From contig CP145424.1 of the NCBI GenBank assembly GCA_036867785.1, forward strand, positions 682,001-746,000: a stretch of DNA of 64,000 nt. The letters run 5' to 3'. The notes under the pieces are model-generated. The model was given only the letters and a program-made list of their open reading frames with translations. It made no database searches and was not told the origin of the DNA. The stretch is from Plasmodiophora brassicae (lineage: Eukaryota). This document shows positions 1 to 64,000 of this stretch, piece by piece; position 1 is the first letter of the stretch, and every line of letters starts with the position of its first letter. Both the position numbers and the translations under genes were made by a program.

Positions 1-12717: not shown

Positions 12718-14599
12718 TCAAACGCGGTTGCTGCTGTCTTGCTTCTGCTGGGACGACACCTGCAGCTTCCCGTTCTTATCTCCAGCAGCACCTTTGACGT
12801 TGTCGGCCGTGTCCTGTTTGGGAGGCGCCCCTTTCGAATTGCTGGCCTCCTTCGAATCCCTACGAGACGGCGGGCCAATTGAAGACCCGCCAGGGCGACC
12901 CACTATGCTGGTCCCCTTGCCAGGTGATGCCGACTTGTTGCTCTTGCGTCTGACTGATACCGATTTGCGAGCCGCCCGAGACAGCCGCTTCACGAGCGTG
13001 TCGCCTTCCGACGCACCGGCCACCTTCTGGTAGTCGTACTTTGGACACATCCCGTTAAATCTCGGCCCATCATCTCAGCCTCGTAGCAACTGGACTGACC
13101 TCGTAACCGTCGAAAGCGTGTTTGTCGTCAACCTTGACGACCTCGTCAGGGCACAGCACATCCATCTACCGGTCAACGTCAGTTGGCCAACGTCAAACAA
13201 TTGGATCCAGAGACACTTCACACCGCGTAGACGTCGACCTGTGCCACAAGGTCACTAACTAGCGCGCCCCAACGAGATACGCGGGCGCTCCTACCGGGAA
13301 GTTGGAGGCGGCGTCCTTGTCAATGGTGATAGGTCCCGGTTGCGTCCGCTATCCACGTTGCAGAATCAGTATGCGTTGAGGTCGTCGACCGGCACGAGCT
13401 GGACCTGGGCGATTTCGCTCCAGTTGATGCCGCTGAAGAACGGGTCCTTCTTGACGGCGTCCCAGTCGACCAACCGATCGCTGACGTCGTACTTCAACAG
13501 CTTCAGGATCAGGTCCCGAGCGGCCGCCGGGATGTGGCTCATCGATTGAGGGATCGCCCGCTGGGCCAGCATTTCGTTGTTGTCCTCGAACGGGCACCTG
13601 CCCTTGAAGCAGTAGTAGAGCGACGCGCCGAATGAGAAGAAGTCGGTCTCGACTCCTGAATGCGCTGGCTGAGCTCACGCCAGTCACCGTGCGCCATGGT
13701 CCGCTGTACCATGGGATCGCCCTTTAACGGCTTCGGGGCTCATGAAACCAGGTGTCCCAGCAGTCGATTTGCCTGTCAGCCGAGTCAAACGCCAAGAGCC
13801 ACGGCCAGGAGCGCGGCAGCATACACTTCAATTCCTGTTCCTGCTCGAGGAAGACGGCGATACCGAAATCTGTTATCCGGGAATGCCCGTCCTTGTCGAG
13901 AAGGATGTTGGCCGGTTTGATGTCCTGCAAAGCACCGGTGAGCGGCGGGGATGGTCACGACGGGGCCTCTTATCAGTCGACATGATGGACAATGCGGCGC
14001 TTGTGGAGCTCTTCGATGCCGAGCGCGAGCTCGGCCATGTAGAAGGCGACGGTGCTCTCCGGGAGCCCGTTCTGTCTGGAGATGTAGAAACCGAGGTCGC
14101 CGCCGGGCAGGAACTCCATCACGAGGTACAGGCTGGCCTGGTCCTGGAACGCCCAGTACAGCTTCGGGACGAACGGCGAGTTCACCGCCCGCAGGACGTT
14201 CCGTTCCAGCCATGCCACCTTCATGTGCCATTCGCTCTTCATCAGCGCCACCTGTCGACGAGGGATAAAATTAGCACCTCCGGGCGGGCGTAACAATGCG
14301 CAGGGGACGCACTTTGGCCATTTTCTTCATGGCCACGTAGTCGCGCTTGCCTTCTGGATCGGTCTTCTTCTGCATCGCCCCATCGTCAGTGACGCTCGGC
14401 ACCAACGTGTCGGGTAGGCGTACCTGAACGGCGTAGACATTGCCGAATCCACCTGAGCGAACGACGTCAGGCGTTGACGGTCGACGTCATGAAGAGCGGC
14501 GTTCCAGGTACCTTTTCCGATGCAGCGGAATATCTCGAAATGGGTGTGGTCGACGTGGTCGGCGTTAGGCGCTGCCTCGATGCTCTCGCAGCACCCCAT
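12718..14599 (-). CDS. AGC-family-like Ser/Thr protein kinase, multi-exon, N-terminal MGCC acylation motif
   Basis: FEIFRCIGKG|GFG, VAMK, ERNVL, AFQDQASLYLVMEFLPGGDL, DIKPANILLDKDGHSRITDFG, GTPGFMSPE, DFFSFG, DPFFSGINW. Confidence 0.85.
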
Positions 14600-14862
14600 C
14601 TGGGTCGACGCTGTCCGCGATGTTGACGATTGATTACACACCACTTAGCTCGACGTGGTACCCAGCCGATCCACATGCATACCAGAACCGTACCCTCGGG
14701 ACCCTTATCAAAGCGAAACAGGCGTATCTGGGGCGGATCCGGGGGGTGACGCGCTTCCGACCCAGCGTGACATCATGCCGGCGAACGTTCAGTTGCGTCA
14801 CGCCTCTGAATATCGCTGCTGTACGGTAGGACGGATGTACCATACTTTCGAAACAGATCGCC

Positions 14863-15534
14863 ATGTCGCACTGGGCGCCGCTGATTGTCGTCATCGCTGC
14901 CGTGGCGATGACGCTGTCCGATGCGGATCCTGCGGTGGCAGGCAACGCGACATCGTCGTCGTCCAGAGCGGGCGCACTCGACGCCCTGCGAGGGATCGCA
15001 CAAGAGATCAGCCTGCTCCAGAATCTGACGAAGCACGACCCAACGCTGTCAATTGCCCAGGAGGCCTTGGCCGCCATGAACGACACCGTCTCGAAGCAGC
15101 TGACGATGCTGGGCGCCGCCAACGCAACCGCGGCGAATGGGACGCTGGGCAATGCGACCGCCGGTGCTGGGAATACGTCGACAAACACCAGCGGATCCGT
15201 TCCCGGGAACGCGACGGCGCAAGGGAATTCGTCGCTGCCACTGTCGAACGCGACGAACGCCTCCACGCCGTTGACGAACACGTCGGTGCCGGTGGCAAAC
15301 GGCACGGCGTCGGTCAGGAATTCGTCCAATTCGACGGATGCGCCCCTGGCGGCGGGGAACGCGACCGGGAACGGCACCGTCACCGTCGGCCTGCAGATCG
15401 ACCTGGACAAGATGACGGCCCGGGCGTCGAACGTGTCCGGCAGAGGCAGCGCCCTGATCAACGTGGCCATGCAGATCGATACGTCGCAGGGGACGGCCCA
15501 GAACGTCAGCGTCACGCCCGTTCGCGTCCCGTAA
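14863..15534 (+). CDS. Secreted low-complexity glycoprotein (223 aa), many N-X-S/T sequons
   Basis: Signal peptide MSHWAPLIVVIAAVAMTLSDA followed by an Ala/Asn/Thr/Ser-rich body with repeated NAT/NGT/NTS. Confidence 0.7.
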   Translation: MSHWAPLIVVIAAVAMTLSDADPAVAGNATSSSSRAGALDALRGIAQEISLLQNLTKHDPTLSIAQEALAAMNDTVSKQLTMLGAANATAANGTLGNATAGAGNTSTNTSGSVPGNATAQGNSSLPLSNATNASTPLTNTSVPVANGTASVRNSSNSTDAPLAAGNATGNGTVTVGLQIDLDKMTARASNVSGRGSALINVAMQIDTSQGTAQNVSVTPVRVP

Positions 15535-15647
15535 CGACGATCCGATCGGCGCGTCCCCCACGTTCCCTCCCATAAAGTATGCGAGTCTCTGCAGACGCGA
15601 GCTGCTGCTATTCATAGATTGGCCCGCACGGGGCCCCCAAGACGTTC

Positions 15648-16295
15648 ATGACCGGCGACGACGACGCCGTCCTGGCAGCCGTCAGCTGCCGGGCGTTTCA
15701 CCGGGTGGCAGGCCGGGACGGGTGGTGGATGAAATGGGTCGCGTCGGACGCGGGCGTCGCCGTCCTGGCCAGCGACCTGGTCGACGTGTACGCGGGGGCG
15801 GAGGCGGACGTCGGCGCCCGGTTCGCCTCGTTGAACCCGTCGCTGCAGATCGGTTCGGCGTCGGCGATCGCGTCCGTCCTGGAGCGCGCGCTGCAGGGCG
15901 TCGTGACCCCCGGCGACGGGAACCCGACGGCCGTGTTCGACACGATCTCGTCGCCGGGCAGGGCCGTCCTGGACGTGCGCGTCCCGATCGCGGCCGGCGG
16001 CGGCATCCACTGGCGACAGGTCCTACGCCGCGTGCCCGCGCCCGCGTCCGCCATTGTCATCCGCGACCAGATCATCGCGCCGATGCTGGCCGTGTCGGGC
16101 GCGACCACGATCCCCGGCGTCCAGATCGCGCGGTCGCCGTCGCCCGCCCGCCCGGCCCATACGGACGACGATGCGGCGGCGACCACCGACGAGGAGGCGC
16201 CACAGGACGAACAGCAGCAGGAGGCGGCCGGGCTGGACAAACGGCGACAGCGGCTGCGGCGCGATGCCCTGAAACGAAAGTACACGAAGTTGTAG
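15648..16295 (+). CDS. NHEJ1: XLF/Cernunnos (NHEJ1)-like protein, 215 aa
   Basis: [22 protein letters not shown] and [23 protein letters not shown] resemble the XLF head domain (LLVSDL..V..RAKELN..L; F.W.F....V..HLI.PL). Basic C-terminal tail KRKYTKL. Confidence 0.6.
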
Positions 16296-16356
16296 GCGAT
16301 GGACGCGTCGTCATGTACACCATGCGGTTTACGAGCAACGGGTTTGTCGTCGATCG

Positions 16357-19300
16357 TCACGATGTCTCCTGGTTCGGGCGCTTGTTCTCGATGCCGTCGC
16401 GCTCGACGCTGATCTCGCGAGGCCGCTTGACGGTTCGGGAGGCGGCGGCGGTGGCCTTCTGTGCGTTGGCCGCCCTGACCGGGCTGGCGTACCCGGCGCC
16501 CTCCCTGTACTGGTGCATGGCGGTGTCGACAGCGGCCAGCGCGTGGTGGTGCTCGTCGCGGTAGCGCAGCGCGCCCGTCTCGTTGGCGTCTCTGACCGCC
16601 GTCCCGTCCCGTACGAGCTTGTCGCACGCCGTCGTGACCTGCTCGGCGGACAGGACGACCGCCTCGACGGACGCCCGGCACTGCCCGGTGACCTGGGCGT
16701 GCCGCCCGGCAACGCCTTCCGCCAGCGTCTGCGACGTCGCCGACAGACGGTCGCATCGGGCAGCAATCTCGAGCGCGTGCGCATCTCGGACGGCCGCCAA
16801 GGCCGCCTTGGCCGGCTGCTGAACGGCCTCCAGGCCGGTGGACGACACCGTCATCAGGGCTTGTAACGCCTCGCCGGACTGCCTGGCGAACGAGTTCGAC
16901 AGGTCGGTGCTGGCGCTGGTCCATGCGTTCTTCTCCACGGCCCTCGATTCGGCCAGCGATGCGCGTAGGCCGTCCACCTGCTCGATCGTCGCCGTGCAGG
17001 ATGACGACTCGAGTGTGGCGGTGATCAGCTTGTCGGCCCGGGATTTCGCGCCATGCCGCGCGTCGTGCTGCTGGGCGACGTACCTTCCCACGATGGCCGT
17101 GATCTCTTCCAGCAGCGCAGACGTCGACGCTTCCGTTCGGGACGTTTCCGCGTCGTGAGACGCGTTCATTTCGTCGGACAGAGCAGACAGGCTGCCGACG
17201 ACCTTCGACTCCACGCCGCTGACAGACGCCTGGATGTCGTCGATAGCCTGGAACAAGAGGGACGACGTGCCGTCCAACTGTGCCTGAACGGACGAGACGG
17301 TGTTGTTCCACGTGGCCGACAATTCCGATATCCGGGCGCCATGGTTGGCAACGGTGGAGGACACCGACTGCAACTGAGACGCGCAGATGCCGACGATACT
17401 GTCCACCATCCCAGACACCGTTTGCACCGACTCGGCAACCTTGTCCCGGATGTGGGACAGGTCGTCGGCCACCGCGGTCTGAACAGTTGCGGCTAACAGC
17501 TGCGACGTGGCCTGCAGCGACTGGGACACCTGGAGTGGAGTGAGTTAAACCGTTGACGAACGACAACCCGTATCCGAACACACACACCTCGCTAGCAGAC
17601 TTCTTCGCCTCAGCGACGACGCCGTTGATTGACTTGCGAACCTCGGCGCAAACGTTCGATGTGCGCTCAAGGCTATCAGCGGCTTGCCCTGTATGCAACG
17701 CCAGAAGCTGGTCCAGGGAGGTGCGCAAATCGTGGACGCGCTCGCTGGTGTGACGCAGGAGCATGCCACGGGCGGCTTCGTCACGCTGCAAGGCTTCGTC
17801 TCGACGCATCACTTGGGCGGTTAGTTCGGAGCATTGCGTTGTCAGCGAGGCGATTTCCGATTCAAAGTTCGCGCGGTCCTTGGCCCACTGCTCAGATTCA
17901 GATCGCCACCGAGCACTGGTGTGTGCATGAGCCGTTTGCTCACTAGACAGTTTCTGTCGGGTCGCGGTCAGCTCGTTGGACAGAGCAGTCTGGTTCGCCT
18001 TGTATTCATCTAGCAGCGAACCGTTCAGTACCTGATGCGCACAGAGGTGCCCGCCGAGATTACCAATCTGGCTATCCAGCCGAACTCGGTCTTCGCGCGA
18101 CTGGGAAATCTCCTCCTCCATCGCCTTGAACTGATCGCCGGGAAGGAACACGCCAGTCTTGGCACGCTGCGCCTCGAGCTGGCGTCGCAGCGCATTGAGG
18201 TTAACCTGCAGGTCCCGAACGTAGGCCTTTTGTGTCACTTTCTGGTTCACCTCGGGGCGATTCAGGATGTTCTTCGCCGTGTGGGCATACTCGAGCGTCG
18301 ACAGCGTTTCCTCAACAGACTTCTGGGAAGGCGATATTGTGGCGATCAGAATCGTCTTCGTGCGTCCGCCCAGCGATTCTTGCAGGAGACGGGTAAGTTT
18401 GCTTTCCCGGTACGGAATATGCCGGTTCCTGGTTTCGAGAAACACGCCACGTCACGCCACAGCGATTGTTTCAGCGAGCAACGAGGAGCACGCACCCTTG
18501 GACCAGGGCATTGATGACGCGCCCGAGAGTCAGCAAAGACCGGTTGATCTGCCCCGCCTCCTTGGCACGCACGCCGACGGCTTCAGATTTGCCGATGCAT
18601 TCGCTCCCGGCAAGATCCACCAGGTTCAGCTTTCCAACCTTGATGATTTCCTCGCCATCCACCGTGGTCTCTTTCGTGTGGACCTTGACGGTGAAAATCG
18701 TGTGACTCCTCGACGAATTGGCATCTGCAAATGCGACGTCAGGTCAGCTGGTCGCGAGGCGCCACCGCGTACGGACTCATTTTCGTCTCAGCGGTTCGGC
18801 GACGGTCCCACGAGCGAGTCAGGACTTTGAAGATGTCGTTGGGGTCAACGACCAGCACTTCCTCCAAGTTGGACACAAAGACGCCCTTGACGCTGTCCTC
18901 GAATATCCGCAGGTCGACCTCGCCGGCTTCGCTGAGCAGATCGCAGATCTCCTCATTGTAGATCTCCAGACACGCTGTGTGCCACGTTATTCGACGAGTC
19001 ACGCGCGCGCACACATCATTGCCCCTCTTACAGACGTGCACGACGCATTCGTTAACGTCCTTGCATCGCAAGCGATCAAAGATCGCGTGAATCGCACGGG
19101 GAATGATCCCACACTCCGCTGTGATGTCAGCGTTCATCTCAGGGCCCTGCATAGCTGGCGGAAACGACGCGCCTAGTGAGCACGCCGAGCGGAAAACCCA
19201 GCAATCGACGATACGTACTGTAGGTTTTTCCGGTGCCGGTCTGGCCGTAGGCAAAGACGGTGCAGTTGAAGCCTTCCAGGACCTCGTCGACAATGGCGTG

Positions 19301-19552
19301 GATGTCGCCGAACAGGGCCTCCTGCGTGGACGCCTCCCCGAACACGGAATCGAACGTGTACGTCTTCTTCGTGTCGGACCCGCGGATCTCGCTGGCCACC
19401 GTCACCTGCCTCTGCGCCGCGCTCGTCGTCACCACGACCGCGTTGCGGCCCCTGGTCTCCGCCGCCGACAGCGGCCGGCATCGCACGATGACCTTGATGT
19501 TCGTCGCCGCCGCGCCCGGCCCTGCGGCCTGGCTCGACGCCGTCGCCGTCAT
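16357..19552 (-). CDS. KIF11: Kinesin-5 (BimC/Eg5/KIF11 family) motor, multi-exon
   Basis: [86 protein letters not shown], followed by a long coiled-coil tail. Confidence 0.9.
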
Positions 19553-20017
19553 CGAATTTGACCGCCAAAACAACAGCTATACACCGGCGAAAAATGACGC
19601 GACCTGTTTTGCAGGACCCGTCGTGTCGCTGCGCCTCACCCGACGACGACGACGCCCAGGCGAGCCCCGCGCCCGGCGACAGGTTGCATAGTACAATCCC
19701 GTTCCGGACGACTCAGTACGAGCAGGTGTGCAATGGTTCGCCGTGGGCGACGTAGGTAGTAAGTACGGTCACCTGGGGGATTGCGCGTCGTCGGCGTCGA
19801 GGTTCGGCACCAATCAATACACAAACGCCGCGGCGGGGGAGGGGGGCGGCGGGGGGACGAACGTCCTAATCCGGTGGCTGGACGGGCTGGCCCGATCCGC
19901 GGTCAAGTCCGCCGAACGGAAGAATCTGCGATCCGACCGTCACTGTAACTCCGACCAAACCCGCTGCTGCACAGGGCCAGAGTTCATTTCGGAGCTGTTG
20001 CCGCGCGCGCCCACGAC

Positions 20018-20785
20018 ATGAACGGCGTCCTCCGCACGACGCGGCCGCCCGCCGACGCCGCCGACCTGTTCTGCATCGGCCTCGACACGCTGTTCATCCC
20101 GAACGACATCAACGACACGCCCGCGTTCAACATCGTGTTCGACGACGTGCCTGGCACGGGCGATTCGGACGTCGTCGCCGACCGCGACGTCGACCAGGCG
20201 GTCGATGCGACGCTGACCGCCGGCGACATGCCGTCGTTCCCGTCGGTGCCCTCGCTCGAATGCAGCACACATCGGGCGGGGGAATCGCCGTTGCTGACGG
20301 CCGTGTCGTCGCCGACGATGGGCGAGCAGCAGCCGGACGTTCGCCGTCCGACGCCGCCCGCCCGCCGCCCGAAGCGGCCGCACGCGCCACCCGCCGCGCG
20401 CGCCCCGGGCCCATTCGACTGGTCGTTCGTCACCGACCCGGATCGACGCGCGAAGATCGAACGCTGGAAACGAAAACGCGATCGCATCCGCATGGGCCTG
20501 TCCACGAAGCACGTCTACGACGTTCGCGTGCAGCACGCCATTAACAGGCCTCGCACCGGGTAAGCGCATCGCTCCTGCATCGTCGTCGCCGTTGTATAAC
20601 GTGCTGTCAGGGGTCGGTTCATGGCGGCGCCCAAGAAGCCGGCGGAGGCGACCCCGTCCGGATCGGGCGTCGTTCCGGCGTCGAGCGGGTCGGCCCCGGT
20701 GCCGCCGCAGACCTCGCCGGGAGGTGCCGCCAAGCGACCCCGCATCAAGGTCGAGGCGGTCGCAGCGGCGGAAGACCCAGGGTAA
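20018..20785 (+). CDS. CCT-motif protein (2 exons: 20018-20559, 20611-20785)
   Basis: RRAKIERWKRKR...YDVRVQHAINRPRTG|GRF, reconstituted across a GTAAG..CAG intron, matches the CCT motif ending RPR.xGRF. Confidence 0.7.
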
Positions 20786-21162
20786 CGTCGTCGATGCTCG
20801 TGCCGCGCTCGTCCGCCTGTCACTGACCATTGTCGAGGAACGACAGCCACGGTCTGGACCAGAAATGACCAACGGATCAGGGTTCCCGAGGCGCTGCTGC
20901 TGTCTCCCGCCGTTCCTGCTGGTGGGTGCGCCCCGCCGATGCGGTTGGCGTACCACCGCCGCACACACTCGACCGTCCAGAGGCGACATCTCAGGCCGCA
21001 ACGTCCACCGTCTAATAATGAACACCTTACGGGTTGTTGCTGTTCCATCGACCTGCTGCTGTGTGTGGTGTGGCTCTGTACGTGCCCGCGCGCGTCGTCG
21101 CGGGTCTATTAATTGCCTCGGCGTCGCCATCGGTGCTGGCGCGTCAGCCGGGGGCCACATGC

Positions 21163-21965
21163 ATGTTCACGTTGCGTTTGTCGCCGGGCGTGCGGCGGTT
21201 CACGACGAGGCGGGATCGGTGTGCGAATGGCGTCGTGCTCGGGGACCTGTTCCGTCCGCAGGGGCCGGGCCCTGACCCGGCGTCGCTGTGGGCGTTCAAC
21301 GCGCCCGCGTTCGGCGCGCCGAACCAGCACGCCATCTCTGTCGAGCGTCTCGTGCAGCACCCGCTGATCGCCCCCGTCCTGGACAGACTTCGATGGACGT
21401 TCGACGACCGGAGCAGCATCGCCTGCGTGCTGAGGAACCGCCCCGTCGTCGTGTACAACACCAACACCCGGTTCTACCACACGTTCAGGCGGTTCTGGTC
21501 ACGGCTGGAACGCCTGATCGCCTGCGACGAAGAGGTGCATGGGCGTGTCGGCCGTGCGCGCCCATGTGGCTGACGATCTCTGCGGTTCAGTTTGTGGAGG
21601 CGATCAGCACGTGCTACGTGGTGGTGGACTTTGACGACCGACCGGCCCCTGCAGAGTACAACGACTGGCTGGACGCCGTCAATCACGTCATCGGCGGGCC
21701 GCCACCGAGGCCCGGCCTGCACTACGTCGCGTCCGGCGTCCCCGTCCGACTGCCGGCCGCCCCCAGGCTGACGTTCTTCCAGCCGATCCTGCCCGTCCTC
21801 ACCAACGGCACCGTCCTGCTCGTCAACTCGTTGGCCCATGCGGAGTACGTGTCAACGATCCTGTGCGGGCATGGCCTGCTGGCCTCCGTCTTCGCGCCCA
21901 TCCTGCCGACCCTATACGTCGACTCGAGGATCGTCCCGCCCGGCTGTTCCCGTGTCGCCTCGTGA
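21163..21965 (+). CDS. Hypothetical protein (2 exons, intron 21535-21590), possible mitochondrial presequence
   Basis: MFTLRLSPGVRRFTTRR is Arg-rich and acid-free. A 56-nt GT-AG intron joins two ORFs in frame. Confidence 0.5.
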
Positions 21966-22041
21966 ACGAAGCAATCGTCCATTTCTACGGCCGGGCTCAG
22001 TCGACAAGCGTCCGTCTTTACAAGCAGTGTTTGTCAGGGCG

Positions 22042-25000
22042 CTAGGCGGGACCGGGTTCACGTAGAAGCGCCAGGCAGATCCTGCCTGGGCCAACGAACA
22101 CCGAGTGCACGGCACCGCCCGCTGGCACCTTCGTCGGTGGGACGAAGGCGGCGCCGCCTCCTCCCCAGACCAGGACGTCATTCGCGTCGCTGACGGCCAC
22201 GTTGAGATCGGGGCCGCCCGCCACCCGAACCACCCGGTACGCTGCGAACGGCTCCAGAACGGTCGGCTGGGGCAGCTGGGCGACCCCGGTTCCAGCACCG
22301 AGCAGGCCTTCCGACGGGGCTTGCCCCCAGGCCCACAGCCGCCCGTCGTCTGTATGCCCGGTCAGTATCATCAGGCAGGGCCAGCGACCGCGGCTGCGGT
22401 TAGGTACCTGTGCATGCGAACCCGGCCTGGCCAGACGCGGCGACGTCGACGACGTTGCCGGGGATGGCAACGGGCGTCGCCGACGACGCGTCCCGTCCCC
22501 ACTGGTAGACCTTGCCGGATTGGGAACGCGCCAGGAACCCGCCCTGCATCGCGACGACGTCGACGATGACCGCGTTGTCGTCCGGGAACGTTCGCTGCCG
22601 GGGCGTGGGCGACGCCGGCGACCAGGTCCAGACCCGGCCGGCATCGTCGAGGGAGCACCGCGTGATCCCATCGCTGATGCGGATCTGCTCGTGGCGGACG
22701 CTCGTGGCATCCGGCCCCTGCTGCTGGGCCTCGCGACAGTACGTTCCCTGGGCGTTGACCGACAGGATGTCGCCTCGGGAATCCACAACGACGATCGTGG
22801 AGTCGTTGCCAACGGCAGCGTCCCGTAGGCGACAGGAATCGAACGCCTGGACGCGTCGCCGGGTACCATCGGGGTCGAACCACAGCAGCTGGCGCGATGA
22901 CGTCAACGCGACGGTGGCACCTCCTCCGCTCTTCGACACGGCCACGATGCGGTCGTCGAGCGATGCCAACGCGGGCGATATCATTTGGCACCGCCAGGCG
23001 GATGGCTGTGCGGCGGTGGCAGCCGCTGTGGAACGCGATCGCAGCGCCCGCGACAGTTCGTTGCGGATCATGGCCTGGAAGCGATCGTGAATGCGTCTCT
23101 GGCGTTCGCGCTGCGCCGCCTCGTCGAGGACGGGCGGCGCTGCGACAGGTTCGGGTTGTGTCGGTGCTGCCGCCGATGCGGCGCCCTTTCGCGCCTGGCC
23201 TGCACCCGCCGGTTTCTTCGCGCCTTGCTGCTGCTGCTGCTGCTCTTGTGCCATCCGCATCGCTTCGTCCTCCTTCCGCCTATCGTCGTCGACGTCGATC
23301 ATGGCGCGGACGTGGACGTCAGGGAGGACATCGGCGACGTCGACGAGCGCGCCGCGAACGACAGCGTAAGCGTCCGGTGATGGGGCGGGTCGCCGTGCGC
23401 AACGACCGACGAGTTCGTCGAGCTCCTTACGCCATTCAGCAGCGGAGGGATGCCAGGGCAGGGCTTGCTGCAGCGTGTCGTACAGCGTCTGGACGTCGTG
23501 GTCCCAGCGAGCCGACAGCCGCGCCGTCCTCGACAACGCTGACCGCATGCGTTCCGCCAATGTTTCCAACGCGTCGACAATATCTGGGATGTACCACAGC
23601 CTTGGAGTTCGGCAGTTGTTCAACCGGTGGAAGCGTCCCGGGCGGTCCTCCGATCGGATCGGGGACGGACGGACCGTCTCGACCACGTCGTAGACGAGTC
23701 GCCTGGCGATGAACGCGACGCGTTCCTGATCGATCGCGTCGCGTAGCGCCCTTGCGACGCTGTCGACGTTGTGGCGAGAGTGGAGACGGCGGCCGACCAG
23801 GTGGACAGAGAATGGTGACGATGCCGCCGGGAACGTATCCAGGACGACGTCGTCGAGGAACACGCCCGGCGCCGTCGACTCGAATCGGAACGCGGCCGGG
23901 ACGGTCTCGCCCGGCAGGATCGTGAACCGCTGCGGGCTCCATCGGAATCGTTCTTCGCGTTCCGTTCCGACCCGCCTCCATTCGCAGTGCACAGCGCCGT
24001 TGCCTTCGTTGCGAAGGACGACAGTCGCTGACGCCGAGGAGACCGCTCCTGCTGGGACGCTGAGCGTCAGCGCGATCCGGGCGTCGGAGTGCCCGACGGC
24101 AGTGACGCGAACGAATGGTACAGTGGCCGGTTCGGCGGGCGGCTCGGGTCGCGGAGTCCGTGGCGGACTCCGCGATGGGGGCACCGGTGCCGTCACCTGC
24201 GCCAGGCACGGGTCGTGCAGCGCGTACGCCGGCGCCGACCGCCGCAGGTCGAACAGGTCCTGGCCGACGACCTCCAGCGCGTCGCACTCGACGACGTCAT
24301 GCGGGCGCAGTTCGTGCAGGCGGCGTTGCATCTCCCGGCAGCGCTCCTGGTACGCGGGAGACGATTTCCAGCGCTGGACCGGGACGCGGTGCGTCGGGCG
24401 CCGGATCGTCTCCATCACCTTGTTGTCGTCGTTGCGGATCTCGCAGAATAGGCCGGAGAACATGTTGCCGACCTGGACGAACTGTGTGGTGTCGCCGCGA
24501 AGCGACGTGCGCCACGACGCCTCCGTCGCCATCTTCTTCTGGAACGGCACAGCGATTGACAGCAGGTGAAAGGCTTCCAGGCGCTCCCGGAAGGCGTTTC
24601 CCGTGTCCATGGTGAGCGTGTCGTCCGGGCTGACGCCGAGTTTCGCGGCCACTGCCTGGCGGGTTCTCTGCCAGGACGCCATGGTGCGCTCCCAACGTTT
24701 CAGAATGCGGCTCTCGCGTGTCGCCGCGATCTGGTCGCCTCGCGGCATCATGGCCAGCTGTCGAGCGGCTTGCTCGCGCTCGACGGCAGCAGCGGCGCGC
24801 GTCTCTTCGACCAGTCGCCGGTAGAGCTCGCGTTGATCGGTGATGGGAGCAGGATTGGATTCAGCATCTGGAGGCGTTGCCCTGGGCGTCGCCGTCGAGT
24901 AGAGGACAGTCTGTGGGACAGCCTTGACCAGTGCGGGATCCTCTGGCATCGTCACGGTCCCTCCCGTCACGCGCGGCAACGTCTGTCCTGGGCGAATCCG

Positions 25001-25156
25001 TCTCGCGACCAGAACCTTCTTCGACCGGGGTGACACCGGCGCCGCCGCCTGCTTAGTGGCCCCCTGCCCCTCCTGGCGTCTGCGAACAACCAGCTTCCGT
25101 CGACTACGACATGCGCCGCCGTCTCCATCCGCGATGGACGGCGCCAGCGTCTCCAT
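22042..25156 (-). CDS. MYCBP-associated protein (MYCBPAP)-like N-terminus fused to RCC1-like repeats (~1018 aa; intron 22350-22407)
   Basis: RESRILKRWE..WRTSLR...VGNMFSGLFC plus an Ig-like segment (LRNEGNGAVHCEW, ILPGET). The same ORF continues into DAGRVWTWS, SGKVYQWG and DDGRLWAWG RCC1-type repeats. Confidence 0.65.
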
Positions 25157-25558
25157 AGGCGTTCGCCGCCTATCAGACGTTCACACAAGTACCCTAAGGG
25201 CGATCCGCCCATTAACCGCATGCGCCATTGTACCATCGAGACCGTAACAGTCGTCACGATCATCAGTACCGTTGCAAGGGGCACTTTATCGCCCATGCCG
25301 ACGTGACAGTGTGTCGATCACGTCCGGTCCCAGTGATGCGCCCACTTCCCTACCATAATTGTCATCAGCAAGCCAACGCTCTACGTTGCCGACGAGCGCC
25401 TCGTCTGCAAGTGGATCGACGACCTCAACAACGTCGTCGCCGTCCTTGTCTCGACATCATCATCGCCACCGCCACCCGCATCGTCACCAGCCACAGCGCC
25501 GCTGTCTTCCCCGCCATCAACGTCAATATAAAGAAGCATCGCCAACAGACTGATCAAT

Positions 25559-28302
25559 TTAGAGAACTTCAGCGTCGGTGCTGAAACCAACGACGTGGCC
25601 GGTGCCTGGGTCTCGAACCATGCAGGGGCCCGCGAACGAGATCTTTCCACGTTGCCATCCTTTCATGCCCTGGAGCGATGCGAGCACCCGTTTGCGGTTG
25701 CCGAAGAACGCGTGCCCGATAACGTCCCCTGCCATGTTATGGCCAAGGGGGGCACACACAACGTGGCCGTTGACCAGGATCCCCGACGCGTCGTCGTCCA
25801 TCACGAACCCGTACACTGCATGGCATTCGCATGTCGACGCAGCCAGTGTCTCGGCTGGGAACCTCCACCGTCCCCCCATCAGCACAGGATGCCATGGCGT
25901 AACTCGAACCCCGTCAGCAACCTCCACCAAGCCCGCACGACCTCCGCTACGGTTCGGCTCAGGCGCAGGCCATACGGGCGGAACGTTGCGCCTTACGTGA
26001 GCGTCTCGACCACGCACAGCACGATACTGGAACTTGTCGGCGAGGTCGCGACCCGGTCCCCAGCGCGGACGTCGCGAACTCGAACCAGGTTTCCACTCGG
26101 CACGTACGTGACGTAGCATTCGCCATCAATGCACGGGTTGCTGGCATTGTTGAACGCGGCCATGCTGACGGGGGCAGGAGCAGGCGCTGCCGCTGCCGCC
26201 CCCAGACTCGACACGGCGACGCGATGCCCGGAGGGTCTCGGCGGCGGCAGCCGACAGAACGCCAGGTCGGCCGCGTCCCGGATCGTCTGGAACAGCCGCC
26301 CGCCGTATCTCTGCACGCCCTTGTCCTTGAAGTTGTTGCACATCTGCATCTAGCGGGACGTCACGATTCGATACCCGACGTCGTCGCGACGGAACGTGGA
26401 CCGGACCTGGTGGGCCTGCGCCAGCGACGGCAGGTAGTGGCGGCCCCAGCGCTGGTACCAGTCGTCGCGGGAGAACGCTTCCGTAACCTGCCCCTCCAGG
26501 TCAAACTGCGCGACCGCACCCCGTTACCCACAACACGCCGGCCCATGCACCATTCGACGCGCGGTGGCCCTACCAGGAGGTCCGCCAGCGCCGCCGCCGA
26601 CGCCGACCGCTTCACGCTGACGATGTGGTCGGCGATACGCGACCGGGCCGCGTTGCTGTCGTTGCCCTCCACCAGTGCCATGCCGTCCAGGATCGCGTCG
26701 ACGGCGCCCAGGCGCAGGACGTCGGCGTCGGCGTTGTCGACGACGGTATCGCGCGAACTGGCGATGGTGACGGTGAGGTCGCCCACGACCGTGTAGCGCG
26801 CCGATAGCGACGCTGCGGGCGCGGCCGCGGGTGCTGCGCTCTGCAGGCGGATGACGATGTCCTTGGTTTGGCCGTACTGGACCGGGCCGAGGTGGATGAC
26901 GACAGCGCCCGCGCCGCATTCCGTGTAGCGGTGCCGGCCCGGAACCGGCAGCACCGTCGTCCCCGGCTGCGGCTCCACGTTGACGATCGTGTCACGCGCC
27001 ATCGTCGACAGGACGTTGGCGGTCACGTTGACGAACACGGTGCCCACGAACCCGGCATCGGGGATGAAATTGTACGTCCCCGACCCGAGGTTGGCGATCT
27101 CGCGCATCAGCACCGAATCCAGGCCGTACCCGAACCCGAAACTAAACAGACGCCCGAGCGCGCGTTCACCGAACGTTCATCTGGTGGCGAACGCCTACAT
27201 GCCTGACCTGTGGATCACGCACGGCAGGCCGCCGTGTTCGTCCTGGTACCGCTTCAGCGTTGGGATGGTCCCACGTGGCGGGTCGATGCTGTTGGGCAGA
27301 GATGGTTGGCGGGCCGCGCAAACGACGTGTTCGGGCGCGCGTCGCTTACTTGGGCTGGCCGTCGGTCAGGATCATGAGCGCGGCGAGCCGTGCCGGGGAC
27401 CGATCGCGCCGGAGGATCTCCAGGCCCGTGTACAACCCATCCCACAGGTTGGTGGAACCTTCCGTGTCCAACAGCTCGACAGCGGCCTGGGCAGCGCTCT
27501 CAGAATCGATCGACGCGGGCGACGAGACGTTCCGTGCGGGGGGAACGACCAACCTGGGCGGTTCGTTTCCCTTCGTCGGTCATGGGGACCAGGTTGAACA
27601 CGGGTCGTGCCCGGTCGGAGTAGGCCACGAGCGCCAGGCGGTCGTCGCCCGACAACGTGCTGATGATCGTGCGGACCGCATGCTTGACGATGTCGAGGAT
27701 CGTCAGGCCCGTCGACTCCACCTCGTCGCTGCCGCCGATCGTGGCGCTGGATCCCATCGATCCGCTCTGCCGATGACGATACACTCAGTCGGCGCCCGAT
27801 CGCTGCGCTCGCTCGGCTCACGATATCAATGACGCAGCAGATGTCGGTCGGCGTTCGCTGCGTCCCCGGTGGGGGCGTCAGGGTCGCCACCACGACGGAT
27901 TCCGTCCCCGACGCCGGGAACGTTGCTGTCGACAGCACAATGGGCCCGGCAGGGACCAGCGTCGGCGTCGTCGATAACGCCGACGGCTCCTCTGCCGACC
28001 CGGTGCTCAACGATCGCCGGTAGTCGTCGATCGCATCGCGCAGGGCCCTGTTCGGGACCAGCACGGCGGCGTCCAGCGGCGCGCGCGTTATCGGCGACGT
28101 CGGATGCTGCCGGAGCCATTCTGTCGGGACGCGCGCCCCCTTCAACACACAGAGGCATCGCACGCGACAACGCGCTGTGCCGCCCCGGCGTACCCGTTAT
28201 GGCGGCGCGTTCGTACGTGTTGCCGTCCGGGTCCATCACCGGGTCGTCCATCAGGCGCCCTGTAATCGGGCAGACATAGCTAGCGGGGGGCGCGGCCGAC
28301 AT
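25559..28302 (-). CDS. U-box + vWA + Vwaint + Hint (Vint) domain protein, multi-exon
   Basis: U-box: YVCPITGRLMDDPV..GNTYERAAI|EWL..SPITR. vWA: MIDAS DI|SGSM, TNLWDGL, LTDGQP, FGFGY. Vwaint: WYQRWGRHYLPSL..CNNFKD. Hint: NPC|IDG, VTPWHPV, LGH. Confidence 0.85.
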
Positions 28303-28409
28303 CGTCCTACTATCGACGAGCGCGACGTGTACGCGAACGGAGGGCGGTGGCCTCCTGCTGGTACAGTATTGCCCGGCCCAGTACAGTGCCGTTGGGCCAC
28401 ACAAGGTGT

Positions 28410-28868
28410 TCAGGTCCAGTTATGGGCGTTCATTGTCGACGAGGGCGGCTCGAAGACCTGGCTATGCGCCTGGTCCGGGCGGCTAGGCGGCCAGGTCGAC
28501 GTGGGCATTACGTTCAGCAGGTCCCGGGCCGTCTTCCTGAGGACGGTGTCGATCTCCGTGTCGACGGTGCGGTCGCTGACCGTCCTCGTCAGCGCCTTCG
28601 GGTGCGTTCGGGGCGCCATGGGCCGCGACGGCACCCGGCGGCACACCAGGACGAACAGGCGGGCGACGACGACGAACAGCAGCACCAGAAGGACCAGGCA
28701 GCCGACGGCGACCGCGATCGTGCCCGCTGTGGCGTTCGAGCTCGCCGCTGCCGGCGCAACGGTGATCGTGTGCCAACGACGCGTTATGGTCGTAGACGGT
28801 CGCCTCGACTGGGCGTCGCTGCGCCCCGATAGGAGCAGGATCAGCAACGGCGGCAGTATCGACGACAT
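28410..28868 (-). CDS. Small type-I membrane protein (152 aa)
   Basis: Signal peptide MSSILPPLLILLLSGRSDA, short Thr/Ala ectodomain, TM IAVAVGCLVLLVLLFVVVARLFVLVC. Confidence 0.6.
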   Translation of the reverse strand: MSSILPPLLILLLSGRSDAQSRRPSTTITRRWHTITVAPAAASSNATAGTIAVAVGCLVLLVLLFVVVARLFVLVCRRVPSRPMAPRTHPKALTRTVSDRTVDTEIDTVLRKTARDLLNVMPTSTWPPSRPDQAHSQVFEPPSSTMNAHNWT

Positions 28869-29050
28869 GGCCCTGGACCGGATATTATGCCCGGTGACAG
28901 AGGATCGAACCAACCGCCAAGGGCCGGGGAATATCTATCGAACAGCGTCCTGACGCGACGACCACCTGCCTAGACACGACACGTGTTTACTGTTCGCGGC
29001 CTGCGACAATGTTCAGGGACGGAGGGGGGCGGCGGCCTCGTGGACGACAC

Positions 29051-32000
29051 TCATCGTCGGGCAATGACCACCCGGATCGATTCGCCGGGGACGACCTGTG
29101 CAGAGCAGCGTCACAATATGGCAAACGTATCGCGGGCACGTTCCCGACCTCTTTCCGATCATCGGCAACGATGTGGGCCTCGGGGCTGAGTTCCGCCATG
29201 GGCTCGATGGCGACCTTCAGCGACGACTCGACGTAGTCGCGATGGTCGCGGATGAAACGCGACGTGGCGGAACCGGCGCCGTAGTCGGCGAAGATACGAA
29301 CCTCGTCTTCGATGGTCAGCAGGGCCTGCTTGCGAAGCCCTTGGACATGGGCGACGAGCGTCCTGGCCTGACCGAGGCGGACGCAGGCGTCGTCGGGCTC
29401 CCGGCTGATGATCACGACAACCTCGCCAGCCGAATGCGACACGAACTGCTTCGCGTCGCCAATGAACGTCGTCTGCACGATGACGTCCTCGATAGTGATG
29501 TCGAATTCGCCGATACGTGCCACACCTAAACAACGTTGAGAATGCGGGCCGCGAACGGTTAGCAGCGAGCACGAACCGTCCTGGCGGAACTTGACAACGT
29601 CCGAGTGCGACATTGCCTTCAGAGCAGCGACAACGGCCGGTCGGTGCTTGCCGAGGCGCTTGCCGAGTCGTCTGTTGTCCGGTTCGAGGCTGACAGAGAT
29701 GTAGTCGCTGACGGCGTCGCTGAACTCGACCGACTGGACGTTGAGCTGCTCGACGATGTAGTCGGACAGCGGTTCGACGTACGAGATCAGTTCCCGGGAC
29801 GACGTCACGACGATGCACTTCGGCAACGGGATGCGCAGCGATACCGACGCCTGGTCACGTGCTGTGCGCCCGGTCTCGACGACGAGTTGCATGGCGGCAA
29901 CGGCTCTCTCGATGCTCTCATCCCGCGACGACTCGTCGACATCAGGGACCATGTCGAAGTGCACCGTGTCTTCCTGTTGTTCCTGGGGCAGGGCCGGCTT
30001 CAGGTAGTAGTACATCGTGTCGGCGAGGAACGGCGTGAACGGCGCCATCAGTCGAGCCATGGACAGCAGGACGTGGTACAGCGTGCACAGGGACGCCTCG
30101 CACGCTTCTGGGCCAGCATCACCCTTGATGCGCAGCTTGTTGAAGCGAACGTACCACAGCGACAGCTTGTCAATGAACCCGACAAGGTGCGGAACGACCT
30201 TGGCTGGAACAGGAGGGCATGACATGAGGAGGCAGGGTTCCGATTCCAGCGGCGACGTTCCTACCTAGTTCGTACAGGTTCATTTCTTTCCGGAAGCCAG
30301 CAATGAGCGTCTGCAGAGACGACAAGATCCACTTGTCCATGACGTTGTCGGTCCGGTTGAACACGTCCGGATTGGCCTTGAAAGTGGTACCGTCCTTCAG
30401 AGCGCGACGACGGGCCTACATGTAACGCGTCAGGACCCGGTATCCAGGTAGCACGAACGCGACACGACCTGCGAAATGAACAGCCTGAGCGTGTTTGACC
30501 AGGGCACAAACACGTCCTTGACAACGTCGCGTACGCCGGCCTCGCTGAATTTCAGCGAGTCCGCTCTAACGACGGGGGAATTGATCAGGTAGAGACGCAT
30601 GGCATCGGCACCTGCAACACGGATACGGTCAGGTATCGAAACTCGCGAACGCCGCCCGCCTACCGTGAGTGTTCATGACCAGCATCGGGTCCGGGTAGTT
30701 GTTCAGCGATTTCGACATCTTCTTGCCGTCCTCAGCAAGCACAAGCCCGTTGCAGATCAGGTTCTGGAACGGGGGCTTGTCGAATAAGGCGACGGAGACG
30801 ACCATCAGCGTGTAGAACCACCCCCGCGTCTGGTCCAGGCCTTCGGCGATGAAATCGGCCGGGAACCCGCGTTCGAATTCGTCAGCGTTCTCGAACGGGT
30901 AGTGACGCGACGCGTACGGCATGGACCCGGATTCGAACCAGCAATCGAACACGTCCTCGACACGTCGCAGCACGCCCTTGCCCTTCGACGACGGGATCGT
31001 GATCTCATCGACGAACTCGCGATGCAGGTCCGTTATCGGCTCGGCGCGCCCCGATCGTTCCTGCAATTCGGCAATCGACCCGATGACGACGATTTCATCG
31101 CCGTCGTCACTGATCCAGATCGGGAGCGGGGTGCCCCAGTACCGGGTTCGCGATACGGACCAGTCGCGCGCGTCCATGAGCCAGTTGTGGAATCGGCGTT
31201 CTTTGACGTACGCCGGCACCCAGTACGTCTGCTCATTGCACTGCAGAAGCCTGTCGCGAATCTTTGGGACGTTGACGAACCACGACGGCACCGCCTTGTA
31301 ACTGACGAGCGCAAGTCAGGTCCACATGTCACGACAAGAGACGCTACAGACTGACATGAGAGGCGTGTCACTTCGCCAGCAGTGCGGGTAGTCGTGCTTC
31401 TTCTGGTAATCTCGTACAATTCGTCCACGCTTCCTCAACGCGCGAATAATGTCCCGGTCCGCCTCCTTGACGTAACGCCCAGCAAAGTCAGGGACGTTGC
31501 TGGTGAACCGACCGGACTCGTCCACAGGGCAGATCAGACCCGGCCCGCGCTGAATGATGCCATGGTCGAGACAGACACGGTAGTCATCTTCGCCGAACGC
31601 TGGCGCCTGGTGGACGATACCAGTGCCGCTCTCCTCCTGGACATAATCGTCCGATACGACCACGAAAGCTTTCGCGGCCAACGGGCTACCGGCGAAGTAG
31701 TCAAAGATGGGTTCGTACTGCAGGCCGACTAGGTCGGATCCGGGCATCGTTGCCACGACACTGTACGGTTCTTTACCGGCCTCCACTTTCGCCTTGCCAT
31801 ACACTTCCTTCAAGATCGTGTTGGATCCACAGACCCATAGCGCACCCGACGCTAGGCAACGGGTCGTTAGACATGCCTAGCCAGTCGATATCTGCGGCGT
31901 ACCATTGTCCCGGATCACACTGTAGGTCATGTTGGCGTTCACGCAGAGTGCCAAGTTCGAAGGAAGCGTCCATGGGGTCGTTGTGAACGCGAGCAATGAG

Positions 32001-32894
32001 GCACCGTGCAAAGGGCTGTTCGGGTCCGCGTTCACAATAGGGAACGACGCCACCACGGCGGGGTCGGCAACTTCTTTGTAATTTTGACCCTGTAGAGCAG
32101 GCATCACATACTATGCCCCTCGTTCTTGAACCGTTGCCATTTACCTTCTCAAAGTTGGACAACGGGGTATGGCAGGCCGTAGAGTACGGCATGACTTTGA
32201 AACCCTGGTAGACCAGGCCCTTGTCGTACATGCTCTTGAAGACCCACCAGACGCTTTCCATGAACGTCGGATTCATCGTCTTCCAGTCGTTGTCCATGTC
32301 GATCCAGCGCCCGTAGCGCTCGGTCACGTACCGCCACTCGGAGGCGTACTTCTGGACAATCGACCGGCACTCCTTGTTGTACGCAGGGATGCCCATCGCC
32401 AGATGCTGCTCCTTCGACGTGATACCCAGCTTCTTGTCGATCGCGTACTCAATAGGCAGCCCGTGGCAATCCCACCCGAATCGTCGTTCCACGTGGTGTC
32501 CTGTTCACAAATGTCAGCGAGGAACGGCCGCCTGCAACACGATGATGCCCGTTTTATTACCAGACTGGTGCGCATATCTTGTTACTACGTCCTTGATGGT
32601 CCCAGCGAGTATGTGACCTGATATGATACCGACTGAGAGCATGAATCTTCGGAATGCCAACATGAGGATACCGTAGTGCGGCATGCCAGTGGCGAATGGA
32701 GGGCCATCATAGAACGTGTACAGGGGCAGGTTCGCTTTCCGGGACCGCCGCATCGACTCCTGGAACGCATCGCAATCCCGCCATCGCTGCAGGACGATCT
32801 CTTCCTCGCGCGCGAACTCGAACCTCTCCGGCAGCGCCTCGAACACGGGGTTGGCCGGCGCCGCACCCTGCTGCTCCCGCGCTTTCAGCGTCAT
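29051..32894 (-). CDS. IARS1: Cytosolic isoleucyl-tRNA synthetase, multi-exon
   Basis: [93 protein letters not shown]. Confidence 0.95.
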
Positions 32895-33147
32895 CGCACG
32901 CGAGCTCTCCAATGCAGTCCGCACGGCGTTGCGCGACGTACGTACCCGTCCGCCGCTATTACTTGCTCGCCACTGTAGCACACCGCCTAATTTTAGGCCT
33001 CGCTGACGTTTAGTACTGCAGCTCGCCCAGTCTACAGCGTCACTGCACTGCTGCCTGCAACTTCCTGGTCAACGTGTCAGCACGCGCGGCTCTGCAAGTT
33101 CCAGTGGGGTTCGCTGTGATTTTCCGGCTGGACATGTTTTGGTCAGA

Positions 33148-34062
33148 ATGCTGTTGGCGGGGTGCGGGTGGCGTCGAGGCCTCCGGCGCTGCATGTCGAC
33201 GACGGTGAAGATCGCCGCCGTGCAGATGGTGTCGACGGCGGACGTCGACGAGAACATGGCGGCGGCGGCGTCGCTGATCGGCGATGCGGTCGGGCAGGGC
33301 GCGCGCATTGTCGTGCTGCCTGAAAACTGGCCGATCATGGGCCGGCGTGACGAAGATAAGGTTGCGATCGCGAAGACGCGCTTCGAGGCCATGCAGACGT
33401 TCATGTCCGATTCGGCGAGAGGACACGGGATTATGCTGATTGGCGGGACTGTTCCCGTTCCCTGCGCTGAGGATCCGTCGCGCGTCTTCAATACGTCCAT
33501 GGCGTTCGATGCGGCTGGAGCACTTCTGGCCCGCTACGACAAGGTGCATCTGTTCGCGTTCGGGGAAGAATACAACGAGGCCAAGACCGTGGCATTCGGC
33601 CGCGATATCGTCTCGGTGACGTCGTCCATCGGGCCGATCCTGCTCTCTGTTTGCTACGACGTTCGCTTCCCTGAATTGTACCGAGCCGTCCCCGAGCCAC
33701 CAACGCTAATCTCGGTTCCGGCCGCGTTCACCTGCGAAACGGGAGCGGCACACTGGGAGCTCCTTTTACGCTGCCGGGCCATCGAGAACCAGTGCTACGT
33801 GATCGGTGCAGCGCAAGCAGGCGTGCATCCGAGCGGGCGCCGCAGCTATGGCCACAGCATGATTGTCGATCCCTGGGGGCGTGTCCTCGCGCGACTGTCC
33901 GGCACGGACGCGGGGGTCTGCACCGCCGATGTCGACCTTTCGCTCATGGGCGCCGTCAGGGCGCGGCTTCCTGCTCTTCGTGACCGACGGATCGACCTGG
34001 CATCCATCGCGATAAAACCGCCCAATGAAGAGCGCGTTAGCCACCTTGTCAGATGGAGTTAG
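33148..34062 (+). CDS. Nitrilase-superfamily amidase (NIT1/deaminated-glutathione amidase-like), intronless, with mitochondrial-type presequence
   Basis: Glu-Lys-Cys triad in VLPEN, YDKVHLF and VCYDVRFPE. Also AHWELLLRCRAIENQCYV and YGHSMIVDPWG. Confidence 0.88.
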   Translation: MLLAGCGWRRGLRRCMSTTVKIAAVQMVSTADVDENMAAAASLIGDAVGQGARIVVLPENWPIMGRRDEDKVAIAKTRFEAMQTFMSDSARGHGIMLIGGTVPVPCAEDPSRVFNTSMAFDAAGALLARYDKVHLFAFGEEYNEAKTVAFGRDIVSVTSSIGPILLSVCYDVRFPELYRAVPEPPTLISVPAAFTCETGAAHWELLLRCRAIENQCYVIGAAQAGVHPSGRRSYGHSMIVDPWGRVLARLSGTDAGVCTADVDLSLMGAVRARLPALRDRRIDLASIAIKPPNEERVSHLVRWS

Positions 34063-34311
34063 CCCGCCCTGCCCTGTCTGATACCGACTCAATACCGCGC
34101 CGTCCTGAGTTGACGTGGCACGGCGAGCGTATTTTTAGAACGTGACCGGTCGGCAACGGGAAAAAAGTCGCGGCGGGTGGGTAGGTCGATGTCGTTTTGG
34201 GGCGGGTTGGAATCTGCAGCGGCCACGGAGTTGTGTGACAGTTGGTGGAATCAGCCGCCGGGGCAGACGACGACGGCGGGCGTGCTCTGTGAGGTCGTCG
34301 GCGGCGCATAG

Positions 34312-35133
<822 letters not shown>

Positions 35134-35233
35134 GCCAGTGGGGCCGTTGCGACCCGGCTCCCTACTCTACTACTATTCTAGGCAACCACCACCCGCCCAG
35201 CAAGCAACCGCTCATCATCGTCTATAATGAAAC

Positions 35234-37154
35234 TCACGCGCGCATCTTGTCTGTCGAGCGTCGCGTCGGCCCATCGATGACAGCGCTGGCAGCAGGTTCG
35301 TCCTGCTCATCGTCGTCGTCGTCGACGCCGTCAATGGTGCAGTGCGCGTACGACCACTGGCTGATGACGTTCTCGGCGAACACGACGACGATGCGGTCGT
35401 CGGCCCGGCTCAGCGCGATCCGGTGGATGCCGCGCACGCCTTCCATTACGTACGACCCGACCATGCGCCGCGTCTTCAGGCTCCACAACGCCAACCGCCC
35501 CGACGCGTCCGCCGTGATCGCCTCCTTGTCGGTCGCCGCCACCGCGACGCACGACGACAGGAACCCTTGCTCGGCGTAGTCGCCCGTTGCGATCAGCAGC
35601 CCGCTCTCGCCGCCATGAAGCGTCCCCACGTTCTGCAGCCGAACCGTGCCGTCCTCGCACGCGCTGAGAATCGCATCGGGCGGGCTCAGCGCAACGCTGG
35701 CGATCGACGTGGGCGCGTACGAGAACTTGACGGGGACGTCGCTGTTCCCGTTGTCGTTCGCGTTGTCGTCGTCGTCGTCGTCGACAACGCCGGACAGGTC
35801 CTGGAAGCGTTGGCTGGTGGCGACGCGCGTCTCGAGCGCCCCGTACTGGTGGACCAGGGTGGCGCGCAGGGCGCCGGTGGCGACCGCCACCTGCACCTGG
35901 ACCAGGCAGCCGCTGCGCGTCGCCACGAACAGCGACGATGCGCGCTCAACGACGCCCGTGATGCACTGCTGGCCGGCCGGCGTCGGCGGCAGACGCAGCG
36001 TCGCGCGCAGGTCGATGCGCGCCTTCACGGCCAGCGGCCCGAACCCGACCTGGAACACGGTGCTGTCCTGGCAGACGAACACGCCGCCGCCGCCGCCGCC
36101 GCCGGGGGTCGGCACAGCGATCCCGGGCACCAGATCCGTCTGGTCGAACAACGGCGTCGCCGATGTTTCGCGCACGTCGACCTGTGTCGCGTCAACGTCG
36201 CGTTCGACGCGGCGAGACAGAGAGAACGGACCCGGACGACGTGCTTTCGCGATGGTCGATCCGTGTGGACCAGGTCGACAGCGAGGAGGGACGCTTGGCC
36301 GTCGGCGGCGACCAGGAACAGGTCCAGGGCGGCGGTGTGGTCGCCGGGCGCCAGCGTGCACCGTGACAGGCAGGCGCAGGACAGGTCGCCCGCCGACAGG
36401 ACGACCACGTCCTTCGGCTCCAGCGGCGCCCCGTTCTCCTTCGACCTGTCGAACGCGACTTGACGCGGGACCGTTAGGGCCGGCGCGCGCACGGTAAACC
36501 ATCGCAGGGGGCAGGCCTACCCAGCAGCCCGTCGCTGAACACGCCCAGCGTCACGCCGTCGACGGCGTCGAACAGCAGGGCGCGGCCGTACGGGCAGAAC
36601 AACGTGCTGACGAACTTGGGCGTATCTGTTCACAACGTCGTCAGCGTAGGCCGGCGACCCCTCGCGCTCTCGTACTCCTGTACATGGCCGTGCGACGCTC
36701 GGCGTCGAGCTCGACCGCCTTCCTGATGGCCGAGAACTTGGTGTCCAGCAGCAGCTTGCGTTGCATCTATCGGGGCAGGTTACTATGTGGGCGGCGACGC
36801 CATACAGCCTACTGACGTCGTCGTTGGCCAGCAGCATCTTCCGGCGCAGGTTCGCCTGGATGTCGTCGTTATACGTGCGATGCATCATCTTATCGTTGAA
36901 GGCGCGCGACTCCTTCCAGGCCATGCGCTGCTCCGAGATCTGATCGATCGACAACGGTCACGTTCCCGTCCTGCCCAAGAAGCCCGCCGCCCTCATACGC
37001 CTTTGAATATGGTCAGCGCCTCCTCGAGGACCTCCAGCGTCCGGATCTTCTCCATGTTGCTGGCGCTGAACGCCTGCTGGGGCAGGTCGACGACCGGGGC
37101 GCCGCTATCCGACCCCTCGGCGACGTCGCTGCCACCATCGCTGACGTCGCTCAT
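35234..37154 (-). CDS. Beta-propeller/WD40-like protein, multi-exon
   Basis: Likely ATG at 37154 (MSDVSDGG..). C-terminal WD-like repeats IASVALSP..ILSACEDGTVRL, ITADASGRLALWSL, ENVISQWS. Confidence 0.55.
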
Positions 37155-37209
37155 CGTCGACGGCTGCCCGGGTACGGTTGACCGAGATCGTTTACGTTTT
37201 CGTGCGGAT

Positions 37210-39251
37210 TTAGAATGCGACCAACAACGGGGCGGCGGCTGCCAGGAGGGTCAGCAGGCTGGCGACCCGGATCGGGTTCGTGGCCGACCCGCCGCCCAGC
37301 TCCGCCTTGTACTTGGCGAGCTTCTGCGTCGCCACGACGGTCTCGTTCTTGAGCTCGGACAGCAGGCACAGGTACTGCGTCTCGACGCGCCTGGTGATGG
37401 CCAGCAGGCTCTGGAATTGGTCGCCGCCGCCCGGGTCGGATCGTATCTTGTGCAGCGCCGCCTGCGTCGCCTTGACGAGCACCTGGGGCGGCACCCAGAA
37501 CGGCACCAGGACCCGCTGCGGGGCGACCACCTTCTGCTTCAGGGCCTTGGAGATCTGCTCCAGGGCCACCTCGTGGACCTTGCTGTTCACCTTCCCTGTG
37601 AAGCGCTTCGCGATACGGAAGTCAAAGTCGAGGTCGGGCTCGTCGTCGAACCAGGCGGCGATGAACGCCTTCGGCCCCGCGATGTACTCGGGCAGGATCC
37701 GGACGCGGAGCGACCCGGAGACGTACAGGTCGCTGACAATGATCGGGATGACCATGCCCAGGGCGTGCACCTCGATCTCCAGCTCGAACTTGTCGAGCTG
37801 GACGTCGAGGTCGATGGCGTACGTGAACGGCTCCTCCGGCTGGACGTCGGCCATGTCGATCCCGGGGACGTCGCTCGGCGAGTGGATGCCCAGGTCCAGC
37901 GACACGAACTTGACGTGCGCCCCGACGCCGGGGACCTTGACGGTGCCGACCATCAGCGCGACCAGCCAGGCGACCTTCTGCTGCTGCAGGTAGGTGAACC
38001 CGGCGGTGAACGCGACCTTCTGGATCAGGGCCTGCCACCCGGCCAGCATCTTGGCGGGCGGCACGCCCGACGCCTGCATCGCCTGCCGGAGCTGGGCGTC
38101 CACCAACATGCGACCGCCGGGGCGGCTGAACGCGTCCGGGATGACGGCGTCGCCGTCGTCCACGCGCTTCTCCCTGTCGAGGAATTCCTGCTGGGCAGCG
38201 GCGACGTCCACAACGGTGTCGTTGAACAGCGCCTGGTGGCAGGTCGCGCTGTCCTCGGCGACGTCGATCGACTCGCGGTCGACCTGCAGGTCGACGAGGC
38301 GCTGCTCCTGGTCGTCGAGCTTCCCGTCGATGGTGTCGTCGATGGCGGCGACGACGCTGTCGAGCTTGGCGCTGATCTCGGGCAGCAGGAAGTTCTCGTC
38401 GACGTGCGCCATGTTCTGCTTGGCGAGCAGGTCGATGTCCGCCTTGTAGGCGGCAAAGTCGCTAGATGCCACTACGCGTCCAGTCAGCAGGTGCGGGCCA
38501 GGGACGAGCCCTGCACGGGCCGTGACGTACCTTGGAAGGTGTCCGGCGGCGCCTTCGTCTCCGGGACGCGGTTGACCTTGCCCATCTGCTTGTTGATCAG
38601 GCCGCGGATGATGCCGTCGACCATGCCTTTGACGATCCGGGAGACGGCCGCCTTGAAGAAGTTGCCGATGCGCTGGAAGAACCCGGGGGAGGACGATGGG
38701 CCCAGCTGCCGGCGCTGCTCGGGCGTCAGGTCGTCCTCGGGTTTGTGCAGGCGCAGGTCGTAGGTGGGGAACTCGGGCATGGCGACGAGCTCCCAGGTGA
38801 CGTCGTCCATCGACTCGCCGATCGTGACGGCGACCTGCGCGTTGAACTTCAGGGACTTGAAGACCCAGGTGCCGAAGCCCTTGATGGCCAGGTGCACCTC
38901 GAGGTCGTTCAGCGCCAGGCCGACCCGAAGGACGAACCGGCCGGCGCCAATGTCGTAATCCTCGACGACGAACAGTTGCGGGCGCTGCTCCCGGATCCAG
39001 TCGTCCAGGTCGTCGCCTTCCAGATCCGGCCGCAGGCGGAACCGCTCGATGTTGACCCTGGCGTCGCCGGGCCGCTTGTTGGCCAGGATGGCGCCGTTGA
39101 TCAGCGTCAGGTAGAAGTCGTCCGAGTTGGCCAGGATCTGCGACATCATGACCGTGGAGATCATTTCCGTCCAGGCGGCCAGGCCCTGGTCGGCCGACTG
39201 GCCATTGGCCAGCGCCACCGCCGTCAACGCCAGCAGCCACCGCAGCGGCAT
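37210..39251 (-). CDS. Signal peptide + tandem SMP/TULIP-like lipid-binding domains + C-terminal GPI/TM signal (~660 aa; intron 38472-38530)
   Basis: MPLRWLLALTAVALANG signal. The second domain (VKFVSLDLG..IDLDV..VSDLYVSGSLRV..FDDEPDLDF..VVAPQRVLVP) follows the SMP pattern. Hydrophobic tail VASLLTLLAAAAPLLVAF. Confidence 0.6.
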
Positions 39252-39529
39252 TCGACTTGGGAGTTTTCGATGTGGCCATCACCGGCGCCCCACCCGTTTC
39301 GGAAGAAGGTTCGTCGCGTGACTCACTTCAGCGACGCTTCCCAGGTCGATGATCGTGACAGGACGACAGCCACCTTGCATGGGGGGAGCGACTCCACCAC
39401 TAAAGTGCATAACGACGATGAAAACAATTGATTTCATCGCGGTCGTCGGAACGGTATAGAGCCGCTCGTACCGTTCGACCTGGATCGGCACGCCGAGCAG
39501 AATCTGGATGAGCTGACTGGTCGTCGGGC

Positions 39530-42500
39530 ATGTCGGCCAAGCCGCAGAAGGTCAAACGCAGGGTGCTCCAGTTCGACGTCAGCGACGGCAGCTCGAATGA
39601 GGCGGCCGACATCCACAGCAAGCTCAAGGTCTGGGTCGGTGGCAGCGGCCGGTGGGGCCGCCCCGCTGACTGGGTCGTCGCCCCTGTGCAGAGCGAGGCC
39701 GAGATCCAGGAGTTCTCCATGCCGGACGACCTGCCGGAGGTCGAACGCGTTTCCCTGCTGCTCGAGAGCAAGAACGAGCTCCAGCGAATGGCGGGCATCA
39801 CCGCCCTGCCGCGCTGCGTCGCTGAGGTGGGTGGCGCCGCCATCACCACGCTCTTCAAACGGTTCGCGAAGGCGACCCTGAAGCAGGAGCAAACGCAGCG
39901 GACCGAGGTCGGTCCGATGCGCCCCGCCGTTATCGCGTCTGACCGTCGGCCACCACCACCACCACCAGGCCGCTGCCGTCCTCACCCGGATCATCCCCGA
40001 CGTGAACGACCCCGATTTCATCCGGTCGACCTGCGTCCCGTTCATCGAGAAGATCATCGAGTCGGCGTCGGGCGAGGGCGGCGACCAGCCATGGGTGGAC
40101 GCCCTGCTGGCGTGCTGCCCTGCGGGAGGGCCGGCCACGGTTCACGACCTCGCCGAGTACGCCGTCGCCAACGCCGACGCCGGCCAGGAGAAGGTATCGC
40201 GGATGATGGCGTGCCGGCTGCTGGGCGCCGTCTACGCCGCTCTCGACGAGCACCACGCCCTGCTGCCCCGGGTCCTGTCCAGCGTGCAATTGCTGTGCCA
40301 GGACACCGACCGCGACGTCCGGTCGACCATATGCGCCCAGCTGCCCTGTAAGCTCGCGACACAGAGCGGACGACGGTGTGATTGACGGAACGGGCAGTGA
40401 TCGTCGAGCGCGCCGACCTGTACACGCGAGAGAACGTCATCTTCCGGGACATGCTGGAGCTGCTGCAGGACGAGGAGATCTGCGTCAAGGTACGCGTGTT
40501 CCTGCGTCGTGCGCGCGGCTATGAAGTCATGAATATCGTGTGCAGATCGCCGCTCTGGGCGCCTGCATCGACCTGATGCCGTCGATGTCGCCGAACACGA
40601 TCTGGGACCGGATCATGCCCTGCGTCATCCGCCTGTACCGGGAGTCGGAGACGGCCGGCGCCGCCTACGCCGACCTGCGCCTCAGCGCCACGAGGCAGCT
40701 CGGTTCGTCCATCAGACGCGCACCCGTCGCCCCGACGCTGAACGTTCCTCCGCCCAGGGCCGCTTCTGGCACGGTTGCACTCGTCGTCACCGTCGTCGTC
40801 GTCATCGTCGAGTTCCTCGCTGGGCAGTGCGACGTCGTTCCTTGTCGACTACTTCAAGGCCGCCGCCCAGGATTCGAACGCGGCGATCAGGCGCCTGTGC
40901 GCGTACAACATGCCGGCCGTGATACACGGGTGCGGCCGAGGGCACTACTCGGCGAGCATTCAGGCGACGCTGGTCGGCCTGATCAACGACCCCGACGCCG
41001 TCGTGCGGTGCACGATCGCGCACGCGTTCCACGAGATTGTCGTGCTGGTCGGCCGGGACCGCTCCATCTCGTTGCTGCGCCCGTGCTTCTTCAAGCTGAT
41101 CAACGACCCCGACCTCGGCGTCCAGGCGGCGCTGGTCGCCCATGTCGACGAGACCGCCGCCTGCATGTTCCGGGCGGAGGCGTTGCCCGGGGAGACGTCG
41201 TCCCCGAAGAAGACCAGGGCGCGGGCGTCCCTCCAGCTGCAGCAGCAGCCGGAGACGCCGCCGGCGACACAACGCGACCAGACCCTGCTGGCGCTGGACG
41301 AACAGATCCTGAAGGCGCTGCTCGAGTACGACACGCGCCTGGAGCTCAGGTGGCGCGATAGGGAGATACTGTTCCGTCGCATCGGTAGGGGACCGTTTCG
41401 GGGAGGCGGTCGGCGCGGTGCTCAACGGTTCCCGCAGGGTCGATGTGCAATACGCTCAGCGCCGACGTGATCCACTCGGTGTGGACAGAGGCGATGCTGA
41501 GCGCGATGCACAGCGACGCGAGGCCGGTGCAGCTGGCGGCGGCGGCCACGCTGGTCCAGCTGATGCGCGCGCAGCAGCGCTGGGTGACGCGCATCGAGAT
41601 CTGCCAGCACATCATCAACGAGTTCGCGCAGTCCGAGTCGAGCCGCGACCGCCTGCTGTTCCTCGAGATGTGCCCGATGCTCATGGAGCACTTCAGCCGG
41701 CGATGGTTCCGCGGTACGCAGTGCCGCGTGGCGAGCTGCACCACGTGCGCGCCCAGCAAACTCCGCGGGCTTACACCATTCGATGGCAGATCGGATCCTG
41801 GATGTGTCCGTCGGGTTGTGCAACGACGACGTGGCGGCGGTGAGGCGGAAGGCGTGCCAGTTGCTGCCGGATTACAGGCGGTTGGTGATCGGCGCCATGG
41901 ACGACCGCCTGGGCGTCGACGCGATCGGGTCGCCGCGGCAGATGACAACGCCGGAGACGATCATGAAGGTGATCGACCGCCTGCAGCTGGACAGCTGCAG
42001 GGACGTGCAGGACGCGGCCCAGGCGGCGCTGGTCGCGTTGAAGCAGGCGGCGGGTAGCTCGAGCAGCGACCCGGCGTCGGACCTGGCGGATCAGGCCAAG
42101 GAGGCGTCCGAGGAAGCCATCTTCAAAGACGATTGCAGCAGCTTCAGCCCCGAGTTCTTCAAGATCGCCCGGTCGTCCTCCATACCGCATGTCCTCCTTC
42201 AGCAGACGCATCATGACACTGCGGCGTCGGCGTCGGCAACCAGATCAACGCCGTCGTCACCGCTGACGGCTATCGCCAGCAAGAAGAAGTCCCTGGTACA
42301 GGTCAACGTCGTCGCCACTGTCGCACAGAACCTTCGAGCCAAGACTAAGGTACGATTCGGTTGCGCGCGTCGCCACGACGAAAACGGCCTGCTAACGTCA
42401 AGGCAACAGTTGAGAAGGGGGACGTTGTCGAACGCGACAGCGCCGACGGTGCCGCTGCTGCCAATATCGAAGTCGATGTCCCAGCCGCCAGCTGGCGTCA

Positions 42501-42679
42501 TCGCATCGTCACCGGAGACCGCGGTGGCCGCCAAGGCCAAATCGGCGACTTTGCCGTCAAGGGCAGGCGGCATGCCGATCAGCGTCCCGCCGCTGAAGAT
42601 TGGTGCCAAAGGGCAAGCGACCGCGGCATCAACCGCCGGGGTCCAGCTTCTGTCACCTCGGTCTAAGAAGAAGCCCTGA
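39530..42679 (+). CDS. PPP4R4: HEAT-repeat protein resembling PP4 regulatory subunit 4, multi-exon
   Basis: LLCQDTDRDVRS, RRLCAYNMPAV, VRCTIAHAFHE, LRWRDREIL, RIEICQHIINEF..DRLLFLEMC..FSRRWF. Confidence 0.7.
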
Positions 42680-42734
42680 CCTCGTATACCTTAGCCTAAT
42701 AGAGAACGTAATTCCCGTTGATCGACAAAGACCT

Positions 42735-43904
42735 CTATATGTACGATAGGTTGCCAAGGTCGGCATGGGGGGTCCGGCTGTCGCTTTCGTCAACGTCTTC
42801 CAGTTCCGGTTTGTACTCGGCGTGGAGGAAGTAGAGGCCGCAGGGCGGTGCCATGTTCGGCAGGATCGAGCGGTCACGGGCCTCCAGGATACGCTTGACG
42901 TCATCGGGTTCGATGGCGCCCCTGCCAACCTCAACCAGCACGCCCACCATGCTCCTAACCTATGGAATAACGGTAATCAGTACAACGACGACGACATAGC
43001 GACAAGGTTGCTTGTGCACCTGGTGATACAGGAAGGCGTTTGCTGTGACAACAATGTTCAGGAGCGACCCCATCCCAGGGTGCTTTGTCGACCTGACCCA
43101 GATACGTCATTGCATGACAGGCGTGCGCTTGGCAGGCGACCCACTCGAATAGACAATACACGTCCTGTTGCTTGATGTCGAATCTGGTGATCGTCCTTAC
43201 CGGATGCCTGGGCGAAAGGCCCCCCGTCAGCCATCGAGAGGGTGTGCCGTCCCGGAAACCGACCGCCGATACCTGGCCTCACACTTGTGGTCCCGGAACG
43301 ACGAGAAATCATGGGTACCGATCAGGTACTTGCATCCGTCAATCATGCGCTGCACGTCGAGAGTCTCGAAGACATGGTAGACGCGGTTGCGTTCGAAGAT
43401 GGACACCTCGGTGCAGCCGTGCAGGACCCTGTACAGGTAGGTTCGCGATTCGGCCGTCATCCGCGCATGGAATCGCTGTGACACGCGACGGACGTCGGTT
43501 ACGCGAACGTCAGTGAACCGCAGATGCCAGTTCAGCCCTGTCTTCAGGACGTCGGCCGAAAAGGCTTCCTTCTACGACAGCAACGTACGACAGTCAGAGT
43601 GAGTAACCGACGGGGTCCATACGACGCGTACTGCGAGCCCAGTTCTTCGGCACACGCGATCAACATCGACATGGGCGGGTAACGCCAAGGCGTGCACGCC
43701 TTTATCCGTACGGCCGCATCCGACCACAACGCTCGGCTGCTGCCCAGGAAGCATTTTCGCCACGGCGTCCTGCAGGACGCGCTGGACGGTGAACTGGTCG
43801 TCGCGTAACGCCCCGCCTTGCGCCTGCCACCCGTGGTACTGACTGCCGATGTACTGCACGACCAACTTGTACCGAGCCATCCGCGCTGGGCTCAGCAAAC
43901 GCAT
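42735..43904 (-). CDS. truA: tRNA pseudouridine synthase, TruA family, multi-exon
   Basis: RYKLVVQYIGSQYHGWQ, TVQ, GRTDKGVHA (catalytic Asp), FHAR..RTYLY, LIGTHDFSSF, FLYHQVR, MAPPCGLYF. Confidence 0.9.
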
Positions 43905-44225
43905 CAAACCGTCGGGCTTCGTGACGCGGTCCTGCGCAGAGTGCGCCTGCGCAAGTCTCCCACATCGACACGGCCCTAATAAGCCGCCGTTATCTGCGAG
44001 GACGCGCGCCTTAACCCGAAACCGTCTTCAGTTGGGTAGGCTTGTCGCCCGAGGCAGGACGTCGGCATCGTTGTGTTTAGCAGCGACACAATACTGGCCA
44101 GAAGTGCAAGATTCGTATGCAGGAAAGGCTCGGCTCGCTCCAAACGATACTGATGGCGACAGCAACGGTATTCCTCCGCACCCGACACTGGGATGCCTTA
44201 ACACCTGTGGACGGCAACCCAAACG

Positions 44226-44393
44226 AATCGGGACACTGGTGCGACCTCGAGTCCGCAGAGTGCCTTAGATCAGCAATCATAGGGCGCCTCCCACATATAC
44301 CGCGCAACACTGCCGTACGGCGTCCGTGGCGCACCAATCATACATTCTGCTATCTGGCCTTGTCTGGTCTTGTCCGTGTCCTGCGTGCTAATT
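44226..44393 (+). repeat. 5' LTR of outer element (AAT...ATT)
   Basis: Base-for-base identical to 54633-54800 on reading. Confidence 0.93.
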
Positions 44394-44406
44394 GGTTTTG
44401 GGCCCA
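44394..44406 (+). other. Primer-binding site, half-tRNA(iMet)-type
   Basis: GGTTTTGGGCCCA directly after the LTR, one mismatch to the Drosophila copia PBS GGTTATGGGCCCA. Confidence 0.7.
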
Positions 44407-44418
44407 TCCCAAGCCTTA

Positions 44419-44490
44419 CCCCTGTCCCTGTTCCTGTCCCCGTCCCTGTCCCCGTCCCTGTCCCTGTTCCTGCCCCAGCCCCAGTTCCCG
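44419..44490 (+). repeat. Degenerate 6-bp tandem repeat (CCCTGT-like) in outer 5' leader
   Basis: ccctgtccctgttcctgtccccgtccctgtccccgtccctgtccctgttcctg... Confidence 0.8.
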
Positions 44491-44597
44491 TACTGTCCCG
44501 TGTCCCAGCCCGTGTCGTGATCCAGTTCGCGTTGTGACCGCCCGCGCCCCACGCTCGGTTTGTACCCGTCCCTGTCCCCCTGCTCCCGCCGCCCGCA

Positions 44598-45545
44598 ATG
44601 GCGGAGGACTGGAACCAGATCGTCACAAACCTGAACTCTCAGATCCAGCACCTGCAACAGCAACAACAACAACAGCAGCAGCTTCTACAACAACAGCACG
44701 ATCAACTGCTACAACAGCAACAACTACTGCAGCAGCAACCGTCCCCACAACAGCGAATGGTCTCACAGCATCATGTTTCCGAGCCCAAGGTCAAGCTCCC
44801 CCCCATCTACAACGGCGGCCGTGGAGAACTTCGCGGTTTCCTGAACCAAGTCAAGCTGGTTATCACCCAGCGGCCTGCCACCTATGCGACCGACGCTCAG
44901 AAGGTCGCGCTGGTGGGACAGCTGCTGGGTGGTGATGCTCTTCGGTGGTTTAATCCGTTGTTCGAAAAGGACGACGCGGTGCTGACGGAGTTCGTCGCCT
45001 TTATCAAGGCCTTCAAGACAAGGTTCGGTGACCCTCATCTAGCCGAGACTGCGGCACGGAAGCTACAGCATCTTCGTCAGGGCCGAGGCACTGTCGCCCG
45101 CTTCGCGACAGAGTTCCAAAACCTGGTGGCGGACGCCGGGTTCAACGACTCAGCCTGCCGACACATGTTCCGCGCCGGCCTGTCCAGGGACGTGCAGTTC
45201 CTGCTGCTGTCCCTGCCCGTCGCCGAGACGCTTGACGAGCTTGTCATACAGGCAATCCGGTGTGACAACCGCCTGGCCGAGCACCGATCGACCACCGCCC
45301 TCGTTCCTGTCCCTGCTGCCTCCGCCGCCGCAGTGCCGTCCGCTCCTCCCCCAGCCCCGGCCGCCGCGGTTGGGGATCCCATGGTTATCGACGCCGCGAT
45401 CGGCGGTGGGCCCCGCGCGCCCTTAACCCAAGACGAGAAAGATCGCCGTCGTCGCGAAGGCCTATGCCTTTACTGCGGGGTGGCTGGCCATGTCGCAGTG
45501 TCCTGTCCCGTGCGTCCGCAGGGAAACGCCTCCCGGCGTGGCTGA
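44598..45545 (+). CDS. gag: Gag of outer element (Ty3/gypsy, sushi/PEG10-like) with polyQ and CCHC knuckle
   Basis: EPKVKLPPIYNG..LRGFLNQV..KVALV..LLGGDALRW, LRQG..V..FATEF, RRRREGLCLYCGVAGHVAVSC. Confidence 0.88.
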   Translation: MAEDWNQIVTNLNSQIQHLQQQQQQQQQLLQQQHDQLLQQQQLLQQQPSPQQRMVSQHHVSEPKVKLPPIYNGGRGELRGFLNQVKLVITQRPATYATDAQKVALVGQLLGGDALRWFNPLFEKDDAVLTEFVAFIKAFKTRFGDPHLAETAARKLQHLRQGRGTVARFATEFQNLVADAGFNDSACRHMFRAGLSRDVQFLLLSLPVAETLDELVIQAIRCDNRLAEHRSTTALVPVPAASAAAVPSAPPPAPAAAVGDPMVIDAAIGGGPRAPLTQDEKDRRRREGLCLYCGVAGHVAVSCPVRPQGNASRRG

Positions 45546-47757
45546 AATCCCGGTCGGTCGCCACGCCTACCAATACACCTGTTCCATCATGCAACCCCGA
45601 CCACTTCTTTCCCGAGCCAAGTATGATTTCCGCGTCCACCAACCTCGTCGAGCACTTGGACCGTGTCCTAAGCATAGACGTGTCCCTTCAACTCGACAAT
45701 GGCAAGACTGTACAGACGACGGCACTTATCGACTCAGGAGCAACCAACGACTTCATACACTCCGACTTCGCCCGCGCTCACAACGTTCCGCTCACCAAGA
45801 AACCCGCACCGGTAGATCTGGAGGTAATTGACGGGCGGCGGCTACCGAAGGTGGCGCTGGAAACGGCCCCTGTCCGCCTCAGTATCGGCAACCACTCCGA
45901 ATCGATCGTGCTGAACGTAATCGACTCCCCGCGATTCCCGATTATCCTCGGCATGACCTGGCTCTCAAGGCACAACCCGAGCATTAACTGGACACACCGA
46001 ACGATGGAGATTACTCGTGTCGCTCAGGACGCCGCGCGCGAACAGAGCGAACCCAAGGAAGCCATCACAGCCCTAACCTTGCACGACAATGGCGTATTCT
46101 CTCAGCAACCAGACCCACCACCTCAAGACCTCTCGCCACCCACACGACACGAACGGCGGTCGAGGGCCCGTGTTGACAGCGGCAAGGTGCCCTACGCCGT
46201 TCCGCTTCCCGGGGATTGGAACCAAGCCCAGAGTCTCAAGCGTTGGCACCACCGCCTCGGCCACCGTAACCTGCGTGACGTCATCCTGATGGCAAATCAT
46301 GACCTTACCGAATCCATGGAGATCCTGGCACAGAAGGTTGACAGGTTCTGCGAAGGGTGCGCTATCGCGAAAGCCAAGGAACGTCCTTTCCCCTCGGAGT
46401 CCAAAGAAAAACAGTGGAACGTGCTCGAGAGAATCGACGTCGACGAATGCGGACCGCTTCCCGTCGCCTCACTCAAAGGGGAGCGATACTTTATCACGTT
46501 CACGGAATTTGCAACCAGGATGAAATTTACCTTCCTGTTGCACCACAAGAACCAGGCGCTGACCAAGTTCAAGGAGCTCAAGACTCGAATTGAGAATCGC
46601 CTGGAGAAATCCATTAAGATCCTCTTCGGCGACAACGATGGGGTATTCATCAACAACGAGTTCAAGGCGTTCTTGCAGGACAACGGGATCGAGTGGAGAT
46701 CAACGGTGGAGTATTCCTCCAAGCAGAACGGTGTCTCCGAACGGGGACACCTGACGCTCATGGACTCCGGTCGCGCAATGCTCGTACACGCAAGGCTCCC
46801 CAAGCAGTTCTGGGGACCCGCAATTCTGACTGCCAGCCAGGTCCATAATCTCTGCCCCCACCCACGCGATCCCTCGACCACGCCCCATGAAATGCTGTCG
46901 CGCTCGAAACCTGATATCCGCTACCTTAGAACGTTCGGGTGCGACGCATATGGCTACGTCCCGTCCAGCCAGAGAACGAAGCTGGACCCACGCGCCGTGA
47001 AAGGCATCTTCATCGGATATGCAGATCACCAGAAAGGGTACGTCCTCTATCACCCTTCGTCCGGCCTGATCAAGGTGTACCGCAGCGTGACGTTCAGCGA
47101 AGACAGCTTCGGCGGCCGCAGTGCGGACGACGCCCTCGCCGATCCCGAGGAACCTGAGTCTGGATACGACAGCGACTACGTTCCCTCCGGTGACGAACCC
47201 GCTGTCGAGGGGGCGCAGTCCGCCGCAGGCCCCAATGAGGATCCGCGACCTCCCACCGAACGAGCCCGGCGTCTCTCCCGCAAGCCAGACCGTTTAGGAG
47301 ATCCCGTCCACCACGCCTGGATCGCGTCCCTGCAACCTACCAACGACGATCCTATTCACCACATGTGGATAGGTTCCACACATCAATGCGACGACGACGA
47401 TGACGCCGCGCTCAATGCAGATGACCCCGACACTCCAAACACATATGAAGACGCCATGGCAAGTCCCGAGGCAGAGTTCTGGACTAAGGCGATGGCCGAT
47501 GAATTGAAGAGCCTGAAACAGCACAAGACATGGGAAGCCGTGGAGCGACTACCCGTCGGGGCACGCCCCATCGGATGCCGCTGGGTCTACAAGCGCAAGA
47601 TCACCAAGTCAAGTCAGATCCCGCCGGACACCACCTGGGTTCTCCGCCATGACCCCGACGGTGTCACCTCCTACCGGTACAAGGCTCGACTATGCATACT
47701 CGGCTACAGACAGCGCCAGGGGATCGACTACACGAACACCTATGCGCCAGTCGTCCG
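45464..47757 (+). CDS. pol: Outer pol, 5' part (PR, GAG-pre-integrase, integrase, RT N-terminus), expressed by -1 frameshift
   Basis: ALIDSGAT..IILGMTWL..NPSINW protease. WHHRLGH..CEGC, DECGP, GDND, QNGVSER, LRTFGC..KLDPRA..GIFIGY copia-type IN. IGCRWVYK..YKARL..QRQGIDY..TYAPVV copia-type RT, cut by the nested insertion. Confidence 0.9.
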
Positions 47758-47844
47758 TGTGATAACTGAATAAATCCCGAACCCCGCGACGGACTTCGCC
47801 AGTCCGTCAAAGCGTTCGTTGCATCAGCTTGCCTGATCGTGACA
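47758..47844 (+). repeat. 5' LTR of nested chromovirus
   Basis: tgtgataactgaataaat...gatcgtgaca, identical to 53208-53294. Confidence 0.95.
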
Positions 47845-47885
47845 TTTTGACGGACTAACCAACGGTCACCGCCGTCCCGCCCGCC

Positions 47886-47990
47886 CCGTTCCGCCCGCTC
47901 CGTTCCGCCCGCTCCGTTCCGCCCGCTCCGTTCCGCCCGCTCCGTTCCGCCCGCTCCGTTCCGCCCGCTCCGTTCCGCCCGCTCCGTTCC
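47886..47990 (+). repeat. 14-bp tandem repeat (CCGTTCCGCCCGCT) x7.5 in chromovirus 5' leader
   Basis: Directly visible perfect array. Confidence 0.92.
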
Positions 47991-48029
47991 TGCCGTCCCG
48001 TTTCCTGTCCGTCTACCGGTGTGTTCGCG

Positions 48030-48878
48030 ATGACAACGAGCGAGGACCAGATCGCCGCACTGGCAGATCAAGTGCGGGACCTCACGCTCACTGTCAGCGA
48101 CATGCTGCACCAGCTGAAAGCTATGCAGTCCGTAGTGGCCGACCGGGTCGAAGATGCCGTTGGGACAGCGATAAATCGCTCGCTGCCCGACAAGATGCCG
48201 CCGAGCGAGCCGTCGCCGACATCCCGACACATCGTCGACCACCAGATCCACCTGCCCCGCTTTACCGGGCGTATTCGCGACAGTTCCACGAACTCCCGCG
48301 ACTTTCTGAAGTGTCTGTCAAGGACGCTGCAGCTCCCGTCATCGACGACCCGCCTTCCGCCGGCGGCGCACAGCGCCCTTCTTAGATCGCTGGAAGGCCC
48401 GGCGTTGGAAGTCTATTTCGGGCTGCCGGACGACGCCACGATGGCCGACCTGTCCTACGCGATGTCAAAATGGTTTCCGGTGCCGACGTTCGAACAGCTG
48501 GAGGAGTGCTTCGACAACCTCACCCAGACCGAACCTGTCGAAGAGCATGTGTTGATGTTCAACAATTTGTATCAAGCGCTTCAGCGCGCGGATGCAACCT
48601 TCAAGATGAGTTCGGCCCGGCGCGCGTCGAAGTTCCGGAAGTCGCTGCATACTGCCTTGTCGGAAAAACTGTTCGAGGACATGATCACCGACTTCGACGA
48701 GATGGTCAAAAAGGCGAAACACCTCTGCCCGCGCTACCCCGTTCCGAAGGTTGTCGCCGCCGATGCCCGTGAGCGTGCCCGCAAGGACGGCCTCTGCTTC
48801 TACTGCAAAGAAGATGGCCACCGGATCGCGGATTGCCCGAAACGGCCGCCGGTTGCACCGGGAAATGTCCAAGGGTGA
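48030..48878 (+). CDS. gag: Gag of nested chromovirus
   Basis: [35 protein letters not shown] zinc knuckle. Confidence 0.85.
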
Positions 48879-51800
48879 CCGCCAACGGGTTCGCCGGCCA
48901 CCCAGTAAACTCTGCATTGTCATCCGAACCCGACCCTGTTCAAATAAGCGATCTCATGTTTCTCCACGCCCGCTCTGTCCCGCATCTCGTACTTCCGATG
49001 ACCATATACACCGGGTCCGAAAGTATCTCGACAACGGCCTTGATCGACTGTGGCGCGACTAGCAACTTTATCGACTGGTCCTTCGCGCGGCTCCACGTTC
49101 TGCCTACCCGCCCGACGCATCGTCCGATACCTGTCCGCGTTGTCGACGGCCGCCAGCTCGCACCTATATCACAGGAGACTCAGCCGTTGAGAACGACGGT
49201 GGACGCCCAGTTCTCGTGTGAGATCGTCCTGAATCTGATCAATTCGCCGACCTATCCCGTCATCCTGGGTCTGCCCTGGCTAGCCCAGACTAATCCAGAT
49301 GTGGATTGGCGCCGGCGGCTCGTCTCGCCGCGCCAGTGCCCCCCCTCGCCGTCAACGTCAACGCCGACAACTGTGGCGGATCCTGGCCATGCAGAAGCTG
49401 AGACAACCGAGGCAAGCGTGGCTGCGCCACACGACGACTGCCGTTATCCGGCCCTGGACGCCTCTAGTGCAGCTCCGCTCATCGCCCAGGCGCCTGTTAA
49501 CACAAAACAACATCCAGATCCAACTTCCGCACAAGACCTGATCGTGACACCATTGCCGCCTGCGGCCAACGATGAACGCCGGGTGGCAGAGTCCTTGGCG
49601 ACAGCCGCAATTGAGACTCAGGACAAAGCCGCTGGCGACCTGGAAACGGCTGACACCGGTAACACCCCTGCGAACTGCCTCGAGCTCGAATCGTTCCCCG
49701 ACCAGACAGGCTGGCTAACGTCGCCGGCGCGGGAGCAGCGACACAGGCGGGGAGCCGGTCGACGTCTACCAGATTGTCGTTTGGACGACGGTTCCAGGGC
49801 ACGCCAGGTGGTCAGCCTGTTCATGTGCTCATCCATCGTGGCGGCCGCTTGGGCGCTTGCCTTCGTCACTATGTGCCGCGAACCCGCACGCGTCGACCTT
49901 CGTGCTTATCTAAACACGTCATCTGACGACGCCTGTCCGATCGCCCCGCCGAACGCCGGCCCTGACGTTCTAGCCGGAGATGCTCCACAGTCGTCGTGCG
50001 ACGTACGGCCCACGGATTCTAATCAAGGCGACGGGACGCGGATCGACCACGTTCCCTTGCCGGCACCAAGCACTGAAGAACCTCTGGCGGCCAACGTTCC
50101 CATCCATCTAGTCGACGCCGAACCGTTCCTGGACGCACTCATGGACGACGCTCAGTGCTACCTCATCCATTATACGTGGACCGAGGACACCGAGTCAGAG
50201 CAGACGAAGATACCTGAAAAATACCAGGATTTTGCCGACGTGTTCGACGAGGCCACCGCCACATCCTTACCGCCGCACCGCGCCTCTGACTGCTCGATCG
50301 ACCTGAAACCGGGGACGGAGCCTCCATTCTGTCGCCTCTACGGCTTGTCTCCCCGCGAACAGGTAGCCCTCAAGAAGTATTTGGAAGATAACCTCCAGTC
50401 GAACTTCATACGGCCGTCGCGTTCATCTGCCGGCGCGCCGATCCTTTTCGCGAAGAAGAAGGATGGTTCGTTACGGCTTTGCGTTGATTACCGAGGCCTG
50501 AACTCGGTCACCGTGAAGAACCGTTACCCACTTCCGCTCATCGACCAGCTGCTTTCGACACTCGGTCAAGCAACGGTCTTCTCCAAGATCGACCTTCGAA
50601 GTGCGTACAACCAGATCCGCATTCGCGAAGGTGACGAATGGAAGACAGCATTCCGGACACCGTACGGACTGTTCGAGTACCTGGTTATGCCCTTCGGGCT
50701 TGCCAACGCCCCGGCATCCTTTCAAGCCTTCATGAACGAGACATTCAGCGACTTCATTGACCGTTTCGTTGTTGTTTACCTTGACGACATCTTGATTTTC
50801 TCCAAGAATGCTGAGGAACATGAACAGCACGTGCGTTTGGTGCTCGAACGTCTACGCTCCGCGCGCCTGACGGCCAAACTGTCTAAGTGCTTGTTCGACG
50901 CACCGGAGGTCGAATTCCTCGGCTACTTAGTGTCCAAGGACGGCCTCCGGTTGGATCCCAGCCGAGTAGACACAATACTCGCGTGGGCCCCGCCGCGTGA
51001 CCTCCACGGGCTGCAAGTCTTCCTTGGGTTCGCCAACTTCTACCGAAAGTTCATCCCGCATTTCGCGGAGATCGCACTTCCCTTGACGAACCTTACTCGC
51101 GGGGAAACCGAATTTATCTGGAACGAGACTGCTTCGACCGCCTTCGCAACTCTGAAGAGCGCGTTCACACGCGCTCCGGTCCTCGCCCACTTCGATCCTA
51201 GCGTGCCGTGCGAGATTGAAACGGATGCCTCCGACTTCGCCATTGCCATGGTCCTCTCACAACGGGGCCGTGACGGGGACTTACACCCTCTGGCGTTCTT
51301 TTCGAGGAAACTGGACCCCGCTGAGATCCGATATGCGGTCTACGACAAAGAGCTCCTGGCCGTTGTTGCGTCCTTCGAGAAATGGCGCCAGTTCCTGGAT
51401 TCGGATGAACATCAGACACTTGTGCACAGCGACCACCGCAACCTCAAGTACTTCATGACGACCCACAAGCTTAATCCGCGCCAAATCCGATGGTCCCAAC
51501 TGCTTAGCGGCTTCGACTTCATGATTCAGCACCGACCGGGCCGCTTGCACGGTAAACCTGACGCCTTGACGCGCCGCCCGGAGTACGTCCCGACGGCGTC
51601 TGAAGAAGGCATCCTGCAACAATCTCTCCAACTGCTCCCGCTTCATCGCCTAGTTCCGTCCCCCGTGGTGGACGCGTTCACCGTCCACGCGGAGGCGGCT
51701 CCGTCCGAGCCTCTCCTAGACCGTATCCGACGACACCAAGCGAGTGATCCGTTCGTCGCCAAGATTGCCGGTCTGCTCGACCGACCTCAAGGTAGGAAGT

Positions 51801-53194
51801 ATTGCCTGAGAGACGGCCTCCTGTACAAAGGACGCTCCTTGGTCGTCTCCGGAGACGAATGCAAGATCGAGATCCTCCGGCAACTCCACGATAATAGGGC
51901 CTCTGGTCACTTTGGTATCCGCAAAACGCTTGGGCTTGTCCAGCGTGAATTTTGGTGGCCTGGCATGAGGGCCTTCGTCAAACTGTACGTCTCATCCTGC
52001 GACATTTGTCAGAGAAGCAAGTCTCCGCGCCACAAACCGTCCGGGCTCCTGCTGCCTCTTCCCTTGCCGAGTTCTCTGTGGTCATCGATCTCAATGGATC
52101 TAATTGTCAAGCTTCCAGTTTCCGACGGCTACGATTCGGTCCTCGTCGTCGTCGACCGGTTTTCGAAAATGGCCCACTTCATTCCGTGCAAGGAGACCCT
52201 CACAGCGGTCGAGCTGTCCGACCTGTTTTTGCAGCAGATATTCCGCCTGCATGGCCTACCGGACGACATCGTCTCCGACCGGGGGCCCCAGTTCGTGTCG
52301 GCCTTCTGGAAGCACTTACTGGACCGTCTTGGTATCCAACGGAACTTGTCTTCATCCCGGCACCCGGAATCCGACGGCCAGACGGAACGCGTGAACCAGA
52401 TCCTCGAACAATACTTACGCTGCTATGTTAGCTACATGCAGGACGACTGGCTGCAACTTCTGCCTATGGCCGAGTTCGCGTACAACAACGCCGACCATTC
52501 GGCCACCGGCATGTCGCCGTTTTTCGCCAACTACGGGTTTCATCCAAGGGTGACGGAGCCTCGACCCAGGAATGGCCAAGTCTGTAACCCAGCCGCCGAT
52601 GAGCGTGCCGAATTCCTTGAGAAGGTTCGCCGCTACTTGAAGGGCCAACTGCAACGGGCGGTCGACGCTATGAAGCGCTCTGCGGATCGCCGTCGCCGCG
52701 AACCACCACCACTGCAGGTGGGCGATCTCGTCATGCTCAGGCGTGGAACCTTATCGACTGGCCGCCCGTGCGGGAAACTGGATGACCGTCTGCTGGGACC
52801 CTTCCAAGTTGTTCGCACAGTTAACCCCGTCGCATACGAAGTGAAGCTGCCTCCTACCTCGCGCCTACATAACGTCTTCCATGTGTCACAGCTGGAACCG
52901 TATACGCCTAATGTCCTTCCACATCGCCAACAGCCACCGCCGCCGCCCATTGTATTGGAAGATGACGACCAGCCCCTGTTCATCGTTAAGTCGATCTTGG
53001 ATTCCCGATACCGGTCGGGGCGGTTGCAATATCTCATAGATTGGGAAGGATACTCCCCGTCCGATCGCACCTGGGAACCCGCGGGCAATCTCCATGGGAC
53101 AGGAGGCCTGGACCAAGCGATTGCTGAATTTCATGCTCGATATCCCGATAAACCTGGCCCTCGCTCCCGAAACCGGCGGAGACCCAATCGCTAG
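48833..53194 (+). CDS. pol: Pol of nested chromovirus: PR-RT-RNaseH-IN-chromodomain, -1 frame to gag
   Basis: [63 protein letters not shown]; chromodomain [19 protein letters not shown]. Confidence 0.95.
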
Positions 53195-53207
53195 AAGAGG
53201 ACTATTC

Positions 53208-53294
53208 TGTGATAACTGAATAAATCCCGAACCCCGCGACGGACTTCGCCAGTCCGTCAAAGCGTTCGTTGCATCAGCTTGCCTGATCGTGACA
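53208..53294 (+). repeat. 3' LTR of nested chromovirus
   Basis: Identical to 47758-47844. Confidence 0.95.
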
Positions 53295-53299
53295 GTCCG

Positions 53300-54689
53300 G
53301 AGCGACATCCTCCGTCTAGTACTAGCCCTGTCCGTCCAAGACAAGGAGATCATCGCCGAGCAGATGGATGTGATGACCGCATTCCTCAACGCCCACCTCA
53401 CCGAAGAGATCTACATGGACTCCCCGAAAGGGATGAAGGCCAGAACCCGTTTCGTCAAGCTCCTACGATCGATCTATGGCCTGAAACAGGCCCCAAGAGA
53501 ATGGTTCAAGGTCATCGACGCCTTCCTCGTTAACGAATGCGGGTTCCAACGAGCCAAGTCCGCATCGTGCTTGTACTTCAAACGTGGTCCAACTGGACAG
53601 CTCGTCATTGTTGGGGTCTACGTCGATGATATTCCCATCGTCGGACATCCCGAACTCGTACAGGAAACCAAGTCAGCCCTCTCGAAGAGATTCAAGATGT
53701 CGGACATGGGAGAGCTTCAATCAGTCATTGGCTTCGACGTCGATAGACAAGGTAGATCGGTGTTCCTGTCGCAAGAACGCTACACGAAAACTATCCTCGA
53801 CACCTACGGCATGGCCGAATCGCGCCCCGTCTCGACACCGGCAGATGCGAACTTGAAGTTATCCACATCACTGTGCCCGCAGAACCAGGCCGATCGCGAA
53901 CTTGCCGCCTTAGAAGGCCAGCGCATCAACTATCGAGCAGCGGTAGGTCACCTAATGTGGCTGCTGCACACCCGGCCAGACATCGCCTATGCGGTGAACG
54001 AGGTCTCCCGATACGTGCAAGACCCAGGGCCAGCGCACTTCGTCGCGCTGAAGCGAGTCTTCAGGTACCTCAACGGCACTCGCAACTACGGCCTCCTGTT
54101 CGAAGGAGGTGGGGAAACGGCCACACCGCTCCTGGTCGGCTACTCCGATTCTGATTGGGGTGGAGACCTCGACACACGACGATCGACTTCGGGGTGCGTG
54201 TTCCTTCTGAATGGCTGCCCGGTTTCATTTCGCTCTAAGAAGCAGACCACGGTCGCGTTATCGTCGTGCGAGGCGGAGACGGTGGCGTCAACACTCGCGG
54301 CAACAGAAGGCGTCTGGTTGCGCAATGTGCTGGACGAACTAGGTTTTCCACAAGCTCAGCCTACACCTCTACACGTAGACAATCAGGGGGCGATCGCGTT
54401 CGCCAACAGCGAAATCAACCACAGCAAGATGAAACATCTCGCGCTCAAGGACCACTTCGTCAGAGAACTGGTGGCATCCAACCAGATCAAGGTGCACTAC
54501 GTCCGCTCGTGCGAGAACCTCGCCGACATCTTCACGAAACCGCTCGGAAAGCACAAGTTCGTAGAATTCCGTGCGGCCCTCAAGTGCGTACCGCATCCCC
54601 ACATGAACTTGGACTCTCAGGTCGAGGGGGGGAATCGGGACACTGGTGCGACCTCGAGTCCGCAGAGTGCCTTAGATCAGCAATCATAG
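53300..54689 (+). CDS. pol: Outer pol, 3' part (copia-type RT and RNase H)
   Basis: QMDVMTAFLNA, LLRSIYGLKQAPREW, VYVDD, TRPDIAYAV, GYSDSDWG..RRSTSG, VALSSCEAE, DNQGAI, ENLADIFTKPL. Confidence 0.93.
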
Positions 54690-54800
54690 GGCGCCTCCCA
54701 CATATACCGCGCAACACTGCCGTACGGCGTCCGTGGCGCACCAATCATACATTCTGCTATCTGGCCTTGTCTGGTCTTGTCCGTGTCCTGCGTGCTAATT
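54633..54800 (+). repeat. 3' LTR of outer element
   Basis: Follows the PPT and is followed by TSD AAACG. Confidence 0.93.
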
Positions 54801-54932
54801 AAACGGCCCTGCACCACTGACCCCATCCAAGTGCAGTATCCTGGCCATACCCCACTGTGTGCGCCTACTATACTGGGCATGCCTTCCGCCGAATCGGCGA
54901 CCACACGGTGTCATCCCAGCACCGTCCGTTAA

Positions 54933-56166
54933 TCAATGGATTCGTTGACAAGTACCAGAAAAGATGTCGGCGCTGATAAGCACAGCGAGAATCAGAAGAG
55001 CCGGAACAAGCGATAGTCGCGTCGTGTCCATCCAAATTTGAACCGGGCTCCATGTCATTGCCCTGGCATCCGTTACTTCTGCATCATCAGGTACTGTGAT
55101 AATGACGTGAGCGGGCACTTCCTCTGGCTTCTTGGCAATGCCAACAACCGATCCCGCGGTGGCAATTTCGTAGCTGGGCGGGTTGTCCCAGATCCAGTTC
55201 AGCAGGTACGCCAGACGCACGCCGCCCTTGGCGAGCTGAACGTCCACGCTGTCCTGGTGCCGCATGTAGTATTCATCGCACAGGTCGAAGCCGTCCACGA
55301 TATCGTTGCCCAATTCGTCCCGGTTGGCACTGGCGGAGAGCAGCGCCGTATCCATCGCCCACAACCGGCTGCATTCGTCGAACGTGCGGCAATCGATCCA
55401 GGATGCCGTTGACCAGTTCCCGGTTCGCACTCGCGTGACAATCGATTCAATGTAACTCGCTTTCGACTTCCTAAACGATGTTCGAATGCGGCGCTGGATC
55501 AGCAGGTCATCCCAGATTTCGTGCAGGTTTGTCTGTCAATCCACAATGACTGATCCAGGCCCCAATTTCGAACGTGCGGATGTACCTTTCGACGGCAGAA
55601 CCGCCCGCGCTCATTGTTTCCTCCACGGTTGTTGCGCGTTGAGATGTGAAGCGGCTAACACAATCACCCGCTGAGTCGTACGAGAATGCACTGTGGCACC
55701 GAGGCGCTCGCGGACCTGATTGATGTCACCCAGGTAGTGGACGAGGAACTTCAGGTCGATGTACGACGATTCAGGATCGGTCCGCGACAGCAGCCTCGAG
55801 GAATAATTGGCAATGGCTGCCGTCAGGCATCGTCCTTTCGGGCAGATGAGGTCGACGTTGACGTGGTGCAACGGAGACGTCCAGCCCCACCCGGCCTGAT
55901 GCTTGATCTTATCGGCCCACGATGCGACATTTTCCATCCGCCCGCCATCGTTCGCCAGCATTGCGCTAACGTCAAACGCAACGTTCTCGTTGAGAAACCT
56001 GCCAACGTTCAACAGATCAAACCGTGAGCCTGCATGCAGCACAACGTGCACGGTCGTACTCGTGTGCAATTGCTGCAGTGATTTCGTGACCGACATGGCT
56101 CCAACCTTCGACATCGACGACACCGAGGGCAATGACCGCCACGACAGCAACGACGACAGCCACCAT
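54933..56166 (-). CDS. S1/P1-family nuclease with signal peptide and C-terminal hydrophobic anchor, multi-exon
   Basis: MVAVVVAVVAVIALGVVDVEG|WSHVGH, ASWADKIK, SPLHHVN, FLVHYLGDINQ|PLH, GGN, NLHEIWD, QLAKGGVRLAYLLN. Tail LSLVPALLILAVLISA. Confidence 0.85.
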
Positions 56167-56541
56167 GGTGTTTCGGTGTGCCGCCCGGCGATCCGGACGC
56201 GCGCATGGGGATGGCCCAAGCAGGGCTCAGTTGCGGTCGCCAAATTCGGCACCGGCAATGGGCCAGCTGCCCAAATTTAGAGCGCCTGGACGTCCGGAAA
56301 TATATTCGTTGCAAGCGATGCCATACGCAGGGCGAAGGTTCACTTTACTACGCCATGCCACGTCCAGTGGAGAAGACATACTATAGAATAAATGTGGCAG
56401 TCTACGCAGCCCTGCGCGCTGGTCGTGATGGTCGACTGGTTCGGCGACGCTCACGGCGCGCCCCCACGGCCGCTGCGCACTGCGCCGCAGTTTTTGGCGT
56501 CGCGCACCGCGGACGACGACGACGACGACGACGGGGGCCAC

Positions 56542-57160
56542 ATGGCTGGCAGTGATGCGCTGTGGATCGTCGTCGTCGGCATGTTCTGGGGATGTGCGTC
56601 GCTGGGACCGTGCTGGGCTGGGTTGACGGGGGGGTCTGACGCGTGCGGGTCAGGCACGAACCCGTTCCTGAACCAGAAGGCGGCGGGTGACGGCGGGGCG
56701 GCGCCGACGAAGCGCCCGGCCTGGCTGCCGGCCCTGTTCGGGATATTCCTCAACTGGAAGGTTGCGTGCGACGTGACAACGATGGACGCAATCCTGACCG
56801 GCCCCTGAAGTTTGTCGTTCCCTACGTCATCAATCAGCTGGGGTCCGTCGTGTACGTGTACACGTTGAAGTCGTCAGGTGGCGCGCACGACGACGATGGG
56901 GTTCGGATGGCGCCACCTGATGTTGCAATCGTCTGCAGACCTATCCATGTCGATGCCCATGTGCAACGCGCTGGCGCTCGTCTTCACTACCGTCACGAGT
57001 CGGTTGATCGGCGAGCGCCCGCTGCCGTTAGGTTGGCCTGCATCGGCGCGTTCCCTCTCGAACGCCAATCTGATCGTCGTCCGCAGGCGGCCTGATCGGG
57101 ACCGCGCTGACCGCCGTCGGCATCTCAATCTGCTTCTATGCGAAGCTCAACGACAAATGA
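56542..57160 (+). CDS. TMEM234: TMEM234-family small membrane protein, multi-exon
   Basis: VGMFWG|GTNPFL, LNWK|FVVPYVINQLGSV, DLSMSMPMCNALALVFT..IGE, GTALTAVGISIC. Confidence 0.8.
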
Positions 57161-57305
57161 ATGCGTATCGTGTTGCCCCGTCTGAAACCCCTCACCTACA
57201 GGTGCCGGCCGGCGGCACGAACGCTGACGATGAACCCGGGGGAGCTTGTCATAACAGGCTCGCGAATGATTGTGTATCGATACTGAGGAATGAACGAGCG
57301 TACGT

Positions 57306-58175
57306 TCAGGCCAGGGCGGCCAGAGCGTACATTAGGGCGCCTGACAGGAGGAGCAACGGGCGGCGAAGCGTCCGTCTCGGTGCCGAGTTTGGACGTTCCG
57401 CCACCCGGTACTCGCTGTCTAGGGCAGACGGCTGTTCGGATAGGCGTGCCGCGCGCTCGTCTTCGTCGCGATCGGGCCGGCACCCGTCGACGCTTGCAAT
57501 GGCCTGCGTGTTCACGAACGTATCGACGGTGCGGGACGACTCGAACCGTGTCGGCGCCGAGTTCCGGTCGAACAGGGTGCACTGTTTCGTGGCCCACTGG
57601 TCGCCTCGCTCGTCCACAGCCAGAGCACAGTCAAAGTCGAACAGCCGCGGCGCGTTCGTGCACAACTCGTCGCAAGACAGGCCGGCGTCGTTCGTCCACG
57701 ACCTGGATCCCGTCGCTTGCATCGACAACGTTGCCGATTTCTGCCCCGTCATGACCAGACGTGCGGTCGCCATGGACGCCAGATCGCCCACCGGCCGCGT
57801 CGCAGGCAGCACCGCCACCTTCTGAGCAGGTCGCCACTCCGCTGCCGGGTCGCTCTTCGCCAGGATCGCCGTGTTCACGGGAGCGTCGCCGGTCGCCGCG
57901 TACTCCCCGAGGCAGAACGGAATGTAGAACAGGTGGCAATGCCCTGCAATTCGACCAGGCCGTGTTCATCGGTCCTGGGTCGTGTCGCGCGCGCTGGACG
58001 TACCTTTGAACCCGGATTCGAACCCGGTGCAGTGGGGCAGCGCGTTGCACTGGGCCTCACAGACGGTACGGTTCCGGTCGATCTGGCTCCAGTGCTCCAT
58101 CCATGGGTCGGCGCGCGTCGTATACGTGTACAACGGTATGTACCTCGTGATGTTCACGTACGACGACGCCATCGC
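57306..58175 (-). CDS. Putative Cys-rich surface protein (PAN/apple-like segments) with hydrophobic C-terminus; 5' end unresolved
   Basis: CEAQCNALPHCTGF and SCDELC..DC...QCTLF patterns, C-terminal LLLLSGALMYALAALA*. Confidence 0.4.
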
Positions 58176-58377
58176 GCGCCAGATACTATTGCTTTTGGTC
58201 CACACGCCCGACCCCACACACACAACCGCATCGACTCACAGGCGTGAGTCAACTCTCGCCCGTCTTGACCCACGCCCCTGCGACTCGACGACACACAGGT
58301 CGCCCATGGGCCGGTTCGGATCACGATGCCGCTGCAATACATTGTGTGGAAACGTTCCAGGAGGGCCTTCCTGCACA

Positions 58378-58653
58378 TTACTGTTTGTTGGGTTTCAGGT
58401 CGGTCATCTCGAGGGTGACCTCGCGGTCCTTGCCCTTGAGTTTGACGTAGTGCTGTGGTGGGCTGTCGACTTGCCGCTGCTGGTTCGCGGCCACGCCCGT
58501 CTTCTGTTTCTCGCAGACGAACTCGGCGCCGCCCAGGTCGTCGTCCTTCGCCTTCGGGCTGGCGTCCTGGTTGACGACCTGCGGGCTCTTGTTCTTCAGC
58601 AGGTTCGCCAGCGTCAAGGCGTCCCGCGCATGCTCGCCAGTACTGTCGCCCAT
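58378..58653 (-). CDS. Small hypothetical protein or exon
   Basis: ~91-codon ORF with genome-typical codon usage. No recognisable motif. Confidence 0.3.
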   Translation of the reverse strand: MGDSTGEHARDALTLANLLKNKSPQVVNQDASPKAKDDDLGGAEFVCEKQKTGVAANQQRQVDSPPQHYVKLKGKDREVTLEMTDLKPNKQ

Positions 58654-58870
58654 TGCCAACCAGGGACGCGCTCACTGCCGCGAGGTCTGCTTCTGACGCG
58701 TGCCCACCGCCGCACGTGAGTCATTGTCCCTTGAATCCAAGCCCACCGAACGGTCACGCGTCGCCGTGCTCGTCCCAACGGCGGAGCCTTGTTCGGCGCT
58801 GGCGCGCGCGCGAAGATACGCACAACGACCGCCTGTTCGTCGTAGATACGATCGATCGCATGCATGCTGG

Positions 58871-59482
58871 ATGCGGACGTCGACAAGGCGGCTGCTGCTG
58901 CTGGTGCTAGCGGCGACATCCGCTGCTCAAATGACACCGCTGTTGACGGAACGGCAGGACAGGAACATGGCGAGGAGCACGACGTGGCGCATAGTGGCGC
59001 TGTCGACACCGGCGACGTTCGCCTGGGATATCAGCGTGCTGCGCCTCGTCGACGCGAACGGGTACGACGTCATCGAGTCGCAGGCCGCGATCGGCATCAT
59101 GTCGTCTGGGTCGGCGGCCGACGAGGGGTACCCCGGGTACGACGCCTGGGGCGCGTTCTGTACGAAGGTCTTCGCGTCAGGGCGCTGCCGCGACCGTAAC
59201 GCGACGCACCTGATGTGGGGCGGACGTGCCGGCCCCGACCAGCAGCGCTGGATCGGGGCCGTCTTCGACAACCCTGTCACCATTCAGGCGGTCGTCCTCG
59301 GGCAACCTCTGGGCCGTCACCACGTCCACGTCGTCGCTGTCCAGCACTTCTCTGACAGCTCATGGCGGACCGCAGCGATCGCCTGCGACGTGCACCCCGG
59401 CACGACCGCCATCATCAGCGTCCTCTCTGTCAACAACCGTGATGCCCGGCAGTGCTCGTTGCACTGCTTCCGGGACCCATGA
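58871..59482 (+). CDS. Small secreted Cys-containing protein, galactose-binding/discoidin-like fold suspected (203 aa)
   Basis: Signal MRTSTRRLLLLVLAATSAA. AWGAF...WGG..QRWIGAVFDNPVTIQAVVL..VAVQ...SWR resembles the F5/8C-type pattern. Confidence 0.55.
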   Translation: MRTSTRRLLLLVLAATSAAQMTPLLTERQDRNMARSTTWRIVALSTPATFAWDISVLRLVDANGYDVIESQAAIGIMSSGSAADEGYPGYDAWGAFCTKVFASGRCRDRNATHLMWGGRAGPDQQRWIGAVFDNPVTIQAVVLGQPLGRHHVHVVAVQHFSDSSWRTAAIACDVHPGTTAIISVLSVNNRDARQCSLHCFRDP

Positions 59483-59564
59483 CCCCCGATGTAGTATCGT
59501 CATGCATACACGCGACTGAGGGCGCGAGCGGCTTCCTGGATCGTTCCGGCAAAAGCCTCATCCA

Positions 59565-60623
59565 CAGGCCTCTTTAAAGTAGGACATTGCCCTATTCGTA
59601 CTATTCTAGCTTAAATAGTACACCTTGGGACGCTTAGAATAGTACATCTAGTACATCTACAGAATTCTGTCCAATATACGCCCCAGGATCGATCTAAGCT
59701 TAGTGTTTATCAATGCAGCAGACCCTAGAGACGATTTGCCACATCCTGGATTGCGCGGTAGTGCTTGCCATACATGATTCCTTCCAGAACGAAATCTGTC
59801 ATGGCGGCGCAATAGGCATTCCGGCGATAAGGAGAAGCCGCCCTCGACCCGACTAGTGGTTGGCATCACGGGATACAGTTGTTTAGCCGTCATCCTCTGT
59901 TGCACAGTCGGGTTCAAATAAATCCAAGCTCCTGTCACCGGCAGGTTCTTCGCTTTCCGAATCGTCCTGCCTGCCGGACGGAGACATCAACACATCGCGA
60001 ACGATCACGTCGACAATGCTCTTATCGATTGTGATGATTCGTTTGCGGCCAACAACAGTGCTGCGTTTCTCAAAGAACGCCTCAACGGTAGTCTGATTGA
60101 AGAAATTCCTGAGAACTTCAGGTGTAGAGGCGTCAAGGTTAGGGAGATTGGAATATTCCATGAACTTCGTAGGGTGCTGCTCAATCATATGCTTGCGAAT
60201 ATTGTCGCTGCGAAATATATCCTTCCAATGTTTGCGATCTGCCGTTTCTTTCGCTTCCGACCATCAGCAACTTCGTCATCTGCATCCTCGCGCCCCCAGC
60301 ACTCACAAAGGCGGCACACAACAGCCTCAACAGAGCCACTGCTTTCGTCCCGTGACGTCACTCGCAATCCGAACTCAAGTTCGAACTTATCCAGGTAGGG
60401 ATATAATCGTTTCGGATGCTTACGTGGAGGACCCGACATCGCGGCGGCTATCACGGGTCAGTGGGGGTGTTAGGCCCTGCTCCGGAACAGTCCAAACAGA
60501 CGCGGGGAAGTCCGTGGGCACTTGGTAAGTCCGCCACGCACTATTTAAAATAGTACAGACAGGTGCCCTTATATTAGTACATTGTACTATTCTAACGCGA
60601 TTGTACTACTTTATAGAGGCCTG
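59565..60623 (-). mobile_element. Non-autonomous hAT-like DNA transposon with transposase remnant
   Basis: ~22-bp imperfect TIRs CAGGCCTCT(T/A)TAAAGTAG(G/T)ACA, 8-bp TSD CTCATCCA (59557-59564, 60624-60631), AT-rich ends. Frameshifted minus-strand remnant LEFGLRV..CRLC..GRE..RKRK / DNIRKHMIEQHP. Confidence 0.85.
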
Positions 60624-60764
60624 CTCATCCACGTCTGCGTGGGATAAATATAGCAACTGCCCCTCGGGCGGAGTTTCTATTTCGGCAACAGCCGCAGGAG
60701 CGTGTCAGACGCCCGAGACGGCTGCTGCTCTGCTGTGTGCGTCAGGAGCGATTACTGATTAGGT

Positions 60765-61934
60765 ATGCATGTGACGACGATCGTCGTGCTGGTAGCATGG
60801 TGGGCGATGTCGATGTCGGCGACGGTGGTCCTCGGCGGTGCCCGCACGCGGAACATCGTCCAGCGCGATCGCATGCAACGTTTCCACAAGGCGCTGCTGG
60901 ACAGCGCCGAACTTCGCCAGTGCCTTGGCGCCCACGCTGGCGTGGACGTCGTTGGGGACCCGCTGGCCAAGGGCGGGTTCGGCGTCGTCGTCAAGGCGCA
61001 TCGGGAAGGCACGCCGATTGCGCTGAAGATCATGCCGCTGCCGTCCTGGTTCTTCTTCGGCACCGACACGGCCATGTTCAACACGGAGGTTCGCGTCCTG
61101 AACGAAATGGCCAGCGACCCGTACTCAGTGCATCTGTCGTCGCCGCATCACCTGATTGGGCCGCGTACCTGCAAAGGGACGCCGTTCACCGTTGGCGTGA
61201 TGCCGTTGGAGTTCGCCCCAGGCGGCAACCTGGGCGCCTGGCTGGACTCGTCGCCGGTGATCCGAGGAAGGTTGGTCGCGTCGTCGTCGTCGTCGTTGTC
61301 GTCGTCGTCTCCAACCTGATGCAATGCTGATAGTGATAAGATGCTGTGGATTTCGGCGAACATGGCGCGGGCTGTCCAGCGCCTGCATCGTCACGGCTGG
61401 TTCCACAACGACGTCAAGCCGACGAACTTCCTGGTCGACAGCGCCGACCACATGACCCGTATCATGCTGTCTGACTATGGCACGGCGTCGGAAGGCGAAC
61501 CCGTGCACAACTGGGCGGGGCACGACCTGTTCTGCATTGCGAAATGGTTCCATGTCCTGATGTGGGACGGCACGAACACGCACGAGGTCGAACGCGTGGT
61601 TGGAGCCGAAACGTTCGACCTGCTGATGTCGTGCTATGAGGGCACGTCGTTCGACCGGAGGCGGTGCCCATGGGCCCAGTTCTACTACAGGGACTGCCGC
61701 GAATGCCACGAGGAAAGCGCCGGCATGGTCAAGCGAATCTTCCGCCTCGCTAGGGCTCGCAAAGTGGACATCAATGCCCCGTTACGAGACGTCGCCCGCA
61801 CGCGAACGATCCTGCTCGTTATGGCTATAGTCCTGATCGTTGGCGTCCTGCTCGTTGCTCCCCTCGTGTCGGCCATGATCAAACGGTACCGCCGCAATCG
61901 CGATGTCGTCGGCGCAGGGGACCCCATAACATAA
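60765..61934 (+). CDS. Signal peptide + divergent protein-kinase domain + C-terminal TM (~368 aa; intron 61271-61333)
   Basis: LAKGGFGVV, IALK, FNTE, LEFAPGGNL, FHNDVKPTNFL, LSDYG. N-terminal MHVTTIVVLVAWWAMSMSA. TM ILLVMAIVLIVGVLLVAPLV followed by KRYRRNR. Confidence 0.75.
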
Positions 61935-62067
61935 ACAAAGTCTAGACCGTGTTCCGCCACACCATGCGACGTGAACACGACACGTTCACTGGGGACGTTC
62001 ACAGCAGGGCGCAATCATGTACACATAGCAATGGTCGTTCCGGGAACCTATAGGATGACGGATGGCG

Positions 62068-62735
62068 CTAACGGCGTCGTTGTCGTTCAAGGCCATGGCG
62101 GATCGCACTGGCGGCCGCCTGGAGCAGGCGATGGGATGAGGAGAAGAGGGCGAGAGACGACAGATGATCGCTCCGGCTTTCCACGTCGAATACGAGCACG
62201 TCGACCTGGTGCAGGTCGTACAGGATGATGTCCTTGGCGCGGCGAGCATCATCGCGAGGCACGTGGACGATGAGCAGGTCCGGTCGGTCCGTCGCGTCGT
62301 CAACCACGATGTTCCGCCCGCTCAGTGCACTGAGCATGAACCCAATGTATTCGCGGGCTCGGTCGACGGCTCGACAGGTCCCGACCGCGACAGCACCGTC
62401 GCTGTAGATGGCCAGCGATTCCAGGCCCGATGCCCGCTGGATGCGCATCGCACCGACCTGTGTCGGGCCCGCCACGTACCGAGCCGCGTCCTGTGCACGG
62501 CTCCTCAGCGAGGGTGATCGTCGAGGCGTGGTTCCAAACAAGCGACCTTGTTCCCTGCGGGGAACGGGATGATGGCACGCGTCGACCCGATCGCACCCGT
62601 CCGGCTGAACTCGTCAAACAGTTTCGCCAGGAACTCGTCGGCCATCACCTTGGCCGTCGTCGGGCCGGCATGGCAACCCGGGCAGACGATGCAGACTAGC
62701 GCCAGCAGCCAGCACAGCAGTCGTTGCGCCGGCAT
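62068..62735 (-). CDS. Small secreted protein of unknown function (203 aa; intron 62491-62546)
   Basis: Signal MPAQRLLCWLLALVCIVCPGCHA. A 56-nt GT-AG intron joins two ORFs in frame. Confidence 0.6.
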
Positions 62736-62985
62736 CGTGCAACAACCGCGACTGGTTGCCCCCCTCCTGCAAACCCAAACGTTCCCCCGTTGGGAACTGC
62801 GCGCGCCGCAAGGCCACCTGTCGAGGCAGGACCTGTAGCCGAACGTAGATCACAGGGCCGCACCAGGTCGGCAGATGTATACGTCGTTGGTTGTGCGTGT
62901 GCTGAGTTTATGCGAAGAGAAACGAAGGTGGCCTGCGCCTGCCAGAATGAAGACAAAGAGAGCGATCGCAGAGTGCCCCAGGCGA

Positions 62986-63930
62986 CTATTTCGCCGAGAT
63001 CGGTGCCAGCGACGGGAACGCCGACTGGTCGTCAATGTTGACCTGCCCCGTCGTCGTCGTCGCCGGTGGCGATCGTCGCACGAACGGGCGCTCGCCCGGG
63101 CCAGCAGCACCGCCGCGTCCGCCGCGACCGCGGCCGCGTTCACCGCCACGAGACTGTCCGCGTTCGCCACCGCGGAAGGCGCCGCGCCCCGCCCCACGAG
63201 GCGCGCCACCGCCACGCCGCGCCTTGGCCGCGTCCTTCGTGAACTCGTCCAGCGACACGGTCGTCGGCTTCTTCTTCCCGGCCGCCTTCTTCGACTGCCC
63301 GCCCTTCTTCTCGTCGCCGGCGAACAGGCCCGACTCGTCCGCGTCCTCGTCGGGCAGGTCGAGCTCGCGCTCGTTGGCGTCGCGCTCGACCTTGCGAATG
63401 TTCAGCTTCTTGTCCTCCTCGACACGGAGCGCCTCCTGCGCCTTGTAGTACTCCTCCAGCGACAGCTGCTCCGGTTCCGGTTCGACTTCCGGTTCCGGCT
63501 CCTCCTTGTTCTGCTCCTGCTCAGGCGCCTCGGCGGGGACGTCCTCAGCTGCCTCAGGCGTTGCGGTCGGCTCGGCGGCGGCGGCGGCGGCAGGCTCCTG
63601 GCGCTCATCGGCGACGTCGCCCCAGTTGTGGGCGCCCTTGCCGTGGCGCTTCACGTTCGGGTCGCGACCGGTGCCCGACCGGCGATCGTACTCCCGCTTC
63701 GGTGGGCGATTGCCATGGCCCTGGCGGCGATCCGAGTGGGCGGCCTGGCCACCACGACGCTGACCCGGCCCTCCGGCCGGACGACCGCCAGCCGGCTTCT
63801 TGCTGGTCGCGGCCGTCGACGCGGCCGGCGCGGGCGCCTGCTCCTCGGCGACGTCGGCCTTCACCGGGACACTCGCCGGCTCGTCGTCGTCCAGCAGGCT
63901 GAACGCGTTGGCAACCGCGACCCCGTACAT
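62986..63930 (-). CDS. SERBP1/HABP4 (Stm1-like) RGG RNA-binding protein
   Basis: NAFSLLDD, KREYDRRSGTGR, KRHGKGAHNWG, LSLEEY, RGG tract, DDQSAFPSL. Confidence 0.88.
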   Translation of the reverse strand: MYGVAVANAFSLLDDDEPASVPVKADVAEEQAPAPAASTAATSKKPAGGRPAGGPGQRRGGQAAHSDRRQGHGNRPPKREYDRRSGTGRDPNVKRHGKGAHNWGDVADERQEPAAAAAAEPTATPEAAEDVPAEAPEQEQNKEEPEPEVEPEPEQLSLEEYYKAQEALRVEEDKKLNIRKVERDANERELDLPDEDADESGLFAGDEKKGGQSKKAAGKKKPTTVSLDEFTKDAAKARRGGGAPRGAGRGAFRGGERGQSRGGERGRGRGGRGGAAGPGERPFVRRSPPATTTTGQVNIDDQSAFPSLAPISAK

Positions 63931-64000
63931 GGACGGCATTGCGTCAGGCGGCGGCGTCTCAACCACACAGCAGTGAAACGAGCGCTCGCGCGTTATGGAG

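What the first reader, a model, noticed from the sequence alone, without database searches (positions are those of the whole stretch)
44221..44393. Non-canonical LTR termini 5'-AAT...ATT-3' on a copia-integrase element
Seen: the boundaries are fixed independently by the TSD AAACG on both sides, the PPT ending at 54632 and the PBS starting at 44394. They give LTR ends AATCGG...GCTAATT rather than TG...CA. The integrase loop before the catalytic Glu reads EYSSKQNGVSER instead of the usual TPQQNGVAER. Known: this loop contacts the terminal CA in retroviral-type integrases. Inference: integrase end-specificity has co-evolved with the termini. TG..CA-based LTR finders would miss the family.
Basis: partly seen in the sequence, partly recalled or inferred. 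Interest (0 to 1): 0.78.

Follow-up and report, generated by a model that had tools for sequence, protein, structure and literature searches.

The report
Copia-type retrotransposon ending AAT…ATT
A young copia-type jumping gene in the clubroot parasite's genome really ends in AAT…ATT instead of the usual TG…CA, a more extreme case of a known kind of exception, but nothing yet shows that its integrase evolved to match.

Summary
Two 168-bp LTRs (44226-44393, 54633-54800) are 100% identical. They are flanked by the 5-bp duplication AAACG, preceded by the polypurine tract GAGGGGGGG, and followed by a 13-nt primer-binding site. That site matches the anticodon arm of initiator tRNA-Met at 12 of 13 positions. 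The integrated ends are AAT…ATT with no nucleotide lost, apart from a 1-nt ambiguity (G) at the left edge.

The host is Plasmodiophora brassicae. The element has copia order (PR-IN-RT-RH), but its gag, protease and -1 frameshift site are of Ty3/gypsy type. Its RT is split by a nested gypsy chromovirus with normal TG…CA ends.

Only this one insertion could be read as DNA. A 99%-identical protein record and four clade relatives support a non-TG LTR start only indirectly.

The co-evolution claim is weak as argued. The K is private and sits at a variable position, and the N aligned to HIV Q148 is unchanged. Real clade-level changes do exist: P→S in the loop, and N→H and R→L after the catalytic Glu. 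Their effect is untested.

Non-TGCA copia ends and the co-evolution idea are already published for plants. AA..TT is not among the types in the passages I read.

The parts
44221..44225 (.). Left copy of the target-site duplication AAACG
   Evidence: The same 5-mer lies at 54801-54805. G44225 could instead belong to the repeat.
44226..44393 (+). 5' LTR, 168 bp, AATCGG…GCTAATT
   Evidence: It is 100% identical to 54633-54800. No further copy lies in the window.
44394..44406 (+). Primer-binding site of the 'half-tRNA' kind, GGTTTTGGGCCCA
   Evidence: Its reverse complement matches 12 of 13 nt of the anticodon arm of initiator tRNA-Met printed in PMC8216282. The mismatch is at the third anticodon base. 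The host's own tRNA was not available, and the window holds no tRNA gene.
44598..45545 (+). gag ORF with an N-terminal poly-Q, a Ty3/gypsy-type capsid domain and a CCHC knuckle
   Evidence: Pfam Retrotrans_gag 5.4e-14 and Ty3_capsid 2.2e-9. No copia-type gag family was hit. ORF.
45521..45527 (+). Slippery heptamer G GGA AAC in the gag frame, the likely -1 frameshift site into pol
   Evidence: pol is open in the -1 frame from 45266. A hairpin at 45535-45567 has -17.6 kcal/mol, and 8 of 200 shuffles fold as well.
45528..47757 (+). pol part 1: gypsy-type protease, copia-type integrase and the start of the copia RT
   Evidence: Pfam RVP_2, gag_pre-integrs, rve, SH3_retrovirus and RVT_2. The protease is 43% identical over 102 aa to that of the nested gypsy.
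46709..46765 (+). Integrase active-site loop and following helix, EYSSKQNGVSERGHLTLMD (catalytic Glu at 46739-46741)
   Evidence: D393, D456 and E492 are invariant in A2. Column statistics. Alignments to PFV and Ty1 integrases.
47758..53294 (+). Nested Ty3/gypsy chromovirus with 87-bp LTRs TG…CA and TSD GTCCG (47753-47757 and 53295-53299). It splits the outer RT.
   Evidence: RVT_1, RT_RNaseH, Integrase_H2C2, rve, Chromo.
53300..54689 (+). pol part 2: rest of RT and RNase H. The ORF reads through the PPT and 54 nt into the 3' LTR before its stop.
   Evidence: RVT_2 6.6e-40. The tail is …VEGGNRDTGATSSPQSALDQQS*. P0030 reads uninterrupted across the insertion point.
54624..54632 (+). Polypurine tract GAGGGGGGG
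   Evidence: It lies directly before the 3' LTR.
54633..54800 (+). 3' LTR, 168 bp
54801..54805 (.). Right copy of the target-site duplication AAACG

Best explanation
This is a genuine, recently inserted LTR retrotransposon of Plasmodiophora brassicae. It has copia gene order and copia-type integrase, RT and RNase H. Its integrated ends are 5'-AAT…ATT-3'.

Shown:
- Identical 168-bp LTRs.
- A 5-bp target duplication abutting them.
- A G-rich polypurine tract ending exactly where the 3' LTR starts.
- A primer-binding site of the copia/Ty5 'half initiator-tRNA' kind starting exactly where the 5' LTR ends.

Inferred mechanism. Plus-strand priming after the G run sets the left cDNA end at AAT. Removal of the half-tRNA primer sets the right end at ATT. 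The outer ends of the inserted copy coincide with these inner junctions, so the integrase joined a blunt cDNA without trimming any nucleotide. Both reactive 3' ends read …ATT-OH rather than …CA-OH.

I think it most likely that this copia-type integrase has a weak requirement for end sequence. It would read at most the 3-bp symmetric ATT. The ends would have drifted away from TG…CA in this lineage, as they have in many plant copia families. A specifically re-tuned recognition is possible but less likely.
For: - LTR pair, TSD, PPT and PBS.
- Copia order and domains.
- Not a post-insertion mutation: both LTRs are 100% identical, and the inner junctions PPT|AAT and ATT|PBS carry the same bases as the outer ends. 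The lotus paper uses the identical-LTR argument (passage).
- A 5-bp TSD is also made by the nested gypsy in this genome.
- A second record of the family exists. P0030 is 99% identical over 465 aa, lacks the gypsy insertion, and has the same read-through tail VEGG|NRDTGATSS…. The same PPT-LTR junction is therefore present in it at the protein level.
- Tails of relatives. 9 of 289 stored proteins carry E[GR]G within 25 residues of their C-terminus. In the 5 clade members the next residue is N (P0001, P0004, P0030) or S (P0002, P0003), never C. In the 4 others it is stop (P0028), C (P0058, P0165) or E (P0069). C (TGY) or a TGA stop would fit a TG start.
- In the wider tail scan, 8 further non-clade copia proteins end with a purine-coded run, then C, then stop.
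- Weak end requirement. 89% of classified non-TGCA elements in 50 plant genomes are Copia (10.1101/137141). In lotus, elements with different ends, including TGCA, commonly cluster together in the integrase tree (PMC9804982).
- Ty1 IN assays use blunt-ended LTR oligonucleotides (PMC9673352, passage).
Against: - Only one insertion could be read as DNA. P0030 may be the same locus in another isolate rather than an independent copy.
- The left boundary is ambiguous by one G.
- The PBS has a mismatch at the anticodon's third base, and the host's own initiator tRNA was not seen.
- The tails of relatives are degenerate evidence. N or S followed by a TGA stop could still hide a TG a few bases on.
- This integrase lineage does carry unusual residues next to the catalytic Glu (H and L for N and R, S for P). 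It forms a well-supported clade (0.99). That fits a changed specificity as well as it fits drift.
- No biochemical data exist.
Confidence: 0.75

Rival explanations
1. The integrase of this lineage has changed its end specificity together with the termini, so that it now prefers ATT-3' ends. The altered active-site loop and helix are the adaptation.
For: - A monophyletic integrase lineage contains the window, P0001-P0004, P0006, P0007 and P0110, with support 0.99 in a FastTree of 188 integrase cores.
- This lineage shares S for the usual P (S in 17 of 204), H for N at Glu+3 (H in 10 of 204) and L for R at Glu+4 (L in 10 of 204).
- The H column aligns to the PFV residue that is His in entries 3oym, 3oyn and 3s3o. 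By recall that residue is PFV N224, equivalent to HIV N155.
- Glu+4 would correspond to HIV K156, one of three residues said to bind viral DNA ends (PMC2615046). The equivalence is by position count and recall.
- All 5 readable clade tails lack the C or stop expected of a TG start.
- Yin et al. report that most TGTT-end integrases separate from typical ones in their tree (PMC5659011, passage).
Against: - The K is private and its column is variable. The N aligned to HIV Q148 is unchanged.
- Ty1's loop is far more divergent, and by recall Ty1 ends are canonical.
- P0007 shares the H-L signature but has an ordinary copia gag and protease, and its termini are unknown.
- In plants, AACA-end integrases could not be told from typical ones. 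Lotus elements with different ends commonly cluster together.
- PFV has Ser at the Glu+4 column, so that position is not a conserved CA reader.
- Nothing was tested biochemically or by protein-DNA modelling.
Confidence: 0.3
2. The boundaries are shifted by one base. The LTR is 169 bp (GAAT…AATT) and the target duplication is only 4 bp (AAAC).
For: The exact repeat is 169 nt because G44225 equals G54632. TSDs of 3 or 4 bp occur in a minority of maize elements, 108 and 483 of 43,226 (10.1101/137141, passage).
Against: - With the G included, the ends lose their inverted-repeat symmetry.
- The G is the last base of a nine-purine tract, where plus-strand primers normally end.
- The nested element in the same genome makes 5 bp.
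- The ends would still not be TG…CA.
Confidence: 0.1
3. This copy is a one-off. The family normally has canonical or trimmed ends, and this copy was integrated aberrantly or mutated afterwards.
For: Only n = 1 insertion was seen as DNA.
Against: - The LTRs are 100% identical, and the inner PPT and PBS junctions carry the same AAT and ATT. The parent RNA therefore already encoded these ends.
- A clean 5-bp TSD argues for normal integrase joining.
- There is no TG or CA near either end.
- P0030 has the same LTR start at the protein level.
Confidence: 0.03

Closest known systems
Plant non-TGCA Copia elements: Tos17 (TG..GA), TARE1 and Hopscotch (TA..CA), AtRE1 (TA..TA), Rosaceae TGTT and AACA families, lotus TGCT, TGGT and others
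   Same: - Copia superfamily.
- Intact identical LTRs with a TSD but without TG…CA.
- Short LTRs: 168 bp here, against averages of 272 bp and 316 bp for non-canonical plant Copia.
- Insertion close to genes. Here the element sits in an intergenic gap of about 330 bp (ORFs, Pfam).
- The idea that integrase and ends co-evolve is already raised in those papers.
   Different: - All four terminal positions differ from TGCA.
- In lotus the first base is always T and at most two positions change.
- Among the types named in the passages I read, none is AA..TT. The supplementary tables were not seen.
- The ends here stay an inverted repeat (AAT/ATT).
- The host is a rhizarian parasite, not a plant.
Drosophila copia and yeast Ty5 ('half-tRNA' priming)
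   Same: The PBS is complementary to the anticodon arm of initiator tRNA-Met rather than to its 3' end. A review states that copia uses a half-tRNA and that Ty5 primes from a cut in the anticodon loop (PMC5371799, passages).
   Different: There is one mismatch at the anticodon's third base. The ends are not TG…CA. The gag and protease are of gypsy type.
Yeast Ty1
   Same: It has copia-order pol. Its integrase is the best solved-structure match (7z0h_W, E 2.3e-20). In vitro Ty1 assays use blunt LTR ends.
   Different: Ty1 keeps NRT after the catalytic Glu. By recall, Ty1 ends are TG…CA, its gag-pol frameshift is +1, and it uses the full tRNA 3' end as primer.
Ty3/gypsy chromoviruses (for the gag-protease module only)
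   Same: - gag hits Retrotrans_gag and Ty3_capsid, and the protease hits RVP_2.
- The protease is 43% identical to that of the nested chromovirus.
- The CCHC region is similar.
- Both have a G GGA AAY slippery site in the same phase just before the gag stop.
   Different: Downstream of the protease everything is copia: IN comes before RT, with RVT_2, and there is no chromodomain.

Membership tests
Ty1/copia (Pseudoviridae-type) LTR retrotransposon | Domain order protease - integrase - RT - RNase H | tested here: met
   Pfam positions along pol: RVP_2 150-252, gag_pre-integrs 322-369, rve 392-484, SH3_retrovirus 547-615, RVT_2 788-832. RVT_2 continues after the nested insertion.
Ty1/copia (Pseudoviridae-type) LTR retrotransposon | Copia-type RT (RVT_2) and copia-type integrase | tested here: met
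   RVT_2 6.6e-40. The best PDB match is Ty1 integrase. Relatives are annotated as copia polyproteins.
Ty1/copia (Pseudoviridae-type) LTR retrotransposon | Copia-type gag (UBN2 / Retrotran_gag_2 family) | tested here: not met
   gag hits Retrotrans_gag, Ty3_capsid and DUF4939 only. The more distant relative P0007 has PF14223.
Ty1/copia (Pseudoviridae-type) LTR retrotransposon | LTRs bounded by 5'-TG…CA-3' | tested here: not met
   The ends are AAT…ATT.
Ty1/copia (Pseudoviridae-type) LTR retrotransposon | 5-bp target-site duplication | tested here: met
   AAACG lies on both sides. A 4-bp reading is possible because of the shared G.
Ty1/copia (Pseudoviridae-type) LTR retrotransposon | PBS complementary to initiator tRNA-Met next to the 5' LTR | tested here: inconclusive
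   12 of 13 nt match the anticodon arm of the human initiator tRNA printed in PMC8216282. The host tRNA was not available.
Non-TGCA (non-canonical-end) LTR retrotransposons as described for plants | Intact LTR pair with TSD and ends other than TG…CA | tested here: met
Non-TGCA (non-canonical-end) LTR retrotransposons as described for plants | End type is one of those listed in print (TGCT, TACA, TACT, TGGA, TATA, TGTA, TCCA, TGGT, TGTT, AACA) | tested here: not met
   AA..TT is not in the passages read. Supplementary tables of those papers were not seen.
Ty3/gypsy chromovirus (nested element 47758-53294) | Order RT - RNase H - integrase, chromodomain, TG…CA LTRs, 5-bp TSD | tested here: met
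   Pfam RVT_1, RT_RNaseH, Integrase_H2C2, rve and Chromo. LTR ends and TSD GTCCG.

The most novel reading that the evidence does not exclude
A rhizarian lineage of copia-order retroelements has replaced its gag and protease with a chromovirus module. Its integrase has remodelled the residues around the catalytic Glu (S for P, H for N, L for R). In this reading it specifically recognises ATT-3' ends instead of CA-3'. That would be a natural re-specification of the most conserved protein-DNA contact in retroviral-type integration.
Probability: 0.25. Interest if true: 0.7.

Novelty: new variant of a known kind. Interest (0 to 1): 0.45.

Why it matters
**Annotation.** Pipelines that demand TGCA, or one of a short list of variants, will not call this family as intact LTR elements in P. 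brassicae. Gypsy and Copia elements dominate that genome's 11-14% repeat fraction (bioRxiv 10.64898/2026.10.14.759018, passage). The genome papers I read give only bulk figures.

**Mechanism.** An active-looking copia-type element whose two 3' ends both read ATT is a clean natural test. It asks whether the CA dinucleotide is a chemical necessity for DDE integrases of the retroviral type or only a frozen habit. The clade-specific H and L next to the catalytic Glu give concrete residues to mutate.

**Evolution.** The gypsy-type gag, protease and frameshift module on a copia backbone is evidence of module exchange between the two superfamilies.

Tried and rejected
- **Other copies by DNA.** blastn of the LTR and of the internal parts against the window found only the two LTRs. 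tblastn with P0001 and P0007 found only this element.
- **Public DNA.** Only the bacterial/archaeal genome-contig collection was open. A scan with the clade alignment gave 42 pattern matches, none confirmed. An exact 25-mer spanning the LTR end and PBS gave 0.
- **ESM Atlas.** It could not take a new sequence. With the stored P0030 it returned only generic RVT_2 clusters.
- **RNA genes.** No tRNA gene and no Rfam family lies in the window, so the host initiator tRNA was not seen.
- **Structure prediction.** A job for the integrase had not finished and was not used.
- **Papers.** PMC1369817 (Ty5 primer paper) is not held. A search for 'chimeric retrotransposon' with copia, gypsy and gag gave 0 papers. 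A search on terminal dinucleotides added nothing relevant.
- **Rejected: a hidden TG…CA a few bases inside the repeat.** There is none within 11 nt of the 5' end or 20 nt of the 3' end.
- **Rejected: AAT/ATT belongs to the flanks.** GAAT is also present before the 3' LTR and AATT before the PBS, so these bases are part of the repeat.

Full report
**What is at the coordinates**

The window holds one 169-nt exact direct repeat, 44225-44393 and 54632-54800. Read with its flanks, it is a pair of 168-bp LTRs, 44226-44393 and 54633-54800. They begin AATCGG and end GCTAATT, and they are bracketed by AAACG at 44221-44225 and 54801-54805.

The extra repeated base is a G. It is both the last base of the left AAACG and the last base of the polypurine tract GAGGGGGGG (54624-54632). 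The left edge is therefore uncertain by one base. The reading with a 5-bp duplication and AAT…ATT ends is preferred for three reasons:
- It gives a 3-bp terminal inverted repeat.
- It ends the plus-strand primer at the end of the purine run.
- It matches the 5-bp duplication (GTCCG) made by the second element in the window.

There is no TG within the first 11 nt and no CA within the last 20 nt of the LTR.

**The primer-binding site**

The 13 nt after the 5' LTR (44394-44406) are GGTTTTGGGCCCA. Their reverse complement, TGGGCCCAAAACC, differs at one position from TGGGCCCATAACC. That second string is the anticodon arm of the human initiator tRNA-Met as printed in PMC8216282 and PMC8274982 (passages).

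A review of Ty3 reverse transcription (PMC5371799, passages) states two relevant facts. Drosophila copia uses a 'half-tRNA'. Ty5 primes from a 3' end made by cleavage within the anticodon loop of initiator tRNA-Met. The site found here is of that kind and starts exactly where the repeat ends.

The single mismatch lies opposite the third anticodon base, so it cannot be explained by a variant host initiator tRNA. The window has no tRNA gene and no Rfam match, so the host tRNA was not seen.

**Host and context**

An ORF at 22400-25177 (minus strand, MYCBPAP family) is 100% identical to a protein that NCBI names as Plasmodiophora brassicae (P0290). The element sits in a gap of about 330 bp between a pseudouridine synthase ORF and an S1/P1 nuclease ORF.

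Genome papers on this organism report only bulk figures for Gypsy and Copia repeats. I read passages of PMC11191646 and of bioRxiv 10.64898/2026.10.14.759018. My two searches on the organism turned up no description of LTR termini.

**Anatomy of the element**

- gag (44598-45545) hits Retrotrans_gag and Ty3_capsid, not the copia gag families.
- pol is open in the -1 frame from 45266. A slippery G GGA AAC lies in the gag frame at 45521-45527. A hairpin follows at 45535-45567 (-17.6 kcal/mol; 8 of 200 shuffles fold as well).
- pol carries a gypsy-type protease (RVP_2). It then carries gag_pre-integrs, rve, SH3_retrovirus and RVT_2, which is copia order and copia types.
- The protease is 43% identical over 102 residues to that of the gypsy element nested inside it (E 4e-29). 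The zinc-knuckle regions are alike. The nested element has G GGA AAT in the same phase before its gag stop.
- The RT is split at 47757/47758 by that nested chromovirus (47758-53294; 87-bp LTRs TG…CA).
- The frame arithmetic closes across the insertion. Stored protein P0030 reads …YAPVVRSDILRL… straight through the point.
- pol then runs through the polypurine tract, which encodes VEGG, and 18 codons into the 3' LTR.

**Is the family, and not only this copy, non-canonical?**

I could not collect DNA copies:
- The window has no other LTR and no other copia.
- The only open DNA collection is bacterial and gave nothing.

Three indirect arguments remain.

First, the two LTRs are identical, and the inner junctions (PPT|AAT, ATT|PBS) carry the same bases as the outer ends. 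The parent transcript therefore already specified these ends, and nothing was trimmed at integration.

Second, P0030 is 99% identical over 465 residues and lacks the nested insertion. It has the identical tail VEGG|NRDTGATSSPQSALDQQS. It may be another copy, or the same locus in another isolate.

Third, pol reads through the PPT in this lineage, so protein C-termini report the first LTR codons. Of 289 stored proteins, 9 have E[GR]G within 25 residues of their C-terminus:
- In the five clade members the next residue is N (P0001, P0004, P0030) or S (P0002, P0003).
- In the four others it is a stop (P0028), C (P0058, P0165) or E (P0069).

C is TGY, which would fit a canonical TG start. In a wider tail scan, 73 proteins had a usable tail. 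The residue after the last purine-coded run is C in 9 of them. Eight of those nine then stop: P0204, P0205, P0216, P0056, P0244, P0122, P0155 and P0058.

The tail evidence is degenerate. After N or S, a TGA stop could still supply a TG. Only P0004 (…VERGNRISS) excludes a TG over five codons.

**The integrase argument**

A review states that HIV-1 integrase binds the viral DNA ends mainly through Q148, K156 and K159 (PMC2615046, passage).

The phmmer alignment to PFV integrase pairs the window's Y-S-S-K-Q-N-G-V-S-E-R-G-H-L with PFV Y-H-P-Q-S-S-G-K-V-E-R-K-H-S. The matched PFV chain belongs to entries 3oym, 3oyn and 3s3o. By recall these are the N224H mutant, and PFV S217 and N224 correspond to HIV Q148 and N155.

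Of the 289 retrieved copia-type proteins, 204 had a parsable motif. The sample is not random, because it was retrieved by similarity to this element. The column counts are:

| Column | Window residue | Counts among 204 |
|---|---|---|
| Usual Pro | S | P 179, S 17 |
| Next position | K | Q 130, E 46, A 8, K 1 |
| Aligned to PFV S217 | N | N 201 |
| Glu+3 | H | N 177, H 10 |
| Glu+4 | L | R 174, L 10 |

H and L occur together only in P0001-P0007 and P0154.

In a FastTree of 188 integrase cores, the window groups with P0001, P0002, P0003, P0004, P0006, P0007 and P0110, with support 0.99. P0154 lies elsewhere. Rows without 150 residues before the motif and 110 after it were dropped.

Three conclusions follow:
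- The Q148-equivalent is unchanged.
- The lineage does have an unusual S-S loop and an unusual H-L pair beside the catalytic Glu.

Ty1 integrase (7z0h_W) has TADSRAHGVAERLNRTL. Its loop is much more divergent, and by recall its ends are canonical. PFV has Ser at Glu+4, so that position is not a universal reader of CA.

**What is already known**

- Non-TGCA LTR elements are described in plants. There are seven types in 42 of 50 genomes, and 89% of the classified elements are Copia, with short LTRs and insertion near genes (10.1101/137141, abstract and passages).
- TG..TT and AA..CA families occur in Rosaceae. The authors suggest that 3'-TT integrases have diverged (PMC5659011, abstract and passages).
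- Lotus has nine non-canonical end types (eight of them in Copia). There the first base is always T, at most two positions change, and elements with different ends commonly cluster together in the integrase tree (PMC9804982, passages).

Both the phenomenon and the co-evolution idea are therefore in print. What I did not find in those passages, or in my searches, is an AA..TT type or any example outside plants. The supplementary tables of those papers were not seen and may list more types.

**Verdict**

- The mechanism I favour is blunt, untrimmed joining of ends that reverse transcription sets exactly at the PPT and PBS. The joining enzyme would be a copia-type integrase that needs little or no specific end sequence.
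- A true re-tuning of end recognition remains possible (about 0.25-0.3). It is best tested through the H, L and S residues rather than the K.
- The gypsy-type gag-protease-frameshift module on a copia backbone was not part of the finding. It is at least as unusual as the termini.

Noticed in passing
44598-46021: The outer 'copia' element carries a Ty3/gypsy-type gag (Retrotrans_gag, Ty3_capsid) and a gypsy-type protease (RVP_2). The protease is 43% identical to that of the nested chromovirus. A -1 frameshift site G GGA AAC lies at 45521. The closest relatives P0002, P0004 and P0006 also show retroviral/gypsy-type protease domains, whereas the more distant P0007 has an ordinary copia gag and protease. 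This looks like a module swap between superfamilies.
   Followed up: partly
47758-53294: A complete Ty3/gypsy chromovirus is nested in the outer RT. It has very short 87-bp identical LTRs (TG…CA) and TSD GTCCG. Eleven nt just after its 5' LTR (47846-47856) are complementary to 47801-47811 inside the LTR. This resembles Tf1-type self-priming, by recall.
   Followed up: partly
48860-48866: The nested gypsy has a slippery G GGA AAT in its gag frame, in the same phase and the same P-x-G-N context as the outer element's site. The downstream fold is not better than shuffles, since 66 of 200 fold as well.
   Followed up: partly
47872-47990: There is a 14-nt tandem repeat (CCGTTCCGCCCGCT, 8.5 copies, 98% matches) in the leader of the nested gypsy.
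   Followed up: no
44420-44506 and 44649-44739: The leader of the outer element holds a CCCTGT microsatellite (14.5 copies). The start of gag encodes a poly-Q run from CAA/CAG repeats.
   Followed up: no
54633-54689: The outer pol ORF reads through the polypurine tract (VEGG) and 18 codons into the 3' LTR before stopping. The four clade relatives with complete C-termini (P0001-P0004) share the read-through.
   Followed up: yes
22400-25177 (minus strand): A MYCBP-associated-protein ORF is 100% identical to an NCBI protein of Plasmodiophora brassicae and 33% identical to one of Spongospora subterranea. This names the host.
   Followed up: yes
stored proteins P0227 and P0257: Two unnamed copia-type polyproteins combine Retrotrans_gag/Ty3_capsid and a chromodomain with copia IN and RT domains. 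They are further candidates for gypsy-copia module exchange (precomputed Pfam column).
   Followed up: no

Follow-up and report, generated by a model that had tools for sequence, protein, structure and literature searches.

The outer of two nested LTR retrotransposons of Plasmodiophora brassicae spans positions 44226-54800 of the window, by which we mean the whole 64-kb stretch of contig CP145424.1 that was analysed (Table 1). Its LTRs match at 168 of 168 positions, which by itself bounds the insertion age only loosely, and they are bordered by a perfect duplication. The second element, a chromovirus, is inserted in the reverse transcriptase (RT) region of the first and has its own duplication, GTCCG, at 47753-47757 and 53295-53299. 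Excision of 5542 nt preserves the pol frame and rejoins the peptide ..APVVRSDILRL.. within the RVT_2 domain. The reading frames of the outer element are open except at the nested insertion; pol lies in the -1 frame relative to gag and is open at 45266-47757 and 53295-54689. Identical LTRs, a perfect duplication and frames that are otherwise open mark the insertion of the outer element as both recent and whole.

Table 1. Features of the outer element and of the element nested in it (window coordinates).
Feature	Position	Strand	Remarks
Target-site duplication AAACG, 5' copy	44221..44225	+	same 5 bases as 54801-54805
5' LTR	44226..44393	+	168 nt; termini AAT..ATT, not TG..CA; 100% identical to 54633-54800
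Candidate primer-binding site TGGTTTTGGGCCCA..	44393..44410	+	similar string TGGTTATGAGCCCA upstream of L001 gag
Short CCCTGT-like repeats, 5' untranslated leader	44411..44494	+	from the sequence; skipped as repeat in contig comparison
gag ORF, 315 aa, Ty3/gypsy-type capsid and one CCHC knuckle	44598..45545	+	ATG 44598, stop 45543-45545; Pfam
-1 frameshift heptamer G GGA AAC (GGGAAAC)	45521..45527	+	gag-frame register; 5 codons ahead of gag stop
Predicted hairpin, 8-bp stem GGCGUGGC/GCCACGCC	45535..45567	+	begins 7 nt past heptamer; gag stop in loop
Protease domain, gypsy/chromovirus type, active site LIDSGAT	45680..46027	+	RVP_2 1.1e-7
Unconserved linker with gypsy-to-copia breakpoint	46016..46226	+	gypsy similarity stops near pol residue 254; gag_pre-integrs from residue 322
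Integrase, copia type: HHCC, D,D35E core, SH3-like C-terminal domain	46229..47110	+	PF13976, PF00665, PF25597
RT start, copia type, RVT_2 positions 17-61	47627..47757	+	Pfam; cut by nested insertion
Nested chromovirus (Ty3/gypsy with chromodomain), not part of chimeric element	47758..53294	+	87-nt identical LTRs, Pfam
RT remainder, RVT_2 positions 59-242, YVDD	53295..53843	+	Pfam 6.6e-40
RNase H region, YSDSDW .. ADIFTKPL	54100..54570	+	approximate limits, from alignment to relatives
Polypurine-rich tract GGTCGAGGGGGGG	54620..54632	+	adjoins 3' LTR; overlaps conserved pol C-terminus VEGG
3' LTR	54633..54800	+	encloses pol stop (54687-54689)
Target-site duplication AAACG, 3' copy	54801..54805	+	sequence read

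The Gag protein of the outer element matches Ty3/gypsy models only, namely Retrotrans_gag (PF03732, 6.6e-15), DUF4939 (PF16297, 1.4e-9) and Ty3_capsid (PF19259, 2.3e-9). It is a gag of the Retrotrans_gag/Ty3_capsid type and not of the Retrotran_gag_2/UBN2 kind found in copia elements, and the copia model PF14223 (Retrotran_gag_2) gave no match in the outer element (Pfam, E<=0.1). A profile built from the two full gag sequences (n=2) of the lineage of related elements described below matched 12 gypsy proteins over the greater part of gag with 73-147 bits, whereas copia proteins scored 13 bits at most, restricted to the zinc-knuckle end. The slippery heptamer near the end of gag recurs, with the identical 5-codon spacing to the gag stop, in a related metagenome contig (L001); a second contig (L002) has G GGA AAT with the same spacing, and G GGA AAT is also the heptamer of the nested chromovirus. 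The hairpin predicted behind the heptamer is not significant (z-score -1.64); hairpins were predicted at the equivalent place in L001 and L002, and those predicted downstream of the slippery site were no better than shuffles.

The protease is likewise of the gypsy type. It was assigned to PF08284, PF13650 and PF13975, and it is 34% identical to the protease of the nested chromovirus over 187 aa (BLASTP, E 4e-26). The domain is the RVP_2 kind and not the Pol_BBD kind of copia elements, whose model PF22936 had no match in the outer element (Pfam, E<=0.1). A profile built from six lineage proteases scored 45-101 bits on all 27 of the 27 proteins classed as gypsy by their RT, a sample that is not neutral because these proteins were collected through matches to the outer-element protease. 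The contrast with copia is strong: among 207 proteins classed as copia by RT, scores were high only for five members of the lineage, and the next best was 11.7 bits.

Downstream of the linker the element changes character. Its integrase matches gag_pre-integrs (PF13976, 2.1e-7), rve (PF00665) and SH3_retrovirus (PF25597, 1.1e-25), and thus has the zinc finger and the C-terminal domain of copia integrases. The RT belongs to RVT_2 (PF07727, 6.6e-40) and groups with copia in trees, and the RNase H region matched no Pfam model. The order along pol is that of copia, PR-IN-RT-RH, with RVP_2 at residues 150-252, integrase at 322-615 and RVT_2 from 788 into the second piece. The gypsy arrangement, RVT_1 and RT_RNaseH in the order PR-RT-RH-IN, is absent; Pfam found neither of these two domains, nor Integrase_H2C2 or a chromodomain, in the outer element, whereas the H2C2 finger and the chromodomain are both present in the nested one. 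With Ty1/copia elements (Pseudoviridae) the outer element therefore shares the domain order, the three-part integrase, an RVT_2 enzyme with YVDD, an RNase H ending in ADIFTK and a 5-bp duplication, but it differs in having a gag and a protease that are not copia-type and in keeping gag and pol in separate frames with a -1 slippery site between them. With chromoviruses (Metaviridae) it shares the capsid models, the RVP_2-type protease and the single CCHC knuckle, as well as a heptamer, G GGA AAY, that lies a few codons ahead of the gag stop, but it differs in all the missing gypsy domains and in the placement of integrase before RT.

A preliminary description of this DNA had already read the locus as a gypsy-type gag, in an ORF of its own with a G-GGA-AAC -1 frameshift, and a gypsy-type protease without any copia protease, followed by copia-type integrase, RT and RNase H in a pol that is continuous once the nested element is removed. 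Our analysis bears out this reading. The gag ORF and the heptamer were found, and every motif it listed is present in the translations: KLPPIYNG..LRGFLNQ and RRRREGLCLYC in Gag, TTALIDSGATNDFI, IDGR, PIILGMTWL and NPSINW in the protease, and WHHRLGH, QNGVSER, LRTFGC, YKARL, YGLKQAPREW, YVDD, YSDSDW and ADIFTKPL in the downstream enzymes. Excision keeps the frame and restores RVT_2; the RVP_2 match, the profile scores and the missing PF22936 uphold the protease assignment, and Pfam, the profile searches and the RT-RH trees together support the division between Ty3/gypsy and Ty1/copia.

The same PR-IN-RT-RH fusion is present in five database proteins (P0079-P0083) and in the two metagenome contigs L001 and L002, which are 42-49% identical to the window element across PR-IN; the alignments of the five proteins cover 90-95% of the PR-IN query. 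L001 also carries a homologous gag (35% identity to the window gag, E 1e-54) with pol in the -1 frame. In RT-RH, members of this lineage are 54-64% identical to each other. An RT-RH tree of 44 rows (IQ-TREE, rooted on four gypsy rows) supported the lineage, its union with the protein P0150 and the separation of copia from gypsy at 100/100 each, and a 90-row FastTree agreed. The deeper copia branches are poorly supported, and the sister relation to P0150 is the only well-supported placement. P0150, the nearest relative, is 46.6% identical to the window element in RT-RH and matches Retrotran_gag_2, with a weak Pol_BBD match under the Pfam cut-off (20.6 vs 27 bits); judged by these matches it is a classical copia element with a copia-type gag and a putative copia protease. 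That the sister of the lineage has a copia-type gag points to one old replacement, in which a copia gag-PR would have given way to a chromovirus gag-frameshift-PR block.

It could be argued that no recombination took place, and that an early branch kept the ancestral gag-PR of copia and gypsy while the classical copia elements changed theirs later. The poor support of the deeper copia branches would leave room for this, and copia proteases are distantly homologous to those of gypsy, as seen in two copia proteins that have faint matches of 10-12 bits at the expected position. However, in the gypsy-rooted tree the lineage is not the first copia branch, because it is sister to P0150 with its copia-type gag. 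Moreover, gag and PR are 34-47% identical to those of living chromoviruses or score about 100-147 bits against them, whereas the branch that divides copia from gypsy RT-RH is about 4 substitutions per site long, and the slippery heptamer, too, matches a chromovirus. We consider retention of an ancestral gag-PR very unlikely. Similarly improbable is that related copia elements gained the gypsy block several times independently and converged on one architecture. In the free protease tree (122 columns, poorly resolved) P0080 branches apart from the main cluster of the lineage, at a poorly resolved fork, as several gains might produce; yet constraining the eight lineage proteases to one clade gave a slightly better likelihood, and a single clade was not rejected (AU p 0.534). 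Also shared are the breakpoint position, the heptamer and the distance of 5 codons from heptamer to gag stop, and the RT-RH clade is supported at 100/100.

In Gmr1 all domains are, as far as is known, of gypsy type and the order alone is altered, whereas the domains of the window element come from two superfamilies; both break the rule that couples domain order with superfamily. Gmr1-like elements, which are gypsy elements with a copia-like domain order, are cited in PMC2774666, and a gypsy-type gag and protease beside the order PR-IN-RT-RH might suggest such an element, with integrase shifted ahead of RT, but this reading is refuted and retains next to no credibility, as the RT matches RVT_2 and not RVT_1, the integrase has gag_pre-integrs and SH3_retrovirus in place of Integrase_H2C2, SH3_Tf2-1 or Chromo, and the tree sets RT-RH apart from gypsy and together with copia at 100/100.

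Only one copy of the outer element lies within the 64-kb window, which could raise the suspicion that its gag-PR/IN junction is a local accident, either a rearrangement after insertion or an assembly error. In each of 20 runs from 10 studies, the fraction recovered of the words sampled from 44226-47757 is 0.92 or more, and in Logan contigs the PR-IN linker was covered in four of the four runs compared. Three of these (X2, X4 and X6) hold the uninterrupted element, with 47752 joined to 53295; record 11 of X4, for instance, covers 45591-47752 and then 53295-54794. Since the junction recurs in relatives only 42-49% identical and in the contigs of four further runs, rearrangement and mis-assembly are refuted, and the identical LTRs and perfect duplication that bracket the entire unit make a local accident still harder to credit. 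The search for the PR-IN junction elsewhere, which the preliminary description had recommended, thus succeeded in P0079-P0083, L001 and L002 as well as in the four runs. Loose ends past 54800/54801 in X2, X4 and X6, those of X2 and X4 beginning exactly at 54801, are unlike the window flank and therefore indicate other insertion sites. While pol of the window copy is broken by the nested element, the outer element, with its uninterrupted copies in X2, X4 and X6, has the features of an autonomous, recently mobile LTR retrotransposon, that is identical LTRs, a duplication, open gag and pol and copies at other sites. The same earlier description had noted that the LTRs of the hybrid are identical and its duplication perfect, which is correct (168/168, AAACG on both sides), and had concluded that the hybrid transposed recently as a unit. 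This holds for the insertion; the recombination itself is old, as RT-RH identity within the lineage is only 54-64%.

We propose that the window element is, very probably, a recent insertion from an old and mobile lineage with a copia backbone, whose gag and PR were once replaced by a contiguous chromovirus-type block. The backbone would have contributed the PR-IN-RT-RH order, the copia-type integrase, RT and RNase H and the 5-bp target duplication, and the block a one-CCHC gag, a G GGA AAY heptamer near the gag stop and the protease, with the 3' breakpoint probably in the stretch that links PR to the zinc finger of the integrase, at about 46016-46226. The exchange might have arisen through template switching or through recombination after a nested insertion. 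Gag would be made alone and Gag-Pol by -1 slippage at some efficiency, after which the gypsy-type capsid would package copia-type enzymes and the gypsy-type protease would cut a polyprotein with copia-type downstream junctions. Reverse transcription, from a putative tRNA primer, and integration would then follow the copia scheme.

No description of an architecture with gypsy gag-PR and copia IN-RT-RH was found in the literature searched. Judged by its RT alone, the lineage may already belong to a fungal copia clade that was published on the basis of RT, with its gag and PR left unexamined. On the sequence evidence we lean, with some reserve, towards regarding it as the first stable lineage of recombinants to be recognised between Metaviridae and Pseudoviridae. 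It would descend from a single ancient swap that gave a copia element the capsid, frameshift signal and protease of a chromovirus, would since have diversified to a protein identity of about 45%, and would still be transposing. If this is true, copia enzymes can be enclosed by the capsid of a gypsy element and processed by its protease, and LTR elements of different families would therefore be able to exchange their structural and their replicative modules. Classification of LTR retrotransposons and their virus families relies chiefly on RT and domain order and takes for granted that gag and protease go with them; the lineage breaks this assumption, and its capsid-protease module would be exchangeable between families that can barely be aligned in RT. 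Histories based on Gag and on RT, including those of domesticated capsid genes, need then not match, and pipelines that label elements with mixed domains as nested or chimeric artefacts may be losing real families. The lineage might also serve as a natural test case for the features that a retroelement protease or capsid must recognise in its partners, such as cleavage sites, packaging and primer choice.

With regard to the primer, the window element and L001 share bases just past the 5' LTR, and the candidate primer-binding site presumably resembles the complement of the initiator-tRNA anticodon arm; a tRNA gene was not found within the window. Ty5 and Drosophila copia prime from an internal half of initiator tRNA-Met (PMC5371799; 10.1101/2025.04.25.647736).

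[quoted passage not shown] Its gag matched only Ty3/gypsy-type Pfam families (Retrotrans_gag, 6.6e-15; DUF4939, 1.4e-9; Ty3_capsid, 2.3e-9). The protease matched RVP_2 (1.1e-7), Asp_protease_2 and gag-asp_proteas, and shares 34% identity across 187 residues with the protease of the nested chromovirus (E 4e-26). In the remainder of pol, the matches are to gag_pre-integrs, rve, SH3_retrovirus (1.1e-25) and RVT_2 (6.6e-40), all of the copia type, and neither the copia gag model PF14223 nor the copia protease model PF22936 gave a match in the outer element at E<=0.1. These assignments agree with the preliminary description, in which a gypsy-type gag and PR were proposed to drive a copia-type IN-RT-RH that has no copia protease, and all motifs quoted there are present in the translations. 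Likewise, the proposed element boundaries, the continuous pol and the -1 frameshift site were recovered (Table). Excision of 5542 nt, comprising the nested element and one copy of its duplication, leaves pol in frame and re-forms ..YAPVVRSDILRL.. within the RVT_2 match.

Features of the outer element and of the element nested within it (window positions)
Feature	Position	Remarks
Outer element, LTRs	44226-44393 and 54633-54800	168 nt, identical
Outer element, target duplication	both flanks of 44226-54800	AAACG
Outer element, gag	ATG 44598, stop 45543-45545	
Outer element, slippery heptamer GGGAAAC	45521-45527	gag-frame register G GGA AAC, 5 codons upstream of the gag stop
Outer element, pol	45266-47757 and 53295-54689	open; -1 frame relative to gag
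Nested element	47758-53294	identical LTRs of 87 nt, duplication GTCCG

The fusion of PR to IN is shared by relatives. A search with the PR-to-IN region as query returned five database proteins (P0079-P0083) with 42-49% identity over 90-95% of the query, and the four long proteins among them extend on through RVT_2 and RNase H. Two contigs of like architecture, L001 and L002, were found in a metagenome scan. L001 encodes a gag of 307 amino acids, which is 35% identical to the window gag (E 1e-54) and matches the same Pfam families, and its pol lies in the -1 frame with G GGA AAC located 5 codons upstream of the gag stop. In L002, the end of gag is followed by G GGA AAT with the same 5-codon spacing, and then by PR and IN. 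As the nested chromovirus also carries a G GGA AAT heptamer, 3 codons upstream of its gag stop, the block shared with gypsy elements consists of gag, frameshift site and PR together. Judged from these sequences, the gag-PR/IN fusion represents a lineage and not a one-off accident. The gypsy relatives returned by the PR-IN search include Ustilago-named records. In a search for longer relatives, classical copia proteins matched IN and gypsy proteins matched PR, and no protein with both was found; a representative search returned mostly copia integrases and added the fragments P0197, P0145, P0137 and P0141. The gag search gave three weak matches among 8000 candidates scored, the Q-rich start having probably consumed the search words. 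In the Atlas, each of the nearest clusters with at least 50 members is classical copia (Pol_BBD, gag_pre-integrs and rve), which is a lead, not proof, that the fusion is rare. Short tandem repeats are present in the leaders of the outer element (44411-44494) and of L001.

For a wider comparison, 291 proteins were collected and classed by RT type. A profile of six lineage proteases scored 45-101 bits on 27 of 27 gypsy-RT proteins, a sample that is pre-selected, since these proteins entered the set through matching the outer protease. The copia-RT proteins entered via their integrases, with their own proteases coming along; only five of 207 scored high, all of them lineage members, and the next best reached 11.7 bits. 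A profile made from two gags gave 73-147 bits over most of gag on 12 gypsy proteins and at most 13 bits, restricted to the zinc-knuckle end, on copia proteins. Along pol, the gypsy similarity stops near residue 254 and the copia similarity starts at residue 322; the breakpoint thus falls within a linker, itself unconserved, at approximately 46016-46226. The gags most similar to those of the lineage, with up to 147 bits, are carried by the gypsy proteins P0107-P0112, whose proteases group with those of records from carp-family fish (Cirrhinus, Labeo; 99/98 in the protease tree), so that the highest gag scores within this small set belong to non-fungal relatives. The active-site triplet varies among the lineage proteases: the window and P0080 have D-S-G, L001 and L002 have D-D-G, P0082 has D-N-G, and P0081 and P0083 have D-G-A. 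In the D-G-A proteases the glycine position normally present is missing; they could be inactive, or their alignment may be off by one residue.

Identity of the window RT-RH amounts to 54-64% with P0079-P0082, 46.6% with the classical copia protein P0150 and at most 43.6% with other copia proteins. An RT-RH phylogeny of 44 rows (IQ-TREE, with four gypsy rows as the root) gave 100/100 to the lineage clade, to its grouping with P0150 and to the split between copia and gypsy, with bootstrap values not fully settled, and deeper copia branches were without resolution. A FastTree analysis of 90 rows agrees on the placement of the lineage. The gag of P0150 is copia-type (Retrotran_gag_2, 1.9e-9), and its match to Pol_BBD is weak and sub-threshold. 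In the simplest reading of these sequences, the gag-PR of a classical copia ancestor would have been replaced by a chromovirus block. A protease tree of 36 rows and 122 columns is too weakly resolved to name the gypsy donor; constraining the eight lineage proteases to group together was not rejected (AU p 0.534) and did slightly better than leaving them free. Overall, our results support the inter-superfamily recombinant first proposed, with one correction on dating: the insertion of the window copy is recent, but the recombination itself is ancient.

Twenty sequencing runs from 10 studies each contain a fraction of 0.92 or more of the words sampled from 44226-47757, and one of these runs may be the source of the window DNA. 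Some of these runs are labelled 'plant metagenome', and no RNA run is listed among them, 'RNA?' labels being guesses. Logan contigs of four runs (X2, X4, X5 and X6) were aligned to 43800-55200, contig depth not being equal to copy number. In X2, X4 and X6, one contig each joins 47752 to 53295, with 5 bases fitting either side, which indicates an outer element without the nested one; record 11 of X4 (3664 nt), for example, covers 45591-47752 and then 53295-54794. No such joint was found in the X5 contigs, in which loose letters ahead of 53295 equal, by reading, window 47736-47752. The PR-IN linker is covered by single contigs in X2 and X4 and, in X5 and X6, by the contig 45626-46222. Loose ends past the 3' LTR are unlike the window flank, with the same sequence in X2 and X4 and another in X6, which points to other insertion sites. 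The outer pol frame crosses the polypurine tract and extends into the 3' LTR (54620-54689), and the purine run itself codes for VEGG, a conserved pol end that reads VEGGS or VERGN in relatives; here, relative to the window, the X2 and X4 contigs have lost 1 nt at 54626 and gained 3 nt after 54641.

We propose that gag of the outer element is translated by itself and that a fraction of ribosomes would slip by -1 at G GGA AAC to produce Gag-PR-IN-RT-RH. Predicted hairpins follow the heptamer at a distance of 5-7 nt in all three elements (window, L001 and L002), and are no better than those of shuffled sequence. The gypsy-type protease would have to cleave junctions bordering copia-type enzymes, and the gypsy-type capsid would have to package copia-type RT and IN plus the RNA. 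The window and L001 have conserved bases directly 3' of the 5' LTR, which may resemble the complement of an initiator-tRNA anticodon arm. Priming from this arm is described for Ty5 and Drosophila copia (PMC5371799). The fusion could have originated by template switching between co-packaged RNAs or by recombination following the insertion of one element into another, such nesting being seen in the window.

The outer element resembles copia in its RT, IN, RH and domain order, but chromoviruses in its gag, frameshift site and PR, and it fails the defining features of both families. A Gmr1-like identity is ruled out, as RT and IN are copia-type. The element should interest those who study mobile elements and the evolution of retroelements, but does not amount to a system of a new kind. 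In openly accessible article texts we found no published description of a gypsy gag-PR joined to a copia IN-RT-RH; it may have been described earlier elsewhere, for instance in supplements, Repbase or subscription journals. In published surveys of fungi, copia elements are classed by RT/RNase H features or mixed structures are put aside (PMC5445492, PMC3248453). Donnart 2017 defined fungal copia clades by an RT profile (pfam07727) together with an ADxxTK motif at the RNase H 3' end and filtered out 'chimeric structures' (PMC5445492), and the 'complex transposons' of Muszewska 2011 are multiple insertions at one locus (PMC3248453). The additional files of Donnart 2017 might already include the lineage by its RT.

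The outer element sits between two apparent host-gene ORFs on the minus strand, of which 43572-44027 is pseudouridine-synthase-like by eye and 54933-55535 gave weak Atlas leads to S1/P1 nuclease clusters (scores <=0.80). A 33-kb X5 contig terminates within the outer 5' LTR at 44249. The window has a GC content of 61.7%, and no tRNA genes were found within it. The nested element was identified as a chromovirus by its Pfam domains (RVP_2, RVT_1, RT_RNaseH, Integrase_H2C2, rve, SH3_Tf2-1 and Chromo). Its LTRs, in the regions 47758-47857 and 53208-53294, are short, and in its leader (47858-48002) a 14-nt unit is repeated in tandem approximately nine times. The 10 bases directly 3' of its 5' LTR, TTGACGGACT (~47847-47856), are the reverse complement of the LTR-internal AGTCCGTCAA, a complementarity that we take to resemble Tf1-type self-priming rather than tRNA priming.
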